The notes under the pieces are model-generated. The model worked only from the letters and a program-made list of their open reading frames with translations. It did no database searches and had not been told where the DNA came from. The translations under genes were made by a program, and so were the position numbers. A DNA stretch of 64,000 bases from an uncultured Alphaproteobacteria bacterium. Lineage in GTDB: Bacteria > Pseudomonadota > Alphaproteobacteria > Caulobacterales > Parvularculaceae. This document shows positions 1 through 64,000 of this stretch, in pieces (position 1 is the first letter of the stretch; every line of letters starts with the position of its first letter). Location of the stretch: positions 4,099 to 68,098 of the forward strand of contig CALAZI010000029.1 of NCBI GenBank assembly GCA_937895955.1. The letters run 5' to 3'.

Positions 1-2
1 GG

Positions 3-542
3 GAGGATCTGACGGCCTCGCTCGCCGAACGCCTCGCTGACGGATCGCTTGACGCCGCCTTGCTCGCTTTCCCTTATGATCTTCCAGGCCTTGAGTGGAT
101 CAGCATCGGCGATGATCCCTTTTTTTACGCCGCGCCGTCAGGCGATCCGGTGGCGGCGCGCAAACCGATCCGATCGGCGGATCTGAAAGAGGCGCGCCTT
201 CTTTTGCTCGAAGACGGTCATTGCATGCGCGAGCATGCGCTCGACGCATGCAAACTGCGGCAGGATGATGTTTCCGGCGCCTTCGGCGCGACGAGCCTTT
301 TCACCCTGACGCAGATGGTGCGCGCCGGTCTCGGCGCGACCCTGCTGCCGAAAATGGCGGTTGACGCCGGCCTTGCCGCGAATAACGGCCTCGCCGTCGC
401 GCCGCTCGCGGAACCCGCGCCCGCGCGAACGATCGGGCTCGCCTGGCGGAAGGGATCGGGACGGCGTGAGGATTGCGAATTGCTCGCCGCGCATTTTAAG
501 GAAGCGATGGCGAACGCCGCCGGCCGGACGGCCGCGCGCTAG
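3..542 (+). CDS. oxyR: LysR-family regulator OxyR, C-terminal part (5' end outside window)
   Basis: Frame open from window start: EDLTASLAERLADGSLDAALLAFP...LLLLEDGHCMREHALDAC, the OxyR redox-cysteine region; ends RTIGLAWR. Confidence 0.85.
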   Translation, partial: EDLTASLAERLADGSLDAALLAFPYDLPGLEWISIGDDPFFYAAPSGDPVAARKPIRSADLKEARLLLLEDGHCMREHALDACKLRQDDVSGAFGATSLFTLTQMVRAGLGATLLPKMAVDAGLAANNGLAVAPLAEPAPARTIGLAWRKGSGRREDCELLAAHFKEAMANAAGRTAAR

Positions 543-1708
543 GCTTGCCGCCCTGACTGCGAGCCGAGCGGGGCATGGCGAAGCGGCGCGATTTCGCCGC
601 TGTCGGACAACATAATTGCGATCGGCCGCGTCGAATGGAACTGCGTCAGGATGATCATGATCGTGACGCTGATCGGCACGGCGAGCAACATGCCGGCGAA
701 CCCCCACAAGGTTCCCCAGACCGCCAGCGATAAAAGAATGACAAGCGGGCTGAGATTGAGGCTTTTTCCGATGAGCCGCGGCTCTATGCCGGAACTCATC
801 GTCTGTTCGGCGCCGACCAACAAGACGAGAGCGAGCGCCGCCGTCTGAACGCCGCCGCCTTCGGGCTGCACGAGCGCCAGGATGACGGGCAGCGAAATCG
901 CGCTGATTGCGCCGACAATCGGGATGAAATTCAGGGCGAAGATCAACAGCGCCCAGAAACCGGCGAAGTCAACGCCGACGAAATGCATGATGATGAAGCT
1001 GATCGCGGCGGTGATGAGATTGGTGACGGTCTTGACGGTGATGTATTGTCGGACGAGCGATGCGATGTCGCCGATCGTTTCATTCACTGCGGCGCGGCTT
1101 TCTTCCCTTGCGCTCAACAGATTGATCTTGCGAAAGATGCGGCCGCGTTCAAGCAGCATGAAGACGGTGTAGAGAAAGATCGTCACGGAATTGGCGGTGA
1201 GCGAGCTCACCGCGGAGCCGACCTCGGACAAGACCGGGTTGATCATGGAAATCGCCGTTGATCGAAGCTGGTCGACGCCGCCGATGAAGTCTTCCGGCAA
1301 CACGCCGGCGCTGTCGAGGTAGCGGATGCCGTCCTGCGTGAATTTGCGCAGGCGTTCTTCGTAAAGCGGCGCCGTGTCGATCAGCGCTTCGACATTCTCG
1401 CGGATAATCTCGATAAACAGAACGAAGATCGAGATGATGAGCGCGAAGGCGAACAGATAGCAAAGCCAGTTCGGCAGAAAGCGGCCGACAAGCGGGCCTT
1501 GCCGGATCGTTTCCTTCAAGGTGAACATCAGGAAACTTAAAAAACCGGCGACGACGACGGGAATGAAGATGGCGCGGCCGAAATAGGCGATGGCGGCTAT
1601 TAATGTCGCAAGCGCGAGCGCGAAAAAAACCTGGGCCGAGCCTTTGAGGCGAACTCCGGCGTCAGCCTCAGCCGGGGCGTGCGCTTGCAAGTGATCGGCC
1701 CCGCTCAT
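539..1708 (-). CDS. AI-2E family transporter (PerM/TqsA-like)
   Basis: Multi-TM protein with LNFIPIVG and IEPRLIGKSLNLSPLVILLSLAVWGTLWGFAGMLLAVP family motifs. Confidence 0.85.
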   Translation of the reverse strand: MSGADHLQAHAPAEADAGVRLKGSAQVFFALALATLIAAIAYFGRAIFIPVVVAGFLSFLMFTLKETIRQGPLVGRFLPNWLCYLFAFALIISIFVLFIEIIRENVEALIDTAPLYEERLRKFTQDGIRYLDSAGVLPEDFIGGVDQLRSTAISMINPVLSEVGSAVSSLTANSVTIFLYTVFMLLERGRIFRKINLLSAREESRAAVNETIGDIASLVRQYITVKTVTNLITAAISFIIMHFVGVDFAGFWALLIFALNFIPIVGAISAISLPVILALVQPEGGGVQTAALALVLLVGAEQTMSSGIEPRLIGKSLNLSPLVILLSLAVWGTLWGFAGMLLAVPISVTIMIILTQFHSTRPIAIMLSDSGEIAPLRHAPLGSQSGRQA

Positions 1709-1788
1709 ATCTCACTTTTCCAATTGCGACAGACGGTCTTGCTAGGCTGATTTGTTCGCAGAGGCCAAGATTGCGGCGGGCGAGGAAA

Positions 1789-3162
1789 ATGGACGGGATG
1801 CGCGAAATCGAATGGCGATCGCCGGTCGACGCCTTCGCGCCGTTGGCGGCGGAGAGAGGCGCCGTCTTTTTTCATCCCGGCGCGCATGCGGCGATGCCCG
1901 GCTGGTCGTTTATCGCCGCTTTCCCGGCGACGCGCGTTGAAAGCCGCAACGGCGCGACGCTGATTGACGGCGGGACGAGCAGCCTTTCGCCTTTCGAGGT
2001 GGTCGATGCGCTGCATCGCGCGCGCCGGTCGGATGCGCTTAGAGAGGCTGCGCCGCCCTTTGCGACCGGCCTTGCCGGCTTTATCGGCTATGAATGCGGC
2101 GCCGCGATCGAACCGAGCGTGCGCCTGCCCGCCTCGCCCTATGATCTTCCCGATTTCTCGATCGGCGCATACGACGCCTGCGCCGCGTTCGACAACGCGC
2201 GGGGCAGGGCGTTCATTTGCTTCCAGTCCCGATCGGCGGCCGATCGTCTGGAAGCTGCGCTCGGAGCCGGCGGCGCCGCCCTCAACGCCGCGCAAGATGC
2301 GTTCGAGCCGCCGCTCGCGCTGACGCCGGCGGATCAATACCGACATTCTGTCGCCGAGGCGATGGAGCGTATTCGCGCCGGCGAATTTTTCCAGGCGAAC
2401 CTGTCCCAGCGGTTCATCATTCGCGCCCGCGCGCCGTTCGATGCTTTCAGCCTTTTCGCCGCCGCGTCGGCTTCGAGCAGCGCGCCTTTCGGAGCGTTTC
2501 TGCCGCAAGAAGGCGCTCAGATTTTGTCGCTGTCGCCGGAGCGCTTCTTCGCCGTCAAGAAACAGGCGGATGAAAGCCTGTCGATCGTCGCCGAACCGAT
2601 CAAGGGCACGCGCCCGCGGGGCCGGACGCCTGACGCCGACCGCCGGCTGCTGCAGGAGCTAATGAACGATCCGAAAGATCGCGCCGAGAACGTCATGATC
2701 GCCGATCTGACGCGCAATGATCTGTCCCGCATCTGCCTCAATCACAGCATTGCCGAAGAGGCTGTCTGCGAGCCGGTCAGTCATGAAAACGTGCATCATT
2801 TGGTTTCGCGGATCAGCGGCGTTTTGCGCCCGGAGCTGACCGCCGCCGATGCGCTAATGACGCTGTTCCCTTGCGGTTCGATAACCGGCGCGCCGAAAGT
2901 CCAGGCGATGAAGGCGATCGCCGAGATCGAAGGCGCCGGCCGCGGGCCCTATTGCGGCGCGATCGGTTATATTGACGATCGCGGCGGCGCGGATTTCTCC
3001 GTCGCAATCCGCATTGCGATAGCCGAGCGGGAAAAGCTGACGGTCCCGGCGGGCGGCGGCGTCACGCTCAGGAGCGATCCGGATACGGAATATCGTGAGA
3101 CGCTGGCGAAGGCGCATGCATGGACGCGCATCGTCAATGATAGGGATTTGGCGGTCGCATGA
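1789..3162 (+). CDS. pabB: Aminodeoxychorismate synthase component I (chorismate-binding)
   Basis: SPERFF, PIKGTRPRG, KDRAENVMIADLTRNDL, FPCGSITGAPK, YCGAIG motifs. Start 1789 or 1798. Confidence 0.85.
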   Translation: MDGMREIEWRSPVDAFAPLAAERGAVFFHPGAHAAMPGWSFIAAFPATRVESRNGATLIDGGTSSLSPFEVVDALHRARRSDALREAAPPFATGLAGFIGYECGAAIEPSVRLPASPYDLPDFSIGAYDACAAFDNARGRAFICFQSRSAADRLEAALGAGGAALNAAQDAFEPPLALTPADQYRHSVAEAMERIRAGEFFQANLSQRFIIRARAPFDAFSLFAAASASSSAPFGAFLPQEGAQILSLSPERFFAVKKQADESLSIVAEPIKGTRPRGRTPDADRRLLQELMNDPKDRAENVMIADLTRNDLSRICLNHSIAEEAVCEPVSHENVHHLVSRISGVLRPELTAADALMTLFPCGSITGAPKVQAMKAIAEIEGAGRGPYCGAIGYIDDRGGADFSVAIRIAIAEREKLTVPAGGGVTLRSDPDTEYRETLAKAHAWTRIVNDRDLAVA

Positions 3163-3740
3163 TCCTCATCATCGATAATTACGATTCGTTCGTGCACAAC
3201 CTCGCGCGCTATGTGCGCGAGGCGGGCTGCGAGGCGACGGTCGTCCGCAATGACGCCGCCGCCGCCGAGGCGCTTTTGAGGGCGGCGCCCGACGCCGTCG
3301 TCATTTCGCCGGGCCCCAAAACGCCTGCTGAAGCCGGCCTGTCGCTCGATCTCATCCGAAAACTGCCGATCGAAATCCCGCTTCTCGGCGTCTGTCTCGG
3401 TCATCAATGTCTTGTAGAAGCGTTCGGCGGACGCACCGTCCGCTCCAGGGAGCCGCTTCATGGCGAAGCGAGCGCAATCGATCATGACGGACGGGGTCTC
3501 TTCGCCGGCCTCGCCTCGCCGATGCTCGCCGGACGCTATCACTCGCTTGTCTCGGAGCTCGCGCCCGACGGACCGTTGTCCGCCTGCGCGTTCAGCGAAG
3601 CGGGCGAGGTGATGGGCGTGCGACATCAAACGGCGCCCTGGCATGGCGTGCAGTTTCATCCCGAATCGCTTCTGACGCCTGACGGCCGGCGTCTGATCGG
3701 CAATTTTCTGGGCGAGATCAAAGCGAGAGCGGCCGCGTGA
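3159..3740 (+). CDS. pabA: Glutamine amidotransferase, ADC/anthranilate synthase component II
   Basis: IDNYDSFVHNL, SPGPKTP, GVCLGHQ, GVQFHPES; 4-nt overlap with pabB. Confidence 0.88.
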   Translation: MILIIDNYDSFVHNLARYVREAGCEATVVRNDAAAAEALLRAAPDAVVISPGPKTPAEAGLSLDLIRKLPIEIPLLGVCLGHQCLVEAFGGRTVRSREPLHGEASAIDHDGRGLFAGLASPMLAGRYHSLVSELAPDGPLSACAFSEAGEVMGVRHQTAPWHGVQFHPESLLTPDGRRLIGNFLGEIKARAAA

Positions 3741-4594
3741 TTGTCTGGCGTGACGGCGAGCATGTCGACGGCGGCTCCGCGATTGGGGTTGAGGATCGCG
3801 GCTGGCTGATCGGCGATGCGGCGTTCGAGACGGTCCTCGTTGACAACGCGCGCGCGGCGTTCCTCGATCGTCATCTCGCGCGGCTCGATCGCGGCGCGCG
3901 CACGCTTGGCATGAACGCCTGCATCGATACGGGTAAAATCGCCGCCGCGATCGCCGAAACGGCAAGACGCAGCGGCGTTGACGGGCGCGGCGCCTGCCGA
4001 CTGACGCTGAGCCGGGTCGGCGGGCCGCGCGGCCTTGCGCCGTCGGCTGCGGCGCGCGCCCGGCTTGTGATATCGATCGCCCCCGCTGCGCCGCCGCGCG
4101 AACCGATGCGGTTGATCATCTCCGGCCGCCGGCGCTGGACCGGCGCGTCGACGAATGCGTTCAAATGCGCGGGCGCTTATGCTGAAAATTTTCTGGCGCG
4201 CGCCGAAGCCGCCGCCGCAGGCGCGAATGAGGCGGTGATGCTGAACGAAAAAGGGCGCGTCGCCTGTCTCAGCGCCGCCAACATTTTCATCGTCCGCGAA
4301 GGCGAGATTGTCACCCCGTCCGAAGAAGAAGGCGCGCTCGCCGGCGTCGTCCGCGGCGTCCTCATCGAGGAGGCGGGGCGAATGGGAATCAGGGTGAAAG
4401 AAGCGCTGATCGCGCCCGAAAAGCTTTCCGGCGCCGCCATGATCGCGACAAACTCCATTGCCGGCGCCGTGCGAAGCGTTCTTGATGGCGAGGCGACGAT
4501 CGAGGATGCGGAAACGGCAGATCGGCTGATCGCCGCTTATGACCGGCGTCTCGCCGAAGAATTCGCTGCGCCTGCGCCCGAGGAGAAAGCGTGA
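3737..4594 (+). CDS. pabC: Class IV PLP enzyme, probable 4-amino-4-deoxychorismate lyase
   Basis: DRGWLIGDAAFETV, HLARL, FK (PLP lysine), ANIF, ALAGVVR; GTG start overlapping pabA stop; pab context. Confidence 0.7.
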   Translation: MIVWRDGEHVDGGSAIGVEDRGWLIGDAAFETVLVDNARAAFLDRHLARLDRGARTLGMNACIDTGKIAAAIAETARRSGVDGRGACRLTLSRVGGPRGLAPSAAARARLVISIAPAAPPREPMRLIISGRRRWTGASTNAFKCAGAYAENFLARAEAAAAGANEAVMLNEKGRVACLSAANIFIVREGEIVTPSEEEGALAGVVRGVLIEEAGRMGIRVKEALIAPEKLSGAAMIATNSIAGAVRSVLDGEATIEDAETADRLIAAYDRRLAEEFAAPAPEEKA

Positions 4595-5748
4595 AAGCCT
4601 TCACTTTTTCGGAAGACCAGCTTTCCTCCGTCGCCGCCGCCCTCGTCGTCGACGAACTCGGCGCGCGCTTTTCGCGGCATGTCGACACGCTGACCGCTTC
4701 CGGCTGGTCCGCCGCGACGAAACTCGGCGATGAGGGGGCGGAATTGTCCGCGGCGGAGGCGGCCGCCTGTCTGCGCCGTCTGTTCGCTTTTTTCGGCCGC
4801 CTTGACCGGGCGCCGAAAACGCTTGCGGCCGACAGCATCGGCGATTGGGTCAAGGCGATCGCCGCGGCGATCGATGAGCGCCTGACCGAGTTCTCGTTTG
4901 CCGCCGCGGCGGATGAGCGTCGCCCTTTCACGCATGCGGCGGACGCGATCTTCGCCGATGCGGCGTCAGCGGCCAATCTTCTTTACGGCCGCCGCCGCGT
5001 TCTTTCCCTCGTCGCGCCGCACGGCCTTATCGGCTTCGTTCTCGGCGTGCTGGCGCCCAATCTCCTGCAGGCCCCGACGGTTGATGCGCGCAAGATGACG
5101 CCGGATGAGTTGAACGCCGCGCTTTCCTTCGGCGATGCGCTGATCGCGACCCCAAGCCTTTGGCGCTACATTCTGGCGCAGGACATTCTCGCCCCCGACA
5201 ATGCGATGGCGGTCTCTTTCGGCGAGCCGATGACGGTTGAGCTGTCGGCGAAGATCCGAAGGGCCGGCTTCGGCGCCCAGCGTGAAATTTACGGATCGAC
5301 AGAGCACGGCCTTATCGGCTGGCGCGATTCCCCGAGCGAGCCGTTTGCGCTCTTTGATCAGTGGGCGCGGCGCGGCGAGGATTTGCGCCGCGCGACGCCG
5401 TCGGGCGAAGCCGTGGACGTCATTCCGGTGGACGTTATCGCCTGGGAGGGCGATCGGCGGTTTCGACTTGGCGGCCGGCGCGACGGGGCGGTCCAGATCG
5501 GGGCCGTCAACGTCTTTCCCGATCGCATCGCGCAACGAATCGCCGAGCATCCCGATGTCGCCGCATGCGTCATCTCCGTTTCGCAGGATTCCGCCGGCGG
5601 CGAACGGCTCGTCGCCCTCATTACGCTCAACACCAAGCTTGCGCCGTCGGAATCGGTTGCGCGGTCGATCGACATGTGGTGCCGGTCGCATCTTCGCCCG
5701 CACGAACGCCCGCGCATTTACAATTACGCGGCGCCGCGCCAGCGATAA
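4591..5748 (+). CDS. p-coumarate-CoA ligase (PYP-activation family)-like protein, apparently lacking ATP-binding motifs
   Basis: 385 aa; RRVLSLVAPHGLIGF, ATPSLWRY, EIYGSTE, GRRDGAVQIGAVNVFP, ERP match the short ANL-family pCL layout; GTG overlaps pabC stop. Confidence 0.7.
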   Translation: MKAFTFSEDQLSSVAAALVVDELGARFSRHVDTLTASGWSAATKLGDEGAELSAAEAAACLRRLFAFFGRLDRAPKTLAADSIGDWVKAIAAAIDERLTEFSFAAAADERRPFTHAADAIFADAASAANLLYGRRRVLSLVAPHGLIGFVLGVLAPNLLQAPTVDARKMTPDELNAALSFGDALIATPSLWRYILAQDILAPDNAMAVSFGEPMTVELSAKIRRAGFGAQREIYGSTEHGLIGWRDSPSEPFALFDQWARRGEDLRRATPSGEAVDVIPVDVIAWEGDRRFRLGGRRDGAVQIGAVNVFPDRIAQRIAEHPDVAACVISVSQDSAGGERLVALITLNTKLAPSESVARSIDMWCRSHLRPHERPRIYNYAAPRQR

Positions 5749-5775
5749 AAAAGGCCCTCCGGGGAGGGCCTTTTC
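5747..5775. terminator. Bidirectional intrinsic terminator between pCL-like gene and cpaI-like gene
   Basis: AAAAGGCCCTC-CGGG-GAGGGCCTTTT hairpin with A and T tracts between convergent genes. Confidence 0.85.
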
Positions 5776-5795
5776 CATTTCGCTTTGTTGAATTT

Positions 5796-6245
5796 CTATT
5801 CGGAAGGCGCCGCCGAGCTCGCCGCCTGCTGGAATTTTTGCTGCGTTTGGGAAGAGACGGCCCCGAACGCTTCCGGCGCGTCGCCGATCGTCAAGGTCTG
5901 CTCGCACACGCTTGTGCAGTTATAGGTGAAGCGTTGTCCGCCGCGCTGAAGCGTCAAAAGATCGGAATTCGAGGCGCGGACGCGGACGATGAGATTTTCA
6001 ATCTCGTTGCCTTCAGCGTCGAAAAGAAACATGTTCGTCAAGCCGGGCGCCTTGCCGAACAGAAGAACGCGCGACTTGTCCCGAACGGTGATGTCGGCGA
6101 TCCCGGGATTGCCGATGACGATCTGATCGACTTCCTGCTTGAACTCGTAGGGCTTGACCTGATCCATCGTCACCCAGACCTGCTCCGCCGTCGCGGCTGT
6201 TGCGAACAGGCAGGCGGCTGAGAGCGAAAGTGAGAATAAACGCAT
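5796..6245 (-). CDS. Pilus formation N-terminal domain protein (T2SS-T3SS_pil_N; CpaI/PilQ-like)
   Basis: Signal peptide then IVIGNPGIADITV...LLFGKAPGLTNMFLFD...FTYNCTSVC; divergent from flp. Confidence 0.8.
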   Translation of the reverse strand: MRLFSLSLSAACLFATAATAEQVWVTMDQVKPYEFKQEVDQIVIGNPGIADITVRDKSRVLLFGKAPGLTNMFLFDAEGNEIENLIVRVRASNSDLLTLQRGGQRFTYNCTSVCEQTLTIGDAPEAFGAVSSQTQQKFQQAASSAAPSE

Positions 6246-6302
6246 CGCGACGTTTTCCTTGAATGCTTGCTTTCGAGGTAGCGCGGATGAGTCAAAAAAG
6301 GC

Positions 6303-6318
6303 TTAAACGGACTTTAAC
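6303..6318. promoter_or_regulatory. CtrA box
   Basis: TTAA-ACGGACT-TTAAC, a perfect TTAA-N7-TTAAC between divergent cpaI-like and crp-like genes. Confidence 0.75.
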
Positions 6319-6408
6319 GCAACCACGCCGGCGTCCTATGAATTTCCCGAAAATTTTATGTTTTACCGCGCCTTAAAGAGTTGAAGATGTAGATAGGCGA
6401 GGGAGATT

Positions 6409-7131
6409 TTGATGCTTGCCAATCCTTCTCTAAAGGAAACGGACAGCGAAGCGCCGATCGTCGACGCGATCGCCGCCACAGCGCCGTTTTCCGACCTTCA
6501 GCGCCAGACGCTCGATGCGCTCGCCGACGCCGCCAGCCGGCGCCGTTACGCCGAAGGCGAAACGATTTTCGCGATGGGCCAATATGACGGCTCTGAATTC
6601 CTGATCGTGCGCGCGGGAAAGCTCAAGGCGTCGCATGTCGATCCGGCCTCAGGCTCGATGATCTTCGAAGAAGTTCGAGAGGGTCAAATTTTCGGTCTCG
6701 CTCAGGCCGCAATCGGTTTGGAAACCGCCGGCGCCGGGTCTGTGACCGTGCTCGCCGAACGGGAAAGCGAAATTATCGCCGTTGATGCGGAAGCCTTGCG
6801 CGAGCTTTCGGCGCAGCGCCCGAAGCTGACGCGCGCATTGATGGTGCATTTCGCCGAACGCCTTATCGGCGGCGGACGCGGCGAAGAGGAAAGCTCTCCA
6901 GAGCGCCGCGTTTACGCGGCGCTTTGCGGTTACGTCGAGCGCGACGCCGTCGCCGGATGCTGGCGCATCGCCAAAATGCCCAAACACCGGGAGCTCGCCG
7001 ACAGGGCCGATGCGGACGAGGCGGTCGCCGCAAGCGCGGTCGCCAAGCTTATCCAGAGCGGCGTCGCGCGGCGCGACTATCCGGGACTGATCATCGACGA
7101 CATGGCGCAGCTCAACAGGCTCGCGCGCTGA
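6409..7131 (+). CDS. Crp/Fnr-family protein (cNMP-binding fold plus HTH), degenerate motifs
   Basis: FSDLQRQTLDALA...GETIFAMG...GQIFG cNMP fold; C-terminal MPKHRELAD..LIQSG wHTH. Confidence 0.75.
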   Translation: MMLANPSLKETDSEAPIVDAIAATAPFSDLQRQTLDALADAASRRRYAEGETIFAMGQYDGSEFLIVRAGKLKASHVDPASGSMIFEEVREGQIFGLAQAAIGLETAGAGSVTVLAERESEIIAVDAEALRELSAQRPKLTRALMVHFAERLIGGGRGEEESSPERRVYAALCGYVERDAVAGCWRIAKMPKHRELADRADADEAVAASAVAKLIQSGVARRDYPGLIIDDMAQLNRLAR

Positions 7132-7142
7132 TTTTGTTTTTG

Positions 7143-7150
7143 TTAACCAT
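7143..7150 (+). promoter_or_regulatory. CtrA half-site upstream of flp
   Basis: TTAACCAT in the AT-rich region 146 nt upstream of the flp ATG. Confidence 0.5.
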
Positions 7151-7295
7151 AATTATCCGTAAACGAACATTTTGTGCAAATAGCGGTTCTTTTTCATCGA
7201 TTATTAATTCCTGGATAGCATCATGATCCCAGTCTGAAGAGGGGTAACGCCCGTTCAGCGGTGCAAGCGTAAGAGTAACAAGCAGGAGTCGACTC

Positions 7296-7466
7296 ATGAA
7301 AGCTCTTATCAACAAGTTCATCAAAGACGAAGACGGCGCGACGGCCATCGAATACGGCCTTATCGCGGCGCTCATCGCGGTCGCCATCATCACCGCGGTT
7401 CGCGCGGTTGGCGGCGAGCTGTCTTCGACCTTCTCGGAAGTCGAAAGCGAATTGGCGAACCGCTAA
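7296..7466 (+). CDS. pilA: Flp/PilA type IVc pilin (56 aa; absent from ORF track)
   Basis: MKALINKFIKDEDG|ATAIEYGLIAALIAVAIITAVRAVGGELSSTFSEVESELANR*; Flp motif with E+5 and Y+6; RBS AGGAG. Confidence 0.95.
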   Translation: MKALINKFIKDEDGATAIEYGLIAALIAVAIITAVRAVGGELSSTFSEVESELANR

Positions 7467-7490
7467 TTCCATCGTCAAACGTTCAAGACG

Positions 7491-7520
7491 GAAAAGGAGG
7501 CTTCGGCCTCCTTTTCTTTT
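7491..7520 (+). terminator. Intrinsic terminator after flp
   Basis: GAAAAGGAGGC-TTCG-GCCTCCTTTTC followed by TTTT. Confidence 0.9.
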
Positions 7521-7542
7521 ATGATTCAAACCGAACTTATGT

Positions 7543-7557
7543 CTAACTGAATGTTAA
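7543..7557. promoter_or_regulatory. CtrA-like box upstream of cpaA
   Basis: CTAA-CTGAATG-TTAA, one mismatch to consensus. Confidence 0.5.
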
Positions 7558-7604
7558 GCGCCCAGGCCTAGTTTCGCCTCAACGGCAATCTGGAGCGGGC
7601 GAGC

Positions 7605-8111
7605 GTGATATCCCTGATTTTTCTTTCGGCGTTTCCTGCGGCTTTGATCATCGCCGCGATGAATGATCTTTACGAATACAAAATCCCGAACTGGGTTTCG
7701 ATCGTCCTGTTTTGCTCTTATTTTGTCGCCGGCGTCGGGCTCGGCGCGCCGCCGGCGCAGCTTATGGAAGGGTTTTTGTTCGCCTGCGCGGCGCTTGTCG
7801 TCGGGTTTGCGCTTTTCGCCGGAAAAGTTCTCGGCGGCGGCGATGCGAAGCTTATCGCGGCGTGCGCCCCATGGATCGGGCCGTCGGCGCTGGTCCCGTT
7901 TCTCATCAACACCGCTTTCGCAGGCGGCGTTTTCGCAATCGTCCTCATCATGTTCCGAAAGACTCCTGCGCTGCCTGTTTACGCGCACGCGCCGTGGCTT
8001 TTGCGTTTGCATCAGCGGCCGAAGGATATTCCGTACGCGGTTGCGATAGCGGCGGGCGGACTTCTTAGCTTTTCGCAAACGCCGTTCTTCCAATTGGCCT
8101 TTGGCGGTTAA
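7605..8111 (+). CDS. cpaA: Prepilin peptidase CpaA/TadV (A24)
   Basis: NDLYEYKIPN and GGGDAKL aspartic motifs, C-terminal IPYAVAI; GTG start. Confidence 0.92.
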   Translation: MISLIFLSAFPAALIIAAMNDLYEYKIPNWVSIVLFCSYFVAGVGLGAPPAQLMEGFLFACAALVVGFALFAGKVLGGGDAKLIAACAPWIGPSALVPFLINTAFAGGVFAIVLIMFRKTPALPVYAHAPWLLRLHQRPKDIPYAVAIAAGGLLSFSQTPFFQLAFGG

Positions 8112-8203
8112 TGAGATCAGTTAACAGAGTTTTGAGGACTTCTTCTTACAAGAATTTACTGAGTTTCCAGGCGTAAAAAGCCTCCAAAAGGGCGAGTGAG
8201 ACC

Positions 8204-8947
8204 ATGAATGTGACGCGAATTGCGGTTCTCGGCGTAGCGCTTGTTGCCGGCGCCGGCGCTTTTTTCATGATGATGAGCGGAAACAAGAGCCAACCGGTTC
8301 AGGTCGTCCAGCCGGAGCGCGAAAAGACGATCCGCATCCTTGTCGCCGATCGCGACTTCCAGCGCGGCGAAAGACTCACCGCCGATGCGGTGCGTTGGGA
8401 GGAATGGCCGGAAAAGGCGATGTCCGAAGCGTATATCACGGAAGCGACCGGCGGCGATCCGGCTGAACTTGAAAAAGCCGTTGCGCGCACGTCGATGGTC
8501 GCCAATGAGCCGATCATTGAAGCCAAGATCGTTCGCGCCGGCTCGTCGGGGCTGCTCGCTGCGGTTCTGCAGCCGGGCATGCGCGCCGTCACGATGCGCA
8601 TCACGCCGGAAACCGGCGTTTCCGGCTTTATCCTGCCGGGCGATCGGGTCGACATTTATTATTCCGAAGCCAACGCCTCCAACCGGACGGCGACGGACAT
8701 CATCTTCGAGGACGTGCGCGTTCTCGCGATTAACACCGTCTATTCGGAAAACCCGGAATCGCCGGTGATTGATGGCGCGAACGCCACAATCGAACTTTCG
8801 CCGGAAGACGCCGAGTTTTTCATCAATTCGCGCGCCTCGCGCGGCCAGATGAGCTTTGCGCTCAGAAGCGTCTTCAATGAGGAAGCGGGCGCGGTCAAGG
8901 AACGCCGCGACCAAAGCGTCAAAGTCATTCGTTATGGCCGCTCGTAG
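8204..8947 (+). CDS. cpaB: Flp pilus assembly protein CpaB/RcpC
   Basis: SAF-like ILVADRDFQRGE, PGMRAVT, GVSGFILPGDRVDI. Confidence 0.92.
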   Translation: MNVTRIAVLGVALVAGAGAFFMMMSGNKSQPVQVVQPEREKTIRILVADRDFQRGERLTADAVRWEEWPEKAMSEAYITEATGGDPAELEKAVARTSMVANEPIIEAKIVRAGSSGLLAAVLQPGMRAVTMRITPETGVSGFILPGDRVDIYYSEANASNRTATDIIFEDVRVLAINTVYSENPESPVIDGANATIELSPEDAEFFINSRASRGQMSFALRSVFNEEAGAVKERRDQSVKVIRYGRS

Positions 8948-8971
8948 CCGGATCGTTCAGGGGTAAGATCA

Positions 8972-10582
8972 ATGCGCTTTCAAGCAAATATGAACAGGGC
9001 GGCGTTGCTGAAAATTGCTGCGGCCTTGGCTTTCACGGTCGCAAGCGCGGCGCCGTCGCTCGCTCATGCGCAAAAATCGTCGAATTCGACGATCGATTTC
9101 GGCGGAACGGGCCCGACATCGAGGTCGATCGTCCTGCCGATCGACAAGGCGGCGATCGTCGAACTGCCGCAGGCGGCTTCGGACGTCCTCGTGTCGCAGC
9201 CTTCCATCGTCGATGCGGTCATTCGCTCGCCGCGGCGCGTCTATCTGCTCGGCCTCAGGGTCGGCCAGACGAACGCTTTCTTCTTCGACGCGAACGGGCG
9301 TCAGATTCTCAATCTCGAGATCCAGGTCGAACGCGACCTTGACGCCCTCACCGACCTCATCAACCGGCTGATGCCGGACGCCCGCGTCACGGCGGAAGCG
9401 GTGAACGACAACATAATCCTGCGCGGCACGGTGCCGACCGGCGTTCAGGCGACTGACGCCGCCGACATCGCCGGACGCTTCATCGGCGATCCGACCAAAG
9501 TCATCAGCATGGTGTCGATCCGCGACCGCGAGCAGGTGATGCTGAAGGTGCGCGTCGTTGAAATGCAGCGTTCGCTCATCAAGCAGCTCGGCATTGATCC
9601 GTCCGGCTTCACGTCGGTCTCCAACAACGCTATCGAGGCGACGGCGTCGACGATTGCGTCAGGCGCGACCGCCGGCCTCACCGGCTCCATCGAGCGTTTC
9701 TTCGGCGGCGGCGAATCCGGCTTCAACGTATCCTTCCAGGCGCTTGAGCGCGTCGGGCTTGTCAAAACGCTCGCCGAGCCGACTCTGACGGCGGTTTCGG
9801 GCGAAACGGCGAGCTTCCTCGCCGGCGGCGAGTTCCCGATTCCGATCGGCCAGCGCGACGGGGTCATCTCGCTCGAATTCAAGGAATTCGGCGTCGGCCT
9901 CGGCTTCACGCCGCTCGTCTTGAGCAAGGGCCGCATCAACATCAAAGTCTCGACCGAGGTCAGCGAGATTTCATCGCTCAACAATTTCTCGCTCGGCGGC
10001 TCGACGACGACGATTCCGGGCGCTCCGCCGGCGGCCGACACGGTTCGCTTGATCGACACCGACGGCGACGGCATTCCGGATCAGGTCATCAACGAAACGT
10101 CGATCGCCGCCGGCGAGGCGCCAGGAACGTCCTTCGTCGGCACTCCGGCGGCGCGGCCGCAGGGTACGGCGCCGACAGTCTTCTCTACGTCGGGCCTTAC
10201 AATTCCCTCGCTCACCGTGCGCCGCGCGAAAACGACGGTCGAGCTTCCTTCGGGCGGCAGCCTCGTGATGGCGGGCCTCCTTCAGGAGAATATGCGCCAG
10301 ACGATCCAGGGCATTCCCTATCTGAAAGACATCGCCGTTCTCGGCCAGCTCTTCCGCAGCCGCGATTATGCGAATTCGGAAACCGAGCTCGTCATCATCA
10401 TCACGCCCTATCTCGTCGATCCGACGCATGAATCGAAACTCTCCGATCCGCTCAAAGGCTTTGTCGCCGCGAGCGACACGCAGACGATCCTGATGGGCAA
10501 TCTCGCCGCAACCTACGGTCTCTCCGGCGCCGGCGTTGAAGAAAAGACGCTGCAGGGACCGATGGGCTTCATTCTCGACTAG
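8972..10582 (+). CDS. cpaC: Tad secretin CpaC/RcpA
   Basis: pil_N domain, BON-like region, QVMLKVRVVEM, LAEPTLTAVSGETASFLAGGEFPIP, GQLFRS, ETELVIIITP. Confidence 0.93.
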   Translation: MRFQANMNRAALLKIAAALAFTVASAAPSLAHAQKSSNSTIDFGGTGPTSRSIVLPIDKAAIVELPQAASDVLVSQPSIVDAVIRSPRRVYLLGLRVGQTNAFFFDANGRQILNLEIQVERDLDALTDLINRLMPDARVTAEAVNDNIILRGTVPTGVQATDAADIAGRFIGDPTKVISMVSIRDREQVMLKVRVVEMQRSLIKQLGIDPSGFTSVSNNAIEATASTIASGATAGLTGSIERFFGGGESGFNVSFQALERVGLVKTLAEPTLTAVSGETASFLAGGEFPIPIGQRDGVISLEFKEFGVGLGFTPLVLSKGRINIKVSTEVSEISSLNNFSLGGSTTTIPGAPPAADTVRLIDTDGDGIPDQVINETSIAAGEAPGTSFVGTPAARPQGTAPTVFSTSGLTIPSLTVRRAKTTVELPSGGSLVMAGLLQENMRQTIQGIPYLKDIAVLGQLFRSRDYANSETELVIIITPYLVDPTHESKLSDPLKGFVAASDTQTILMGNLAATYGLSGAGVEEKTLQGPMGFILD

Positions 10583-10596
10583 GAGACGCAACCAAA

Positions 10597-11253
10597 ATGA
10601 CAAAGCTGCTGAAATCGCTTCTCCTGATGTCGGCTGTCGCCGCCCTGTCCGGGTGTGCGGCCGGCTTTAACGGGCACCATGAAGCGCTGACCGTCCAGGA
10701 AGAGCATCCGATCTCGGTCGACAGTCAGACTGTCACCATGACGATCGCAGCCGCCAAGGCGGCCGACGGCGTGACGTCGCTTGATCAGGCGCGCCTGCGC
10801 GCGTTTGCGACATCGTATATGCGCAACGGGCACGGCGCTCTCACCATCGCCGCCCCGTCGGGCGCTGAAGGCGCCGCCGCCGCAGTGGGCGCCGAGCTTG
10901 ACCGCGTCGGCGTTCCGTCGAGCGTTATCGTCGCTGCGGATTATCGCGGAACGAACGCTTCGGAAAGCGACGTCATTCTTTCCTACACCCGCTACGTCGC
11001 AACGCCGAGCGCGTGCGGCGTCTGGGAAGGCCTGCGCGAGCGCGACTATCGCAACATGCGTTCGCCGAATTTCGGATGCGCCGCGCAAAACAATCTCGCC
11101 GCGATGATCGGCGATCCGCACGATCTCATCGCGCCGGCCGACATGACCGATCCGGATTCTACGACGCGCATTCTGGGCGTCACGAAGTTCCGCAAGGGCG
11201 AGGTGACCTCGACCGAGACGGACGGCCAGTTGAACCAGCAAGTTTCGCAGTAG
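10597..11253 (+). CDS. cpaD: Pilus lipoprotein CpaD
   Basis: Lipobox LSGC; NFGCAAQNNLAAMIGDPHDL motif. Confidence 0.9.
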   Translation: MTKLLKSLLLMSAVAALSGCAAGFNGHHEALTVQEEHPISVDSQTVTMTIAAAKAADGVTSLDQARLRAFATSYMRNGHGALTIAAPSGAEGAAAAVGAELDRVGVPSSVIVAADYRGTNASESDVILSYTRYVATPSACGVWEGLRERDYRNMRSPNFGCAAQNNLAAMIGDPHDLIAPADMTDPDSTTRILGVTKFRKGEVTSTETDGQLNQQVSQ

Positions 11254-11296
11254 CAATGACGGATTGGGGTCAGGCGACGCCTGGAGGGAGTTTGAA

Positions 11297-12958
11297 ATGA
11301 GGAAGGCCTCAAACGAAGCAGTCGACATCGGCAACGATGAGGAAGGCGCGGCGAACGCTGCGGCGAGCCTCGGGCCCGACGGCGGTCCGCTCATGTCGGA
11401 AAAGGTTCGCTACGCCAAGGCCTCGTCGGATTTTGACGAAGAAGACGCCTGGCTCGAAGATGAGCTGTCCGATGAGGAGCTCGCCGCGCTCGGCGAAGAG
11501 GACTTCGTCGAGGAGCTTCTCGCCGAGGCGCTCGATATGGAAGGCGAGGCGTTCGACGACACGGAGGATTTCAGTCTTGAGTCTGAAACGCCGGCCGCGT
11601 CGGAAGCGGTTGAGCCCGAGCGCGCGCGCCAGTCGAAAGTCGAGCCGAAAGCCGAATTGAAAGCGGAGAAAAAAACGCCGCACGAGACGGCGACCGGTCA
11701 GGCGCTGGCTCTCGCGGAGGATCAATCCTTTGAGGTTTCGGAGTTCGGCGACGGCGAAGACGATCACCGCCCCGTGCCGCGCATCGCGATTCACGCTTTC
11801 TGCGAAACCCCGGACACGACCGTGCTGCTTGAGCGCGCAGCGGTCGATCGGCGTTTGTCGAAAACGCATTTGACCGTCCATATGGGCGGTCTCGCCAAGG
11901 CGGTCGATCATTTCCAGAGCGCCGCAACGCCCAATCTCGTCATTATCGAGACGCTTGACGGCGGACAGGAGCTGTTCGCGCAGCTCGGCGAGCTCGCTGA
12001 AGTCTGCGATCCGTCGACGAAGGTCATCATCATCGGCCGCGCCAACGATATCGGCCTTTATCGCGAACTGATGCGGCAAGGGATCAGCGATTACATCGTT
12101 CGTCCCCGCTCGCCGCTGCAAATCATCAAATCGATCGCAACGCTCTATGTCGATCCTTCCGCGCCGCCGATCGGCCGCACCATCGCCTTCGTCGGCGCGC
12201 GCGGCGGTTCTGGCTCGTCGACGCTTGCGCACAACGTCGCCTGGTGCTCGGCGGAGGAAATGCAAAGCGACACGGTCATTCTCGACCTCGACCTGCCGTT
12301 CGGCACGGCGAGCCTTGATTTCGAGCAGGATCCGACCTCGGGCCTCATCGAAGCGCTCGGCTCGCCCGAACGTCTCGACGACGTCCTGCTCGATCGTCTG
12401 CTGCAAAAACACACCGATCATTTGAGCCTTTTCACGGCGCCGAACCTTCTCGATCGCGACTATGACGTCGACGATCAGGCCTATGAGACGGTTATCGACG
12501 TCGTGCGCGGCGCGGCGCCGACGATCATCATCGACGTGCCGCATGTGTGGACCGGCTGGTCGAAGCGTCTTTTGCAAACGGCCGACCAGATCGTCATCAC
12601 CGCGACCGCCGACCTTGCGGCGTTCCGCAACACGAAAAATCTCGTCGACATCATTTCCAGCGCGCGCCCGAACGACGCGCCGCCGCTGCTTGTCATCAAC
12701 CAGTTCGATCAGAAGCTTTCATCCGTCCAGCCCGCGCAATACGCCGAGCATGTCGGATTAAAGCCGTCGATCGTGTTCAACTGGGAGCCGCAGCTTTTCC
12801 ATACCGCGGCGACGAACGCCTCGCCGATCGTCGAGGTCGGCGCGAAGACGAAAACCGCCCAGTCGATCCGCGATCTCACCGCGCTTGTGCTCGGGCGCAC
12901 GCAGACGGCGTCGAAGAAAACCCGCTTCAGCCTCGCAGGTCTGCTCAAGAAGAAATAG
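11297..12958 (+). CDS. cpaE: CpaE/TadZ (receiver-like plus MinD-like) with long acidic N-terminus
   Basis: GARGGSGSST deviant Walker A, DLDLPFGT, IIIDVPH; ATG 11297 after GGAGGGAG RBS. Confidence 0.9.
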   Translation: MRKASNEAVDIGNDEEGAANAAASLGPDGGPLMSEKVRYAKASSDFDEEDAWLEDELSDEELAALGEEDFVEELLAEALDMEGEAFDDTEDFSLESETPAASEAVEPERARQSKVEPKAELKAEKKTPHETATGQALALAEDQSFEVSEFGDGEDDHRPVPRIAIHAFCETPDTTVLLERAAVDRRLSKTHLTVHMGGLAKAVDHFQSAATPNLVIIETLDGGQELFAQLGELAEVCDPSTKVIIIGRANDIGLYRELMRQGISDYIVRPRSPLQIIKSIATLYVDPSAPPIGRTIAFVGARGGSGSSTLAHNVAWCSAEEMQSDTVILDLDLPFGTASLDFEQDPTSGLIEALGSPERLDDVLLDRLLQKHTDHLSLFTAPNLLDRDYDVDDQAYETVIDVVRGAAPTIIIDVPHVWTGWSKRLLQTADQIVITATADLAAFRNTKNLVDIISSARPNDAPPLLVINQFDQKLSSVQPAQYAEHVGLKPSIVFNWEPQLFHTAATNASPIVEVGAKTKTAQSIRDLTALVLGRTQTASKKTRFSLAGLLKKK

Positions 12959-12966
12959 GATAACCG

Positions 12967-14448
12967 ATGTTCGGACGCAGAACGGCAGAAGTCGATACGC
13001 CTTCGCAAGCGGCCCCCGCCGCGGCGAAACCGAAGGCGGCCGCCCCGAAACCGGCCGCCGCGCCGGCGGCGCCGAAGCCCGCCGCGCCGGCGAAAAAAGC
13101 CGCCGCCGCCGCGACGCCGCCGCCGCGCGTGGCCGCCGTCGCCCATCAGCAGCCCGTCGAAATCGGCGGGCGCACGGATGAGTATTTTCAGACGAAGACG
13201 ACGATCTTCAATGCGCTGATCGATACGATCGACCTGTCGCAGCTCGCGCAGCTCGACACCGAATCGGCGGCTGAGGAAATTCGCGACATCGTCAACGAGA
13301 TCATCTCGATCAAGAACGTCCAGATGTCGATCGCCGAGCAGGAATCGCTGCTGCAGGACATCTGCAACGACGTCCTCGGCTACGGGCCGCTTGAACCGCT
13401 GCTCGCGCGCGACGACATCGCCGACATCATGGTCAACGGGGCCAACCGCACCTTCATCGAAGTCGGCGGCAAAATTCAGCTGACGAATGTGCGTTTCCGC
13501 GACAATGCGCAGCTGATGAACATCTGCCAGCGGATCGTCAGCCAGGTCGGCCGCCGCGTCGACGAAGCCTCGCCGATCTGCGACGCGCGCCTTCCGGACG
13601 GCTCGCGCGTCAACGTCATCGCGCCGCCGCTGTCGATCGACGGCGCCGCGCTCACCATTCGTAAGTTTAAGAAAGACAAGCTTCGCATTTCGGATCTCGT
13701 CAATTTCGGGTCGATTTCTCCGGAAGGCGCGAAAGTGCTTGAGGTCGTCGGCGCCTGCCGCATCAACACGCTGATCTCGGGCGGCACGGGCTCCGGCAAA
13801 ACGACGCTGTTGAACTGCATGACCGGCTTCATCGAAGAAGACGAGCGCGTCATCACCTGCGAAGACGCGGCGGAACTTCAGCTGCAGCAGCCGCATGTCG
13901 TCCGGCTTGAAACGCGCCCGCCTAACCTTGAAGGCCAGGGCGAGGTGACGATGCGCGATCTCGTCAAGAACTGTCTGCGCATGCGTCCTGAACGGATCAT
14001 CGTCGGCGAGGTGCGCGGCCCGGAAGCGTTCGACCTGCTTCAGGCCATGAACACCGGTCACGACGGCTCGATGGGCACGCTGCACGCGAACTCGCCGCGC
14101 GAGGCGCTGCAGAGGGTCGAATCGATGATCACCATGGGCGGCTACAACCTGCCCTCGAAAACCATTCGCGAAATGATCGTCGGTTCGATCGACGTCATCA
14201 TCCAGGCGGCGCGCCTCAGGGACGGTTCGCGCCGCATCACTCACGTCACCGAAGTGCTCGGCACCGAAGGCGACACGATCATCACGCAGGACCTTTTCGT
14301 CTTTGAGGTCACCGGCGAAGACCAGAATGGAAAACTGATCGGCCGACACCGCTCGACCGGCATCGCGCGCCCCGCTTTCTGGGATCGCGCCAAATATTAC
14401 GGCAAGGAGCAGGAACTGGCCGAGGCTCTCGACGCGGCGGCTGAGTAA
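12967..14448 (+). CDS. cpaF: Tad ATPase CpaF/TadA
   Basis: [48 protein letters not shown]. Confidence 0.96.
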
Positions 14449-14456
14449 CGGACGCT

Positions 14457-15452
14457 ATGGATCAGCAACTGATCATGATCGCCGTCCTCGGGCTCGTCGT
14501 TATCGGCGCGCTCGCTTTCGTTTTTCTCGCGCCGACGCAGAACGACAAGACCAAAAAACGTCTTTCTTCGTTGGAAACGAAAAAGAATGCGCGGCGCGCC
14601 AGCGTCGCGGCGGCGACCGACAAGGAAAACAAGGATCGCCGGAAAAAAGTCTCCGACGCGCTCACCAAAATCGAAAACAAGAGCAAGGAAGCGCAAAAGG
14701 CGAAAAAGCGCGCCACGCTCGAACAAAAGCTTGAACAGGCGGGTCTCGCCTTCGGGCCGCGGCAATTCTACATCGGCTCCGTCGTCGCGGCGCTGGTCAT
14801 GGGCTTTGTCGGCTTCATTTCGGGCCAGAAGCTGCTTGTCACGGTCGGTCTCGTTTTCATCGGCGGTCTCGGCATGCCGAACTGGTTCGTCGGCATGCAG
14901 ATCAAGAAAAGACAGAAAAAATTCGCCGATGAATTCTCGAACGCCATCGACGTCATCGTGCGCGGCGTGAAATCCGGTCTGCCGGTCAATGAATGCCTGA
15001 AGATCATCGCCTCCGAAGCGCCGAAGCCGGTCAATGAGGAATTCGAGCAGCTTGTTGAGGGATTTCGCATCGGCCTGTCGCTGGAGCAGGGCATGACGCG
15101 CATGTATGAGCGGATGCCGCTGCAGGAAGTCTCCTTCTTCGGCATCGTCTTGATGATCCAACAGAAAACGGGCGGCAACCTCGCCGAGGCGCTGACCAAT
15201 CTCGCCGGCGTTCTGCGCGGGCGCAAGCTGATGGAAGGCAAGATCAAGGCGCTGTCGTCGGAAGCCAAAGCCTCGGCGATGATCATCGGCGCCCTGCCGT
15301 TTCTCGTCATGGGCGCCGTGAAGCTTTCATCGCCGGACTATCTCGATCCGCTGTTCAACACGCCGACCGGCAACTTCATTCTGCTCGGCGCGGGTTTGTG
15401 GATGGGAATGGGCATTTTCGTGATGAAGTCGATGATGAAGATCAAGGTCTAG
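14457..15452 (+). CDS. tadB: Inner-membrane platform TadB (CpaG)
   Basis: NAIDVIVRGVKSGLP, QQKTGGNLAEAL, LSSEAKASA. Confidence 0.92.
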   Translation: MDQQLIMIAVLGLVVIGALAFVFLAPTQNDKTKKRLSSLETKKNARRASVAAATDKENKDRRKKVSDALTKIENKSKEAQKAKKRATLEQKLEQAGLAFGPRQFYIGSVVAALVMGFVGFISGQKLLVTVGLVFIGGLGMPNWFVGMQIKKRQKKFADEFSNAIDVIVRGVKSGLPVNECLKIIASEAPKPVNEEFEQLVEGFRIGLSLEQGMTRMYERMPLQEVSFFGIVLMIQQKTGGNLAEALTNLAGVLRGRKLMEGKIKALSSEAKASAMIIGALPFLVMGAVKLSSPDYLDPLFNTPTGNFILLGAGLWMGMGIFVMKSMMKIKV

Positions 15453-15458
15453 GCCCCG

Positions 15459-16430
15459 ATGGAAGCGCTCATCAACACGGTCACCGACCGCCAATTCCAG
15501 ATCTCGCTGCTTGTCGCGCTGGCGGCGATCGCGACCGTCTATACGGTCATCGAGCCGTTCCTGGTTCGCGACCGCACCGAAGAACGGATGAAATCGGTTG
15601 TCGAATATCGCGACCGTTTGCGCGCGGCTCAGCGCGAATCCTTCGCTAAGAAGGGCTCTTTGCGCGCCGCATCGGCGCAGGGTTTTCTGAAACAGCTTGT
15701 TGAAAATCTGAAGCTGCTCGAAGCGTTCGACTCGAATGAGGCGCGCAAGCAGCTGATGATGGCCGGCTATCGCGGCCAGCGGCCGGTCTTCATCTTCATG
15801 GCGGCGCGCATCGGGATGCCGTTCGTCGCCGCTTTCGCCTGCTGGATCTATGTCTACATCCTGAATGGGATCGAGCTTGACAGTTTCGGCAAGCTTTGCG
15901 CGGTCGTTCTCGCCTTCTTCGCAGGCTTCTACATCCCGAACGTGCACATCAAGAACGCCGTTTCGAAGCGCCAGTCGAAAATTCAGATCGCCTGGCCGGA
16001 TGCGCTCGATTTGCTCCTCATCTGCGTTGAGGCGGGCATGTCGATCGAGGTTGCGTTGCAGAAGGTCAGCCAGGAAGTCGCCGGCACCTCGCCCGAACTC
16101 GCCGAGGAGCTTGGGCTCACTGTCGCGGAACTCTCCTATCTGCAGGAACGAAAGTCCGCCTATATCAATCTCGCCGAGCGCACGGGTCTCGACGGCGTCA
16201 AGGGCGTGACGACAGCGCTCATCCAGTCGGAAAAATACGGAACGCCTCTAGGGCAATCCTTGCGCGTCATGGCGCAGGAAAACCGCGAACACCGCATGCA
16301 GGAAGCCGAGCGCAAGGCCGCCGCGCTGCCGCCGAAGCTGACCGTGCCGATGATCGGTTTCTTCCTGCCGGTTCTCTTCGCCGTCATTCTCGGGCCCGCG
16401 ATCATGGGCGTCATGGGCATCGAGCAATAA
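15459..16430 (+). CDS. tadC: Inner-membrane platform TadC (CpaH)
   Basis: WPDALDLLLICVEAGMS, EKYGTPL, AERKAAALPPKLTVPM. Confidence 0.92.
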   Translation: MEALINTVTDRQFQISLLVALAAIATVYTVIEPFLVRDRTEERMKSVVEYRDRLRAAQRESFAKKGSLRAASAQGFLKQLVENLKLLEAFDSNEARKQLMMAGYRGQRPVFIFMAARIGMPFVAAFACWIYVYILNGIELDSFGKLCAVVLAFFAGFYIPNVHIKNAVSKRQSKIQIAWPDALDLLLICVEAGMSIEVALQKVSQEVAGTSPELAEELGLTVAELSYLQERKSAYINLAERTGLDGVKGVTTALIQSEKYGTPLGQSLRVMAQENREHRMQEAERKAAALPPKLTVPMIGFFLPVLFAVILGPAIMGVMGIEQ

Positions 16431-16436
16431 TCGCCG

Positions 16437-16865
16437 TCATTCCCTGCCGCGCCGATGGCGCGGCAGAGTGTCGGCGGCGTCGAACCAGCCGATCCGGCTT
16501 TCATGATAAATATGATAGAGCGGCGGGATGAGCGTCGGATCATCCAGCGTCGCCGTGTTGACGCTGATTGTCGCCGCCGAGTCATCCTCGCGAAAGACGA
16601 GATAGGTTCCGCAAGCCGAACAGAATTCGCGCGTCGCGCGATCGGAAGCGCGAAACCCCGCAGGCGATCCTTTCAGATAGCGGAACCGCGCCGCCGCGAC
16701 GGCGAAAAACGCGACGACCGGCGCGCCTGACTGACGCTGGCAGGTGCGGCAATGACAATAGCCCGATTCCGGAACCGGGCCGGCGGCGATTTCAAAACGA
16801 ACGGCGCCGCAAAGGCATCCGCCTTCGGCCGCGTTCGCCAAACTGATCGTCAGGTCTTGATTCAT
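16437..16865 (-). CDS. GFA (glutathione-dependent formaldehyde-activating) family Zn protein
   Basis: GGCLCGAVRF, YCHCRTCQ, FCSACGT cysteine pattern. Confidence 0.85.
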   Translation of the reverse strand: MNQDLTISLANAAEGGCLCGAVRFEIAAGPVPESGYCHCRTCQRQSGAPVVAFFAVAAARFRYLKGSPAGFRASDRATREFCSACGTYLVFREDDSAATISVNTATLDDPTLIPPLYHIYHESRIGWFDAADTLPRHRRGRE

Positions 16866-16908
16866 CCGGCGCCTCCGCGATCAACCTAATCGCGGCGCGC
16901 GTAAACGT

Positions 16909-18621
16909 CTATTTCTCGCCTGCAGCGATTTCGTCGAGCGCTTCATGCAGCGGCAGCAAGCCCGCCGCGACCCGATTGCGGCTTTGCGGCTCTTGTCCGA
17001 GCCGCTGGCGATAGATCCAGAAATTCGTCAGCACGTGTTCGACGAAATCGCGGCTTTCCGAATTCGGAATGCTCTCGATGAAGAGCAGCGGGTCCTCGAT
17101 TGAAAGATCGCGTTTCCAGCGGCGCAGATTGCCCGGTCCGCCATTATAGGCGAGCGCCATGCTGAACAGATCGCCCTCGGCGCTCGTCTCAATGAGATGG
17201 TTCACGTAATCCTGGCCGATCGACAGGTTGAGCGCGGGATCGTAGAGCTTGTCGCGGCCTTTGCCGCGCTGCAGCGTCCTGTCCTTGGCTACATAGCTCG
17301 CCGTGCGCGGCATCAGCTGCATCAGCCCGCGCGCGCCGACGCGGCTTGTCGCCTCGACCTTGAATTTCGATTCCTGGCGCATCAGCGCGTAAAGAAGCGC
17401 GCGATCCGCCGTAAAGCCGTTGGCGGGCGCATAGGACGGAACGGGAAAAAGCCCGGATTCGAACGCCGCGCCTTCATGATAGAGCGCAAGATCAAGCTGC
17501 GCCGCCGGCAGATCAAGCGCCGATTCAAGCGCCAGAAGATCGACGGCCTGCGCATCGCCGATGCGGCCGTTGATCCAGCGAAACTCCAGATCGGCTTCCG
17601 TCACGCGCCCGACTTCGTAAAGCGCGACGGCGCGCTTTACAGCGGGATCGCGCTCAATAAGCGCCTGAAACGCTTCTTCGGTGAGCGCCGGCGCCGCCCA
17701 GCGATAATCATAGTCACGACCGAGCTGGGCGAGCGCGAGCTGGCCGTAAAAAGTGAAAGGAAAGGACGCGGCTATTTCAAGCAGCGGCGCGACGTCTTCG
17801 ACATGACCGTCGGCGAGCGCCGTGCGCGCGGCCCAGAAGCCTGCGGCCGAACGCAGCGCGTCATCTTGTTCGGCGACGCGCGCCATGGCCGCGAAACGGT
17901 CATGCGCCGTCGCCATGTCGCCTTCGCGGAAATGGATGAGACCGGAAATCCAGTAGGAGAGCACGGCGACGTCGCCATTGCGCTCAGCGACTTCCTCGGC
18001 GATCTCGCCGGCGCGCGCGACATAGCCCTGATAGTAAAAGCTCGCCGCGATCCAGGAGCGCATGCGGTCGAACTGGCGTTCGGTGATCGCGCCGCGCGCG
18101 CGATGGCGCTCAATTTCTTTCAGCGCGGCGGTCGCCTGCTCCTTGCGGGCGAGATAGCGCACGCGCCCTTCGATCTGGTTCAGCAGCGGCTTGCCGGTGC
18201 GCGCGTAATCGGCGGCGAGATCAGGATGAAGCGGGGCGGAGGGTTCGGCGCGCCATTTGCGCGGCACGGGCGCCAATGTCGGCCCCGTCCCGCGCGGCTG
18301 CTTGCGGCGGGCGAGCGCGTAGATGCGGTCGGCGTCAGGATGGTCGGCGTAATAGGCCATCCATTGCTTCAACTCGTCATAGCTCGACCGGTAAGCCGTC
18401 GGATGGAGATAGCGCTCCATCTTCACATAGCCGACGAGCGTGGGGTCGCTGAGCGCCGCGATCTTCTGATCCGCCTCGCGCCAGCGCGCGTCCTCCTGCA
18501 GGTCGAATATTTCGCGATAAAGCGCCTTGTCTTCTTCTCTCAAGACGGACGGCGAATAGGCGGATGCCGGCGCGACGGCCAAAGCGGCCCATAAGGCTGG
18601 CAGCAACAACAAGCGGTGCAC
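16909..18621 (-). CDS. Soluble lytic transglycosylase (Slt70-like)
   Basis: ALMRQES catalytic Glu, GLMQLMP, AYNGGPG; likely GTG start 18621 with signal peptide (ORF extends to 18687). Confidence 0.88.
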   Translation of the reverse strand: MHRLLLLPALWAALAVAPASAYSPSVLREEDKALYREIFDLQEDARWREADQKIAALSDPTLVGYVKMERYLHPTAYRSSYDELKQWMAYYADHPDADRIYALARRKQPRGTGPTLAPVPRKWRAEPSAPLHPDLAADYARTGKPLLNQIEGRVRYLARKEQATAALKEIERHRARGAITERQFDRMRSWIAASFYYQGYVARAGEIAEEVAERNGDVAVLSYWISGLIHFREGDMATAHDRFAAMARVAEQDDALRSAAGFWAARTALADGHVEDVAPLLEIAASFPFTFYGQLALAQLGRDYDYRWAAPALTEEAFQALIERDPAVKRAVALYEVGRVTEADLEFRWINGRIGDAQAVDLLALESALDLPAAQLDLALYHEGAAFESGLFPVPSYAPANGFTADRALLYALMRQESKFKVEATSRVGARGLMQLMPRTASYVAKDRTLQRGKGRDKLYDPALNLSIGQDYVNHLIETSAEGDLFSMALAYNGGPGNLRRWKRDLSIEDPLLFIESIPNSESRDFVEHVLTNFWIYRQRLGQEPQSRNRVAAGLLPLHEALDEIAAGEK

Positions 18622-18679
18622 GACGCGGCCCCCAAGAGTGACGACTGATGCGCTCGCCGCCAGCATAGGAAGGGCGGCG

Positions 18680-18695
18680 TTAAGCATCTCTTAAC
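18680..18695. promoter_or_regulatory. CtrA box upstream of slt, overlapping udg stop
   Basis: TTAA-GCATCTC-TTAAC, perfect consensus. Confidence 0.6.
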
Positions 18696-19483
18696 CTCGC
18701 AGCGAGTGTTTGAAGATCCGTCCAGGCAAGACGCTTTTGCGCCGGTTGGCGCAACAAAAAGGCGGGATGGAAAACCGGGAGAGCGGGAAAAGCCGCGCCG
18801 GAGGCGAGCGTCACGTCGCGCCAGGCGCCGCGCGCCCGCATGATGCCGCTTGCGCCGATCATCGCCTGCGTCGGCACGCCGCCGGCCAGCATGATCGCCG
18901 CCGGCTGCGTCAATTCGATCAACCGTTCGACAAAGGGCCGGCAGGCGGCGATCTCCGCCTGGGTCGGCGCGCGGTTGCCTGGCGGGCGCCAGTAGACGAC
19001 GTTCGAGATCAGCGTGTCGGTCGCGCGCGAACGGCCGATCGCGGCGAGCATCTTGTCAAGCAACTGCCCGGCGCGCCCGACAAAAGGCTTGCCGAGTGCG
19101 TCTTCATCGCGCCCCGGCGCCTCGCCGATGACGAGAAGACGCGCGCCCGGAACGCCGTCTGAAAAGACGGTGTTGCGCGCGCCGGCTTTCAGGGGACAGC
19201 CCTCAAAGGCGGCGACGGCGGCGGCGAGTTCGTCGTGACTGTTGCAGGCGGCGGCCGCCGCCGCGGCGAGCGCGATCGCCTCATCCGCGCTCGGCTGCGC
19301 GGGGCGCGCGATATGGGTGACGCTGGCCGCTGCAGTTCGCGCCGGCGTCGCCGGCTTGACGGACGCCGCCGGCTGAAACCGATCGACGGGTTCGGCGTCG
19401 ACAGCCTCGTCGACGCCGGCGTCGACATACCAGCGCAACAGCGCGCGCGCAGCGTCCGATCGGTCAAATTCCTGCATCGACAC
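18680..19483 (-). CDS. Uracil-DNA glycosylase, family 4
   Basis: GEAPGRDED, PFVGRAG, RPPGNRAP, FHPAFLLR. Confidence 0.9.
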   Translation of the reverse strand: MSMQEFDRSDAARALLRWYVDAGVDEAVDAEPVDRFQPAASVKPATPARTAAASVTHIARPAQPSADEAIALAAAAAAACNSHDELAAAVAAFEGCPLKAGARNTVFSDGVPGARLLVIGEAPGRDEDALGKPFVGRAGQLLDKMLAAIGRSRATDTLISNVVYWRPPGNRAPTQAEIAACRPFVERLIELTQPAAIMLAGGVPTQAMIGASGIMRARGAWRDVTLASGAAFPALPVFHPAFLLRQPAQKRLAWTDLQTLAARLRDA

Positions 19484-19508
19484 TAGGCATCACAAGCGCG
19501 GGCGAAGG

Positions 19509-20147
19509 TCAAACGCTGACGGCGAAAAGGCATTGCGCCGCATAGTATAAGGGCAAACCCCAGAGGCGATTGAGAAAATTCTCCGCGCCGAAGCGGTCGC
19601 GCGCGACGGAGAGGTCCGAAAGGGCGAATGCGGCTGCGGCGATTGCGAGGCGAAGACTTCGCCCGTCAGGCTCCGCCGCCCAATGACCGAAGCTCGCCGC
19701 GACCATCAGACTGATAATGACGCAATAGGCGATGACGGGCGCGCGAAAGCTTCCAAGCCCGCCCCACAGCGATTTCAGGACAAACAGGGACAGCGCGCCG
19801 CCGGCGGCGAGACCTGCGACGGCCGCCGGCCCGACCGAAAGGCCGCCATGCGCGAAAGCCGCGATATAGGCGCCGTGCCCGGCCGCGAAGGCGCCCATGC
19901 CGGCGAGGAAGGCCGGGGCGGCTCTCGACAACAGCAGGACGTCGCCGAGCGCGCAAAGAAAAAGACCGGCGAGAATGATCGATCCGAAAGCCGTCTCCAA
20001 AGCGCCCGCAGCGATCGCCGCCAGAATGAACGCAAGCGAGGCGAGCGGCTTGAACAGGCGCTTCCTCGCCGCGTCCTCCCTGCGCTCGGCGTGCAAGAGG
20101 CCGGCGACGGACGCCCCGCAAAGAAAAAGAAAAAAGGCTGGATTCAT
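19509..20147 (-). CDS. YhhN family lysoplasmalogenase-like membrane protein
   Basis: LFKPLA, LGDVLL, AFAAGHGAY, FALSDL, LYYAAQ; probable ATG at 20147. Confidence 0.8.
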   Translation of the reverse strand: MNPAFFLFLCGASVAGLLHAERREDAARKRLFKPLASLAFILAAIAAGALETAFGSIILAGLFLCALGDVLLLSRAAPAFLAGMGAFAAGHGAYIAAFAHGGLSVGPAAVAGLAAGGALSLFVLKSLWGGLGSFRAPVIAYCVIISLMVAASFGHWAAEPDGRSLRLAIAAAAFALSDLSVARDRFGAENFLNRLWGLPLYYAAQCLFAVSV

Positions 20148-20285
20148 GGAGTTTTCGGCTGGCGGCGCGGTTCGGCGAAAGGCTTCGGCTTGGCGGCGTG
20201 GCATTTGGCCCTGAATTTTGCCAAAAGCAAACGCTCAACTCCGCCGGGCGCAGCGCAGGCTGCGGATTCAATGAGGATTTAAGGG

Positions 20286-21965
20286 ATGGCTGACGACGCG
20301 CCGCAACGCGAAAGCATGGAGTTCGACATCGTGATCGTCGGCGCGGGTCCCGCAGGTCTTTCGGCCGCCATGCGCCTAAAGGAGCGCGCCGCGGAAGCTG
20401 GAAGCGATCTTTCCGTCGTCGTCGTCGAAAAAGGATCGGAAGTCGGCGCGCATATTCTGTCCGGCGCCGTCCTCGACCCCTCCGGCCTTGATGCGCTGAT
20501 CCCGGACTGGCGCGGCAAAGGCGCGCCGGCGACGGTCGAGGTGACGTCGGAAAGCTTCAAGCTGCTGGGGCCTTCCGGCTCCATCCCGCTGCCCGTCTTC
20601 GCGATGCCGCCGATGGTCAAAAATCACGGCAACTACATCGTCTCGATGGGCAATCTCTGCCGCTGGCTCGCCGAGCAGGCCGAAAGCCTCGGCGTCGACA
20701 TTTATCCTGGCATGGCGGCGTCGAAGCTTCTTTATCGGGATGACGGATCGGTCAGGGGCGTCGTCGTCGGCGAGGTCGGCGTCGGCAAGGACGGTCAGCG
20801 AACGGATCATTATGAGCCGGGAATGGAGCTTTGCGGCAAATATGTTCTGATCGCCGAAGGCGCGCGCGGCTCGCTCGCCAAGCAATTGGTCGAAAAATTC
20901 GATCTTGATGCGGGACGCGATCCGCAGAAATACGGCATCGGCCTGAAAGAGCTCTGGGAAATCGCGCCCGAAAAATCCCGGCCCGGCCATATTCAGCATA
21001 CGTTCGGCTGGCCGCTCGACAATCAAACCGGCGGCGGGTCGTTCCTGTATCATTACGACGACAACACGATCGCGCTCGGTTTCGTCGTGCACCTTAACTA
21101 CAAAAACCCTTATATCTATCCGTATGCGGAATTCCAGAAATTCAAGACGCATCCGGAAATCGCCGAGCTTCTCGAGGGCGGCAAGCGCATCGCCTACGGC
21201 GCGCGCGCGATCACCGAAGGCGGCTATCAGTCGGTGCCCAAACTCGCCTTTCCGGGCGGCGCGCTGATCGGCTGCTCGGCGGGCTTCGTCAACGTGCCGC
21301 GCATCAAGGGCAATCATAACGCCATGCTGACCGGCATGATGGCGGCGGACGCCGCTTTCGACGCCGTCGCCGCCGGGAGAGAAGGCGACATTCTCGACGC
21401 TTATGAGGCGGCCTATGACGCCTCGCCGGTCAAACGCGAGCTTAAAAAAGCGCGCAACGCCAAGCCCTTATGGTCGAAATTCGGGACGCTTGTCGGCGGG
21501 ATCGCGCTTTCAGGGCTTGATCTGTGGACCAACACGGTCGTTCCCGGCTTTTCGATTTTCGGCACGCTGAAACACGGCAAGACCGACGCCGCGGCGACAG
21601 AGCCCGCCGCGAAATTCAAGCCGATCGATTATCCGCGGCCCGACGGCGCGCTCACCTTCGACCGGCTCACCAATGTTTCATTTTCGGCCGTCAATCACGA
21701 GGAAAACCAGCCCGCGCATCTCAAGCTTAAGGACCCGTCAATCCCGATCGCGGTAAACCTGCCGCAATACGCCGAACCGGCGCAGCGCTATTGCCCGGCC
21801 GGCGTTTACGAAATCCTGACCGAGGAAGGCGGGACCGATCCGAAGTTTCAGATCAACGCGCAAAACTGCGTCCACTGCAAAACCTGCGACATCAAGGATC
21901 CTTCGCAGAACATCGTGTGGACGACGCCGGAAGGCGGCGGCGGCCCCAACTACCCGAACATGTAA
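20286..21965 (+). CDS. etfD: Electron transfer flavoprotein-ubiquinone oxidoreductase
   Basis: GAGPAGL FAD motif, EVGAHILSGA, YCPAGVYE and NCVHCKTCDIKDP [4Fe-4S] motifs. Confidence 0.95.
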   Translation: MADDAPQRESMEFDIVIVGAGPAGLSAAMRLKERAAEAGSDLSVVVVEKGSEVGAHILSGAVLDPSGLDALIPDWRGKGAPATVEVTSESFKLLGPSGSIPLPVFAMPPMVKNHGNYIVSMGNLCRWLAEQAESLGVDIYPGMAASKLLYRDDGSVRGVVVGEVGVGKDGQRTDHYEPGMELCGKYVLIAEGARGSLAKQLVEKFDLDAGRDPQKYGIGLKELWEIAPEKSRPGHIQHTFGWPLDNQTGGGSFLYHYDDNTIALGFVVHLNYKNPYIYPYAEFQKFKTHPEIAELLEGGKRIAYGARAITEGGYQSVPKLAFPGGALIGCSAGFVNVPRIKGNHNAMLTGMMAADAAFDAVAAGREGDILDAYEAAYDASPVKRELKKARNAKPLWSKFGTLVGGIALSGLDLWTNTVVPGFSIFGTLKHGKTDAAATEPAAKFKPIDYPRPDGALTFDRLTNVSFSAVNHEENQPAHLKLKDPSIPIAVNLPQYAEPAQRYCPAGVYEILTEEGGTDPKFQINAQNCVHCKTCDIKDPSQNIVWTTPEGGGGPNYPNM

Positions 21966-21987
21966 GCGTAATGCGAGGAACGGCGTT

Positions 21988-23706
21988 TTGAAGATTGGAA
22001 GATGCATCGCGGCGATCGGCGCCCTTGTGGCGCTCACCTCGTGCGCGACGGCGCAGACGCCGTCGACGAGCGCAGGCGAGTATTTGTCGGGACGTCTCGC
22101 CGCCGGACTGAACGATATCGACGCTGCGGCGCGCAGTTACGGCGCGGCCGTCGCCGCCAATCCGGACGATATCGACATCGTCAGGAGCGCGTTTCTTTTT
22201 TACGTCGCCGCCGGCGAGATAGAAGCTTCCGCGCCTTACGCGCGCACGCTTATCGCTGCCGGCGAGGATAAGGGGCTTGCCTCGCTGACGCTCGCCCTGA
22301 TCGATCTGAAACATGGCGATCTTCACGCTGCGCGCGACCGGGCGAAAGGCGAATTCGCCGAGCCGCTGGCGAATTCGGCAGCGTTCATCGCCGGCGCGTG
22401 GATCGAGGCGGAGATTGCGGGACCGGCGGCGGGCGTTTCCGCGTTCGATCTCGGCAAGGATGTCTTCACCGGCTTCAATCCGACCTTCAAGGCGATGCTG
22501 CTTGAGGAAAGGGGAGACATCGAAACCGCCGGCGCCGCGCATCAGATTTCCGTCGCTTCTTTCGGCGGGCCGATCGGGCGCGCCGCTTACGGCGCCTTTC
22601 TCGAGCGTCACGGCGAAGAGGGCGCTGCGCGCGATTATTATCTGCAGCTCAAGAAAGAAGGCGGCGCATCGCGCCGGCTTGCGCTCGCCGGCCTTGCGCG
22701 CCTCGAAAAAGGACGGCCGTCGACGGAATTCACGAATGTCGCCGCGCGCGATGGCGTCGCCATGGCGCTTTATCTTTTCGCCGGCAATCTCATCCAGCAA
22801 TCGGCTGAAGAAATGCAGCGCGCGAGCGAAGCCGGTTTCCGGATAACCGAACGCCCGTTCAACCTGCCGCTCGCGCTTTCCGAACTCGCCGTCTATCTCG
22901 ATCCCGATCTCGCCGATGCGCGCCGGCTGATCGGCTCGATCCACAACATTTACGGCAATTACGATGCGGCCAGGGCGGCTTTCGCGGCGGTCAAGCCTTC
23001 ATCGGCGCAATTTGAACAGGCGCAGATTGAAATCGCCAACAGCCTCGCCGCCGAAGACAAGATCGATGCGGCGATCGCGACGCTGAAATCGGCAGTGCGC
23101 CGCGACCGCGACGCGGAAGACGCGCGCTTGACGCTCGCCGGCTATTACGCCGCCGACAATCGTCATGATGAAGCGGTGAAAGAGGCGAGCCGCGCGATCG
23201 CCCGGCTGGAAGAGCCGCCGCCGGTCGACGCTTGGCGCCATTACATCACGCGCGCGGCGTCGCTGCTTGAGCTTGACCGGTTCGACGATGCGGAACGCGA
23301 TCTCAAAAAAGCGGTTGAAATCGCACCCGAAGAGCCGGTCGCGCTCAATTATCTCGGATATTCCTGGGCCGAGCGCGGGATCAATCTCGACGAAGCGTTC
23401 AGCCTCATTGAAAAAGCCGTGGCGCTGAGACCGCAATCGGGCGCCATTATCGACAGCCTCGGCTGGGCGCATTATCAGCGCGGCGAGTTCGAGGAGGCCT
23501 TGCCGCATCTTGAAAAGGCGGCCGCGCTGGAGCCCGCCGACCCGACGGTGACGGACCATCTCGGCGACGTTTATTGGCGGCTCGGCCGCAAAACCGAAGC
23601 GCGGTTTCAATGGGAGCGCGCGCTTGAACTCGATCCGAAGGATCAGGCGCGCGCACTGATCGAGAAAAAGCTGGAGTCGGGTCTCGACCCTGTCGCGCCG
23701 CAATGA
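21988..23706 (+). CDS. TPR-repeat periplasmic protein or lipoprotein
   Basis: Lipobox-like LTSC; ALNYLGYSWA, IIDSLGWAHY, DHLGDVYWRLG TPR motifs; usual position upstream of ispE. Confidence 0.85.
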   Translation: MKIGRCIAAIGALVALTSCATAQTPSTSAGEYLSGRLAAGLNDIDAAARSYGAAVAANPDDIDIVRSAFLFYVAAGEIEASAPYARTLIAAGEDKGLASLTLALIDLKHGDLHAARDRAKGEFAEPLANSAAFIAGAWIEAEIAGPAAGVSAFDLGKDVFTGFNPTFKAMLLEERGDIETAGAAHQISVASFGGPIGRAAYGAFLERHGEEGAARDYYLQLKKEGGASRRLALAGLARLEKGRPSTEFTNVAARDGVAMALYLFAGNLIQQSAEEMQRASEAGFRITERPFNLPLALSELAVYLDPDLADARRLIGSIHNIYGNYDAARAAFAAVKPSSAQFEQAQIEIANSLAAEDKIDAAIATLKSAVRRDRDAEDARLTLAGYYAADNRHDEAVKEASRAIARLEEPPPVDAWRHYITRAASLLELDRFDDAERDLKKAVEIAPEEPVALNYLGYSWAERGINLDEAFSLIEKAVALRPQSGAIIDSLGWAHYQRGEFEEALPHLEKAAALEPADPTVTDHLGDVYWRLGRKTEARFQWERALELDPKDQARALIEKKLESGLDPVAPQ

Positions 23707-24596
23707 TCCGTGAAATCGCGCCGGCGAAAATCAATCTCTATCTCCATGTCGGACCGCTGCGCCCGGACAGGCTGCATGCGCTTGAAAGCCTTTTCGTGTT
23801 TGCGGACGCCGGCGATGCGGTCGAGGTTGCGCCGGCGGACGACCTCTCTCTAAGCATGTCGGGGCCGTTTGCGGCTCCGCTCTGCGCCGAACCGGTCGAG
23901 CGAAATCTGGTCATGCGCGCCGCGCGGCTTTTGAAGGCCGAGGCCGGGGTCAGCGCGGGCGCGGCGTTGTCGCTCGACAAACGTCTTCCTGTCGCCGCCG
24001 GGATCGGCGGCGGATCGTCGGACGCGGCCGCCGCGCTGCGCGCCCTGATCCGGTTGTGGAAAATCGATATTCCGGCCGCCGACCTGCGCCGGCTGGCTTT
24101 CCGCCTCGGCGCCGATGTGCCGGCCTGTCTCGCCCGCCGGCCGGTTTGGGTCGGCGGCGCGGGCGAAATCCTCGCGGCCTCGCCTACCCTGCCGCCGCTC
24201 TGGGTCTGCCTCGCCAATCCTGGCGTCGCCAGCCCGACAGGGCCTGTTTTCCGCGCCTTTGACGCCGCCAATCCGGCCCCGGACGCCCCGCAAAGGCCGT
24301 CGATCCGCGGCGCGGGGTACCGGCGGGTCACATCGCTGATGGAAAATTCCCGCAATGACCTTCAGCCGATTGCCATCGCCGGCGAACCTGTGATCCAAGC
24401 GGTGATCGAACGCCTTGCGGCGCGCTCCGGCGCGCTTGCTGCGCGCATGTCGGGCAGCGGCGCCACGGCGTTCGGTCTTTTTTCTTCGGCCGACGCCGCT
24501 CGGCGGGCCGCGCGGGAGATGAACGGGCGAGGCTGGTGGTCGATGAGCGCGAAACTGAGCGCCGCCGATCCGTCGGAACGGTGTGCTGAATGCTGA
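23703..24596 (+). CDS. ispE: 4-diphosphocytidyl-2-C-methyl-D-erythritol kinase
   Basis: APAKINLYL, KRLPVAAGIGGGSSDAAA, RMSGSGAT. Confidence 0.95.
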   Translation: MIREIAPAKINLYLHVGPLRPDRLHALESLFVFADAGDAVEVAPADDLSLSMSGPFAAPLCAEPVERNLVMRAARLLKAEAGVSAGAALSLDKRLPVAAGIGGGSSDAAAALRALIRLWKIDIPAADLRRLAFRLGADVPACLARRPVWVGGAGEILAASPTLPPLWVCLANPGVASPTGPVFRAFDAANPAPDAPQRPSIRGAGYRRVTSLMENSRNDLQPIAIAGEPVIQAVIERLAARSGALAARMSGSGATAFGLFSSADAARRAAREMNGRGWWSMSAKLSAADPSERCAEC

Positions 24597-25702
24597 TGGC
24601 GTTGGCGGCGATGATCCTGGCGGCGGCTGCGGTTGCGGGCGTTGTCGCCTATGGCGCGGCGAAGTTTTTCGCCGCCCGCAGCTTTCTCCAGGATCGCCCG
24701 AACGGCCGTTCAAGCCACCGCGCCGTGACGCCTCGCGCCGGCGGGATCGCCATTTTCGCGGGCTTTGCTGTAGCGACCGTCCTGTTCACCCTCTTTCTGG
24801 CGGTCTACGGCCATCAGGATACGAGCGCTTTTCTGAAGTTCTTCGTTTTGGCGTTCCTCGCCTTTGCGTTCGGCGCGCTTGACGACGCGCGAACGTTCAG
24901 CGCGCGGATAAAGCTGCTTGCGCAGGTTGCGATCGCCGCCGGCTTTGTCGCCGCTTTCGGCGCCGTTCAAACGCTGCCGGCGCCGTTTGTCGGCGCCGTC
25001 GATCTTGGCGCGGCGGCGTTTCCGCTCACCGTTTTCTGGATCGTCGCTTTCATGAACGTCTTTAACTTCATGGACGGCATCAACGGCATCGCCGCGTCCT
25101 GCGCGCTCTTCGTTCTTTCGGCGCTGGCCGTCGTTGCGGCGGGAGAGGCCGCTTCCTTTGCGCCGCCGGCGCTCTTTCTCGCCTGCGCGCTGTTCGGATT
25201 CCTGCCGCTCAATCTTCCGCACGGACGCATTTTCATGGGCGACGGCGGCAGCCAGTTCGTCGGCTTTTCCATCGCGGCGCTCGCCGTTCTGACCGCCAAG
25301 CAAGGCGGCGTTTCGCCGATGTTCACGCCGATCGCCTTTCTTCCTTTCATCTTCGACGTCGCCTTCACGCTCATTCATCGCGCGCGGCGCGGCCGAAACG
25401 TTTTCGCCGCCCATAACGAACATCTTTACCAGCTGCTTGTCCGGCTTGGCGGCGCGCATGAAACGGTGACGACGCTTTATCTGACGCTGATCGTCATTTC
25501 GACGACGACGGCGCTTGTCGCCAACACATTCGGCGCTGCGTTCCAATACGCCGCCGCTCTGGCGCTGACGCTCGCCTTCCTTGCGCCGGCGCTGATCATT
25601 TACGCCCGCGCGTCGAAAGCGGGTCTCTTCGCGGGTGCAGCCGAAAAGGCGCGCGCGGAGCCCGCGGTCGAGGACGCCGCATTCCGCACGGCTGCGGAAT
25701 AG
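24590..25702 (+). CDS. Polyprenyl-phosphate HexNAc-1-P transferase (MraY/WecA family)
   Basis: RSSHRAVTPRAGG, GALDD, NVFNFMDGING, IFMGDGGS, AHNEHLYQ. Confidence 0.85.
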   Translation: MLMALAAMILAAAAVAGVVAYGAAKFFAARSFLQDRPNGRSSHRAVTPRAGGIAIFAGFAVATVLFTLFLAVYGHQDTSAFLKFFVLAFLAFAFGALDDARTFSARIKLLAQVAIAAGFVAAFGAVQTLPAPFVGAVDLGAAAFPLTVFWIVAFMNVFNFMDGINGIAASCALFVLSALAVVAAGEAASFAPPALFLACALFGFLPLNLPHGRIFMGDGGSQFVGFSIAALAVLTAKQGGVSPMFTPIAFLPFIFDVAFTLIHRARRGRNVFAAHNEHLYQLLVRLGGAHETVTTLYLTLIVISTTTALVANTFGAAFQYAAALALTLAFLAPALIIYARASKAGLFAGAAEKARAEPAVEDAAFRTAAE

Positions 25703-25711
25703 ATCGAAAAA

Positions 25712-26764
25712 TTACGAAATGCGCGAGGCTGAGCTGATCGCGAGGTCGGCGAGCGCGCGCGTATAGGCGTTCTGCGGCGCGCGGGCGAGATCGTCGACGG
25801 CCCGCGCGGCGTAGCGCTTGGCGCAGGCGATCGTGTCGTCAAGCGCTCTCGTCGCAACGATGAGCTTTCGCGCCTGATCGAAATCGCCGTCTTTCTGCCG
25901 GCCTTCCGCAATCGTGCGCCGCCAGAAATCGCGATCGGCGCCGGATGCGCGATCAAACGCATAGACGACAGGCAGCGTCATTTTTCCCTCGCGGAAATCG
26001 TCGCCGACCGTTTTGCCGAGCGCGTTTTCGCGCCCTGAATAATCGAGCGCGTCGTCGATCAGCTGATAGGCGATGCCGAGATTGCGGCCGAAGGAGCGCA
26101 AGGCTTCCTCGCTGTCCGCATCGGCGCCCGCGATCACCGCGCCGGCTTGCGCGGCCGCGGCGAAGAGCGCCGCCGTTTTCGATTCGACGACGGCGAGATA
26201 CATCTCGAAGGTCGCTTCGAGGTTCTTCTGCGTTGCGAGTTGCAAAACTTCGCCTTCGGCGATGACCCCGGCGGCGCGCGACAAGATTTCCAGAACGCGC
26301 AGATCGCCTGCGGCGACCATCAGTTCGAACGCCTGCGAAAACAGGAAGTCGCCGACAAGGACGCTTTCCTTGTTGCCCCAGATGACGTTGGCCGTCGATG
26401 CGCCGCGTCGCAGCGAGGAATCGTCGACGACGTCGTCATGCAGAAGCGTCGCGCCATGAATGAGTTCGACCGCGGCGGCGAGGCTGATATGATGATCGTT
26501 CCGGCAGTCGAACATCCGCGCCGTCGACAGGGTCAGAAGCGGGCGCAGGCGCTTGCCGCCGGCGTTGATCAGATGCCCGCCGATCTCGGCGATCATCGGG
26601 CTCTGCGATTTCAGCGCCATCAGGATCGTCGCGTTGACGTCGTTGAGATCGGACGCGCACAGGAATTTCAAATCGCCGACAAGGGCGGAGAAATCGCGCA
26701 TCTCGCCGTCTGCGCTCGTTTTGGAGGGACGGGCGGGCGATAGGGATGTGACGGCTAAATCCAC
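25712..26764 (-). CDS. ispB: Long-chain trans-polyprenyl diphosphate synthase
   Basis: GGKRLRP, LLHDDVVD, FQ-like YQLIDDALD, GDDFREGKMTLP; start uncertain (GTG 26764 or ORF 26824). Confidence 0.92.
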   Translation of the reverse strand: MDLAVTSLSPARPSKTSADGEMRDFSALVGDLKFLCASDLNDVNATILMALKSQSPMIAEIGGHLINAGGKRLRPLLTLSTARMFDCRNDHHISLAAAVELIHGATLLHDDVVDDSSLRRGASTANVIWGNKESVLVGDFLFSQAFELMVAAGDLRVLEILSRAAGVIAEGEVLQLATQKNLEATFEMYLAVVESKTAALFAAAAQAGAVIAGADADSEEALRSFGRNLGIAYQLIDDALDYSGRENALGKTVGDDFREGKMTLPVVYAFDRASGADRDFWRRTIAEGRQKDGDFDQARKLIVATRALDDTIACAKRYAARAVDDLARAPQNAYTRALADLAISSASRIS

Positions 26765-27033
26765 TGAAATCCGAAAGAGCTTAATTTCGCCTCGGAGATT
26801 GGGCTTGGCGGATCGCCGGGTCAAGGCGCGCGGTTGCGGCCTATTGGGCCGATCGCGCCGACCTGAAACAAATCACGAATGATTGAAGGGCGCGATGGAG
26901 CGGTTCAGATGCGCGCCAGGGCGTTGGCGCGGCGCGCGCCATTGATTGATCGAGCGTGGGATCGCCGATAAACTGCCGCTGACGCGCAATTTGGCGCGCC
27001 TCCCGTGTCGGGGCGCGCCGGAAAAGGATGGCG

Positions 27034-27228
27034 ATGAATACGACTGCTGGGATTGTCGCCGGACTTCTTGTCGCGGGCGCCGCCGTGACCGTTTACCGTT
27101 TCGCGCGGCGCCAGGCGGATCAGATCCGTGCGGCGATCGATGAATTTCGCGGCGCCGGTTCCGGCCGGGGCGCCGTCATCGAATTTGAAAAAGACCCTGA
27201 GACGGGCGTTTACCGCCGGCGGGGCTGA
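27034..27228 (+). CDS. Small membrane-anchored hypothetical protein
   Basis: N-terminal hydrophobic helix, C-terminal EFEKDPETGVYR; AAGGA RBS. Confidence 0.6.
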   Translation: MNTTAGIVAGLLVAGAAVTVYRFARRQADQIRAAIDEFRGAGSGRGAVIEFEKDPETGVYRRRG

Positions 27229-27363
27229 CCGGCCGAAAACACCATCGCGCGCCTGTGCGATTGCGATCCTGGTCGACAGGCGCAAGGCGCGTTCGCGCGG
27301 CGGCAAATCCCGACTATAGTCCCTCCATCGACCGGCGCCGCCGGTCTTCGACCGGAACGGACG

Positions 27364-27855
27364 ATGGCGGAACGGCTCGCCTTTATCGATTTCGAAGCCT
27401 CCGGGCTCGGCGCGCGTTCCTGGCCGATCGAGGTCGGCTGGGCGTTTGAGGACGGCGCCGGCGAATCGTTTCTGGTCAGCCCGGCGCCTGAATGGTCGCT
27501 GGACGATTGGGATCCGCGCGCCGAAAAGCTGCATGGCGTTTCGCTCAAAATGCTGAGCGATCTCGGCGTCAGCGCCGAAACGGCCTGCGACCGCGTTTCC
27601 GCGGCGCTCGCCGGCTGCGCCGTCTATTCCGACGCGCCCGACTGGGACTCGTTCTGGATGATGCGCCTCTTCGACGCGGCGGCGCGCAAGAGCGCGATCC
27701 GCATCCGCGATTTTTCAACGCTGATGGCGCCCCTGGCGCCGGAAAAAAAAGCGCAATTGCTGTCGCAAGCCGATCGCCAGGCGCCGCGTCGACATCGGGC
27801 GGGCGAGGATGCGCTGCATCTCGTCGCCGTTTTCCGTCTTTCAAAAGATCTTTGA
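27364..27855 (+). CDS. Stand-alone DEDDh (DnaQ-like) 3'-5' exonuclease
   Basis: IDFEASG (ExoI), SDAPDWD (ExoII), HRAGEDA (ExoIII). Confidence 0.72.
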   Translation: MAERLAFIDFEASGLGARSWPIEVGWAFEDGAGESFLVSPAPEWSLDDWDPRAEKLHGVSLKMLSDLGVSAETACDRVSAALAGCAVYSDAPDWDSFWMMRLFDAAARKSAIRIRDFSTLMAPLAPEKKAQLLSQADRQAPRRHRAGEDALHLVAVFRLSKDL

Positions 27856-27871
27856 ACCGGACGCGCGCTTG

Positions 27872-28753
27872 ATGTCACTCGCCGCAGATGAAGCTGTCGA
27901 CCGGATGTTCGCGCCGCTCAGCGACGGCGAGATCGCCCTTCGCCGCTTCGGCGCGGCGGGCGCGCCGCGACTTCTGTTCGCTCACGCCAACGGATTTTGC
28001 GCCTCCGCCTATCGCCGGATGTTTGAGGCGATGGGCGATGCGTTTGACATTTTCGCGGTCGATTTGCGCGGGCACGGACGATCGCGTTTGCACGCCGATC
28101 CGGCGGCGCATAGCGATATGCGCGTTTATGCGCGCGATATCGCCGAGCTTCTTGATGCGCTCGGCGGAGAAGCGGCGGGCCCCTGGACGCTCGCCGGCCA
28201 TTCGCTCGGCGCCGTCAGCGTGACGCTCGCATCGGTCGGGCGGCGCGACGTCGCCGCGCTGCGGCTCATTGAACCGGTTGCGACGCCTTACTGGTTTACG
28301 TTCGCCGCGCGCACGCCGCTCTGGCCGTTCCTGGCGGCGCAGCTTCCTCTGGTCAAAGGCGCGCGCGGGCGGCGCGGGCATTTTCCGGACAGGGATTTCG
28401 TTCGCCGACGCTACGCCTCGAAATCGCTGTTCGCGGGCTGGGCCGACGGCGTTCTCGACGACTATCTCGAGGACGGTCTTTATGAAACGCAGGACGGCGT
28501 CGCGCTTTCCTGCTCTCCGGCCTGGGAAGCGGCGAGCTTTTCCGGCCACGGCCATGATTTCTGGGCGGCGGTCAGACAGGCGCCGGCCCCGATCTCGGTC
28601 CTGGCGGCCCGCCATCCCTCGACGACAACCCGGCCTTTCGCTCTGAGGCGGCTCCAAAAGGCGGGGGCGAAGATCGTCATGGTTGACGGGCTGACGCATC
28701 TGGCGCCCTTCGAGGACCCGGCGCGCGCCGCGCGGTTTTTGCTCGGCGACTAG
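27872..28753 (+). CDS. Alpha/beta hydrolase
   Basis: FAHANGF, DLRGHGRS, GHSLG nucleophile, THLAPFE. Confidence 0.85.
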   Translation: MSLAADEAVDRMFAPLSDGEIALRRFGAAGAPRLLFAHANGFCASAYRRMFEAMGDAFDIFAVDLRGHGRSRLHADPAAHSDMRVYARDIAELLDALGGEAAGPWTLAGHSLGAVSVTLASVGRRDVAALRLIEPVATPYWFTFAARTPLWPFLAAQLPLVKGARGRRGHFPDRDFVRRRYASKSLFAGWADGVLDDYLEDGLYETQDGVALSCSPAWEAASFSGHGHDFWAAVRQAPAPISVLAARHPSTTTRPFALRRLQKAGAKIVMVDGLTHLAPFEDPARAARFLLGD

Positions 28754-28877
28754 GATCGCCAAACCGGCCTTGGAGCGCGGCGCTCTTTTTGCTAAGGCCT
28801 TCCGCGAGTTAGCCGCCGCCAAGGCGGCGCGCGGCCGCTTTCGGGCGTCGCTGCATCATTTGAGTAGGGAAGAATCC

Positions 28878-29672
28878 ATGAGCCAGACGCCCGCCGCGCC
28901 GCAGATCAACGGCAAAATGTTCCTTTTTGAGAAGCCCGAGCTCTTGAGCCGCGAGCATCACGGCAAGCTCGGCCTCGACGCCGCAAAGAAGCCCTTCAGC
29001 TTTTGCGCGCATGTCCGCGCCATTCCGCTGACGATTTCCGAAGTCGTCGAGGCGGCCAAGCACTATCCGGTCGTTTTTTATTCGCAGGAAGAGCCGCTGC
29101 CGATCGCCATTCTCGGCTTCAACAGCGACATCAACCTGTTCGTCGATGAAGAGGGCAATTGGGAAGAGCACGCCTATATCCCGGGCTATCTGCGCCGCTA
29201 TCCCTTCGCGCTCGCCGGCGAAACCGGGGGCGATCGTTACGCGCTGGTTCTCGACGCCGCCTATGAAGGGCTGTCGGCGAAGGCTGAGCGCAAGCTGTTC
29301 GAGAATAATGAGCTCAGCGCGTTCGCCAAGAGCGCGATGGAATTCACGACGACCTATGAAACCGATCGCCGGCTTACCGACCGGATCATGAAGGAACTGA
29401 AAAAGCTGGACATCATTCATTCGCAGACGGCGCAATACACGCCGGCCGGCGAGACGGCGCCGCGCACTTTCGCGCAATATTTCGGCATCGACGAGCAGCA
29501 TCTCAATAAGCTGACCGACGAGCAGTTTCTCGAATTGCGCAAGATGAACGTGCTGCCGGTCATCTACGCGCACCTCGTATCGCTCAACAATTGGCGCTCG
29601 CTCATCGGCCGCCGCATGAAACGTCTCGGCGTCAGCGAGCTTGAAGCGGTTTCCGGCCAGCGTCCGTCATAG
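28878..29672 (+). CDS. SapC family protein
   Basis: IPLTISEV..AAKHYPVVF, NLFV, YIPGYLRRYPF. Confidence 0.85.
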   Translation: MSQTPAAPQINGKMFLFEKPELLSREHHGKLGLDAAKKPFSFCAHVRAIPLTISEVVEAAKHYPVVFYSQEEPLPIAILGFNSDINLFVDEEGNWEEHAYIPGYLRRYPFALAGETGGDRYALVLDAAYEGLSAKAERKLFENNELSAFAKSAMEFTTTYETDRRLTDRIMKELKKLDIIHSQTAQYTPAGETAPRTFAQYFGIDEQHLNKLTDEQFLELRKMNVLPVIYAHLVSLNNWRSLIGRRMKRLGVSELEAVSGQRPS

Positions 29673-29752
29673 GCGTTCAAAACAAAGCGAGCATCGCTTT
29701 CCCGCCCGCCGGTCATATTGGCCGCGCGGGCGGTCTCGCGTAAGGAGGGGCG

Positions 29753-31783
29753 ATGCGCCTTTCCGTTTTTCTTGCGATCATCCTTGCGCTGACGACGCCG
29801 GCATACGCGGCCTCGTCCGTGGTCACCGATCACGCCTCGTCGCGCCTGATCGCTGAAACCGACGGCGTCGAACCGGGCGGCGTTCTCAGTCTCGCTTTTG
29901 CGCAGGAGCTTGAAGACGGCTGGCACGTCTATTGGAAAAACCCTGGCGATTCCGGCCTGCCGCTTGAATTCAAATGGCGCTTGCCAGCGGGCGCCGAAGC
30001 GGGCGCGATCGACTATCCCGCGCCGCATCGCATCCAGATCGGGCCGCTTGTCAATTTCGGCCATGAAGGCGCGCCGGTTTTCCTGACCAATCTAACGGCG
30101 CCGGCGGATGCGCCGGTCGGCTCCCGTTTCGACATCGCGCTCGAGGCGACCTGGCTTATCTGCGCCGACATTTGCGTGCCGGAGACCGGGAGTTTTTCGC
30201 TTTCCGTTCCGGTCGTCGAAAAGGCGTCGCCCGATCCGGCGCAGGCGTCGTTGTTTGCGAAAGCGCGCGCGGCGGCGCCGTCGCCGCTCGAAGGGAAGGC
30301 GCATTACGCCGTACAGGGATCAACGCTGACGCTCGACATTCCGGCAGTCGATGTTGATGAAGCCTATTTCTTTCCCGACATGGCGGGCGTTTCCGAACCG
30401 GCGGCCGACCAGCGCATACGGAAAAAAGGCGACCGCCTTTCGCTGACAATTGTCGGCGCCGCCGCGCTCTCCTCGATCGCGGGCCCGCTGTCAGGCGTCG
30501 TTCAACTCGGCGAGGGCGACAGCGCGCAATGGCGGTCCCTGACGGCGGAACCCGCCGGCGTCGCGCCGGGCGATGGTCAAAAACCGGGCGGGTCAATCAT
30601 CGCGCTCCTTATCGCCGCCTTCTTCGGCGGGGCGATCCTCAATCTCATGCCCTGCGTTTTTCCGATCCTCTTCGTCAAAGCCGCCTCAATGGCGAAAGCC
30701 GCAAGCGGCGATGCGCCGTTGCTGCGCCGGCATGGCGCGCTTTACGGCGTCGGCGTCGTCGCAAGTTTCGCGGCGCTTGGCGGCTTGCTCCTTGTCCTGC
30801 GCGCCGGGGGAGAGGAAATCGGCTGGGGTTTCCACCTTCAATCGCCGGCCGTCGTCGCCCTGTCGGCTTACGTCCTTTTTGCGGTCGGACTTAATCTCGC
30901 CGGCGCGTTTCATGTCGGCGCGAGCGTTCAAAATCTCGGATCGGGACTCGTCGCGGGCCGAAACGGCGATTTTTCCGCCTTCATGACCGGCGTTCTCGCC
31001 GTCATCGTCGCCGCGCCCTGCGTCGGCCCGCTCCTGACCGCGCCGGTCGGCGCCGCGGCGGTCCTGCCGCCCTTTGAGGGCTTTTCGATTTTCATCGCGA
31101 TGGCGCTCGGGCTCGCCGCGCCTTACGTCCTCATTTCTTTTGCGCCAGGCGCTGCGCGCCTCCTCCCGAAGCCCGGCCCCTGGATGGATCGCTTCCGTCA
31201 GGCGCTCGCCTTTCCGGTTTTCGCCGCCGCCGGCTTTTTCGTCTGGGTGCTCGCCGCCCAGACGGGCGGGAAGGGTCTCGCGCTGGCGATCGCCGGGCTG
31301 ATCGCCGTCGCGCTGGCCGCGCGCCTGTGGGAATGGGGCCGGACGACGAAGGGCTTTAAAGTCGCCGCCTTGATCGCGCTTGTCGCCGCGCTCATTCCGG
31401 TCGCTCTGTTGAAGCCGGCGGAGGCCGCTGCGCCGAGAGCGGGCGCGATCGCATTTGATGCCGCCGATATCGAGGCGCGCCGCCAGGCGGGCGAGCGGCT
31501 TTTCATCGATTTCACCGCCGCCTGGTGCGTCACCTGCCAGGTCAACAAGCTGACCGTCCTCTCCTCGCCCGCCGTTAAGGCGGCTTTTGAAGAGGCGGGC
31601 GTCGGTTATGTGACGGCGGATTGGACCAATCGCGACCCCGCCATCGAACGCGCGCTCGCTTCATTCGGCGCCAATGGCGTGCCGCTTTACGTCTATTATC
31701 CCGCCGGCGGCGAGGCGATTGTCCTTGACCAGCCGCTTACCGAACGCCGGATTTTGGCGGCGCTGAACGGCGCCCCCGGATAA
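29753..31783 (+). CDS. dsbD: Protein-disulfide reductase DsbD family
   Basis: GWHVYWKNPGDSG, LICADICVP, NLMPCVFP, AAPCVGP, DFTAAWCVTC. Confidence 0.88.
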   Translation: MRLSVFLAIILALTTPAYAASSVVTDHASSRLIAETDGVEPGGVLSLAFAQELEDGWHVYWKNPGDSGLPLEFKWRLPAGAEAGAIDYPAPHRIQIGPLVNFGHEGAPVFLTNLTAPADAPVGSRFDIALEATWLICADICVPETGSFSLSVPVVEKASPDPAQASLFAKARAAAPSPLEGKAHYAVQGSTLTLDIPAVDVDEAYFFPDMAGVSEPAADQRIRKKGDRLSLTIVGAAALSSIAGPLSGVVQLGEGDSAQWRSLTAEPAGVAPGDGQKPGGSIIALLIAAFFGGAILNLMPCVFPILFVKAASMAKAASGDAPLLRRHGALYGVGVVASFAALGGLLLVLRAGGEEIGWGFHLQSPAVVALSAYVLFAVGLNLAGAFHVGASVQNLGSGLVAGRNGDFSAFMTGVLAVIVAAPCVGPLLTAPVGAAAVLPPFEGFSIFIAMALGLAAPYVLISFAPGAARLLPKPGPWMDRFRQALAFPVFAAAGFFVWVLAAQTGGKGLALAIAGLIAVALAARLWEWGRTTKGFKVAALIALVAALIPVALLKPAEAAAPRAGAIAFDAADIEARRQAGERLFIDFTAAWCVTCQVNKLTVLSSPAVKAAFEEAGVGYVTADWTNRDPAIERALASFGANGVPLYVYYPAGGEAIVLDQPLTERRILAALNGAPG

Positions 31784-31807
31784 GATCCATCGAAAGGAAA
31801 CGTCCCG

Positions 31808-32410
31808 ATGCTGAAACTGTCCCTTCTCGCCGCCGCCATGTTCGCCGCCGGTCCGGCTTTTGCCGGACCCGCCATCGACGCCGCTGCTCCCGCCTTTGCG
31901 GGCGAAACATCCGCCGGCGAAACGATTTCCCTTGCGCAGTTCAAAGGCGAGCTCGTGGTGCTCGAATGGACGAATGACGGCTGCCCCTTCGTCCAGAAGC
32001 ACTATCAGACCGGCAATATGCAGAAGACCCAGCGCGCCGCGAATGAGGCGGGCGTCGTCTGGATCACGGTCATCTCCTCAGCGCCCGGCAAGCAGGGCCA
32101 TGCCGACGCCGCGCGGGCGAATGAGTTGACCGTCGGATACGGGGCCGCGCCCGATCACGTGCTGCTCGATCCCGAAGGCGTCGTCGGCAAGGCCTATGGC
32201 GCGAAAACGACGCCGCAAATGGCGCTGATTGATGAAAAGGGCGTCCTTCGCTACGCCGGCGCGATCGACGACAGGCCGACCGCCGATCATGCGAGCATCG
32301 AGGGGGCGACGAATTACCTGCTGGCGGCGCTCGGCGAGGTCTCGGCCGGCAATCCGGTCTCGGTCAGGGAGACCCGGCCTTACGGCTGCTCGGTCAAATA
32401 CGGATCGTGA
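31808..32410 (+). CDS. Periplasmic redoxin (AhpC/TSA-like)
   Basis: LEWTNDGCPFVQKHY, YGAKTTP, YGCSVKY; follows dsbD. Confidence 0.85.
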   Translation: MLKLSLLAAAMFAAGPAFAGPAIDAAAPAFAGETSAGETISLAQFKGELVVLEWTNDGCPFVQKHYQTGNMQKTQRAANEAGVVWITVISSAPGKQGHADAARANELTVGYGAAPDHVLLDPEGVVGKAYGAKTTPQMALIDEKGVLRYAGAIDDRPTADHASIEGATNYLLAALGEVSAGNPVSVRETRPYGCSVKYGS

Positions 32411-32413
32411 ATT

Positions 32414-32566
32414 CTAGCGCGAGGCGTCGGCGAAAAGTTCAAGCGCCGGCGCCGCAACCTGCGGCTCAACCGCCTTGAAGGCGAAAATCGCAGTGACCGC
32501 GAGCGTGACGATAAGATTGCGCGCGAGACGATGGATGATTGTCGAGGAGCGGGCGGTTGAGATCAT
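32414..32566 (-). CDS. Putative 50-aa single-TM small protein (absent from ORF track)
   Basis: MISTARSSTIIHRLARNLIVTLAVTAIFAFKAVEPQVAAPALELFADASR*; AAAGAG upstream; fills the redoxin-pgi gap. Confidence 0.45.
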   Translation of the reverse strand: MISTARSSTIIHRLARNLIVTLAVTAIFAFKAVEPQVAAPALELFADASR

Positions 32567-32677
32567 GGCGTCACTCTTTACTGTGCCATCATTAAAATCC
32601 GTTGAGGCTCATGCCTAAAATCCATATCAATTCGCGCTATCGCATCGGCGATACGAACGCTTAAGGTTAATGAGGCG

Positions 32678-34345
32678 ATGAGCGACATCACCAAAAGCGC
32701 GGCATGGGCCCGGCTTGAAACGCAGCGGGACGCGCTTCGCAAACGTCGGACCATTGATCTTTTCAACGCCGATCCGAAGCGCGCCGAGGTTTTTTCGATC
32801 GAGGCGGCGGGGCTTTATCTCGATTATTCGAAAAACCGCATCTCTAGCGAAGCGCGCGCGGGCCTTGTCGATCTCGCCGGCGCCGCCGATCTCAAGGGCG
32901 CGATCCGCGCGATGTTTTCGGGCGAGAAAATCAACACAACGGAAAATCGCGCCGTCCTGCATGTCGCGCTGAGGGATTTTTCAAGCCGCGCCTATAAGGT
33001 CGACGGCGTCGCTGTCGCGCCGCTCGTCGCGGCCGAACGCGCCAGGATGGAAGCCTTCGCCCGGAAATACGAAGCGGGCGCGCTGAAAGGCTTTTCCGGC
33101 GCGCCGCTCGATGCGATCGTCAATATCGGCATCGGCGGGTCCGATCTCGGCCCCTTGATGGCGGTTGAAGCGCTTCGCCCCTTCTGGCTCAAGGGTCGCG
33201 CCGCGCATTTCGTCTCGAATGTCGACGGCCAGCATCTCGCCGATGCGCTTGAGGGGCTCGATCCGGCGAAAACGCTGTTCATCGTCGCGTCGAAAACCTT
33301 CACGACGCAGGAAACGATGACGAACGCGCAAAGCGCGCGGGACTGGTTCCTGAAAAGCGGCGGCAGCGAAAAAGACATCGCGAAACATTTCATCGCGCTG
33401 TCGACCAATGAAAAGGCCGTGACGGATTTCGGCATTGCGCCTGAAAACATGTTCCAGTTCTGGGACTGGGTCGGCGGGCGCTATTCGATGTGGTCGGCGA
33501 TCGGGCTTTCGATCGCGCTGCAATGCGGCTGGGACGCCTTTGAAGCGATGCTGAAAGGCGCGCATCAGATGGACGCGCATTTCGCCGCCGCGCCGCTCGA
33601 AGAAAACATGCCGGCGATGCTTGCGCTTGTCGGCGTCTGGAACCGGAATTTCGAAGGCGCGGCCGCGCACGCCGTTCTCCCCTATGACCAGCATCTCCAT
33701 CGACTGCCCGCCTATCTCCAGCAGCTCGATATGGAATCGAACGGCAAGGCGACGACCAAATCCGGCGCCCGCTCCATCTGCGCGACCGGCCCGATCCTCT
33801 TCGGCGAACCGGGCACCAACGGGCAGCACGCTTTCTATCAGCTCATTCATCAGGGAACGGATATCATCGCCTGCGACTTCATCGCGGCGGCGAAATCCGC
33901 TTCGCCGCTCGGCGATCATCATGAAAAGCTGCTCGCGAATTTTCTCGCGCAGACAGAAGCGTTGATGCTTGGGCGCAGCGCGGATGAGGCGCGCGCCGAA
34001 CTCGCCGCCGGCGGCATGGGCGCGAAAGAGATCGACGCGCTCGCGCCGCACAAGGTCTTTCCGGGCGACCGGCCGACCAATTCGATAGTGATGGAGCGTC
34101 TGACGCCGGAAACCTTGGGCGCGCTCGTCGCGCTTTACGAACACAAGATCTTTTGCCAGGGCGTCGTCTGGGGGATAAATTCCTTTGACCAATGGGGCGT
34201 TGAACTCGGCAAGGCGCTGGCGAAGGAAATTCTTCCCGAGATCGCGGCGCTTGGGCAGAAAAAATCGCCAACGAAAAATCATGACGGCTCGACGCGCCGG
34301 CTGATCGAAAAGATCAACGCCATGCGCGCCCGACAGGGAGAGTGA
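32678..34345 (+). CDS. pgi: Glucose-6-phosphate isomerase
   Basis: NIGIGGSDLGP, SKTFTTQET, WDWVGGRYS, FDQWGVELGK. Confidence 0.97.
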   Translation: MSDITKSAAWARLETQRDALRKRRTIDLFNADPKRAEVFSIEAAGLYLDYSKNRISSEARAGLVDLAGAADLKGAIRAMFSGEKINTTENRAVLHVALRDFSSRAYKVDGVAVAPLVAAERARMEAFARKYEAGALKGFSGAPLDAIVNIGIGGSDLGPLMAVEALRPFWLKGRAAHFVSNVDGQHLADALEGLDPAKTLFIVASKTFTTQETMTNAQSARDWFLKSGGSEKDIAKHFIALSTNEKAVTDFGIAPENMFQFWDWVGGRYSMWSAIGLSIALQCGWDAFEAMLKGAHQMDAHFAAAPLEENMPAMLALVGVWNRNFEGAAAHAVLPYDQHLHRLPAYLQQLDMESNGKATTKSGARSICATGPILFGEPGTNGQHAFYQLIHQGTDIIACDFIAAAKSASPLGDHHEKLLANFLAQTEALMLGRSADEARAELAAGGMGAKEIDALAPHKVFPGDRPTNSIVMERLTPETLGALVALYEHKIFCQGVVWGINSFDQWGVELGKALAKEILPEIAALGQKKSPTKNHDGSTRRLIEKINAMRARQGE

Positions 34346-34346
34346 G

Positions 34347-35081
34347 ATGCTGAAAAAGATAATCATCGCGGGTTTGGCGTTGCTTGTTCTCGCCGCCTGC
34401 GAGGACCGGAAGCGCCCTGAACCTGTCGTGCCGCCGGCGCCGGAGGAAAGCGTCGCCGAAGTCGCGGCTGACGATTACGGCGCCGTCGCGGATGAACCCG
34501 TCGTCCAAGAATCAGCCGCGCCGATTGCGACGAAAGCCGACGCCCTCGAATGGCCGGCGACAAATCTTCACGCGAAGATCGTCACGTCGAAGGGAGACTT
34601 GCTGGTCGATCTCTATCCCGAACAGGCGCCGCAAACCGTCGCCAATTTCATTCAATACGCAGAAGACGGCCATTATGATCGTCTGATCATTCACCGCGTC
34701 GTGCCGGGCTTCGTCATTCAGGGCGGCGGCTACAACAAATATTGGAGCGAGCGGCCGACGCGCGATCCCGTCCCCTATGAGGGCGACAACGGTCTCGGCA
34801 ATTACAGGACGACGCTCGCCATGGCGCGCACGATGGACCCGAACAGCGCCGCCGCGCAGTGGTATGTCAATCTTCGCGACAACAACGATCAGCTCGATCA
34901 TTTCGTCAATGATCTCGGACCGCGTTACGGCTACGCCGTCTTCGGCCGCGTGGTGGGCGGCATGGACGTCGCCGACGCGATCGGATCGCTTCGAACCGGC
35001 GCCGGCGGCCCCTTTCCGGCCGAAGTGCCGGTCGAAACCGTCACCATCAGCCGCGTCGACATCATTGAGGATCGCCCATAA
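34347..35081 (+). CDS. Cyclophilin-type peptidyl-prolyl isomerase, lipoprotein
   Basis: Lipobox LAAC; HRVVPGFVIQGGG, LAMART, GYAVFG. Confidence 0.9.
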   Translation: MLKKIIIAGLALLVLAACEDRKRPEPVVPPAPEESVAEVAADDYGAVADEPVVQESAAPIATKADALEWPATNLHAKIVTSKGDLLVDLYPEQAPQTVANFIQYAEDGHYDRLIIHRVVPGFVIQGGGYNKYWSERPTRDPVPYEGDNGLGNYRTTLAMARTMDPNSAAAQWYVNLRDNNDQLDHFVNDLGPRYGYAVFGRVVGGMDVADAIGSLRTGAGGPFPAEVPVETVTISRVDIIEDRP

Positions 35082-35222
35082 CGCGCCGGGCGCAAAATCG
35101 GAAACCGGTTTTACGCGAAATGGCGCGCTGGAATGGGAAATTGATCATCGGGCGCGATTTGACGATCGCGCCCGGGATCTGAGCGCGTTGCGCCTCGGCG
35201 CGCCTTCGGCTATCCCGCCGCG

Positions 35223-36701
35223 ATGGCTAAAAAAGACAAACCGCAAAGGCCGAAGGCGCGAATCCCGCGCGGCTTCCGCGACCGGCTCGGCGCGGAGATC
35301 GCCGCCGAGCGTGAGATGCTGGCGCGCATTTCGGCGGTTTACGAGTCGTTCGGCTTCGACCCGCTTGAAACGCCGGCCTTTGAATATACTGACGCGCTCG
35401 GCAAATTCCTGCCCGATATCGATCGCCCGAATCAGGGCGTCTTCTCGCTGCAGGACGATGACGAGCAGTGGATGAGCCTGCGCTATGATTTAACGGCGCC
35501 GCTCGCGCGTTACGTCGCTGAAAATTACGACGCGCTGCCGAAACCTTTCCGCCGTTACGCCGTCGGCCCGGTCTGGCGCAATGAAAAGCCGGGACCGGGG
35601 CGCTATCGCCAGTTCACGCAATGCGACGCCGACACGGTCGGCGCGGCCGCGCCGCACGCCGACGCGGAAATGTGCATGCTTTACGCGGAAGTCCTTGAGG
35701 CGGCCGGCGTTCCCGTCGGGGAATTTATCGTCCGCGTGTCAAACCGCAGGATTGTCGACGGGCTATTCGAAAAGCTCGGGCTCGGCGGCGAGGGCGACGC
35801 TCAAACGCGCCTCAACGTCATGCGATCAATGGACAAGTTCGATCGTCTTGGCGAGGCGGGGGTCCGGCTTTTGTTGGGACCCGGACGAAAGGATGAAAGC
35901 GGCGACTTCACGAAAGGCGTCGGGCTTTCGGATGCGAAGATCGATTCGGTCGTCGCCTTTTTGTCCTCGACCGTTGAACGCGACAGCGCCGCGACGCTGG
36001 CGCGGATCGCGGCCGTGCTTGGCGACACGCCGAGCGGTTCGGTCGGCGTTGAGGAATTGTCGTCTATCGACCGGCAGCTTCTTGATCGGCACCGCAAGTC
36101 CGTTTTCGTAGATCTTTCAATCATTCGCGGTCTTGAATATTACACCGGCCCGGTTTTCGAAGTCGATCTGACTTTTGACTTGCGCGACGAGAAGGGCAAG
36201 CCTGTCAGCGTCGGCTCCGTCGGCGGCGGCGGGCGCTATGACGGCCTGGTGCAGCGCTTCAAGGGCGTTGAGGTTCCGGCGGTCGGGATTTCCGTCGGCG
36301 TGTCGCGCCTTCTCGCCGCGCTTGAGTTAAAACGCGGCGCGGCGACGCAGGCGAACGGTCCGGTCGTCGTTCTCGCGCTCGATAAGGATCAGATGGCGGA
36401 CTATCAGCGGATGGCGGCGGAATTGCGCGCGGCGGGCGTCAAGGCCGAGGTCTATCTCGGCGGCGCGAATTTCGCCAAGCAGATGAAATACGCCGACAAG
36501 CGCGCCGCGCCCGTAGCGGTCATCTGCGGCGAGGATGAGCGCGCAAAGGGCGAGGTGACGATCAAGGATCTCCTGCTCGGCGCCGAGCTTTCAAAGAAAA
36601 TCGAGGACAACGCCGAATGGCGCGAGTCGCAGCCGGCGCAGAAAAGCGTCGCGCGCGCTCTATTGGTTGAAGAGGTGAAACGCATTTTGGCGAATAAGTA
36701 A
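35223..36701 (+). CDS. hisS: Histidine--tRNA ligase
   Basis: PRGFRD, LRYDLTAPLAR, RYRQFTQCDAD, RGLEYYTG, GGRYDGL. Confidence 0.96.
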   Translation: MAKKDKPQRPKARIPRGFRDRLGAEIAAEREMLARISAVYESFGFDPLETPAFEYTDALGKFLPDIDRPNQGVFSLQDDDEQWMSLRYDLTAPLARYVAENYDALPKPFRRYAVGPVWRNEKPGPGRYRQFTQCDADTVGAAAPHADAEMCMLYAEVLEAAGVPVGEFIVRVSNRRIVDGLFEKLGLGGEGDAQTRLNVMRSMDKFDRLGEAGVRLLLGPGRKDESGDFTKGVGLSDAKIDSVVAFLSSTVERDSAATLARIAAVLGDTPSGSVGVEELSSIDRQLLDRHRKSVFVDLSIIRGLEYYTGPVFEVDLTFDLRDEKGKPVSVGSVGGGGRYDGLVQRFKGVEVPAVGISVGVSRLLAALELKRGAATQANGPVVVLALDKDQMADYQRMAAELRAAGVKAEVYLGGANFAKQMKYADKRAAPVAVICGEDERAKGEVTIKDLLLGAELSKKIEDNAEWRESQPAQKSVARALLVEEVKRILANK

Positions 36702-36713
36702 GAGTAGAAAAAA

Positions 36714-36782
36714 CCGCTCATTCCGGCGAAAGCCGGAATCCAGGCCGCCAATCTGGACCCCGGCTTCCGCCGGGGTGAACGG
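36714..36782. repeat. REP-like inverted doublet
   Basis: Two 27-nt units (36717-36743 and reverse complement of 36753-36779), 21/27 identical, each an 8-bp hairpin with GNRA loop, 9-nt spacer. Confidence 0.75.
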
Positions 36783-36811
36783 AGAGTGGAAATCCGGATA
36801 GGGAGCCCTGC

Positions 36812-38056
36812 ATGCGAGCCGCACTAATCGCCTTGCCGTTTTTGATGTCATCCGCGCTCGCCGCGCCGCTCGCCGATCCGGCGATGGAGGCGAAAGCGCG
36901 CGCCATTCACGACAAGGTCATCGCGCTCGACACGCATGTCGACATCCCTGACGATTTTGCGACGGAAGGAACCGATCCCGGCGGCTTCACGAAAAGCCAG
37001 GTCGACCTGCCGAAAATGCGCGCCGGCGGTCTCGATGCCGCCTTCTTCATCGTCTACACGCCCTGGGGCGAACTGACCGATGAAGGCTTCAAGAAGGGCT
37101 ATAAGACGGCGTTCTCAAAACTTGAAGCGATCCGCCGTTTCGTCAACGCCTATCCCAATCAAATCGCGCTTGCGATGAGCGCCGCCGATGCGCGCAAGAT
37201 TTCGCGTTCGGGGCGCAAGATCGCCTATATCGGCATGGAAAACGCCTATCCGCTCGGGCCGTCGCCGACGCAGGCTGATATTGACGGCCTCGCCGCGGCG
37301 GGCGTCCGTTACGCCGGCGTCACGCATTTCGGCCATAACCAGTTCGGCGATTCATCGAACCCGAACACCGGCGCCGGCGATCCGGAAGAAAAATGGGGCG
37401 GCCTTTCGCCGGCGGGGCGCGATCTTGTCGCGATGCTCAATCGCGCCGGGATCATGGTCGATGTCAGCCATTCGGGCCGCAAGACGATGATGCAGGCGCT
37501 TGAGCTCTCAAAAGCGCCGATCATCGCCTCGCATTCCGGCGTCAAGGCGATCGCCGACAGCCCGCGCAATCTCGATGATGAACAGTTGGCGGCGCTCGCC
37601 GCGAAAGGCGGCGTCGTGCAGCTCGTCGCGCTCGACGTCTATGTGAAGCCGCTGACCGCCGAACAGGACGCCTATCGGGATCGCGTTCGCAAGGAGATGG
37701 GGCTTGAGGACGCGGCGGCGCGCGCGGCGATGGATGCGGCGACGCAGGCCGAATACGAAAAACGCATGGAAGGCGTCTGGGCGATCGAGCCGCGCGCGAG
37801 CGTCGCCGACTTCGTCAACCATATCGATCATGCGGTGAAGGTCGCCGGCGTCGATCATGTCGGCATCGCGTCAGATTTCGACGGCGGCGGCGGCATTGTC
37901 GGCTGGGAGAATGCGTCGGAAACGCTGAACGTCACGCGCGAACTCGTCAGGCGCGGCTATTCGGAAGATGACATCGCCAAGATCTGGAGCGGCAATCTCC
38001 TGCGCGTCCTCGCCGAGGTCGAAAAGACCGCGGCGGCGCTGAAGAAAGAAAAATAA
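36812..38056 (+). CDS. Membrane dipeptidase (peptidase M19)
   Basis: DTHVD, GMENA, VDVSH, ASHS, HVGIASDFDGG. Confidence 0.9.
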   Translation: MRAALIALPFLMSSALAAPLADPAMEAKARAIHDKVIALDTHVDIPDDFATEGTDPGGFTKSQVDLPKMRAGGLDAAFFIVYTPWGELTDEGFKKGYKTAFSKLEAIRRFVNAYPNQIALAMSAADARKISRSGRKIAYIGMENAYPLGPSPTQADIDGLAAAGVRYAGVTHFGHNQFGDSSNPNTGAGDPEEKWGGLSPAGRDLVAMLNRAGIMVDVSHSGRKTMMQALELSKAPIIASHSGVKAIADSPRNLDDEQLAALAAKGGVVQLVALDVYVKPLTAEQDAYRDRVRKEMGLEDAAARAAMDAATQAEYEKRMEGVWAIEPRASVADFVNHIDHAVKVAGVDHVGIASDFDGGGGIVGWENASETLNVTRELVRRGYSEDDIAKIWSGNLLRVLAEVEKTAAALKKEK

Positions 38057-38059
38057 GGC

Positions 38060-38566
38060 TTACGCCGCGCGCAGCTTTTTCAGCACCGGCGATTTTTTCG
38101 ATCCGCCGCCGGGGCCTGCATCGCCGCCGAGCCGCGCGCGTTCGATAATGTCGCGCGCCAGCATCGGCGCTTCCGAGCGGAAAATCGTCTTGCCGTCGTC
38201 ATCGACGTAAATGACGAAAAAGCCTTCTTCGGCGTCCATCGCATGGCGCATCAGCGAGGCGTCGAGCCAGTCGATCGGCTCGCCGTTTTTCGTCGGCTGG
38301 CTCTGCCCGTAAACCTCGATCACCGAAACGTCCTTGCGGATGAGCGCGGCGATCGCCGGCTTCAAAAGCCGCCGCTGCATGCGGCAGGCGTTGTGATTGG
38401 CGGTGGGGCCGATGATGAACAGCGTGTTCTTCGGTGAAAAGCGTTTGGGCTCGGTCTTGCGGATCGCCTCGCGGATGTCGGGCACGGGCAAGGGACCGCG
38501 CGCGGCGAAATACGCGATTGCGCCGAAAATGATGCAGGTCGCCAGAATGAGCAGCGTCAGGCCCAT
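38060..38566 (-). CDS. DUF4174-like thioredoxin-fold protein with N-terminal TM
   Basis: N-terminal TM; LFIIGP...Q...DVSVIEVY...FFVIYVDDDGK pattern. Confidence 0.55.
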   Translation of the reverse strand: MGLTLLILATCIIFGAIAYFAARGPLPVPDIREAIRKTEPKRFSPKNTLFIIGPTANHNACRMQRRLLKPAIAALIRKDVSVIEVYGQSQPTKNGEPIDWLDASLMRHAMDAEEGFFVIYVDDDGKTIFRSEAPMLARDIIERARLGGDAGPGGGSKKSPVLKKLRAA

Positions 38567-38685
38567 GGAAGAACGTTAGCCAATCGTCATTGACGGCGCG
38601 TTAACGAAATTCCCACAGCCGCGGCATGAATCGGTAAAACGTTGTTCCGTCCCGGAATTTTCGTCCGGTCGGCGCGGCGGCGCCG

Positions 38686-39657
38686 TCAATATAAGGGCTT
38701 ATCGAGGCTTTTGCGCCATGCGATCGTCCTGGCGATCCCCTCGGCGAGGCTTGTTTTGGGATCATAGCCGAGTTCGGCGCGGGCTTTTGAAATGTCGGCC
38801 CAGGTGCGCTCGACATCGCCCTTCTGCATGCCTTTGAAATTCTTCTTCGCCTCGACGCCGAGCTCTTTTTCAAGCAGCGAAACGAGGGTCATCAGCTCTT
38901 CCGGCCGGTCGTTGCCGAGATTGTAAACGCGATGGAAGTTTTCTTGCGGCCCCGGCGGGCGCGCCGTCGCGGCGAGAACCCCGGCGACGATGTCGTCGAT
39001 ATAGGTGAAGTCCCGGCCCATGCGGCCTTCATTGAAAATGTCGATCGCTTCGCCTTTGAGCATTTTCTCGGAGAAGATGAGATAGGCCATGTCGGGCCGT
39101 CCCCAGGGCCCGTATACGGTGAAGAAGCGCAGCCCCGTCAGCGGCATTGAATAAAGCCGAGCGTAAGCGGTCGACATCGCCTCATTCGCCTTTTTCGTCG
39201 CGCCGTAGAACGAGACCGGCGCGTCGGTGCGATCGGTTTCCGCGAAGGGCGTCTTTTCATTGGCGCCGTAGACGGAAGAGGACGAGGCGTAGACGAGATG
39301 CGGGATCTTGAGCCGGCGGCCAAGCTCCAGAACCGACAGATGGCCTTTCAGGTTCGAATGTTCGTAGGCGAACGGGTTCTCGATCGAGTAGCGAACGCCC
39401 GCCTGCGCCGCGAGGTGGATGATCGCGTCAAAAGCGCCGCCGGCCGCGCGGCCGAGCGCATCGGCGTCGGCGATGTCGATTTCGCGGAATGAAAATCCCT
39501 TGCGGCCTGCGAGCCGGTCGAGACGGGCGCGTTTGAGCGATTTGGAATAATACTCATTCAAATTATCAACGCCGACGACTGCGTCGCCGCGCGCGATGAG
39601 CGCCTCGGCGGTTGCGGCGCCGATAAATCCCGCCGCTCCGGTAACCAGAATGCGCAT
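38686..39657 (-). CDS. NAD-dependent epimerase, UDP-glucuronate 4-epimerase type
   Basis: TGAAGFIG, HLAAQAGVRYS, YGATKK, FTVYGPWGRPDMA. Confidence 0.9.
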   Translation of the reverse strand: MRILVTGAAGFIGAATAEALIARGDAVVGVDNLNEYYSKSLKRARLDRLAGRKGFSFREIDIADADALGRAAGGAFDAIIHLAAQAGVRYSIENPFAYEHSNLKGHLSVLELGRRLKIPHLVYASSSSVYGANEKTPFAETDRTDAPVSFYGATKKANEAMSTAYARLYSMPLTGLRFFTVYGPWGRPDMAYLIFSEKMLKGEAIDIFNEGRMGRDFTYIDDIVAGVLAATARPPGPQENFHRVYNLGNDRPEELMTLVSLLEKELGVEAKKNFKGMQKGDVERTWADISKARAELGYDPKTSLAEGIARTIAWRKSLDKPLY

Positions 39658-39658
39658 G

Positions 39659-41020
39659 TCAGTCCCGCGGTCCCGATTGCAAATCAGCCTGATCGTCCAT
39701 CGCCCCTCTTAACATTTCATCATGGAGGCCTTCCGGCAGGGTCCGACGTCTATGCAGCATCAGCGCTGAAATCGCCAGCATGACGGCGCCGACGGCGTAA
39801 AAGGCGAGCGCCGGATCGGCGTTCGAATCCGTTATGACAAAGGTCGAGAGCGATCCCGGAATGGCGAAGACGGCGTTGGCGAAAACGCCGGTCGCCATGA
39901 TGCGGGCGCGAATGGGCGCCGGCGCGCGGCGCTGCACCGCCGCCTGAAGGGGCGCGATATAGACGCCCATCAGCGCCGAGGTGCCGATGAAGAGGGCGAC
40001 AAGCAAAAGGCCGGGCGGCGTCAGGAAGAGGTCGGCGATGGTGAACACCTGGCCCGCCGGCGCCGCGGCGAGCGGCGTCATGCCGGCGAGAAGGAAAGAA
40101 AGCAGTCCGGCGCCGAAGACGGAGAATGTTGAAAAACCGAGGCCCGACCGCCCGCGCGCAACGCGCGCGGCGCACATCGCGCCGAGCCCCGCGCCGATCG
40201 CGAAAAGCCCGTTCAGCGCCGTCGCGACATAGGCGTCGGCGTTCAGGGAATCGCGTGCGTAAAGCGGCGTGATCACCGTCACCGCGGTTGAAAGAAAGAA
40301 AAAGGCGGCGACGCCGATCAGCGGCGGCGCGACGCCGCGCGAGGATCGGACAAAGCCGACCATGGCGCGGATCTGGCCGGGCCAGTTTAGGCTGATCTTG
40401 AGATCGGGATCGTTGGGCGCCGCGCGCAGCGTTCGCAAGGCGGCGAGCCAGCCGATCGTCGAGGCGGCGATGAGAACTGCGCCGACCAGCATCCGCCCGT
40501 CTTCGCGCACGATCAGTCCGCCGCCGACCATGTAGCCGAAGAGAATGAAGGAGTAGAGCCCGGCATTGCAAAGCCCGTTGCCGCGAACGAGCTCGTCGGC
40601 GGCGAGATATTTCGGCATCGCGCTTGTGCGCACGGGCGAGAAAAACGCCGACTGCGCGCCCATCGCGAACAGCATGGCGATGGCGATGGCGCCTTCGCCG
40701 CTCATGAACGCCGCGGCGGCGACGAGCATTAATATGATCTCGACGAATTTCGTGCGGCGAAACATCATCGATGTTTCGTATTTGTCGGCGAGCTGGCCGG
40801 ACAGCGGCGAAAACATCATGATGGCGATCGGCAGGAGCGCGCCGATAAACGGCATGGCGTTGTCGGAATCGCCAAAAGCCGGCGTCTTGATGACGCCGTA
40901 GGGAATGCCGATCAGCAGGGATTGCCGCAGCACATTGTCTGCGAAGGCGCCGAAGGACAGCGCGACCCACATCGGCCAGAAACGGCGCTGGGTGAAAAGC
41001 GAGGGCGATCGCCTTGTCAC
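39659..41020 (-). CDS. MFS lysophospholipid transporter (LplT/Aas MFS-domain-like)
   Basis: QRRFWP..GAFADN, GQLADKY, QSAFFSP, LVRGNGL motifs. Confidence 0.75.
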   Translation of the reverse strand: MTRRSPSLFTQRRFWPMWVALSFGAFADNVLRQSLLIGIPYGVIKTPAFGDSDNAMPFIGALLPIAIMMFSPLSGQLADKYETSMMFRRTKFVEIILMLVAAAAFMSGEGAIAIAMLFAMGAQSAFFSPVRTSAMPKYLAADELVRGNGLCNAGLYSFILFGYMVGGGLIVREDGRMLVGAVLIAASTIGWLAALRTLRAAPNDPDLKISLNWPGQIRAMVGFVRSSRGVAPPLIGVAAFFFLSTAVTVITPLYARDSLNADAYVATALNGLFAIGAGLGAMCAARVARGRSGLGFSTFSVFGAGLLSFLLAGMTPLAAAPAGQVFTIADLFLTPPGLLLVALFIGTSALMGVYIAPLQAAVQRRAPAPIRARIMATGVFANAVFAIPGSLSTFVITDSNADPALAFYAVGAVMLAISALMLHRRRTLPEGLHDEMLRGAMDDQADLQSGPRD

Positions 41021-41022
41021 GG

Positions 41023-41799
41023 TCAGCGCGCCCCCTCTGCGGTTTTCTTGCGCGGTTTCGGATCGGGCAGGGGCGGCGCAAGCGCTTGCGCGTCCGCGCG
41101 GCCGACAAGCTCCAATGACCGGCGTTCGATGGTTTCTTCAAGGTGCGCCATGAAGGTTTCCTTGCTGAGCCCCGGCTCAATCGGGTCGAGAAATTCGATG
41201 ACCGCTTCGCCCGAGGTCAGGCGCCAGTCCTGTTGCGGCCATCTGAGGCCGAGATTGGTGGCGACGGGAACGGCCGGACAGCCATAGGCGGCGTACATGT
41301 GATAGACGCCCTTCTTGTAGCGGTAGCGTTCGCCGATCGGCGCGAGATGGCCTTCCGGATAGATGAGAATGCGGCGGTTTTCACGCGACGCCTTTTTGAG
41401 CTCATCATCGACAAGGCGCGCGCGGGCGTAGGCGCCGCCGCAATTGTCGACGACGATCGCGCCCATCTTTCGCAGGATGCCGCCGAGCAGCGGAAATTTT
41501 TCAAGATGATCGCCGGTGACGAAAGCGAGATCGTAAAATTGCGAGAACATGACGATGCCGTCGCCCCAGCTCTGGTGCTTGGCGGCGATGATGCAAGGCC
41601 CGTCAGGCAGGCGTTCCTTGCCGATCACCCTCACTTTGACGCCGGCGATGACGCGCATCCAGAATTGCATGACGCGCGTATAGGCGAATATCCAGGCCAT
41701 GATCGGTTTGCGGCTCGGGATCAGGATCATCGGCGCCGCCGTCAAGGCGAAGAAGATCGACGTAAGCCAATAGGCGATCTGAAAGAGAATGCTGCGCAT
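41023..41799 (-). CDS. Lysophospholipid acyltransferase (PlsC family)
   Basis: KHQSWGD (HX4D), IYPEGH, VPVATN. Confidence 0.88.
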   Translation of the reverse strand: MRSILFQIAYWLTSIFFALTAAPMILIPSRKPIMAWIFAYTRVMQFWMRVIAGVKVRVIGKERLPDGPCIIAAKHQSWGDGIVMFSQFYDLAFVTGDHLEKFPLLGGILRKMGAIVVDNCGGAYARARLVDDELKKASRENRRILIYPEGHLAPIGERYRYKKGVYHMYAAYGCPAVPVATNLGLRWPQQDWRLTSGEAVIEFLDPIEPGLSKETFMAHLEETIERRSLELVGRADAQALAPPLPDPKPRKKTAEGAR

Positions 41800-41814
41800 G
41801 GATTGTTTTTCCGA

Positions 41815-42432
41815 TCAGCGCTCGCCCGCGCGCATGGCGCCGAGCGCGGCGACGACAAGATCGGCGGCGTATTGCGACAGCGGCCCCTCAAGGCGTCCGT
41901 AATGAATTTGCAACGCCGTCTGCAAGACGAGGCCGAGCGCGAGGCCGGCGACGAAGCCCGCATCGCCGCGCGCGATCTCGCGCCGTTTCATCGCCGCGCT
42001 GACAATGTCCTCGATCGCCTCGACCGGATTGTCGACATCCTCCGGCGAGGGCAGGAACCGATGCGTGTAGAGTAGATGAAACGCGAATAGGGGAAAGTTC
42101 TCATCCGCCGTCGCGCAATAGGCGTCGATGACGGCGCCCGTCTGTTCGGCGATGCCGCGCTTTGACCGCGCCGCCTCGCGGATAAGCCCGGCGAGGCGCG
42201 CGTGAATGCGGAAGAACATTTCCGCGGCGAGTTCGTCCTTGGAATCGAAATGGCGATAGATCGCGCCTTCCGAAACGCCGGCGGCCCTGGCGATTTCCCG
42301 CGTCGTCGCGGCGTCGACCCCGCGTTCGACGAAAAGGGCGAGCGCCGCCGCCTCGATCCGCTCCCTCGTTGAAAGCTCGGGGGGCGAAAACCCGCTCCCG
42401 GTCTCTTTCCTCGCCGCGCCGCGCGCCGCCAT
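41815..42432 (-). CDS. TetR-family regulator
   Basis: TRERIEAAA..F..G...TTREIARAAGVSEGAIYRHFDSK; AGGAGG RBS before ATG 42432. Confidence 0.92.
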   Translation of the reverse strand: MAARGAARKETGSGFSPPELSTRERIEAAALALFVERGVDAATTREIARAAGVSEGAIYRHFDSKDELAAEMFFRIHARLAGLIREAARSKRGIAEQTGAVIDAYCATADENFPLFAFHLLYTHRFLPSPEDVDNPVEAIEDIVSAAMKRREIARGDAGFVAGLALGLVLQTALQIHYGRLEGPLSQYAADLVVAALGAMRAGER

Positions 42433-42446
42433 GCCCGCCTCCTGAA

Positions 42447-42492
42447 GTAAGTGAGCGTTCACTCACATACGGGCGGGCGCGCGGAAAGTCAA
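42447..42492 (-). promoter_or_regulatory. Sigma70 promoter of tetR with overlapping palindromic operator
   Basis: Minus strand TTGACT (42487-42492)-N17-TATGTG (42464-42469); 20-bp imperfect palindrome GTAAGTGAGCGTTCACTCAC at 42447-42466. Confidence 0.7.
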
Positions 42493-42876
42493 GCCGCGTG
42501 GGGGGATAGGGAGGCCGGGGTGTGAGGAATGGGGGCATGGCGTCTCCGCTCCCGATTGCCGGAGAGAGGGGGGCCGCGTCTCGTTTCGGCGTGAATTCGC
42601 CTTCTGCGCGAAAGCGCGAACCGAAATACGTTTTTTCAGCCGCTTGAATGATTGCGACGACGCGCCATGTCATTTTGCGTGCGGTAAAACCCGCGTGGGC
42701 TCTTTGACAAGTGAATCAAACGGGGAACGGAACACCCAATTCGCGCGAATTCTTAATATACGGATTATCCGGCGGAAAACGCTGAACCCCGCATGAAACC
42801 TCGGATGAAGCTCAGGGCCGCGGCGGGGAAAATCCGGCTTGTACGGACAATATTCAACCGTCGAGGGAAATACATT

Positions 42877-43653
42877 CTAGGATTTGTTGATGAAGGCGTC
42901 GACGCCGGCGGCGGTCTCGTCCTCCATCATGTTCGCGGCCATCACCTCGCAGGCGTAGGAATAGGCCTCATCGAGCGGCATTTGCCGTTGGCGCGCGAAC
43001 ATCGCCTTGCCGTAGCGGATGGCGGCCGGCGTCTTTGACATGATGAGCGCGGCCTTGGCGGCGACGAGGGCGTCAAGCTCTCCCTCCGCCGCCGTATCAT
43101 TGACAAGGCCCCAGTCTTTCGCCGTCGCCGCGTCGATGAAGCGCCCGGTGACGAGCATGTCGAAGGCGCGTTTGGCGGAAACATTTCGCGACAGCGCGAC
43201 CGCCGGCGTTGAACAGAAAAGCCCCAGATTGACGCCCGACACCGCAAAGCGCGCATTATCCGCCGCAAACGCAAGATCGCAGGCGGCGACGAGCTGACAT
43301 CCTGCGGCGGTCGCTACCCCTTGCACGCGCGCGATCACGGGAACGGGCGCGGCGTTGATCGCCATCATCACGTCGGAACATTGCGCGAAAAGACGGCGGT
43401 AGTAATCAAGGCTCGGCGCGCCGCGCATTTCCTTCAGATCGTGCCCGGCGCAGAACGCCTTGCCGGCGGCGGCGATGACGACGCAGCGCGCGCGCTCGTC
43501 CTTCGCGATATCGCCCAGTTCTTTTTTGAGCGCGGCGAGCAGCGCCTCCGACAGGGCGTTATATTGGCGCGGGCGATTGAGCGTCAGCGTGATGAGGCCC
43601 TTGTCATCCTCGCGCAGCAAGACGGGTTCGCCGCCGGATCTGTCGCTCTGCAT
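42877..43653 (-). CDS. Enoyl-CoA hydratase/isomerase
   Basis: LTLNRP..YNALS, AFCAGHDLKEM, ATAAGCQLVAACDL. Confidence 0.9.
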   Translation of the reverse strand: MQSDRSGGEPVLLREDDKGLITLTLNRPRQYNALSEALLAALKKELGDIAKDERARCVVIAAAGKAFCAGHDLKEMRGAPSLDYYRRLFAQCSDVMMAINAAPVPVIARVQGVATAAGCQLVAACDLAFAADNARFAVSGVNLGLFCSTPAVALSRNVSAKRAFDMLVTGRFIDAATAKDWGLVNDTAAEGELDALVAAKAALIMSKTPAAIRYGKAMFARQRQMPLDEAYSYACEVMAANMMEDETAAGVDAFINKS

Positions 43654-43724
43654 TTCCTCGCCCTTCCGTTTTCCCGATCGCTCGCAAATCTAGGCGCGCC
43701 CCGGCGATGCGCAAAGCCGGCGCG

Positions 43725-44756
43725 CTATTTCTTCAGCAATTCGCGCTGGACGATGAAAAAGCCGATCGCCAGCGGCAGGAACAGCGTCAGTCCGCGATAG
43801 ATGACGCCGCCGGCGAACGCCGCCTCGACGCCGAGGCCGAGCGCGGCGAGAGCGGCGAGAAGCCCCGCCTCGAACGAGCCCAATCCCATCGGCGTCGGCG
43901 CGATCGTCGCGGCGAGCGAGGCGAGGCTGACCGCAATGATTGCGGTTGAAAAGGGAACGCCGCCGCCGAGCGCCTGGAACGCGATCCATAAGGTGACGGC
44001 GTCAAGCAGGCGCGCAATCGCCTGCAGGAAGAGACAGAACGCGAAGAGGCCGCGATCGACATAGATCAGCTTGAAGGCGTGCGCCGCGGTCCCGCGCGCG
44101 GTTTTTAGGCGCTCCGATCCGGCGGGAGCGCGCGATTGCGAGGCGAGAAAGAGCGCCGCGATGACGAACAGCAAAAGGATGGAGGCGATAGCGAAATAAT
44201 GAAGGTCGGCGACATTGACGGAAAATTGGTCAAGCGGTCCGCCGGCGAAGAAAAGCCATCCGAGCGCGCTCGCCGCAAAGAGGATGAAGGCGAGGATGAA
44301 GGATGTCGCGCCGAAAACGAAGGCGGTGAAGGCGTCAGCGCCGGCGACGCCGCGCCGTATCAGCGCGTGAATGAAAAAGACCGCGCCCGACACGCCGGCC
44401 GACGGGATCGCCTGATCGGCGAAAAGCTTGCCGAGGGTGAGAAGAAAGAGGCTGCGCCTTGGAACCGCGCTTTTGCGCCGCGCGAGAACGAGCCCCCAGA
44501 CGAGCGCCTGCGTCGCAAAGGCGAGGACCTGCGCGACAAGGGCGAGCAGGATCCAAAAGGGATCGGCGTTCGCCGCAAGCCGCGCGAAATCCTCAAGATC
44601 GCCGATATGAAACACAAAGGCGAAAAGCGCAACGAGCGCGACCGCGCCGACAATAAGCCCCGCAAGACGCGGCCGCTTGGCGCGCAAGGGGACTGGCGTC
44701 GCCGCGCCGTCTTCCAAAGCTGTTTTCGTCACCGCAAACGCCCTCGCATCACTCAT
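43725..44756 (-). CDS. Lysylphosphatidylglycerol synthase TM-domain (UPF0104) flippase-like protein
   Basis: Multi-TM; PTPMGLGSFEAG and IYRGLTLFLP motifs. Confidence 0.75.
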   Translation of the reverse strand: MSDARAFAVTKTALEDGAATPVPLRAKRPRLAGLIVGAVALVALFAFVFHIGDLEDFARLAANADPFWILLALVAQVLAFATQALVWGLVLARRKSAVPRRSLFLLTLGKLFADQAIPSAGVSGAVFFIHALIRRGVAGADAFTAFVFGATSFILAFILFAASALGWLFFAGGPLDQFSVNVADLHYFAIASILLLFVIAALFLASQSRAPAGSERLKTARGTAAHAFKLIYVDRGLFAFCLFLQAIARLLDAVTLWIAFQALGGGVPFSTAIIAVSLASLAATIAPTPMGLGSFEAGLLAALAALGLGVEAAFAGGVIYRGLTLFLPLAIGFFIVQRELLKK

Positions 44757-44878
44757 GGCGCACATTCTGGGCCGAAATTCCCCCGCCGCCCAGAGGGGGC
44801 GAGACGCTTGAAAATGGGGCGTCGGCCGCCCATGTCCAAAAAATGCGCCGGATGAGATAGGCGTTTTCGGCCCCTTGT

Positions 44879-44892
44879 TTGATCTCCATCAA
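44879..44892. promoter_or_regulatory. FNR/FixK box upstream of usp
   Basis: TTGAT-CTCC-ATCAA perfect consensus, 57 nt before the usp ATG. Confidence 0.8.
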
Positions 44893-44949
44893 GCGCTCCG
44901 CCGCAAAAAGCGGCGAAAATGTCATTCGCGTTGAAAGGGAGCGCGCGCC

Positions 44950-45822
44950 ATGGCCGTCAAGAAAATCTTCGTTCCGCTGCAAAACGCCGCTAACGCCGAA
45001 ACGGCGCTGAAGGCCGCGATCGCCATTGCGCGGCGGCACAAGGCGCATATCGACGCCTTGCACATTCGTCAGCGTCCGAACGTTCCAGCGGGCGGCTATT
45101 ATCCGGTCGGCGTCATCTTCGTCGATGATCATCTCGCCGAATTGAAAGAAGCGCTCGAAGCGGAAGCCGCAAAACTCAAAGAAATCTTCGATCGCGTGAT
45201 GAAGAAAGAAGGCGTGGCGGCCGTCGCATCGGCCGCCCATCGCGACGACGCGGGCGCGACCGCCTCCTGGCGCGACAAGCCGGGCGTTCTGCCGTTTGAT
45301 CTGTCGGCCGCCGCGCGCGTCGCCGACATCGTCGTTTTCGGCCGCGGCGGCGCCGATCTCGGCTATCCGGACGCCAATCTGATTGAGGAAGCGATCTTTC
45401 AGTCGGGCCGACCGGTCGTCGTCGTTCCGCCGGAGACGTTCGAAAGAACGCCGCGACGCATTCTCGTCGCCTGGAACGGCGGGCGCGAGGCGGCGCGCGC
45501 GCTCGCCGCCGCGATGCCGCTCTTTGAGGAAACCGACGCCGCGCTGGTTCTTTCGATCGGCGATATTCCCGCCGATCTTGAAGGGCCGGAGAAGGCGGCC
45601 GAGCTACTCCGCCTGCACGGCGTCAAGGCGGAAGCCAAACGCCTCGCGAATGAAGGCGCGGGTTCGGCCGAGGACGATCTTCTCAAGACGGCGGATCAAT
45701 GGAACGCCGATCTGATCGTCATGGGCGCCTATTCGCATTCGCGCTGGCGCGAGCTGGTGCTCGGCGGCTTTACCCGCCGGCTGTTGAAACAGTCGAGCTA
45801 TCCGCTCCTGCTCGCGCATTAG
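44950..45822 (+). CDS. Tandem universal stress protein
   Basis: Two USP domains; QSGRPVVVVP, VAWNGGREAARA, DLIVMGAYSHSR..LGGFTR. Confidence 0.9.
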   Translation: MAVKKIFVPLQNAANAETALKAAIAIARRHKAHIDALHIRQRPNVPAGGYYPVGVIFVDDHLAELKEALEAEAAKLKEIFDRVMKKEGVAAVASAAHRDDAGATASWRDKPGVLPFDLSAAARVADIVVFGRGGADLGYPDANLIEEAIFQSGRPVVVVPPETFERTPRRILVAWNGGREAARALAAAMPLFEETDAALVLSIGDIPADLEGPEKAAELLRLHGVKAEAKRLANEGAGSAEDDLLKTADQWNADLIVMGAYSHSRWRELVLGGFTRRLLKQSSYPLLLAH

Positions 45823-45868
45823 GGGCGGGCGTATTGCGGCGTGGACGGCGCGCGCGGAATCTGGTCCG

Positions 45869-46291
45869 ATGCGCATCGTGCGAACATCCGACTTCAACAT
45901 CGCCGTGCGCGTCTATTATGAAGACACCGATTTCTCGGGCGTCGTTTATCACGCGCGCTATTTGCATTTCTTCGAGCGCGGGCGCACCGAGGCGCTCAGA
46001 ACGCTCGGCGTGTCGCATGCGGAGCTGTTATCGCGCGACGAGCCGCTCGCCTTTGCGGTGCGGAAAATGACGACGGAATGGATTTCCCCCGCGCGCATCG
46101 ACGATCTTCTCGACGTGACGACGCGGTTTCGCGAGATCAGGGGCGCGCGCATGATGATCGATCAGGAAATCCGCCGCGGCGAAACGCCGATCGCCCGCGC
46201 CGCGGTTGAAGCGGCGTGCATGAATTTGGCCGGAAAGCCGCGTCGCCTGCCGGCGGCGCTTGCCGCGCGATTTGACGGAGAAAACGATTAG
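45869..46291 (+). CDS. ybgC: Tol-Pal-associated acyl-CoA thioesterase
   Basis: RVYYEDTDFSGVVYHARYLHFFERGRTE. Confidence 0.9.
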   Translation: MRIVRTSDFNIAVRVYYEDTDFSGVVYHARYLHFFERGRTEALRTLGVSHAELLSRDEPLAFAVRKMTTEWISPARIDDLLDVTTRFREIRGARMMIDQEIRRGETPIARAAVEAACMNLAGKPRRLPAALAARFDGEND

Positions 46292-47160
46292 GCGGTTTTC
46301 GCCGTCTTCTTTTTCAACCGGCCGATTTCAGCGAGAAAACTATTGAGCGTCGATTGCAAGCCGGGGCCGACGCCGTCGTCCTCAACCGGAACGGTCGACG
46401 TCCAGATGATCGACCAGTCGCGCCCGTCGACCGCGTTGAGGACGACATAGGGCGCGCCGGCGTCGGTCACGACCTTGCCGCTGAGATGATAGATGACGGT
46501 CTCGCGCCCGAATAGGCGTTCAAGCGCCTTGTTGGTTTTCCATGACGCGCCGTCGTTGAAATCGCGGATCAGGACCGAATCGCCCGCTTTCGAAAGATGG
46601 TCGGCGGAAAATTCGCCGGCGGTCGCCGCAAGCGCCTGCAGCCGTTCGTCGCCGCTGGCGTTTTCTATTGTGTTGATCGTGATGATGGTGCGCGCCTCGC
46701 CGACCGGGGACGCGCGCAGGGCGAAAAGCCCGGCCATGACGATTCCGAGTGCGGCGAGGGCGAGAGCTGAGATGCGCGCCGCGCGGCCGCTGAGAACGGA
46801 ACCGCGCTCTGAGGCTTCGGTTGCGGTCGCCGGCCCGTCTTCGGCGAGCAGGCGATAGCCGCGTTTTGAGACTGTCTCGATGAAGCGGGGGGCGCGCGCG
46901 TCGTCGCCGAGTTCTTTTCGCAAGTTCGAAATGACGACCGCGACCGTATTGTCGCTGAGCCGGCGCCCCTGCCAGACCGCGGCGACGATCTCTTCCTGCG
47001 AGACGACCTCGCCGCGCCGCCGGCACAAGAGTTCGAGGAGGCGCGCGGCGCGAAACTCAAGGCTGCGCGCCTCGCCGTTGCGAAGAAGCGCGTTGCGCGC
47101 AGGGTCGAAGCGCCACGCGCCGACCTCATGAATCTCGCAATCTTTTTCCGGGCCGGCCAT
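46288..47160 (-). CDS. ToxR/CadC-like transmembrane one-component regulator
   Basis: OmpR-type wHTH (LLELL..RRGEVVS..I...VW...ISNLRKELGDD...IETVSKRGYRL), one TM, ~145-aa periplasmic domain. Confidence 0.85.
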   Translation of the reverse strand: MAGPEKDCEIHEVGAWRFDPARNALLRNGEARSLEFRAARLLELLCRRRGEVVSQEEIVAAVWQGRRLSDNTVAVVISNLRKELGDDARAPRFIETVSKRGYRLLAEDGPATATEASERGSVLSGRAARISALALAALGIVMAGLFALRASPVGEARTIITINTIENASGDERLQALAATAGEFSADHLSKAGDSVLIRDFNDGASWKTNKALERLFGRETVIYHLSGKVVTDAGAPYVVLNAVDGRDWSIIWTSTVPVEDDGVGPGLQSTLNSFLAEIGRLKKKTAKTA

Positions 47161-47220
47161 GGCCCGCTTTTAGGGCCTCGCTCTGAAAAGGGCCAGACCG
47201 CCTGAGTTTAGCGCCTTCGG

Positions 47221-47242
47221 AAGAAATTCTTGAGGATTTCTT
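47221..47242. promoter_or_regulatory. Putative operator palindrome
   Basis: AAGAAATTCTTGAGGATTTCTT, 18/22 self-complementary, in the divergent intergenic region. Confidence 0.5.
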
Positions 47243-47349
47243 TAAACCGCTCGCGCCGCGCGGCCGGTTAGTCTGGCGCTCTCCATCGCGGCGGACGAGG
47301 GGACGGCGACCGCCATCATCATCCGTTTTCGAACAAGGACTGCGCCCTC

Positions 47350-48471
47350 ATGCGTTTTTCGTCTTCCAGGCCGCGCGCCGGCCTCGCCGCCTTTTTCTTC
47401 TTCTTCTCGCTTCTCGCCTCGCCAGTCTCAAACGCCGCGCCGGCGGCGATCCCGATGACGCCGGACGCCTGGCGCATCAACGCCGGGGAGCACCGCTTTG
47501 AAGACTATAGAGGCGAAAAAAGCCTCTTCCTCAAAGACGGCGCCGCCGAGGCGGTCGGCGCCGCTATTGAAAACGGCGTGATCGAATTCGATATCGCGCT
47601 CGAAAACGACCGCGGCTTTTCCGGCGTCGCCTTTCGCCGCGCCGGCCCTGGCGAATACGAGCATTTCTATCTGCGTCCGCATCAAAGCGGCCAGCCGGAC
47701 GCCAGCCAGTATACGCCGGTGTTCAACGGCGTTTCGGCCTGGCAAATTCTATATGGACCACGCTACGCCGCGCCGCTCGTCTATCGTTTTGACGAATGGA
47801 TGCATGTGAAGCTCGTCGTGCAGGGCGATAAGGCCGATATCTATCTCGACAGCGACAAGCCGGTTCTTCATGTCGCCAAGTTGATGCGCCATCGCCAAGG
47901 CGGCGCTGTCGCGATCAACTCCTTTTTCGCGCCGGCGCATTTCGCCAACCTGACGATAGAAGAAAGGGATGACGTCGCGATTGTCGGCGAGGCGCCGCCG
48001 CTTGATCCGTTGCAGCCGGGCGCCGTCGGCGACTGGGAAATTTCGACGCCGTTCGATTCGAAATCGCTAGAAGGCGTCGACCGCCTGACGAAGAAAGAGA
48101 TGAAGAGCCTCCAGTGGGCGAAGCTTGGCGCGGAAGAGAACGGCGTCGCCAATATCGCGCGCGTCGCCGGATTCGGCGAAGGCAAGGATACGGTCTTTGC
48201 CCGCCTTGTCATTGATGCGCCGCGCCGCGAAATCCGCCGGCTTCGCTTCGGTTTCAGCGATGAGGCCAAAGCCTATGTGAACGGCGGGATCGTCTATTCG
48301 GGTGGAGACGGATACATGTCGCGCGATCATCGCTTTCTCGGCACGGTCGGCCTTTATGACGCGCTCTATTTGCCGCTCGAAAAGGGTCGTAACGAAATCA
48401 TCTTTGCAGTGAAGGAGAATTTCGGCGGCTGGGCGATCGCCGGCGCGCTCGATGACGGAGATGATCAATGA
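47350..48471 (+). CDS. Secreted two-domain beta-sandwich protein (ConA/LamG-like plus carbohydrate-binding-like)
   Basis: Signal peptide; IEFDI..GVAFR..YEHFYLRP...EWMHVKLVV; C-terminal LRFGFSDE..AYVNG..LEKGRNEIIF. Confidence 0.55.
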   Translation: MRFSSSRPRAGLAAFFFFFSLLASPVSNAAPAAIPMTPDAWRINAGEHRFEDYRGEKSLFLKDGAAEAVGAAIENGVIEFDIALENDRGFSGVAFRRAGPGEYEHFYLRPHQSGQPDASQYTPVFNGVSAWQILYGPRYAAPLVYRFDEWMHVKLVVQGDKADIYLDSDKPVLHVAKLMRHRQGGAVAINSFFAPAHFANLTIEERDDVAIVGEAPPLDPLQPGAVGDWEISTPFDSKSLEGVDRLTKKEMKSLQWAKLGAEENGVANIARVAGFGEGKDTVFARLVIDAPRREIRRLRFGFSDEAKAYVNGGIVYSGGDGYMSRDHRFLGTVGLYDALYLPLEKGRNEIIFAVKENFGGWAIAGALDDGDDQ

Positions 48472-49556
48472 TCAGGCTTTTCACAACCTTCCTCGCATCT
48501 TTGCCGATGACGATGTCGATCGCCGCAGCGGCCCCTCTCTCCGAGAAGCAAATTGCGCCGAATGTGCGGATGATCCGGCTGGCGGAGAATGTCTATGCGT
48601 TCGCGGCGGACAATGCGACAGCCGATATCGTAGACGGCAATTCGACGCTCATTCTGACCGATGACGGCGCCGTCGTCGTAGATGCGCCGGGCGTCCATCT
48701 CGTTCGGACCCATATCGCTGAAATCAGAAAGCTGACGAAAAAGCCGGTCCGCTATCTCATCAACACGCATTGGCATCCCGATCATACGGTCGGCGACGGC
48801 GCCTACAAAAAAGCGTTTCCGGACGTTGAAATCATCTCTGACGACTATACGGCGGAAATCTGGAATCGCCGCGGCCCGGCGCTGTTTGAAAAGCTGATCG
48901 CCGGCGAAGAAGGCGAGGCGCTTCTTGCGCGGTTTGAAAAGAATGCAGGTTCCGCCGTCGATGAGGAAGGCGATCCGAAATCGGCGTATCAGGCGGGTCG
49001 CGACGCGCGTGCGGCGACGGATCTGAAACGCGCTTTTGAAAGCGCGGCGAAGACCGGCTTCGCCGGGCCCACGCGCACGTTCTCCGACGCAATGACGCTG
49101 ACATTGGGCGGAACTGAAATTCAATTGAAGAAATTCACCGGTCACTCGCGCGGGGATACGGTCGTCTTTCTTCCGGAGGAAAAGATTCTCATCACGGGCG
49201 ACCTTGTCATCCATCCGACGCCCTACGGCATCAATTCGGAATTTCGTTCCTGGCCGGAATCGATTGACGCCTTGCTCGCCTATGACGCCCGGGTCATCGT
49301 TCCGGGGCATGGCGACATGCAATATTCGATGGATTACATCCTGCTGCAGCAAAAGCTCATCCGCGCTTTGCGCGATCAGGCGAACCGGGCGGTGTCGGAG
49401 CGGCGCAAGCTCGCGGAATTTCAGGCTGAAATCGATCTTGAGGAATTTCGGCTGAAAATCGCCGGCGATGATCCCGATCTCAACTGGGCCTGGAAAAACT
49501 ACTTTCTCGACCCGGCGCCGCCTGTCGTCTTCGACATGGCGGGCGGCTCGCGTTGA
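48468..49556 (+). CDS. Secreted MBL-fold metallohydrolase
   Basis: INTHWHPDH, GHSRGD, ITGDL, VPGHG; ATGA overlap with upstream gene. Confidence 0.85.
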   Translation: MIRLFTTFLASLPMTMSIAAAAPLSEKQIAPNVRMIRLAENVYAFAADNATADIVDGNSTLILTDDGAVVVDAPGVHLVRTHIAEIRKLTKKPVRYLINTHWHPDHTVGDGAYKKAFPDVEIISDDYTAEIWNRRGPALFEKLIAGEEGEALLARFEKNAGSAVDEEGDPKSAYQAGRDARAATDLKRAFESAAKTGFAGPTRTFSDAMTLTLGGTEIQLKKFTGHSRGDTVVFLPEEKILITGDLVIHPTPYGINSEFRSWPESIDALLAYDARVIVPGHGDMQYSMDYILLQQKLIRALRDQANRAVSERRKLAEFQAEIDLEEFRLKIAGDDPDLNWAWKNYFLDPAPPVVFDMAGGSR

Positions 49557-49622
49557 GCGCCGTTTCAGCCTCCAGCCTTCCTTAACCTCGCCCGCCTAGC
49601 CTCGCCGGGAAGAGACGAGGCG

Positions 49623-50759
49623 ATGACAGGACCGCGCACAATCGAGGACGCATGGACGGCGAGCAAATCCGCCGGCAACAATCTCGACGCGATCCGTCTC
49701 GCGGCGGCGGCGCTCGTCATCTTTTCGCATTCATTCGAAATGAACGGCGGCGCGCGCGAGAATGAACCGCTTGAGATTATTTCCGGCCAGATCAGTTTCG
49801 GCGAACTCGCGGTGCTCGTTTTTTTCGCCATCAGCGGTTTTCTGATCGCGAAGAGCTGGGCGGCGCGGCCGAAACTGTCCGTATTCGTCCGAAATCGCGC
49901 TTTGAGGATCATGCCCGCGCTGGTCATTGCGGTCGCGCTGTTGACGTTCGTCGCCGGTCCGTTGCTGACGACGCTTTCTCCCGGCGCCTATTTCGGCGAC
50001 GCGCGTCTTTCTTGTTTTCTTCTCAATGCGGTTTTCGTTTCGGGTTGCGGGACGCTTCCGGGCGTTTTCAATGAAGAGCTCGCGAACGCGCCTTTATGGA
50101 CGCTCGGCTTTGAAGCGCTGTGTTACGGCCTCGTCGCCGTTCTCGGCGTTCTGAGAATCCTGAAAGCGTCCGCCTGCGCCGCGCTAGCCCTCCTTATCAT
50201 CGCCTTTGGCGCCGCGACGGGCTGGGGCGGCGGCTTCTTCTACAAGCTGTCGGCGCTTGCGCCGCCCTTCCTGATCGGCGCCGTCTTCGCGCTCGCGGCG
50301 GACCGGGTCCCGCTCGATCATCGTCTGGCGGGCGTTTCAGCGCTTGTCCTTCTCGCGTCGACATTCGCCGGCGCGCTGGTCATCTCTTTCGCCTTTTTCG
50401 GCGTCTATCTCGTCCTGTGGGCGGGGTTCGCGCCGTTCGGGGCAGCGCTCGCCCGGATCGGCGCGCGCGGCGACTTCTCCTACGGTCTCTATCTCTGGGG
50501 CTGGCCGGTCCAGCAATTCGCCGCCCAGACGGTCGGCGGCCCGCCGGCGGTCAATTTTCTGCTGAGCCTGCCGATCGCCTTCGCGCTCGCCGTATTGAGC
50601 TGGCGGTTCGTCGAGCATCCCGCGCTGGCGCTCAAAACCGCCATGCGTCCCACGGGCGGCGCAGGGCCAGGATTAAACTTCCGAAACCCCGCCGCCTCTG
50701 CGCCAAAGCCTTTGCCGGGCGCAGCCGAAGCCGCTATCAGGATACAAAATCACGATTAA
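49623..50759 (+). CDS. Acyltransferase family 3 (OafA-like) membrane O-acyltransferase
   Basis: LDAIRLAAAALVIFSH, VFFAISGFLI, WTLGFEALCY, GDFSYGLYL, SWRFVEHP. Confidence 0.88.
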   Translation: MTGPRTIEDAWTASKSAGNNLDAIRLAAAALVIFSHSFEMNGGARENEPLEIISGQISFGELAVLVFFAISGFLIAKSWAARPKLSVFVRNRALRIMPALVIAVALLTFVAGPLLTTLSPGAYFGDARLSCFLLNAVFVSGCGTLPGVFNEELANAPLWTLGFEALCYGLVAVLGVLRILKASACAALALLIIAFGAATGWGGGFFYKLSALAPPFLIGAVFALAADRVPLDHRLAGVSALVLLASTFAGALVISFAFFGVYLVLWAGFAPFGAALARIGARGDFSYGLYLWGWPVQQFAAQTVGGPPAVNFLLSLPIAFALAVLSWRFVEHPALALKTAMRPTGGAGPGLNFRNPAASAPKPLPGAAEAAIRIQNHD

Positions 50760-50916
50760 CGGCGGTCTTGCCCGGCGGGCGGACCGCCGGCGTCGGTTTT
50801 GCGCGTTCGCGAAGGCGGCGCCGCAAAAAAGGCGCAACCGACCGGTAACCGGGCGGGTCATAGGGACCGTCCGCCACGATCAACACGCAGGGCAACGCGC
50901 AGGGGATTAGATCACC

Positions 50917-51636
50917 ATGGAAGCAGAAGTCGCGGCGGCCGCCGGCACGACCCTCGGCGGGGAATTCAGCCTTTTGAGCCTTTTTCTCTCGGCGGGTCTC
51001 GTCGTCAAAATCGTCATGGGGATTTTGATTTTCGCCTCGGTCTGGTCATGGGCGGTGATCATCGACAAGTCGCTCCTATTCGGGCGGCTGAAGTCGAAAT
51101 CGGCGCGGTTCGAGGACGCTTTCTGGTCCGGTCGGCCGCTTGACGAATTGCATCGCAAGATGGGCGACAAGGGCGATCACCCGATGGCGCGCGTTTTCTC
51201 CGCCGGCATGACCGAGTGGCAGCGCGCGAAAGATCTCGGCCGCGCGGACGGCCTCGTCGCCGGCGCCAAGGATCGCATCGACAAGGTGATGAATGTCGTC
51301 GTCAGCCGCGAACTTGAGGCGGCGGAAAGAAATCTCGGCATTCTCGCGACGATCGGATCGGCCGCGCCCTTTGTCGGCCTGCTCGGCACGGTGTGGGGCA
51401 TCATGACGGCGTTCCAGGCGATCGCGGCGACGAAGGACACCAACCTCGCCGTCGTTGCGCCCGGTATCGCCGAAGCGCTCTTCGCGACCGCGCTCGGCCT
51501 GCTCGCCGCCATCCCGGCCGTCGTCGGCTACAATCGTTATTCGGCGGCGCTCAATTCCTACGCTGTGCGCCTTCAGGGTTTCGCGGATGAGTTTTCCGCG
51601 ATCCTTTCGCGCCAGCTTGATGAAAGGTCGCGCTGA
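50917..51636 (+). CDS. tolQ: TolQ
   Basis: LATIGSAAPFVGLLGTVWGIM, PGIAEALFATA. Confidence 0.95.
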   Translation: MEAEVAAAAGTTLGGEFSLLSLFLSAGLVVKIVMGILIFASVWSWAVIIDKSLLFGRLKSKSARFEDAFWSGRPLDELHRKMGDKGDHPMARVFSAGMTEWQRAKDLGRADGLVAGAKDRIDKVMNVVVSRELEAAERNLGILATIGSAAPFVGLLGTVWGIMTAFQAIAATKDTNLAVVAPGIAEALFATALGLLAAIPAVVGYNRYSAALNSYAVRLQGFADEFSAILSRQLDERSR

Positions 51637-52073
51637 TGGGCGCGTCGGTTGGAAACGGCGGCGCGCATCGGCACCGACCCGGCCGCACGCGCGTCATGTC
51701 CGAAATCAACGTGACGCCGCTTGTCGACGTCATGCTTGTTCTCCTGATCGTGTTCATGGTGGCGGCGCCCTTGCTGACGGTCGGCGTCGCGGTCGATCTT
51801 CCGGAAACGGCGGCGCAGCCGATCCCCGAACAGGGCGAGCCGCTGACGGTGACGATCACGTCTGACGGGACGATTTTCGTTCAGGAAACGCCGGTCGAAA
51901 TCGACAATCTCGTGCCGCAGCTCGAAGCGATCGCCTCAGCCGGCTACGACCAGCGCATCTACATTCGCGGCGATCAGGCGCGCAGCTATGGCGAGGTCGT
52001 GCGCGTGATGGGCAAGATCAATGCGGCGGGCTTCCGGCGCATCGGCCTCGTGACTGATCGGGAATTTGAGTGA
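51636..52073 (+). CDS. tolR: TolR
   Basis: SEINVTPLVDVMLVLLIVFMVAAP, YIRGD, YGEVVRVM. Confidence 0.95.
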   Translation: MGASVGNGGAHRHRPGRTRVMSEINVTPLVDVMLVLLIVFMVAAPLLTVGVAVDLPETAAQPIPEQGEPLTVTITSDGTIFVQETPVEIDNLVPQLEAIASAGYDQRIYIRGDQARSYGEVVRVMGKINAAGFRRIGLVTDREFE

Positions 52074-52096
52074 CGCGGGGAGTGTGACGAAGCCCC

Positions 52097-52909
52097 ATGC
52101 GGTTCGGCGTACTCGCATCTGTTCTGCTTCATGCTTGCGCGGTCGGGCTGGCGTTCATTTCGCTGCCCGATTTCATGCGCACGAAAGTCGTTGAAGCGCC
52201 GGTCATTCCGGTCGAGCTGATCCGCGAGGCGGAGCTTGCCGAAAAGACGAGCGTGCCCGCCGCTGCGCCGAAACCCAAACCCAAAGCGGAAGAACCGCCC
52301 GATCTGCCGAAGCCGAAAGAGGAAGCGCCGAAACCGACGCCGAAGGCCGAGGCCGAACCGGCGCCGAAACCGGAACCGAAAGCGGAAGAACCCAAGCCCG
52401 AGCTTCTCAAACCCAAGCCGCAGGAAAAGCCGAAGCCCAAGCCGAAGCAGGAAGACCTCGACCTCGACGCGCTCTCGGCGCTTGTCGACAAGTCGCGCAA
52501 GGCTGAAGCGGCGTCCGAAGCCGATTCTGACGCCGCGATCGAAGCCGATCGCGCAAGACCGGCGATCGGCGCCGGCGACCGTCTTGCGGCGAGCGAGATC
52601 GACAAGATGCGCGCGGCGGTGTCGCGCTGCTGGAACGCCAGCGCCATCATCGGCGCGCCTGAACCAGAAAAACTCATCGTCGAGCTTGATATCGACCTCA
52701 ATCGCGACGGCACGCTTACGGGCGCGCCGCGCGTCGTCAACGCGCTGCAGATCAATCTCTCGGGCAACCGGTTCTGGAAAGTCGCCGAGCAAAACGCCGT
52801 CAGGGCCGTTCAGGCCTGTCAGCCCTACGACTTTTTCGACCCGAGCAGATACAATGAATGGAAGGCGTTCACGCTCAATTTCGATCCGAGCATCATGGCG
52901 GGATTTTAA
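52097..52909 (+). CDS. tolA: TolA (Pro/Lys/Glu-rich linker, TonB_C-like C-terminus)
   Basis: N-terminal TM with SVLLH, PK/PE-rich linker, VSRCWN..AVRAVQACQPY; position between tolR and tolB. Confidence 0.8.
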   Translation: MRFGVLASVLLHACAVGLAFISLPDFMRTKVVEAPVIPVELIREAELAEKTSVPAAAPKPKPKAEEPPDLPKPKEEAPKPTPKAEAEPAPKPEPKAEEPKPELLKPKPQEKPKPKPKQEDLDLDALSALVDKSRKAEAASEADSDAAIEADRARPAIGAGDRLAASEIDKMRAAVSRCWNASAIIGAPEPEKLIVELDIDLNRDGTLTGAPRVVNALQINLSGNRFWKVAEQNAVRAVQACQPYDFFDPSRYNEWKAFTLNFDPSIMAGF

Positions 52910-53010
52910 GCGAGATTCGCGCGCAGGCGCCTTATTTCGGCTGGGCGAAGCATCTAGGGTCCCTTAAGCCAAAGATGATTTGGCGAGGGAAGGACATAAC
53001 GGAAGGCGAC

Positions 53011-54327
53011 ATGATCAGACAGGCGATTTTTGCGATTCTGGCGATGACGATCGGATTTTCGGCGACGCCCGCCGGCGCGCGCGTCAGGATCGACATCACG
53101 CAGGCGAATATCGAGCCGATGCCGATCGCGGTGCCGGATTTCATCGGCGCGCAAAGCGAATTGTCAGGGCTCGGCCGCGACATCACCGGCGTCATCATGG
53201 CCGACCTTGATCGCTCCGGTCTTTTCAGCGTCATTGATCAGCGCGCCTATGTCGAGAAGCTTTCAAGCGTCGACGTGCGGCCGCGTTTCGCCGACTGGCG
53301 CATCATCAACGCGCAGGTGCTCGTATCCGGCGAAGTGCGCCAGACGCCGGACGGGCGCATTGAAGTCGCGACGCGCGTCTGGGACGTCTATTCGAACGAA
53401 CAATTGGGCGCCGTCTCGTTCAAGACGCCGTCGGACAACTGGCGTCGCGCCGCGCACAAGGTCGCGGACTTCGTCTACAAATCACTGACCGGCGAGGACG
53501 GCTATTTCGACACGCGCGTCGTCTTCGTTTACGAGACGGGGCCGAAAGAAAAACGCAACAAGCGGTTGATGATCATGGATCAGGACGGCGCCAATCCGGT
53601 GCTGCTGACCGACGGTCTCAACTATCAGGCGCTGACGCCGCGCTTCTCGCCGACGCAGCAGCAGATCACCTATATGGCCCTTTTCGATAACAAACCGGGC
53701 CAAGTTTACCTCTTCAATATCGAGACCGGCGAACAGGAACAGCTCGGCACCTTCCGCGGCATGACCTTCGCGCCGCGCTTCACGCCGGACGGCACGCGCG
53801 TCCTCATGTCGATGGAGCGGACGGGGAACTCCGACATCTTCCAGATGGAGCTGGCGACGCGGCGCCTGACGCGCCTCACCGATCATCCGGGCATCGACGT
53901 TTCCCCGACCATGTCGCCGGATGGGAGGCGGATCGGCTTCACGTCCGATCGCGGCGGCACGGAACAGATCTATGTGATGAACGCCGACGGCTCGGCCCCG
54001 AAGCGAATCACCTTCGGCGAGGGGCGGTACATGACGCCGGTATGGTCGCCGCGCGGCGATCTCATCGCCTTCACCCGGCAATATCAGGGGCGTTTTTACA
54101 TCGGCGTCATCCGGCCTGACGGCAGCGGCGAGCGCCTGCTCACCGAGAGCTATCTTGACGAGGGGCCGACCTGGGCGCCGAACGGGCGGGTTCTGATGTT
54201 CTTCCGCGAAGCCTCGCCCGGCGCCGGCCCGACTCTGTGGTCGGTGGATTTGACGGGGCGCAACTTGCGGCGCGTCAGGACGCCTGGCGATTCCTCCGAC
54301 CCCGCCTGGTCGCCGCCGCTTCCCTAG
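53011..54327 (+). CDS. tolB: TolB beta-propeller
   Basis: IEPMPIAVPDF, AHKVAD, repeated PRFSP/PVWSP/PTWAP PD40 repeats. Confidence 0.95.
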   Translation: MIRQAIFAILAMTIGFSATPAGARVRIDITQANIEPMPIAVPDFIGAQSELSGLGRDITGVIMADLDRSGLFSVIDQRAYVEKLSSVDVRPRFADWRIINAQVLVSGEVRQTPDGRIEVATRVWDVYSNEQLGAVSFKTPSDNWRRAAHKVADFVYKSLTGEDGYFDTRVVFVYETGPKEKRNKRLMIMDQDGANPVLLTDGLNYQALTPRFSPTQQQITYMALFDNKPGQVYLFNIETGEQEQLGTFRGMTFAPRFTPDGTRVLMSMERTGNSDIFQMELATRRLTRLTDHPGIDVSPTMSPDGRRIGFTSDRGGTEQIYVMNADGSAPKRITFGEGRYMTPVWSPRGDLIAFTRQYQGRFYIGVIRPDGSGERLLTESYLDEGPTWAPNGRVLMFFREASPGAGPTLWSVDLTGRNLRRVRTPGDSSDPAWSPPLP

Positions 54328-54595
54328 TTGCAGGAGGCTGTGCGATTCGCGTGTAACGCATTTTTCATTTTGACCCCGGATCGGCCCCGCTTGATCGCCG
54401 ATCCGGACCTCTCTACGGTCGAAATCGCGGAATGCTGTCAGTTAATCCTTAATGGTTTTCAGACAGCGTGCCGGCGAAACGGCGACGGGGCGTGTGGGCG
54501 CAGCGAAAAGCCCGTCGTCGCCGCAACCTGAATCTAACGGGGCTGGCGGGGGCGCGCTCGCAGATAGCCCGCAATCGAGTGGAGCACTTAGAATC

Positions 54596-55102
54596 ATGAA
54601 CGTGAATTTTTCGATGAAGACGATCGGCGCCGTCGCCGTCATGGCGCTCGCAGCTGCGTGTTCGAGCACCAGCTCGACCGGTCCCGACGTCGCTGCGACC
54701 GACAATGCGAATTCGTCGGTCGGCTCGGTTGCCGCCGGCAGCCAGGAAGATCTTGAGCAGAATGTCGGTCACCGCGTCTTCTTCGGCTATGACCAATATT
54801 CGCTGACGGCGCAGGCGCAGTCGACGCTGCAGCGTCAGGCTGATTTCCTCAAGCAGCATTCGAATGTGCGCATTCAGCTCGCGGGCAATTGCGACGAACG
54901 CGGCACGCGCGAATACAACCTCGCGCTCGGCGCCCGTCGCGCTGAAGCGGCGCGCGCCTATCTCGTCAGCATGGGCGTTGATTCATCGCGCATCTCGACC
55001 GTCTCCTACGGCAAGGAGCGCCCGCTTGATCCGCGCTCGACGGAAGAGGCCTGGTCCTTGAACCGCAACGCGACGACGACGATTGTTGCAGCCGGCGCGT
55101 AA
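54596..55102 (+). CDS. pal: Peptidoglycan-associated lipoprotein
   Basis: Lipobox LAAC; VFFGYD, GNCDERGTREYNLALGARRA, SYGKERP. Confidence 0.95.
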   Translation: MNVNFSMKTIGAVAVMALAAACSSTSSTGPDVAATDNANSSVGSVAAGSQEDLEQNVGHRVFFGYDQYSLTAQAQSTLQRQADFLKQHSNVRIQLAGNCDERGTREYNLALGARRAEAARAYLVSMGVDSSRISTVSYGKERPLDPRSTEEAWSLNRNATTTIVAAGA

Positions 55103-55124
55103 CGCCGCAAAGGCGTAGGTTTTA

Positions 55125-55166
55125 AGGGGGCGCGCCGTCGCAAGACTGGCGCGCCTTCCTGTTTTT
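55125..55166 (+). terminator. Intrinsic terminator after pal
   Basis: GGCGCGCCGTC-GCAA-GAC(T)GGCGCGCC stem followed by TTCCTGTTTTT. Confidence 0.7.
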
Positions 55167-55247
55167 CGCCGCATTTCGCAGCGAAAATCGAGGGTCGATA
55201 TTCAGGCGTTTGATTAATTCGGCGCCGAGTTAAAAAGGTTGATTGGC

Positions 55248-56030
55248 ATGCGCACAATCCGGAAGTTGTTGTTGTCGTTCGGTGCGGCGTTTGTCGCTGC
55301 GAGCGCGCCGGCTTTCGCCGGCACCAAAGAGCGCGTCGAAGCGCTTGAAGCGGCGGTCGCTGAATTGCGGGCCGCCTCGCCTGCGGCGCTCGATTCGAAC
55401 GCCAAGATCGACCGCCTCGAAGCGGAAGTTCGCGCGCTCACCGGGCGCGTTGAGGAGCTGACGCATGAGCTTGACCAAACGCGCGCGCGCCTTGAATCCG
55501 TCAGCGCCGCTCTCGCCGGCGATGCGCCGCTTGCGGCGGCCGGCGGTCCGGTCAATCTGACAGGCCCGACGGCCTCGGGATCGCCCGCCGGCGATCCGAT
55601 CGCCGATACGATCGCGAAAGCCGACAGCGGCGTCGCGCTGCCGCTCGATCCGGACGCGGCCTACGCCTACGCCTCCGATTTTCTGGTGACGAGCGATTAC
55701 GCCCGCGCCGAACAGGCGTTCACGCTGTTCCTTGAAGCGCATCCCGGCCATCCGCGCGCGGCCGATGCGCGCTTTCGCCTCGGCGAGGTGCAGCTCGCCG
55801 CGTCGAAAAACGCTGAGGCCGCCGACACGTTCATCGCCTTCATCCGCGCCTATCCGAACAGCGCGCGCGGCGCCGAAGCCTATCTGAAGCTCGGCACCGC
55901 CTTTTCGCGCCTCGATCAGGCGAGCGAAGCCTGCAAGGTTTTCCGGACGCTGAAATCGAAATATCCGACCGCGCCGCCGGCGGTTCTTCAGCGCACGGAA
56001 GTCGAGATGGCGCGCATCAACTGCAAATAG
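55248..56030 (+). CDS. cpoB: Cell division coordinator CpoB (YbgF)
   Basis: Signal peptide, coiled coil (RALTGRVEELT), TPR with ARFRLGE, EAYLKLG. Confidence 0.88.
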   Translation: MRTIRKLLLSFGAAFVAASAPAFAGTKERVEALEAAVAELRAASPAALDSNAKIDRLEAEVRALTGRVEELTHELDQTRARLESVSAALAGDAPLAAAGGPVNLTGPTASGSPAGDPIADTIAKADSGVALPLDPDAAYAYASDFLVTSDYARAEQAFTLFLEAHPGHPRAADARFRLGEVQLAASKNAEAADTFIAFIRAYPNSARGAEAYLKLGTAFSRLDQASEACKVFRTLKSKYPTAPPAVLQRTEVEMARINCK

Positions 56031-56032
56031 CC

Positions 56033-57325
56033 GTGGACGGTTCGACGCCGATTGATGCCCCGCCGCCCGACGCGGCGGGGTTTCGCATGGCGCTTGACCG
56101 TCTTGGCGCGCCGCGCCGGCTTTTGCTCGCCGTTTCGGGCGGCGCCGATTCAATGGCGATGATGCGTCTCGCCGCGCCGCTCGGCGCGCGTTTCAAGATC
56201 AGCGTCGCAACGGTCGATCATCAATTGCGATCAGGCGCGCGCGCCGAAGCCGAGCTTGTCGCCGGCGAGGCGCGCCGGCTCGGCTTCAGCCATGCGATCC
56301 TCGACTGGGACGGCGTCAAACCGGCGAGCGGCGTGCAGGCGGCGGCGCGCCGCGCGCGCTACCGGCTGCTGATCGATCACGCCTGCGCGCTCGGCGCCGA
56401 TGCGATCGTCACGGCGCACAATGCGGATGATCAGGCCGAAACGGTTTTCATGCGTCTTCAGCGCGGATCGGGGCCGCGCGGTCTCGCCGGCATGACCGAG
56501 CGCTCGTTCGTCGCGGCCGATGCGGGCGAGGCGCTTCCTCTTCTGCGCCCGCTGCTCGGCGTTCGGCGGCGCGCCTTGCGCAAATTGTTGACGGCTGAAA
56601 ACGCCGCCTTTGTCGACGACCCGAGCAATGAAGACGCCGCCTTTGAACGGGTGCGCGTTCGGCGAACGCTTGTGCGGCTGGAAGAGGAGGGCGCGCTCAG
56701 CGTTGCGGCGCTTTGCGAGACGGCGCGCGCCGCGCGCGAGGCGGCGGACCGGATCGAGGCGCAGGAGAATGAGCGCTTCGCAGCGCTCGGCGGGGCTCTC
56801 GACGATAACGGGATTGCGCGCCTTAAGGCGGCGAAACTCTCTGTCGGTGACGCGCCGCTCATCGCCCGCCTCATTCAGGCGGTCGCCGGCGGCGATCATC
56901 AGCCCGATGCGGATCGCAGCGCCGCGGCGCTCATGGCGGCGCTGTCAGGGCGCAAGGCGACCCTTGGCGGAGCGATGCTCGCCCGGTCGGACGCCGATTT
57001 TTTCATCTTCCGCGAGCCGGCGGCCGTTCTCGGGCGGGCGGGCGTCGCGCCGCTCGGAATGGTTCGCCTTCAGCCGGGCGGGCGCGCATTGTGGGACGCC
57101 CGTTTCATTGTCTCAAATCCTACGAGCGAGGCGGTCGACGTGCGGCCTGCGGGCGCGGCGGGAGCCGGGGACTTTCCCGGCGAAGATCCGGACCGGATCG
57201 CCGGCGCCCCGGCGCTTTGGGGGCGGGGCGGGCTCCTCGGCCTCGCCGCCGAATTCGACGCCGCGAAGGCGCTCGCCGACGAACGGTTTTTCCGCCGGGT
57301 TAACCGGTTTGCTGAAATTACATAA
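56033..57325 (+). CDS. tilS: tRNA(Ile)-lysidine synthetase
   Basis: AVSGGADS, TVDHQLR, AARRARY, TAHNADDQAET, DDPSN. Confidence 0.93.
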   Translation: MDGSTPIDAPPPDAAGFRMALDRLGAPRRLLLAVSGGADSMAMMRLAAPLGARFKISVATVDHQLRSGARAEAELVAGEARRLGFSHAILDWDGVKPASGVQAAARRARYRLLIDHACALGADAIVTAHNADDQAETVFMRLQRGSGPRGLAGMTERSFVAADAGEALPLLRPLLGVRRRALRKLLTAENAAFVDDPSNEDAAFERVRVRRTLVRLEEEGALSVAALCETARAAREAADRIEAQENERFAALGGALDDNGIARLKAAKLSVGDAPLIARLIQAVAGGDHQPDADRSAAALMAALSGRKATLGGAMLARSDADFFIFREPAAVLGRAGVAPLGMVRLQPGGRALWDARFIVSNPTSEAVDVRPAGAAGAGDFPGEDPDRIAGAPALWGRGGLLGLAAEFDAAKALADERFFRRVNRFAEIT

Positions 57326-57406
57326 AAGTGATGATCAACCGTGGCGCCGGGCTTCCTTAACACCTATCTGATAGGCTGCCCGCTTCCGCCGGAAAGGAAT
57401 GAGTGA

Positions 57407-59329
57407 ATGAACGGACGCAATCTCCTCATCTGGGGCCTCGTCTTCGTGTTCTTCATCGTCGCACTGCAGCGCTTCGAAATCTCGCGTCCGGGACCGCAGC
57501 CGGAAGAACTCAACTATTCCGCATTCATCTCCCGCATCGACAGCGGCGAGATCAAATCGGCCTCGATCGACAAGGAAGTCGTCAAAGGCGTCCTCAGCGA
57601 CGACAGGCATTTCATCACCGCCATTCCGGAAGGGTCAGGCGTCGCCATCGCCGATCGCCTCAACGGGGCGGGCGTTCAGACCGAGATCAAGCCGGAAGAG
57701 CAATTGCCGCTTCTGCTTTCGGTGCTGTTCAACATCCTGCCCTTTATCATTTTTCTCGCCTTCTTCTTTTTCGTCATCCGCCAGATGCAAGGGGCGGGCG
57801 GCAAGGCGATGGGCTTCGGCAAGAGCCGCGCGAAGCTGCTGACCGAACGTCAGGGCCGCGTCACGTTTGACGACGTCGCCGGCATCGACGAGGCGAAAGA
57901 AGAGCTTGAGGAAATCGTCGAGTATCTGAAAGACCCGATGAAGTTCCAGCGCCTCGGCGGCAAGATTCCGAAAGGCGCTCTGCTCGTCGGCCCGCCGGGC
58001 ACCGGCAAGACGCTGCTCGCGCGCGCCATCGCCGGCGAAGCGAACGTGCCGTTCTTCACGATTTCCGGGTCTGACTTTGTCGAGATGTTTGTCGGCGTCG
58101 GCGCAAGCCGCGTCAGAGACATGTTCGATCAGGCGAAGAAGAACGCGCCCTGCATCATCTTCATTGATGAAATCGACGCGGTCGGCCGTCATCGCGGCGC
58201 CGGCCTCGGCGGCGGCAATGACGAACGCGAACAGACCTTGAACCAGCTTCTCGTCGAAATGGACGGCTTTGAATCGAATGAGGGGATCATCCTCATCGCG
58301 GCGACGAACCGTCCGGACGTTCTCGATCCCGCGCTCCTGCGTCCCGGCCGTTTCGACCGCCAGGTCGTCGTGCCGAACCCCGATGTCGTCGGCCGTGAGA
58401 AAATCCTTCAGGTGCACGCGAAGAAAGTGCCGCTTGCGCCCGACGTCAATCTCCGGACGATCGCGCGCGGCACGCCCGGCTTCTCGGGCGCCGATCTCGC
58501 CAATATCGTCAATGAGGCCGCGCTCCTCGCGGCGCGTCGCGGCAAGCGCTTCGTCACGTCGAAGGAATTCGACGACGCGAAGGACAAGGTGCTTATGGGC
58601 GCCGAACGCCGCTCGATGGCGATGACGGAAGAGGAAAAGACGCTCACCGCCTATCATGAGGCCGGTCATGCGCTGGTCGGCATTTCCGTTCCCGGCAATG
58701 ATCCCGTCCATAAAGCGACGATCATTCCGCGCGGCCGCGCGCTCGGCATGGTTCAATATCTTCCCGAACGCGATCGTTACTCGATGTCGTTCGAGCAAAT
58801 GAAGGCGCGCATCGCGATGGCGATGGGCGGGCGCGTCGCCGAAGAATTGAAATTCGGCAAGGAAAAAGTGACGTCCGGGGCGCAGCAGGACATCGAGCAT
58901 GCGACGAAGATCGCGCGCGCGATGGTGACCCAATTCGGTCTTTCCGAAAAACTCGGGCCGATCGCCTATGCGGAAGACGAGGGCGAGGTGTTCCTCGGCC
59001 AGTCGATCGCCAGAACCAAGGCGATCTCAAGCGACACCGCCAAACTCATCGAAGAGGAAATTCGCCGCTTCGTCACCGACGGCTATGAACGCGCGCGTCA
59101 GGTGCTGACGGAACGCAACGCCGATTGGGAAAAACTCTCGCAAGCGCTGCTGGAATTCGAAACGCTCTCCGGCGAGGAGATCAACGCGCTGCTGCGCGGC
59201 GAACAAATCGTCCGCAAGGAGCCGACCGATCTCGGCGATACGCCGCCGCCGTCATCCGTGCCGACAGCGGGCGAAACGGCGCGCTCGGGTCCTGAAAGCG
59301 GCCTCGAACCGAATCCGGCCGGCGCGTAA
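57407..59329 (+). CDS. ftsH: ATP-dependent zinc metalloprotease FtsH
   Basis: [39 protein letters not shown]. Confidence 0.98.
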
Positions 59330-59348
59330 CCGGTCATCTGTTTTCGGC

Positions 59349-60041
59349 TCAGGCTGCAAGGGCTCTGTCGACGGCCGCTTTGGCGAGCGAGAGTTCGTCT
59401 TCATACTTCGCCGTCGCATCCAGATCGAATATCGGCGCCCCGTTGAAGGACGTCTTCGGGAGCGCCGCGATTTTTTGCGACACAAGCGTCCGGTTATGGT
59501 CGGGCTTTCGCGCCATCGCCGTGTCGATGTCGACATGCAGCCTGATCACCAATGTCGGCACATAGGCCGCCATACGCCGATACAGCGCGCGCTCTTCGGC
59601 TTTAATGCGCGCGACATCCGGACTTTTCGCGATGCCCGCTAGGATGGGGCCGTCGTGATATCCGGCGATTTCAGCTTGAGGATAGCGGTCGGTGACAATG
59701 ACGACGCCGTTGCGGCGCTTTTGCTGCAAGGCCTCAAACCGCCGAAATCTTTTTTTCGACCGATAGAGCGCGTAGCGCGCGACAAGACCGCTCGGTATTG
59801 TCGATTCCGAGTCGCGCAAGCGATCCGCAATCTTTTCAAGTCGCGATTTCAGCCAGGGGCCGACGAACGGCCACTGGCCGATCTTCTTGCCCTGAACGCT
59901 TGAACCTTCGCCGAGATAACCGGCCTCCGCCGGGCGGCTGCGCCCGATATGCGCGATGAGATCGCTTGACAACTGCGATTTTCCGGCGCCGTCGCAGCCG
60001 ACGATTGCGATCAATGGCGCCAGATCAACGTCGCCGGCCAT
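59349..60041 (-). CDS. Thymidylate-kinase-fold P-loop kinase, YghR-like
   Basis: IVGCDGAGKS P-loop, VTDRYPQAEI..DGP, LVIRLHVDIDTAMARKPDH; closely follows E. coli YghR as recalled; ATG overlaps upstream TGA. Confidence 0.75.
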   Translation of the reverse strand: MAGDVDLAPLIAIVGCDGAGKSQLSSDLIAHIGRSRPAEAGYLGEGSSVQGKKIGQWPFVGPWLKSRLEKIADRLRDSESTIPSGLVARYALYRSKKRFRRFEALQQKRRNGVVIVTDRYPQAEIAGYHDGPILAGIAKSPDVARIKAEERALYRRMAAYVPTLVIRLHVDIDTAMARKPDHNRTLVSQKIAALPKTSFNGAPIFDLDATAKYEDELSLAKAAVDRALAA

Positions 60042-60781
60042 CAACGCAGATCTTTAAAATATCCCGTCAAGCCGATCCCGCTTATGGAAAGCCGCAATGC
60101 GATGATCGCGCCGTATGCGTAGACCCATATCATCTGCGCTGACGAGAGTTGAGCGATATCGAAGCCGTATCGCGCGAACCACGCGAAGAAAACCCCGGTC
60201 GCCAGCAGGAACAATTTATGCTGTTCGCGCCAGATCATGCGCTTCCACCAAAATCCGTATTTCGGCTTCACCCAACCGGTCAGCCTCGGCATCAGCATCG
60301 GCGTCGCCGCCGCCCACCGGTCGTATTCTTCGCCGAATTTCGATTGCAGGAATGCGGCTTCGAAAGAGGAGATGCGAATGTAGATAAGAACTGAGGCGAA
60401 AAGCGCGATGGCGCTGAAAACGATGCTGCCGGAAAGCATGGCGAGGCCGGCGTAGTTTATGATGCGTCCCGTATAAAGCGGATTGCGGACGAGGCTGTAA
60501 AATCCGGTCGTGTTGAGTTCAGCCGCCTCGGGCGCGCGTTTAACGCGCCCGGAAGTTCCGTATGCTGCAAAACCTGACGCCAGGGCGCGAAACAGAGCGC
60601 CGGCCGCAGCCGTCGCAATCGCCGATCCGAACCAGACGCGGTCGAGCGCCGCGCTTTCAAACGGGCCCGCATCGCGCGTCGTCAGGACGATTGCGGTCGA
60701 GATGATGATGATGGCGTAGATGTAGAGGCCGCGGATGAAAAACAGTCCTTGACCGAGGCGATCCGTATTCGTCTGAGGCAT
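60041..60781 (-). CDS. ICMT/PEMT-family membrane methyltransferase, LmtA-like
   Basis: GTSGR...LNTTGFYSLVRNPLYTG...RISSFEAAFLQSKFGEEYDRWAAATP..P..G..KP...RE; start ATG 60781 or TTG 60853. Confidence 0.75.
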   Translation of the reverse strand: MPQTNTDRLGQGLFFIRGLYIYAIIIISTAIVLTTRDAGPFESAALDRVWFGSAIATAAAGALFRALASGFAAYGTSGRVKRAPEAAELNTTGFYSLVRNPLYTGRIINYAGLAMLSGSIVFSAIALFASVLIYIRISSFEAAFLQSKFGEEYDRWAAATPMLMPRLTGWVKPKYGFWWKRMIWREQHKLFLLATGVFFAWFARYGFDIAQLSSAQMIWVYAYGAIIALRLSISGIGLTGYFKDLR

Positions 60782-60898
60782 GGAGTCGGTTCTATCCAAA
60801 AAAACGGCGTCGAGCGAACCCTCGCTCTTCTCAAGGACATCATACTCGCGCAAGCCGGCTCATCTAGCTGCGGGCTGCGCGGTCCGTCAATATTGCCC

Positions 60899-62452
60899 CT
60901 AGGTTGCAATAAGCCGCAGTCTTTGCGCGGCTTTCCCGAGCGAAAGCCGATCGGCGAGCGGCAATGCGCAGCGCGCCGACGCCCAGATGGAAACGGCGGC
61001 TATCGATATGACGAGCGGTATCGCAACGGCGTTGGGCAGGTGAGAGCCGGCGGCGCTCAAGGCGCCGCCTGCGAACGCGCTTGCGAGCGCGACGGCCGCA
61101 ACACGCGGAAACGCATTTGTGAACGGGTGCAGCGCTTCAACGCGCCAAAGCTGCGCCATGGGAATGGCGGAGGCGAAAACGAGGCCGATCGACGCCGCAA
61201 GCGTCACCGCCATCAACGCCGGCGTCCTGTCCAAAAGCCACCAGCCCGACAGGGCTGCGACAATTAGGCCGACAAGACTTGCGGTCAATTGATGACGAAA
61301 GGCCGCGACAACTTGCAGCACGGGGAGCGAGATGCCGAGCACGGCTTCCGCGGCGCGCGCAAACAGGAGGGTGATGACGGCGGCCTGGGCGATTTTCGCG
61401 TCGGGACCGAACAGCGAAAGGAGCGGCGCGCTGCCCGCCGCCAGAACGACGGCGAGCGGAACGGCGACGACGAAGATCAGCCGGACCGCGTAAGCGTAGA
61501 TCTCCCTGACTTCCTCGCGGTCCTTTCGCTCAGAACTTGCGGCGAGCGGCGCGAGCACATAGGAAAAGGCGATATAGACGAGTTGTATGACGCTCGACAG
61601 TTTGCGCGCGATGATGAAAAGGCCGCCGGCCGCCGCGCCTTGCGCGCCCGGCAGCAATTGATTGACGACGAGCGCGGGCGCATCGCTGAAAAGGCGCGCG
61701 ACGATGTTTGACGGCAGAATTGAAACGCCGGCGAGGGCCGTATCTTGCGCGGCCTTCGGCCAGAACGGGGCGGCGAATAATAGATTCAACCGATAATATC
61801 GCGCCAGCAAACCAAGGCTCAGCAGACCCGTGATCGCCAGAGAACAAAGATGAGCGATAAACAATCCGATCAGCCCGAATCCCATCGCGAAAAAAACGCT
61901 GGCGAATCCAAGACGTATCAATTGCTCCCAGACGATCCGCAGGCGGATTTCCGCGCCGAACAGCATTCGGGCGCGCAGCGCCGATGTCGCGATCTCGACA
62001 AACGCCCATAAGGGAAGCGCCCAGACGAACAGACGGATCGCCATGACAAGGTTTTTCTCGTCGGATGCGGCGACGTTGATCAACGGCGCGATTGCAGGCG
62101 CGCGCCAGGCGATGATGACGGCCGCGATGAGACATGGCCCGACGCCCATGAGCAATGCGGCGCGCAACGCCGCCGCCGCGTCTTCGTCATTCGCCGATCG
62201 CGGCACGGTGCGCTGCATCGCGCTTGTCATGCCGAGATCGCAAACATTCTCGATCAGGTTGATCGCCGACCACAAGACGGCGTAAAGGCCGTAGCCTGCG
62301 AGGCCGAACATCAGGACGTAGAGCGGTTGCGCGACGATTTCGACAAGCGCGCCCATTCTGGCGAGCGCTGTCGTGCCGATGCCTTTCGCAACGCGGCGGC
62401 TCGCGCCGGAATTCTCCTGTATTTCGTTGTCGGCCATATTGCGCTGTGCCAT
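60899..62452 (-). CDS. Wzx/MATE-superfamily oligosaccharide or lipid flippase
   Basis: 12-14 TM segments; FGLAGYGLYAV..DLGM, AAGGLFIIARKL; start 62452 or 62437. Confidence 0.75.
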   Translation of the reverse strand: MAQRNMADNEIQENSGASRRVAKGIGTTALARMGALVEIVAQPLYVLMFGLAGYGLYAVLWSAINLIENVCDLGMTSAMQRTVPRSANDEDAAAALRAALLMGVGPCLIAAVIIAWRAPAIAPLINVAASDEKNLVMAIRLFVWALPLWAFVEIATSALRARMLFGAEIRLRIVWEQLIRLGFASVFFAMGFGLIGLFIAHLCSLAITGLLSLGLLARYYRLNLLFAAPFWPKAAQDTALAGVSILPSNIVARLFSDAPALVVNQLLPGAQGAAAGGLFIIARKLSSVIQLVYIAFSYVLAPLAASSERKDREEVREIYAYAVRLIFVVAVPLAVVLAAGSAPLLSLFGPDAKIAQAAVITLLFARAAEAVLGISLPVLQVVAAFRHQLTASLVGLIVAALSGWWLLDRTPALMAVTLAASIGLVFASAIPMAQLWRVEALHPFTNAFPRVAAVALASAFAGGALSAAGSHLPNAVAIPLVISIAAVSIWASARCALPLADRLSLGKAAQRLRLIAT

Positions 62453-62512
62453 AGCGAGCCCGCCGCCGCGTTGCAACGAGCCTGCGCCGCGCCGCTTCAG
62501 GAATCGAGGACG

Positions 62513-63409
62513 ATGAATATGCGACCCCATACGGCGAAACGGCTTGCGGCGTCGGCCGCCTTTGTTGGTTTGAGCGCTTGCGCAAGCGCGCCCGAAACGG
62601 CGCCGCCGTCGCCCTGGGCGGCGTCAAACCCCGACTGGGTCGAGCGCATCGAACCGTTCAGGATCTATGACAATATTTATTTCGTCGGCACGCGCGGTCT
62701 GGCGAGCTTCCTCATTGTAACGTCTGAAGGACATTTTCTCATCGACGGCGGCTTGCCGGAGAACGCGCCGGCCATCGCCGAAAATATTGGTTCGCTCGGC
62801 TTTAAGGTCGGCGACGTCAAATACCTCCTCAACAGTCATGCGCACTTTGATCATTCAGGCGGCCTTGCAGCGCTCAAGAAAATGTCGGGCGCAACGATGG
62901 TTTCAAGCGAGGGTGACAAATGGGCGCTTGAGACGGGGCTTGTTCCGGGGTCGGAGGAAGATGCGACCTACGCCGCGCCGCCGGTGAAGGTCGACCGCAC
63001 GATCGGCGACAACGAGGCGCTTTCTCTTGGCGGCGTCTCGCTGACCGCGCATCTGACGCCCGGTCACACCAAAGGCTGCACGTCGTGGACGATGAATGCG
63101 GGCGGGAAAGAGGCGCTCTTCTTTTGCAGCGCCACGGTCGCGGCGAACCGCCTGGCGGGGCCGCCGCAATATGACGGCATTGTCGAGGATTACCGCGCGA
63201 CCTTCGCAAAAACGAAGGACTGGCGGCCGGACATTTTTCTGGCCAATCACCCGGGATTTTTCTCGATGGAGGAAAAGCGGACCCGGCAATTGGAAGGCGT
63301 AGAACAGGCGTTTGTCGATCCGAACGGGTTTCAGATAATGATAGAAAAACTTGAAGCTGCATTCGAAAAATCGCTCGCTGAGCAGACGTCGAAAGCGCAA
63401 GGCGAATGA
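62513..63409 (+). CDS. Subclass B3 metallo-beta-lactamase, lipoprotein
   Basis: EPFRIYDNIYFVGT, NSHAHFDHSGG, PGHTKGC, FFCS, ANHP; lipobox LSAC; GAGGA RBS. Confidence 0.88.
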   Translation: MNMRPHTAKRLAASAAFVGLSACASAPETAPPSPWAASNPDWVERIEPFRIYDNIYFVGTRGLASFLIVTSEGHFLIDGGLPENAPAIAENIGSLGFKVGDVKYLLNSHAHFDHSGGLAALKKMSGATMVSSEGDKWALETGLVPGSEEDATYAAPPVKVDRTIGDNEALSLGGVSLTAHLTPGHTKGCTSWTMNAGGKEALFFCSATVAANRLAGPPQYDGIVEDYRATFAKTKDWRPDIFLANHPGFFSMEEKRTRQLEGVEQAFVDPNGFQIMIEKLEAAFEKSLAEQTSKAQGE

Positions 63410-64000
63410 GCGCTCATTTGCCGCTCATCATGGGCGTCGTCAACGTGACGCCCGATTCCTTTTCCGACGGCGGCGCGTTCCATGATCCGGCGCATGCGAT
63501 CGATCACGCGCTGAAGCTTGTCGAGGAAGGCGCCGCCATTCTCGACATCGGCGGGGAATCGACGCGGCCGGGCGCCGAAATGGTTCCGGCGGAAACGGAA
63601 CTTGCGCGCGTCCTGCCGGTCATTAAGGGCCTCGCCAGCCAGACCGCCGCCGTCATTTCGATCGACACGCGCAAGCCGGAAGCGGCGCGCGCGGCGATCG
63701 ACGCCGGCGCCTCGATCTGGAATGACGTCTCCGCGCTTTCCTACTCGTCGGAAAGCCTGCGCGCCGCGGCGGCGCTCGATTGCCGGATCGTTCTCATGCA
63801 TGCGCAGGGCGAGCCCGAAACCATGCAGGTTGATCCGCGTTATGACGATGTCGTCGAGGAGGTGTTGCGGGCGCTCAAAGACAGGATCGCCGCCTGCGAA
63901 AGGGCGGGGATCGATCGCGCCCGCCTCATCGTCGATCCGGGGGTCGGCTTCGGCAAGCGGCTCGATCACAACCTTGCGCTGATCGCCGATCTCGGCCGTT
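63406..64000 (+). CDS. folP: Dihydropteroate synthase, 5' part (truncated by window)
   Basis: MSAHLPLIMGVVNVTPDSFSDGG, DIGGESTRPGA, SIDTRK, WNDVS, DPGVGFGK; ATG overlaps bla TGA. Confidence 0.95.
   Translation, partial: MSAHLPLIMGVVNVTPDSFSDGGAFHDPAHAIDHALKLVEEGAAILDIGGESTRPGAEMVPAETELARVLPVIKGLASQTAAVISIDTRKPEAARAAIDAGASIWNDVSALSYSSESLRAAAALDCRIVLMHAQGEPETMQVDPRYDDVVEEVLRALKDRIAACERAGIDRARLIVDPGVGFGKRLDHNLALIADLGR

Follow-up and report, generated by a model that had tools for sequence, protein, structure and literature searches.

The question raised by this locus, which lies in a 64,000-nucleotide (64-kb) stretch of DNA referred to here as the window, is what a relative of the PYP-type p-coumarate-CoA ligases (pCLs) that has lost the motifs for adenylation does immediately behind a set of genes for p-aminobenzoate (PABA) synthesis. 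Read from its sequence and that of its relatives, the gene has most likely been kept for a protein that does not adenylate and has a binding or accessory role. Our best guess, of moderate strength, is an accessory protein of the PABA pathway with an aryl acid as its ligand.

The gene is an uninterrupted ORF that starts with GTG, stops with TAA and encodes a product of 385 aa:

4591..5748, plus strand: degenerate PYP-type pCL homolog with an ANL fold, last cistron of the pab operon (profile searches, hhalign, AF2, Foldseek)
4591..4884, plus strand: helical domain at the N-terminus (aa 1-98), a homolog of the ACP-like domain found in intact pCLs (model and profile)

The best NCBIfam match of the protein was TIGR02372 (E 3.5e-48), and hhalign aligned it collinearly and over its full length with intact pCLs (probability 100%, E 5.6e-82, 385 aligned columns), so that the two-part domain architecture of the TIGR02372 family was recovered. 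Both results bear out the view of a preliminary description of the window, made from the letters alone, that the gene encodes a PYP-type pCL homolog. The HMM search against TIGR02372 that this description had proposed gave 164.2 bits, about half of the curated cut-off of 334.7 bits, which places the protein outside the equivalog. Other members of the clade scored 151-192 bits, and the intact relatives P0134, P0135 and P0138 scored 336-365 bits. In Pfam, the protein matched AMP-binding_C alone (28 bits vs a threshold of 24.5), and no match to AMP-binding was found in it. The AF2 model (pLDDT 91.5, pTM 0.87) retrieved ANL structures in Foldseek with a probability of 1.00 and an E of about 1e-15, and it has predicted helices at residues 8-27, 33-37, 54-67 and 83-96 of the N-terminal domain. 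The model, Foldseek and the AMP-binding_C match agree on a two-domain ANL fold.

Motifs were assigned from a profile-profile alignment with intact pCLs and a MAFFT alignment of 145 sequences. Three sites that are conserved in intact pCLs were found to be lost:

4891..4935, plus strand: degenerate A3/P-loop region FSFAAAADERRPFTH (aa 101-115), aligned to tF.TSGSTGxPK...H of intact pCLs
5704..5748, plus strand: C-terminus ERPRIYNYAAPRQR and stop, ending before the A10 motif LPxNxxGK (sequence and alignments)
4747..4755, plus strand: S53-A54-A55, the site of the family D-S-L motif, with the serine lost (alignments)

In the first of these, AAADE--RR, including a deletion of two residues, stands where intact pCLs have TSGSTGxPK. 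At the C-terminus, the alignment with intact pCLs stops at ERPRIYNY, short of the LPxNxxGK tail. The end of the protein lies 10 residues past ERPR, and it lies 5-20 residues past it in all clade members. The canonical histidine of A4 is also lost in the clade. The preliminary description had quoted the strings at aa 101-115 and at the C-terminus (YNYAAPRQR) correctly, and its observation that the P-loop and the A10 lysine are missing was true of every ortholog examined. The DSL serine is lost as well, and the description was right that this motif is not kept, but its register was wrong: the site of the serine is A54 and not the S of "ELS", because the L-D-S-L of the family aligns with L52-S53-A54-A55. 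Across the clade, column 54 varies.

Both the P-loop and the lysine tail were absent from all 12 representative clusters and from more than 120 orthologs, and more than 200 full-length orthologs share the losses. Since they are common to every ortholog examined, the losses are due neither to sequencing error nor to chance. Nearly all relatives scoring below 190 bits carry TSGSTGxPK, DSL and LPxNxMGK. An intact P-loop or lysine placed elsewhere, which the preliminary description had named as evidence against its own reading, did not appear in the alignment of 101 orthologs, where no conserved replacement for either was found; lysine occupies at least 90% of the sequences at columns K2 and 224 only, and column 224 is Arg in the window protein. 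The absence of the A10 lysine would by itself be a poor and weak indicator of inactivity, because P0133 and P0220, the nearest relatives with intact P-loops, which are pCLs encoded directly after pyp genes, also have no A10 tail.

The gene belongs to a monophyletic clade with a long stem in the tree. We found over 200 full-length orthologs, the most divergent at 40% identity, all of Parvularculaceae type and with conserved start and stop. Its dN/dS was 0.04-0.10 at dS 0.3-0.5, and 0.10-0.20 in comparisons with the window sequence, and was below that of pabB and pabC at the same loci. The gene is under strong purifying selection and is not a pseudogene, because the frame is intact and dN/dS lies at 0.04-0.2; the earlier statement of an intact frame was thus upheld, and neutral decay was not seen. 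Residues that the ancestral reaction requires are lost, and the sequence is kept by purifying selection (alignments, dN/dS), as is expected of a pseudoenzyme. The look of a pseudo-ligase that had been reported is supported at the level of sequence; the further suggestion of a ligand sensor or scaffold is conjectural.

Upstream of the gene we found a set of PABA-synthesis genes on the same strand, and a terminator follows it:

1771..3162, plus strand: pabB-like, aminodeoxychorismate (ADC) synthase component I, the gene that opens the operon (Pfam Chorismate_bind, 272 bits)
3159..3740, plus strand: pabA, glutamine amidotransferase component II (TIGR00566 trpG_papA, 186.8 bits with a cut-off of 121; Pfam GATase, 181 bits)
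3737..4594, plus strand: pabC-like, class IV aminotransferase fold, putative aminodeoxychorismate lyase (Pfam Aminotran_4, 156.8 bits)
4580..4585, plus strand: Shine-Dalgarno-like GAGGAG, 5 nt ahead of the GTG start (read from the sequence)
5749..5776, bidirectional: terminator hairpin that separates the ANL gene from the convergent pilus-N-domain gene (AAAAGGCCCTCCGGGGAGGGCCTTTT, folding)

The pabB-like product scored 286-296 bits against the NCBIfam PabB models, under their cut-offs, and has PIKGT at aa 276-280, the signature of a Lys-type ADC synthase as known from E. coli PabB K274. The pabC-like product scored 93-97 bits against the PabC models, also under the cut-offs, and keeps the lysine context FKCAGAY. 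All three junctions overlap, by ATGA between pabB and pabA, by GTGA between pabA and pabC, and again by GTGA between pabC and the ANL gene, where the TGA stop of pabC (4592-4594) overlaps the GTG start. The hairpin was missed by a simple consensus terminator scanner and was confirmed by folding (-18.2 kcal/mol on the plus strand and -22.1 on the minus strand, with z of -3.0 and -4.1). Overlaps, ribosome-binding site and terminator all agree with co-transcription and translational coupling with pabB-pabA-pabC, and the ANL gene is on these features the terminal, translationally coupled cistron of that operon. Only two short metatranscriptome contigs match, which does not amount to proof of expression; one of them crosses the pabC/ANL junction at 4516-4746 and is weak evidence. 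The preliminary description had placed the gene between pab and Tad genes, which is correct as a position; it is more than a placement, as the gene is the terminal cistron of the pab operon and is convergent with the Tad side, and for the latter reason is not co-transcribed with the Tad-side gene. A regulatory RNA or riboswitch ahead of the operon was also considered and rejected: there was no Rfam match in the whole window, and the spacer upstream of pabB is about 60 nt.

Comparisons of the gene context across relatives showed that this arrangement is the rule in the clade. In the order pabB-pabA-pabC, pabC lies directly upstream in 85 of the 93 clade loci that could be judged, and the 4-nt stop/start overlap between pabC and the ANL gene recurs in 80 of 95 loci. 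In Parvularcula mediterranea the four-gene cassette is kept together with both flanks different. Intact relatives presented another picture: among their 46 loci, 41 had a PYP gene and 6 had TAL, and none had pab genes. Neither pyp nor TAL adjoined the clade gene in any of 116 loci. In the 64-kb window itself, a tblastn search with two authentic PYP sequences and an authentic TAL domain returned nothing at E<=0.9, and no Pfam match to an aromatic lyase was found among its ten largest other ORFs, in agreement with the earlier remark that the window has no pyp or tal gene. The switch of context is complete, the ancestral pyp/TAL neighbours having been exchanged for pabB-pabA-pabC.

The pab genes are not present everywhere. 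The gene is kept without pabBAC nearby at about 8 loci (the genome loci L038, L039, L041, L048, L052, L058 and L066, and L164), where it is intact and located at the same site, between AI-2E transporter and pilus-N-domain genes. Strict co-transcription with the pab genes is not needed, since the gene is conserved at these loci. A different context for the divergent members (P0125 and others, 40% identity) was rejected, as they occupy the usual syntenic site, whether pabBAC is there or not. Shared descent may account for part of the conserved synteny, the orthologs being from one bacterial lineage.

We propose that the ancestor of the clade would have joined an ACP-like N-terminal domain, bearing an invariant DSL serine, to a miniature ANL adenylation core, and that the clade is a lineage-specific branch, found in Parvularculaceae and close kin, that descends from the PYP-type 4-coumarate ligase family. 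In this descendant acyl-adenylates would no longer be formed, and an acyl group could probably not be carried on phosphopantetheine. The remodelled aryl-acid/nucleotide cleft of the non-adenylating protein may bind a para-substituted aromatic acid, putatively PABA or its precursor, and the protein may take part in making PABA or in handing it on, be it as an accessory subunit, a product-binding protein or a regulator. PABA is proposed as the ligand because of the operon and because the ancestor preferred a para-substituted aryl acid, and for no other reason. We put this reading, a non-adenylating, aryl-acid-binding pCL descendant that serves PABA synthesis or hand-off, at slightly below an even chance. 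A bolder version, which we regard as possible and rather doubtful, holds that a dead chromophore-loading ligase was recruited as a fourth, non-catalytic component of PABA synthesis, its former coumarate pocket taking up PABA or aminodeoxychorismate, and that it controls PabB/PabA/PabC or passes on their product.

The alternative that survives best also takes the protein to be non-catalytic or non-adenylating but unrelated to PABA, its partner or ligand lying elsewhere and its linkage to pab being inherited synteny; it could be, for example, a relic of a lost PYP system, or could have a regulatory or structural role. The intact gene at the same site in the loci without pabBAC is what would be expected under this alternative, as is its slower evolution than pabB and pabC, and because the orthologs come from one lineage their synteny is not independent evidence of a common function. 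It is harder to reconcile with the 4-nt overlap with pabC in most loci, with the four genes remaining together in P. mediterranea after the flanks have changed, and with a Tad-side neighbour that is convergent and hence not co-transcribed. We consider this alternative unlikely.

The motifs that the protein has kept or gained bear on whether it has given up catalysis altogether:

4984..4998, plus strand: clade-specific invariant YGRRR, aa 132-136 (101 orthologs)
5218..5229, plus strand: FGEP, aa 210-213, in place of the S-T/G-A-P (SGAAP-like) nucleotide-pocket motif (alignments)
5290..5304, plus strand: retained A5 motif YGSTE, aa 234-238 (Y234, G235, T237 and E238 invariant)
5431..5433, plus strand: retained A7 aspartate D281 (invariant, 15 residues ahead of R296, as in ANL enzymes)
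5473..5520, plus strand: retained A8 hinge and hairpin GRRDGAVQIGAVNVFP, aa 295-310, aligned to GRrDgAVQVGGvNVfP of intact pCLs

Among the elements that mark catalytic ANL members, A5, A7 and A8 were found and A3 and A10 were not. The YGSTE motif, the A8 stretch and ERP, which is also kept in the 385-aa protein, had been listed as retained before, and the alignments confirmed all three. In the 101 ortholog sequences, 45 columns are invariant, including R296, D298, G299 and A300 of A8, G133, R134, R135 and R136 of YGRRR, and F210, G211 and E212 of FGEP, which is aligned to GVTSTAP of intact pCLs. YGRRR, ATPxLWRY, PDN, FGEP and WRD are new motifs that are invariant throughout the clade. The many invariant arginines raised the idea of a polyanion binder, which was rejected because the clade and the intact family have the same median pI, 6.0, and a similar Arg content.

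These motifs could equally well be accounted for by a surviving or a new catalysis, and this counts against our preferred explanation. The protein could still be an enzyme that does not adenylate, either using only the second, thioester- or amide-forming half-site on a pre-activated acyl donor or performing new chemistry on PABA or aminodeoxychorismate in its remodelled cleft. The lost A3 and A10 are the motifs specific to the adenylation half-reaction, as mutagenesis of two ANL enzymes, acetyl-CoA synthetase and 4-chlorobenzoate ligase, has established. The motifs that place AMP and the pantetheine tunnel (A5, A7 and A8) are invariant, as are the new polar residues E212, D203/N204, R134-136 and W244-R245-D246, and the protein is conserved more tightly than is usual for a scaffold alone. 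Against this, a free acyl-adenylate donor is neither known nor encoded nearby, and the loss of the A4 histidine together with a SGAAP pocket that has a bulky Phe and an acidic Glu speaks against AMP binding. We had also considered a "locked second-half-reaction" state, because the clade model fits thioester-forming ANL conformers (rmsd 4-6 A) and superposes poorly on adenylate-forming ones (11-14 A). This was dropped, because the model of the intact pCL control P0138 (pLDDT 94.4) takes the same thioester-type conformation, which is therefore not specific to the clade. Enzymatic activity of this kind, retained or new, seems quite unlikely to us. A more radical variant, which is speculative, is that the thioester- or amide-forming half-site alone has been retained for an ATP-free coupling of PABA to an acceptor.

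It is very improbable that the protein is an ordinary aryl-acid CoA ligase that uses ATP, acts on 4-coumarate or PABA and has cryptic motifs. Some sources annotate it as 4-coumarate--CoA ligase, and the ANL fold with A5, A7 and A8 is kept; but more than 200 orthologs have no P-loop or C-terminal lysine, there is no alternative conserved lysine, the TIGR02372 score is half of the cut-off, and Pfam AMP-binding is unmatched. The labels "4-coumarate--CoA ligase (PYP activation family)" and "long-chain acyl-CoA synthetase" in some sources are almost certainly wrong. A pseudogene undergoing decay, which the loss of several catalytic motifs and one MAG copy with frameshifts (L053) might suggest, has a negligible probability, being refuted by the selection analysis with its full-length orthologs, low dN/dS and 45 invariant columns, and the L053 frameshifts, which occur in three frames amid conserved sequence as is typical of long-read errors, were judged to be sequencing error and rejected as evidence.

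PYP-type pCLs (TIGR02372) are encoded in pyp-pCL-TAL operons, for example in Halorhodospira halophila. The clade resembles them in size (about 385-400 aa), in the helical N-terminal domain followed by a short ANL core (31% identity by hhalign), and in A5, A7, A8, ERP and many family-specific residues. It differs from them in having no P-loop, no DSL serine, no A4 histidine and no LPxNxxGK lysine, and in carrying FGEP where they have a SGAAP-like motif; and it never adjoins pyp/TAL and almost always follows pabBAC. With canonical aryl-acid CoA ligases of the ANL superfamily that have solved structures (4-chlorobenzoate ligase 3cw9/1t5d, benzoate ligase 4rm3, MatB 4fut and MenE) the clade shares the overall fold, with a Foldseek TM of about 0.55-0.59 to thioester-state structures, as well as A5/A7/A8 and an invariant Asp (D298 here) in the hinge of the two domains. 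In contrast to these ligases, the clade protein is about 120 residues shorter, lacks A3 and A10, shows identities of 14-19%, and has the ACP-like helical domain in place of their N-terminal subdomain. Fatty acyl-AMP ligases (FAALs) keep adenylation, and an insertion in them blocks the thioester-forming rotation. FAALs and other half-reaction ANL members are alike in concept, since only part of a two-step cycle is possible, whereas the clade is without the adenylation-specific elements that FAALs retain. The upstream genes for a Lys-type ADC synthase, an amidotransferase and a class IV-fold lyase are the standard set of PABA operons. We know of no ANL-fold fourth cistron described for such operons, and literature searches found none; searches on ANL pseudoenzymes, on pCL with phosphopantetheine and on Parvularcula with aminobenzoate also returned nothing relevant.

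To our knowledge, next to nothing has been described of conserved and selected ANL members in which P-loop and A10 lysine are both missing. The clade is a clean natural example, in which clade-wide loss of motifs, tight purifying selection and a full change of partners coincide, and it allows one to ask what role an ANL fold unable to adenylate can have. A possible accessory factor of PABA synthesis in some Alphaproteobacteria would bear on folate metabolism and on sulfonamide action, and would, if true, be the first ANL-fold pseudoenzyme of a folate-precursor pathway.

The ACP-like N-terminal domain and the invariant DSL serine of genuine PYP ligases bear on a separate matter, the delivery of the PYP chromophore. 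A profile of the N-terminus of intact pCLs, compared with PDB sequences, matched acyl carrier proteins only (best E 0.004), and the invariant DS of intact pCLs fell on the ACP serine in the profile match. Pfam PP-binding gave no match at E<=0.01 in ten intact pCLs, and apart from the profile the ACP relationship showed in one precomputed PF00550 match, in P0335.

The plus-strand ORF at 4591-5748, which encodes a degenerate homolog of the photoactive yellow protein (PYP)-type 4-coumarate--CoA ligases (pCLs) and is referred to here as the ANL gene, is intact, with a GTG start, 385 aa and a TAA stop. The preliminary description had claimed an intact frame and had quoted FSFAAAADERRPFTH at residues 101-115 and a C-terminus of ...ERPRIYNYAAPRQR, all of which were confirmed by reading the sequence. 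The top NCBIfam match was TIGR02372, the pCL model (E 3.5e-48, residues 30-380); the homology is significant, but the score of 164.2 bits is far under the curated cut-off of 334.7 bits. Pfam recognized only the AMP-binding C-terminal domain in the query, and the N-terminal AMP-binding domain was undetected.

More than 120 full-length proteins, all 376-401 aa long and 52-83% identical to the query, were obtained by a word-indexed search, their named sources being Parvularculaceae, Parvularcula, Amphiplicatus, Hyphococcus and Marinicaulis. An exhaustive HMMER search over 1.84 billion representatives gave 1543 matches, of which the best 12 clusters (>200 bits, 40-58% identity) belonged to the same clade as the query and all those scoring under roughly 190 bits (28-36% identity, lengths near 400 aa) to the wider family of pCLs. 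Scanning for motifs showed that the P-loop is absent from every clade member and that the C-terminus lies 5-20 residues past ERPR, while nearly all of the wider family carry TSGSTGxPK, or a near variant such as TSGSQGxPK, at about residues 105-115, together with LPxNxMGKxxDW at the C-terminus. Several members of the wider family exceed the TIGR02372 cut-off (336-365 bits). P0244, a 1322-aa protein from the representative search, fuses a pCL (about residues 1-400) to an aromatic amino-acid ammonia-lyase (Pfam Lyase_aromatic, 788-1246), which places both chromophore-synthesis steps within one polypeptide. These scores and the lyase fusion indicate that the wider family consists of genuine pCLs. 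Members of the query clade come from a single bacterial family, and the clade was monophyletic in a neighbour-joining tree, with a stem some four times as long as the median internal branch.

A profile-profile alignment of 101 clade sequences with 69 intact pCLs, with a MAFFT comparison alongside, was collinear across all 385 residues (probability 100%, E 5.6e-82, 31% identity).

Motifs of intact pCLs and of the clade (A3-A10, ANL core motifs).
N-terminal carrier motif: intact pCLs GLGLDSLE; clade G-x-x-L-[STDN]-x-x-E
A3 (P-loop): intact pCLs TFxTSGSTGxPKxCTH; clade FSFxAAGxx--RxxxH
A4: intact pCLs VPAHHIYGF; clade VAPH(S/G)LIGF
Nucleotide-pocket motif: intact pCLs GVTSTAP (SGAAP-like); clade AVSFGEP
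A5 (retained): intact pCLs YGSSET; clade YGSTE
A7 (retained): intact pCLs Asp; clade D281
A8 (retained): intact pCLs GRRDGAVQVGGVNVFP; clade GRRDGAVQIGAVNVFP
A9/A10: intact pCLs ERP...LPxNxxGK; clade ERPRIYNF then stop

The P-loop loss described earlier was borne out by both alignments, as was the loss of the LPRNxxGK lysine, every clade member ending shortly after ERPR; A5, A7, A8 and ERP are kept, as had also been claimed for all of these but A7. The replacement of A3 includes a two-residue deletion, and A4 has lost its second histidine, the counterpart of the one in the canonical FH(I/V)Y. The preliminary description was right that the DSL serine is lost but read the motif two positions out of register (ELS, against L-S-A-A in the alignment); the serine position corresponds to A54 of the query, in a column that varies within the clade. 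F210, G211 and E212 are invariant. Only K2 and position 224, an arginine in the query, are lysine columns at 90% or more among the 101 orthologs; the clade has no substitute catalytic lysine. The clade has invariant motifs of its own that are absent from the intact family: YGRRR (132-136), ATPxLWRY (186-193), PDN (202-204), FGEP (210-213) and WRD (244-246). The closest P-loop-bearing relatives, P0133 (locus L081, 5208-6392) and P0220 (locus L083, 8001-9161), keep the P-loop and DSL and end right after ERP without LPxNxxGK, and each lies directly downstream of a gene for a 125-129-aa PYP. A missing A10 lysine is thus insufficient to call a pCL dead, and losing only that residue does not seem to preclude a PYP-linked role. 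It is the P-loop, the serine and the other changes, rather than the A10 lysine, that set the clade apart.

A DS[LIVM] motif was found within the first ~100 residues of 173 of the 186 P-loop-bearing relatives, and D and S are invariant in a 22-sequence alignment of the intact-family N-terminus. When the intact N-terminal profile was compared with all PDB sequences (E<=10), the 29 matches were 28 acyl carrier proteins and PigH, which contains an ACP domain; the best match had E 0.004, and DS falls on the phosphopantetheine serine. One relative, P0335, has a precomputed match to PF00550 (Pfam PP-binding). In the AlphaFold model of the query the N-terminal region is a helical bundle, one helix of which starts exactly at residue 54, the position equivalent to the start of ACP helix II. 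The profile matches and the DS register support an ancestral architecture in which a carrier-like domain precedes a miniature adenylation core; from it the clade has lost both the attachment serine and the ATP-handling motifs. In genuine pCLs (for example P0134, P0135, P0138 and P0335), a built-in carrier arm may take up the PYP chromophore, instead of or besides free CoA; the domain of ~100 aa corresponds to 4591-4884 in the window. Our literature search found no paper mentioning an ACP-like N-terminal domain of PYP-type ligases.

Genomic context is the most informative contrast between the clade and intact pCLs. For the clade we gathered 80 loci from genomes and 36 from metagenomes, and for intact relatives 46 loci; the tblastn queries used to screen them were proteins of the window, two real PYPs and one real tyrosine ammonia-lyase (TAL) domain.

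Neighbours at intact pCL and clade loci.
Intact pCL loci (46): PYP homolog 41; TAL 6; pab genes 0
Clade loci (116): PYP homolog 0; TAL 0; pab genes nearly all

The PYPs beside P0133 and P0220 are 70-74% identical to H. halophila PYP. The pyp/TAL neighbours of intact pCLs have given way, in a striking switch of partners, to the p-aminobenzoate (PABA) genes pabB-pabA-pabC (pabBAC), which in the window are as follows.

Features upstream of the ANL gene.
1771-3162, plus strand: PabB-like chorismate-binding enzyme with the Lys-type aminodeoxychorismate (ADC) synthase motif PIKGT (aa 276-280)
3159-3740, plus strand: class I glutamine amidotransferase, above the trpG/papA cut-off
3737-4594, plus strand: class IV aminotransferase-fold protein, closest to PabC or BCAT
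5 nt ahead of the GTG at 4591, plus strand: Shine-Dalgarno-like GAGGAG

The three junctions from pabB through the ANL gene are overlaps (ATGA, GTGA and GTGA). Immediately 3' of the ANL stop codon lies a hairpin that is rich in GC and has U-runs on either strand (-18.2 and -22.1 kcal/mol), common to the convergent downstream gene; on that side lie a minus-strand pilus N-terminal-domain protein, a cNMP-binding regulator and the Tad/Cpa pilus cluster. The overlaps, GAGGAG, shared hairpin and convergent neighbour argue that the ANL gene is co-transcribed with pabBAC and not with the Tad genes. It is thus the last cistron of the PABA operon, separate from Tad transcription, and not simply placed between pab and Tad genes as first described. 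The PabB-like protein, despite PIKGT, scored 286-296 bits, too low for the curated cut-off of any NCBIfam PabB or TrpE model, and the PabC-like protein also fell under every curated cut-off; by these scores the whole operon is divergent from curated families.

Across the clade, pabC is directly upstream of the ANL gene at 85 of the 93 judgeable loci, with a 4-nt stop/start overlap at 80/95, and the pilus-N-domain gene is directly downstream at 99/107. Parvularcula mediterranea has pabB-pabA-pabC-ANL intact between different flanks (upstream, M23 and S41 peptidases; downstream, an M17 aminopeptidase and a PAS histidine kinase). At eight loci (genome loci L038, L039, L041, L048, L052, L058 and L066, and L164, the locus of P0125) pabBAC is missing before the ANL gene, which stands at its usual site directly after a divergent AI-2E transporter gene with all else syntenic, indicating that the pab cassette behaves as an insertable or deletable unit.

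By the Nei-Gojobori method, dN/dS of the ANL gene was 0.04-0.10 in close ortholog pairs (dS 0.29-0.47) and 0.10-0.20 when the window was compared with its nearest relatives; the same pairs gave 0.20-0.35 for pabB and pabC. Forty-five columns are invariant among the 101 sequences. At one MAG locus (L053, 8001-9133) the ANL gene is split over three frames, in pieces 60-70% identical to the query and otherwise conserved, probably through long-read homopolymer errors rather than as a real pseudogene. Two short metatranscriptome contigs matching at 99% or more, one within the gene (4828-5076) and one across the pabC/ANL junction (4516-4746), give a weak indication of transcription. The AlphaFold model from the 101-sequence alignment (pLDDT 91.5, pTM 0.87) retrieved ANL enzymes in Foldseek at E ~1e-15. 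It superposes at 4-6 A on thioester-forming conformers (3cw9_A, 3nyq, 5x8f); for the adenylate-forming conformers 1t5d, 3cw8 and 4fut the value is 11-14 A. A control model of the intact pCL P0138 (pLDDT 94.4) had the same preference, which is therefore a property of the family or the predictor, and the idea that the query is locked in a second-half-reaction state was dropped.

At the level of sequence, the case for a selected pseudo-ligase is strong. The protein descends from a PYP-type pCL and shows loss of A3, A10, the carrier serine and the A4 histidine and remodelling of the SGAAP motif, with the fold, A5, A7 and A8 kept, new invariant residues gained, strong purifying selection and membership in an operon with pabBAC. 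Because it is without the phosphate-binding loop and catalytic lysine, acyl-adenylate formation should be impossible, and an acyl group could presumably not be carried on phosphopantetheine. The ancestor recognized a para-substituted aromatic acid, and the gene is now translationally coupled to those for the makers of another, p-aminobenzoate. The most economical reading, which we hold tentatively, is a non-adenylating putative binder of PABA or a precursor that serves the pathway as an accessory subunit, a product-binding or hand-off protein, or a regulator. A conserved non-catalytic protein unconnected with PABA, to which the loci without pabBAC and the distribution within a single lineage would point, is rather doubtful, the coupling to pabBAC standing on the other side. 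It is unlikely that an enzyme survives, limited to second-half-reaction-like or new chemistry: the adenylation-specific motifs are the ones lost, the AMP- and pantetheine-positioning motifs are kept and new invariant polar residues are present, but the A4 histidine is gone, F/E substitutions occupy the nucleotide pocket and an acyl-adenylate donor is lacking. A cryptic normal ligase is very improbable, no intact P-loop or lysine being placed elsewhere by alignment among the 101 orthologs, and a decaying pseudogene is next to negligible, as neutral decay was not seen (dN/dS 0.04-0.20, with the invariant columns).

Compared with pCLs, the putative PABA binder would work, at most, like part of one. 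It is not a member of TIGR02372, since its score is too low and P-loop, lysine, DSL serine and pyp/TAL association, all tested, were not found; within the ANL superfamily it is a fold member without two core catalytic motifs. In the searchable part of the literature, which leaves absence unproven, we came across no account of a conserved ANL homolog in which P-loop and lysine are both missing, nor of a PABA operon that includes an ANL-fold gene.

Elsewhere in the window, the minus-strand 179-aa ORF at 7554-8093 probably just shadows the 168-aa ORF on the plus strand at 7605-8111, which synteny with loci L164-L166 identifies as CpaA, the prepilin peptidase (Peptidase_A24); the interval 7131-7605 is expected to hold a small gene for Flp pilin. 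No Rfam family reached its gathering score across the 64 kb. Among the remaining large ORFs, those checked have housekeeping functions (Tad ATPase, SLT transglycosylase, ETF-QO, DsbD, TolB, TilS-like PP-loop protein, FtsH and M19 dipeptidase), in keeping with a core region of a chromosome. The settings in which the window's DNA is found are activated sludge and wastewater. A 4.6-kb metagenome contig (L105, Ga0116142_10019311) is 99-100% identical at the protein level to window positions ~3100-7700, and many metagenomes of activated sludge and wastewater contain DNA that is nearly identical (runs X1-X20), indicating that the host is a recurrent wastewater bacterium of Parvularculaceae type.

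Follow-up and report, generated by a model that had tools for sequence, protein, structure and literature searches.

WbdD of E. coli O9a combines a kinase with a methyltransferase, and the O-antigen is capped with methyl phosphate. The locus described here, found in a 64-kb window (the whole stretch of DNA that was analysed) from a Parvularculaceae MAG, likewise pairs a kinase with a SAM methyltransferase, and the proposed outcome is again a lipid-linked glycoconjugate of the surface that would bear a methyl phosphate. In WbdD, however, the kinase is of the eukaryotic type, the methyltransferase is a Rossmann enzyme, and both reside within one soluble protein, which serves an ABC-transporter pathway and not a Wzx-type flippase. 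Pfam and NCBIfam family searches found no WbdD-type domains (Pkinase, class I methyltransferase) in the three proteins of our locus.

The methyltransferase finds its best family match in LmtA of Leptospira interrogans, the lipid A 1-phosphate O-methyltransferase (PMC4402001), which leads by about 60 bits and over nearly the whole length. Both are integral-membrane, SAM-dependent members of the ICMT/PEMT superfamily. The window gene, however, has a kinase and a flippase as coupled partners, an arrangement that we did not find described for LmtA in the literature consulted, and its hosts are mostly Sphingomonadales, reported to lack lipid A synthesis.

YghR, YghS and YghT, encoded by E. coli genes long without an assigned function, are full-length homologues of the window kinase (33-39% identity), share its invariant motifs and are likewise encoded beside a MOP flippase. 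Their order in E. coli O111:H8 is yghO(cerS)-aasR-cerR-acpR-spt-lptG2-lptF2-ytfJ-hyp-yghQ-yghR-yghS/yghT (PMC9386255). Unlike the window, the E. coli locus holds three kinase paralogues, a flippase of the YghQ type and a 274-aa protein without Pfam match, and has no methyltransferase. Moreover, yghQ/R/S/T lie within a cryptic spt-cerS locus; in the window, by contrast, a free-standing trio is enclosed by ftsH and folP.

The ceramide (di)phosphoglycerate pathway of Caulobacter (CpgA-D, CC_1153, CC_1158, CC_1166, LptF2G2) offers another parallel, in which a ceramide head group is phosphorylated and tailored before the lipid meets a putative MOP flippase and is exported by an Lpt-type route. In Sphingopyxis, the trio is flanked by genes for a CpgB-like kinase of the DAGK type and for homologues of CC_1153 and CC_1158 (Metallophos). 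The pathway differs in its YghQ-type flippase, in that no methyltransferase is known there, and in CpgB itself, a DAGK/LCB5-fold ceramide kinase and not a P-loop protein (10.1101/2023.05.01.538943).

Gene layout and family placement

All three co-oriented ORFs are present where the preliminary description had placed them, on the minus strand in the order flippase, methyltransferase, kinase:

60899..62452, minus strand: MOP/Wzx-type flippase, 517 aa (ORF; orthologue alignment)
60782..60898, minus strand: spacer of 117 nt from the flippase stop to the likely methyltransferase start (sequence; homologue lengths)
60041..60781, minus strand: LmtA-like integral-membrane SAM-dependent methyltransferase of the ICMT/PEMT superfamily, 246 aa (PF04191, TIGR04571)
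60039..60043, minus strand: TGATG stop/start overlap of methyltransferase and kinase (sequence read directly)
59349..60041, minus strand: soluble P-loop kinase of the YghR/YghS/YghT family with thymidylate-kinase-like fold, 230 aa (BLASTP, motifs, AF2)
59317..59335, plus strand: weak terminator-like hairpin in the ftsH/kinase gap, of uncertain membership in the module (consensus scan only)

GC3 values of 0.70-0.74 and hundreds of homologues with E<1e-80 indicate that these are real genes and not chance ORFs. The methyltransferase TGA (60043-60041) and the kinase ATG (60041-60039) have one A in common (cgtTGATGgcc), confirming the overlap reported earlier, and this arrangement probably couples translation of the two genes; a TTG at 60044 is the other possible kinase start. 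A consensus scan of the 117-nt spacer revealed no convincing promoter or terminator. A terminator-like match at 60755-60743, on the same strand and just within the methyltransferase ORF, lies within shuffle expectation, and the match count for the hairpin at 59317..59335 is not above it either; with counts at shuffle level, the scan is uninformative. A gap of 19 nt separates the kinase gene from the convergent ftsH, and the trio together with an MBL-fold gene occupies the stretch between ftsH and folP-glmM. An anti-phage defence system was rejected, since a comparison of the three proteins with the PADLOC models gave no match up to E 0.01.

For the flippase, a longer ORF of 543 aa extends to 62530; the ATG giving 517 aa is supported by orthologues (59-80% identity), which align from residue 1 of this form. 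A crude hydropathy scan displays ~11 hydrophobic segments. The sole Pfam match of the window protein searched alone is a sub-threshold MatE (19 bits), and orthologues at 63-67% identity bear PF01943, PF13440 and weak MurJ matches. Membership in the MOP/Wzx type follows from PF01943 and PF13440 in the orthologues together with a profile-level relation to the YghQ family (hhalign probability 96.3%, E 1.5e-9, 330 columns, 17% identity). This relation is superfamily-level only, and orthology with YghQ was rejected, the BLASTP matches (E 0.23-0.45) being not significant.

The maximal ORF of the methyltransferase spans 60041..60853, and databases annotate a 270-aa form from 60853. Since its homologues are nearly all 246 aa long and begin at an internal MPQ/MYQ, translation likely begins with the ATG at 60781. 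A match to PF04191 PEMT (1.1e-11, 45.5 bits, cutoff 25) places the protein in the ICMT/PEMT superfamily, while PF04140 stays under its cutoff (18.6 against 24). The likeness to LmtA proposed earlier holds at family level in NCBIfam TIGR04571 (E 6.8e-27; residues 34-260 against model positions 11-229 of 252); the score of 94.8 bits against a cutoff of 325 indicates that the enzyme is not an LmtA equivalog. The PDB ICMT 4a2n matches with E 0.022, and ICMT structures are the sole plausible fold matches of the AF2 model (pLDDT 79). Enzymes of the ICMT/PEMT superfamily also methylate carboxylates, amines and thiols.

The motifs listed in the preliminary description (TSGR, GFYSLVRNPLYTG, KFGEEYDRWAAATP, KP, RE, RNPLY and EA) are present, but its spacing was one residue off, the sequence reading WAxxxP and not WAxxP. 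Alignment of the family reveals GTSGR, NTTGxYSxVRNPLYxGR, E141, KF and FWWKRMxWRE as invariant. EA in place of EE had been raised as a caveat; the window does carry EA, but this is local variation, as the first Glu never changes and EE is found in the Sphingomonadales orthologues. No methyltransferase-kinase fusion protein occurs among the best 150 cluster representatives.

BLASTP aligns the kinase with E. coli YghR, YghS and YghT at 39%, 37% and 33% identity (E 4e-51 to 7e-42) over about 217-223 of its 230 residues, bearing out the likeness to YghR (E 4e-51, full length) proposed earlier. The family has no Pfam model, and membership is given by this full-length similarity and by the shared motifs GxDGxGKS, DRYPQ and RKPDH, invariant across the family. 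The P-loop Asp and the DRY Arg are conserved, and the basic RKPDH segment is taken to be the lid. TMP kinases are the top Foldseek matches (TM 0.53-0.60) of the AF2 model (pLDDT 87), and Tmk, with which the protein has the P-loop GxDGxGKS and DRY in common, represents the closest solved fold. An insert of roughly 50 residues (40-95), which includes a conserved WPxxGP loop, sets the window kinase apart from Tmk, as do its genomic partners, which are membrane proteins. A true dTMP kinase, which would have overturned the earlier proposal, was rejected on a TIGR00041 score of 19.2 bits against a cutoff of 83.25 and the lack of any PF02223 match. A ceramide kinase of the CpgB type was likewise rejected, with no DAGK_cat match and a P-loop TMPK-type fold instead. 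The crude hydropathy scan found no hydrophobic segment in the kinase.

Conservation of the operon and genomic associations of the kinase family

Among the 80 closest species-level loci, chosen by closest kinases, the methyltransferase gene lies directly upstream of the kinase gene in 75, with the tight junction likewise seen in 75, and a flippase of the same type also lies upstream on the same strand in 70. Half of the ten flippase-less loci lie on truncated contigs. An HMM-based estimate of the methyltransferase-kinase gap was skewed by N-terminal profile columns and is excluded. The trio spans Parvularculaceae and many genera of Sphingomonadales with differing flanks, which are ftsH/folP in the former and sdhB/AFG1 and others in the latter. 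Flippase, methyltransferase and kinase thus form one operon conserved across many alphaproteobacteria. The preliminary description had staked its reading on recurrence of the trio, which is found in about 70 other species, and had known of no account of it; our literature searches (yghR/yghQ, LmtA, sphingolipid methyltransferases) also found none. The trio is a real, undescribed module.

A connection of the kinase family with sphingolipids emerges from several lineages. The yghQ/yghR region of non-K-12 E. coli, in which the two genes are adjacent, is a sphingolipid locus annotated with spt, as had been stated earlier, and the link is wider than was then known. About 38 of the 77 loci that were seeded with E. 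coli Spt (Enterobacterales, Pseudomonas) have a YghR-type kinase gene no more than 10 kb from spt, and such kinases also occur near spt in Burkholderiaceae, Dyella and Luteibacter. An NTP_transf_3 gene adjoins the trio, in varying position and orientation, in 68/68 Sphingomonadales-type loci where it was detected. The profile of this gene has matches in 40 of 80 spt loci (E 1e-46 to 1e-85; a few of them fragmentary), and the Caulobacter match adjoins cerS, which is the position of CC_1153, a gene needed for ceramide diphosphoglycerate synthesis (PMC11324152). Some Sphingopyxis trio loci additionally contain FA_hydroxylase.

Other observations count against a sphingolipid reading. The Parvularculaceae MAG of the window has no sphingolipid gene in the 64 kb or in 8 kb beyond, and no CC_1153-like gene at the locus. 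The methyltransferase profile has no match in 157 spt loci, and the profile of the window-type flippase has none in 80. The flippase of spt loci is of the YghQ/CC_1166 type, to which the window flippase is 17% identical, and therefore sphingolipid producers may already own a dedicated flippase.

Fusion proteins offer a further view of the kinase family, in which 54 of the 61 two-domain representatives join the kinase to NTP_transf_5. Genes for these fusions occur in Actinomycetota, Chloroflexota, Bacteroidota, Gemmatimonadota and Vibrio, with neighbours (n=116) that include GT4 (15), Wzy_C (6), sulfotransferases (5), Polysacc_synt (4) and Polysacc_synt_2 (4). Because outside Proteobacteria they are surrounded by GT4, Wzy, Wzx and sulfotransferase genes, the kinase family is not sphingolipid-specific. 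The 274-aa E. coli protein between ytfJ and yghQ was considered as an unfused NTP_transf_5 domain and rejected (hhalign probability about 1%).

The metagenomic protein P0383 (978 aa) is a fusion that combines a YghR-type kinase with an NTP_transf_5-like domain and a flippase of the Polysacc_synt_3 family. Association of the kinase family with a MOP-type flippase is thereby seen in the window, in E. coli, in the alphaproteobacterial loci and in this fusion, which, judged from its domains, would physically couple kinase and flippase and count for unity of action of the operon. Another relative, P0246, has a hydrophobic, probably membrane-spanning N-terminal extension; together with the flippase fusion it suggests action at the membrane.

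A proposed lipid-tailoring function and its alternatives

From the gene identities, family placements, operon conservation and genomic associations observed, we infer the catalytic steps, their order and the substrate. We hypothesize, with a probability of roughly 45%, that the three products act jointly, from the cytoplasmic side of the inner membrane, on one membrane-anchored lipid, most likely a sphingolipid, which would be phosphorylated, O-methylated and flipped. The soluble YghR-type kinase would add an ATP-derived phosphate to the lipid head group; the resemblance of its catalytic motifs to those of thymidylate kinase means that it may extend an existing phosphate. The LmtA-like enzyme would then use SAM to O-methylate an anionic group on the same head group, by analogy most likely the phosphate and alternatively a carboxylate, and, as an export step, the MOP-family flippase would bring the modified lipid into the outer leaflet. 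Such a sequence of phosphorylation, methylation and flipping is plausible.

The preliminary description had proposed phosphorylation, methylation and export of a glycolipid, sphingolipid or LPS unit. The conserved functional unit, the family placements and the sphingolipid link agree with this, while the LPS option is weakened, as most hosts belong to the Sphingomonadales, for which the absence of LpxC, LpxB and WaaA and of any lipid A or LPS synthesis has been reported (10.64898/2026.04.12.717747). The favoured substrate class in these alphaproteobacteria is most likely a sphingolipid (phospho- or glyco-ceramide) and not lipid A.

A somewhat unlikely alternative is that the substrate tailored and flipped is a polyprenyl-diphosphate-linked glycan, be it an O-antigen, capsule or EPS repeat unit or a terminator; the trio would add a methyl-phosphate or similar cap, as WbdD does, but by means of unrelated folds. 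The Wzx/Polysacc_synt grouping of the flippase, the surroundings of the NTP_transf_5-kinase fusions and the Polysacc_synt_3 domain of P0383 would all fit. However, no glycosyltransferase, Wzy, Wzz or sugar-nucleotide gene lies beside the trio in Pfam-annotated loci, and clustering of the 80 loci revealed no recurring glycan gene family. Whereas O-antigen and capsule loci are variable, this one keeps its synteny from genus to genus and looks housekeeping-like, and its constant partner in Sphingomonadales is the CC_1153-type gene of sphingolipid loci.

The kinase might instead make a small phosphorylated precursor, from which a CC_1153-like or NTP_transf_5 nucleotidyltransferase would form an NDP-linked head-group donor, followed by PEMT-like methylation and export by the flippase. 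LicA and LicC provide such a kinase/nucleotidyltransferase route for phosphocholine. We consider this quite improbable here. The kinase family is repeatedly paired with nucleotidyltransferases, adjacent as NTP_transf_3 or fused as NTP_transf_5, the Pfam match of the methyltransferase is PEMT, and CpgD sets a precedent for NDP-activated head-group donors in bacterial sphingolipid synthesis (PMC12275187). Yet no nucleotidyltransferase or transferase lies near the trio in the window or in other Parvularculaceae-type loci, the putative translational coupling of the kinase is to the methyltransferase and not to a nucleotidyltransferase, and the flippase fusion and the hydrophobic extension of P0246 point to action at the membrane.

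That the P-loop protein is no kinase at all but a regulatory or energising NTPase of the flippase, with an independent methyltransferase, appears very improbable, even though P0383 would fit a regulatory role too. The TMPK-type catalytic motifs (DRY Arg, presumed RKPDH lid) do not vary within the family, MOP flippases, being normally ion-coupled, require no ATPase, and tandem paralogues, arranged as YghR/S/T or fused in P0241, better suit successive reactions.

Lipid A is an unlikely substrate, and a scheme in which a true LmtA methylates its 1-phosphate while the kinase supplies or restores that phosphate is extremely improbable: LmtA is the best family match and the window organism, which has tol-pal, may make LPS, but the LmtA score falls far under its cutoff, most hosts are Sphingomonadales, reported to be without lipid A synthesis, and lipid A-core is flipped by MsbA and not by a MOP flippase.

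Phosphorylation, methylation and flipping of a sphingolipid remains our preferred reading of the trio. A broader and rather doubtful extension of it would make YghR-type P-loop proteins unrecognised, phylum-spanning kinases that act on lipid-anchored head groups where these enter MOP flippases, with the alphaproteobacterial LmtA-like partner yielding a methyl-phosphorylated, charge-masked sphingolipid. The presence of the same kinase domain in Wzx/Wzy clusters of other phyla suggests a wider role in surface glycoconjugate tailoring.

Knowledge of how sphingolipids are decorated and flipped in bacteria is only now emerging, and the trio, compact and widely conserved, makes this question directly testable. 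If the broader extension is true, methyl-phosphorylated sphingolipid would be a new bacterial lipid class, and yghR, yghS and yghT of E. coli would receive their first function. A methylated anionic head group would change the charge of the outer membrane, with possible effects on phage adsorption, on how sensitive the cells are to polymyxin and cationic peptides, and on immune recognition of sphingomonad glycosphingolipids.

Arrangement and conservation of the three genes

Three co-oriented ORFs lie on the minus strand within positions 59349-62530 of the window, and their GC3 values (0.70-0.74 in all three) are like those of the surrounding genes:

Start ATG at 62452 (likely), minus strand: flippase, 517-aa form
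60781-60041 (probable), minus strand: methyltransferase, 246 aa, starting at an internal Met
Third gene, minus strand: kinase, 230 aa, with its ATG overlapping the methyltransferase stop

The flippase is a polytopic membrane protein, and the ATG at 62452 is its likely start since orthologues align from residue 1 of the 517-aa form. The maximal methyltransferase ORF encodes 270 aa, and public gene calls adopt this length from a TTG at 60853. Because almost all homologues are 246 aa long and begin at the internal Met, the shorter gene is preferred, and the extra 24 codons (60782-60853) are, judging from these homologues, probably an annotation artefact. The methyltransferase stop and the kinase ATG have one base in common (cgtTGATGgcc).

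To examine the conservation of this arrangement, we scanned one genome per GTDB species for relatives of the kinase, which yielded 413 loci. In the best 80 of these, the methyltransferase is directly upstream of the kinase in 75, and a flippase of the window type lies upstream on the same strand in 70. Among the ten loci lacking the flippase, five are on truncated contigs and four carry an E. coli-like cassette in its place, leaving a single genuine absence (L062). These loci come from MAGs of Parvularculaceae and Caulobacterales and from many genera of Sphingomonadales (Sphingopyxis, Tsuneonella, Altererythrobacter, Sphingobium, Blastomonas, Sphingorhabdus and Chakrabartia). The flanking genes differ between these host groups, indicating that the linkage of the trio has survived rearrangement. 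The three products form a conserved, translationally coupled set, and the phosphorylate, methylate and export system proposed in the preliminary description is not contradicted by a lack of co-occurrence in other genomes.

In the window, the kinase end of the trio is flanked by the convergent genes tolQRAB-pal-cpoB-tilS-ftsH, while past the flippase end come an MBL-fold gene, folP and glmM; no obvious partner of the trio is among them. ftsH and folP-glmM are often adjacent in bacteria, and so the trio and the MBL-fold gene, which sit between them (window 59349-63409; L325:6630-13447), look like an insertion into this block in Parvularculaceae. Elsewhere in the window there are two genes of envelope-lipid type, encoding an LPG_synthase_TM protein with an MprF-like transmembrane domain (43725-44765, minus strand) and, immediately upstream of tolQ, an Acyl_transf_3 membrane acyltransferase (49623-50759, plus strand). 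A 373-aa ORF without a Pfam match (47350-48471, plus strand) has a coding-like GC3 of 0.72; its last 4 nt are shared with the beginning of an MBL-fold gene (48468-49556).

Family relationships of the three proteins

Taken alone, the window flippase gives only a sub-threshold MatE match, and orthologues at 63-67% identity carry Polysacc_synt and Polysacc_synt_3. A profile comparison against the YghQ family aligned 330 columns with 96% probability and 17% identity. Together, these results place it by sequence in the MOP/Wzx superfamily, in a subfamily distinct from YghQ.

Against the Pfam PEMT model (PF04191), the methyltransferase scores 45.5 bits, which is enough to pass. Its top NCBIfam match, by a wide margin over ICMT (32 bits) and MddA (26 bits), is Leptospira LmtA (TIGR04571, E 6.8e-27, residues 34-260). 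The likeness to LmtA drawn in the preliminary description is borne out to this extent; the score is far under the 325-bit equivalog cutoff, so that the protein is LmtA-like and not itself an LmtA. For its AF2 model (pLDDT 79), ICMT structures are the sole resemblance, and a weak one. Conserved across the clade are GTSGR, NTTGxYSxVRNPLYxGR, a Glu, KF and, near the C-terminus, the basic and Trp-rich FWWKRMxWRE. The replacement of the EE frequent in ICMT enzymes by EA, raised earlier as a caveat, holds for the Parvularculaceae branch only, whereas Sphingomonadales orthologues have EE.

The kinase is a full-length homologue of E. coli YghR, as previously proposed, as well as of YghS and YghT (39%, 37% and 33% identity; E 4e-51 to 7e-42), a family for which no Pfam model exists. 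GxDGxGKS, DRYPQ and RKPDH are among its invariant motifs. Thymidylate kinases are closest to its AF2 model (pLDDT 87; TM 0.53-0.60), and in the profile alignment its P-loop and DRY motif fall on the corresponding motifs of human TMPK. A true dTMP kinase can nevertheless be rejected, as the protein reaches 19 of the 83 bits required by TIGR00041.

Polysaccharide and sphingolipid contexts

At E<1e-3, the wider kinase family comprises 989 cluster representatives. Of the 150 best, about half are ~ 500 aa long and carry an NTP_transf_5-like domain at the N-terminus, and seven are tandem kinases. The metagenomic protein P0383 (978 aa) joins a Polysacc_synt_3 flippase, an NTP_transf_5-like domain and a YghR-type kinase in a single polypeptide, so a kinase-flippase fusion exists. 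NTP_transf_5-kinase fusions are present in Actinomycetota, Chloroflexota, Gemmatimonadota, Bacteroidota, Vibrio and others. Polysaccharide genes lie closest to them: of 116 neighbours, 15 are GT4, 6 Wzy_C, 5 sulfotransferases and 4 Polysacc_synt. The fusions and these neighbours indicate that the kinase domain pairs generally with Wzx-type flippases where surface glycoconjugates are assembled; in Proteobacteria it has been recruited to sphingolipid loci.

In E. coli O111:H8, the gene order is yghO-aasR-cerR-acpR-spt-lptG2-lptF2-ytfJ-(274 aa)-yghQ-yghR-yghS, with yghT divergent. yghO encodes ceramide synthase, and the E. coli gene set makes dihydroceramide (PMC9386255); sphingolipid transport in Caulobacter needs the LptF2G2 paralogues (10.64898/2026.04.12.717747). 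In the two strains compared, the locus seems to have taken different routes of decay. In K-12 (L006:10147-12409), IS5 has truncated yghQ to 355 aa and removed the spt-lptF2G2 part, whereas O111:H8 (L007:6056-15065) has kept the full locus but carries the fatty acyl-AMP ligase gene aasR as a pseudogene with an internal stop. Among 77 loci seeded with E. coli Spt, ~ 38 hold two or three YghR-type kinases, in Enterobacterales genera and Pseudomonas. Among the 80 listed loci seeded with alphaproteobacterial Spt, such kinases occur in four (Burkholderiaceae, Dyella, Luteibacter and Citrobacter).

Sphingomonas and Stakelama harbor E. coli-like cassettes with a 274-aa protein lacking a Pfam match, two YghR-type kinases, no methyltransferase and, except in L085, a YghQ homologue (L073:9911-13576, L087:9911-13576, L082:2219-5753). 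The 50% identity of the latter to YghQ is high between alpha- and gammaproteobacteria, which suggests that the cassette is shared through horizontal transfer. Two Sphingomonadales loci mix both versions (L072:4843-10657, L077:4871-10696), with an extra YghT-like kinase, the 274-aa protein and an NTP_transf_3 gene between the flippase and the methyltransferase-kinase pair.

This NTP_transf_3 gene (~ 260 aa) adjoins every Sphingomonadales trio where detectable (n = 68), in either orientation and placed downstream, upstream or between flippase and methyltransferase. Its profile matches a gene in 40 of 80 listed spt loci (E 1e-46 to 1e-85; a few of the matches are fragmentary). The Caulobacter match adjoins cerS, the position of CC_1153, whose mutants lose ceramide diphosphoglycerate (PMC11324152). 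In Sphingopyxis, the trio is additionally accompanied by a Metallophos protein, whose homologue occupies the CC_1158 position, and by a protein with a weak match to DAGK_cat, which is also the fold of CpgB, the ceramide kinase (10.1101/2023.05.01.538943); many of these loci hold an APH-type kinase and some a FA_hydroxylase.

A candidate pathway and its alternatives

We tentatively propose, at a probability of roughly 0.45, that the trio tailors and exports a sphingolipid. The soluble kinase would act at the inner membrane face on the lipid substrate of the flippase, the methyltransferase would next O-methylate the head group at one of its anionic groups, after which the flippase would translocate the methylated lipid. 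By analogy with LmtA, the methylated group would be a phosphate, yielding the scheme first suggested from the sequence; WbdD offers a functional parallel, with folds unrelated to those of the trio. Alternatively, it could be a carboxylate, e.g., of a glucuronosyl or phosphoglycerate head group, as ICMT relatives methylate carboxylates. Given the TMPK-like Arg of the DRY motif and the basic RKPDH segment, which we read as the lid, the kinase acceptor might already be phosphorylated.

The sphingolipid assignment draws on the spt-locus links in E. coli and other beta- and gammaproteobacteria, the CC_1153-like neighbours in Sphingomonadales and the host range. Against the proposed pathway, the window's own lineage has neither a CC_1153-like gene nor a sphingolipid gene nearby, the matches listed for both sets of spt loci include no methyltransferase homologue, and the flippase of those loci is of the YghQ/CC_1166 type, not the window type.

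A polyprenyl-linked glycan as substrate would agree with the polysaccharide context of the wider kinase family, but the Pfam-annotated trio loci have no adjoining glycosyltransferase or Wzy; this reading is distinctly less probable. Still less expected is a kinase producing a precursor for a nucleotidyltransferase, like LicA and LicC, which misfits the lineages lacking a nucleotidyltransferase. That the P-loop protein is a regulatory NTPase instead of a kinase appears improbable. Lipid A methylation is very unlikely, because the Sphingomonadales are reported to be devoid of lipid A synthesis (10.64898/2026.04.12.717747). A defence role of the trio found no support.

In our literature search we found no paper devoted to the trio or its methyltransferase clade, and none dealing with the function of yghR, yghS or yghT. 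The superfamilies of the components are already known, as is, in general terms, the principle of tailoring a head group before flipping; new is their combination in this trio, which represents a well-founded lead, open to direct testing.
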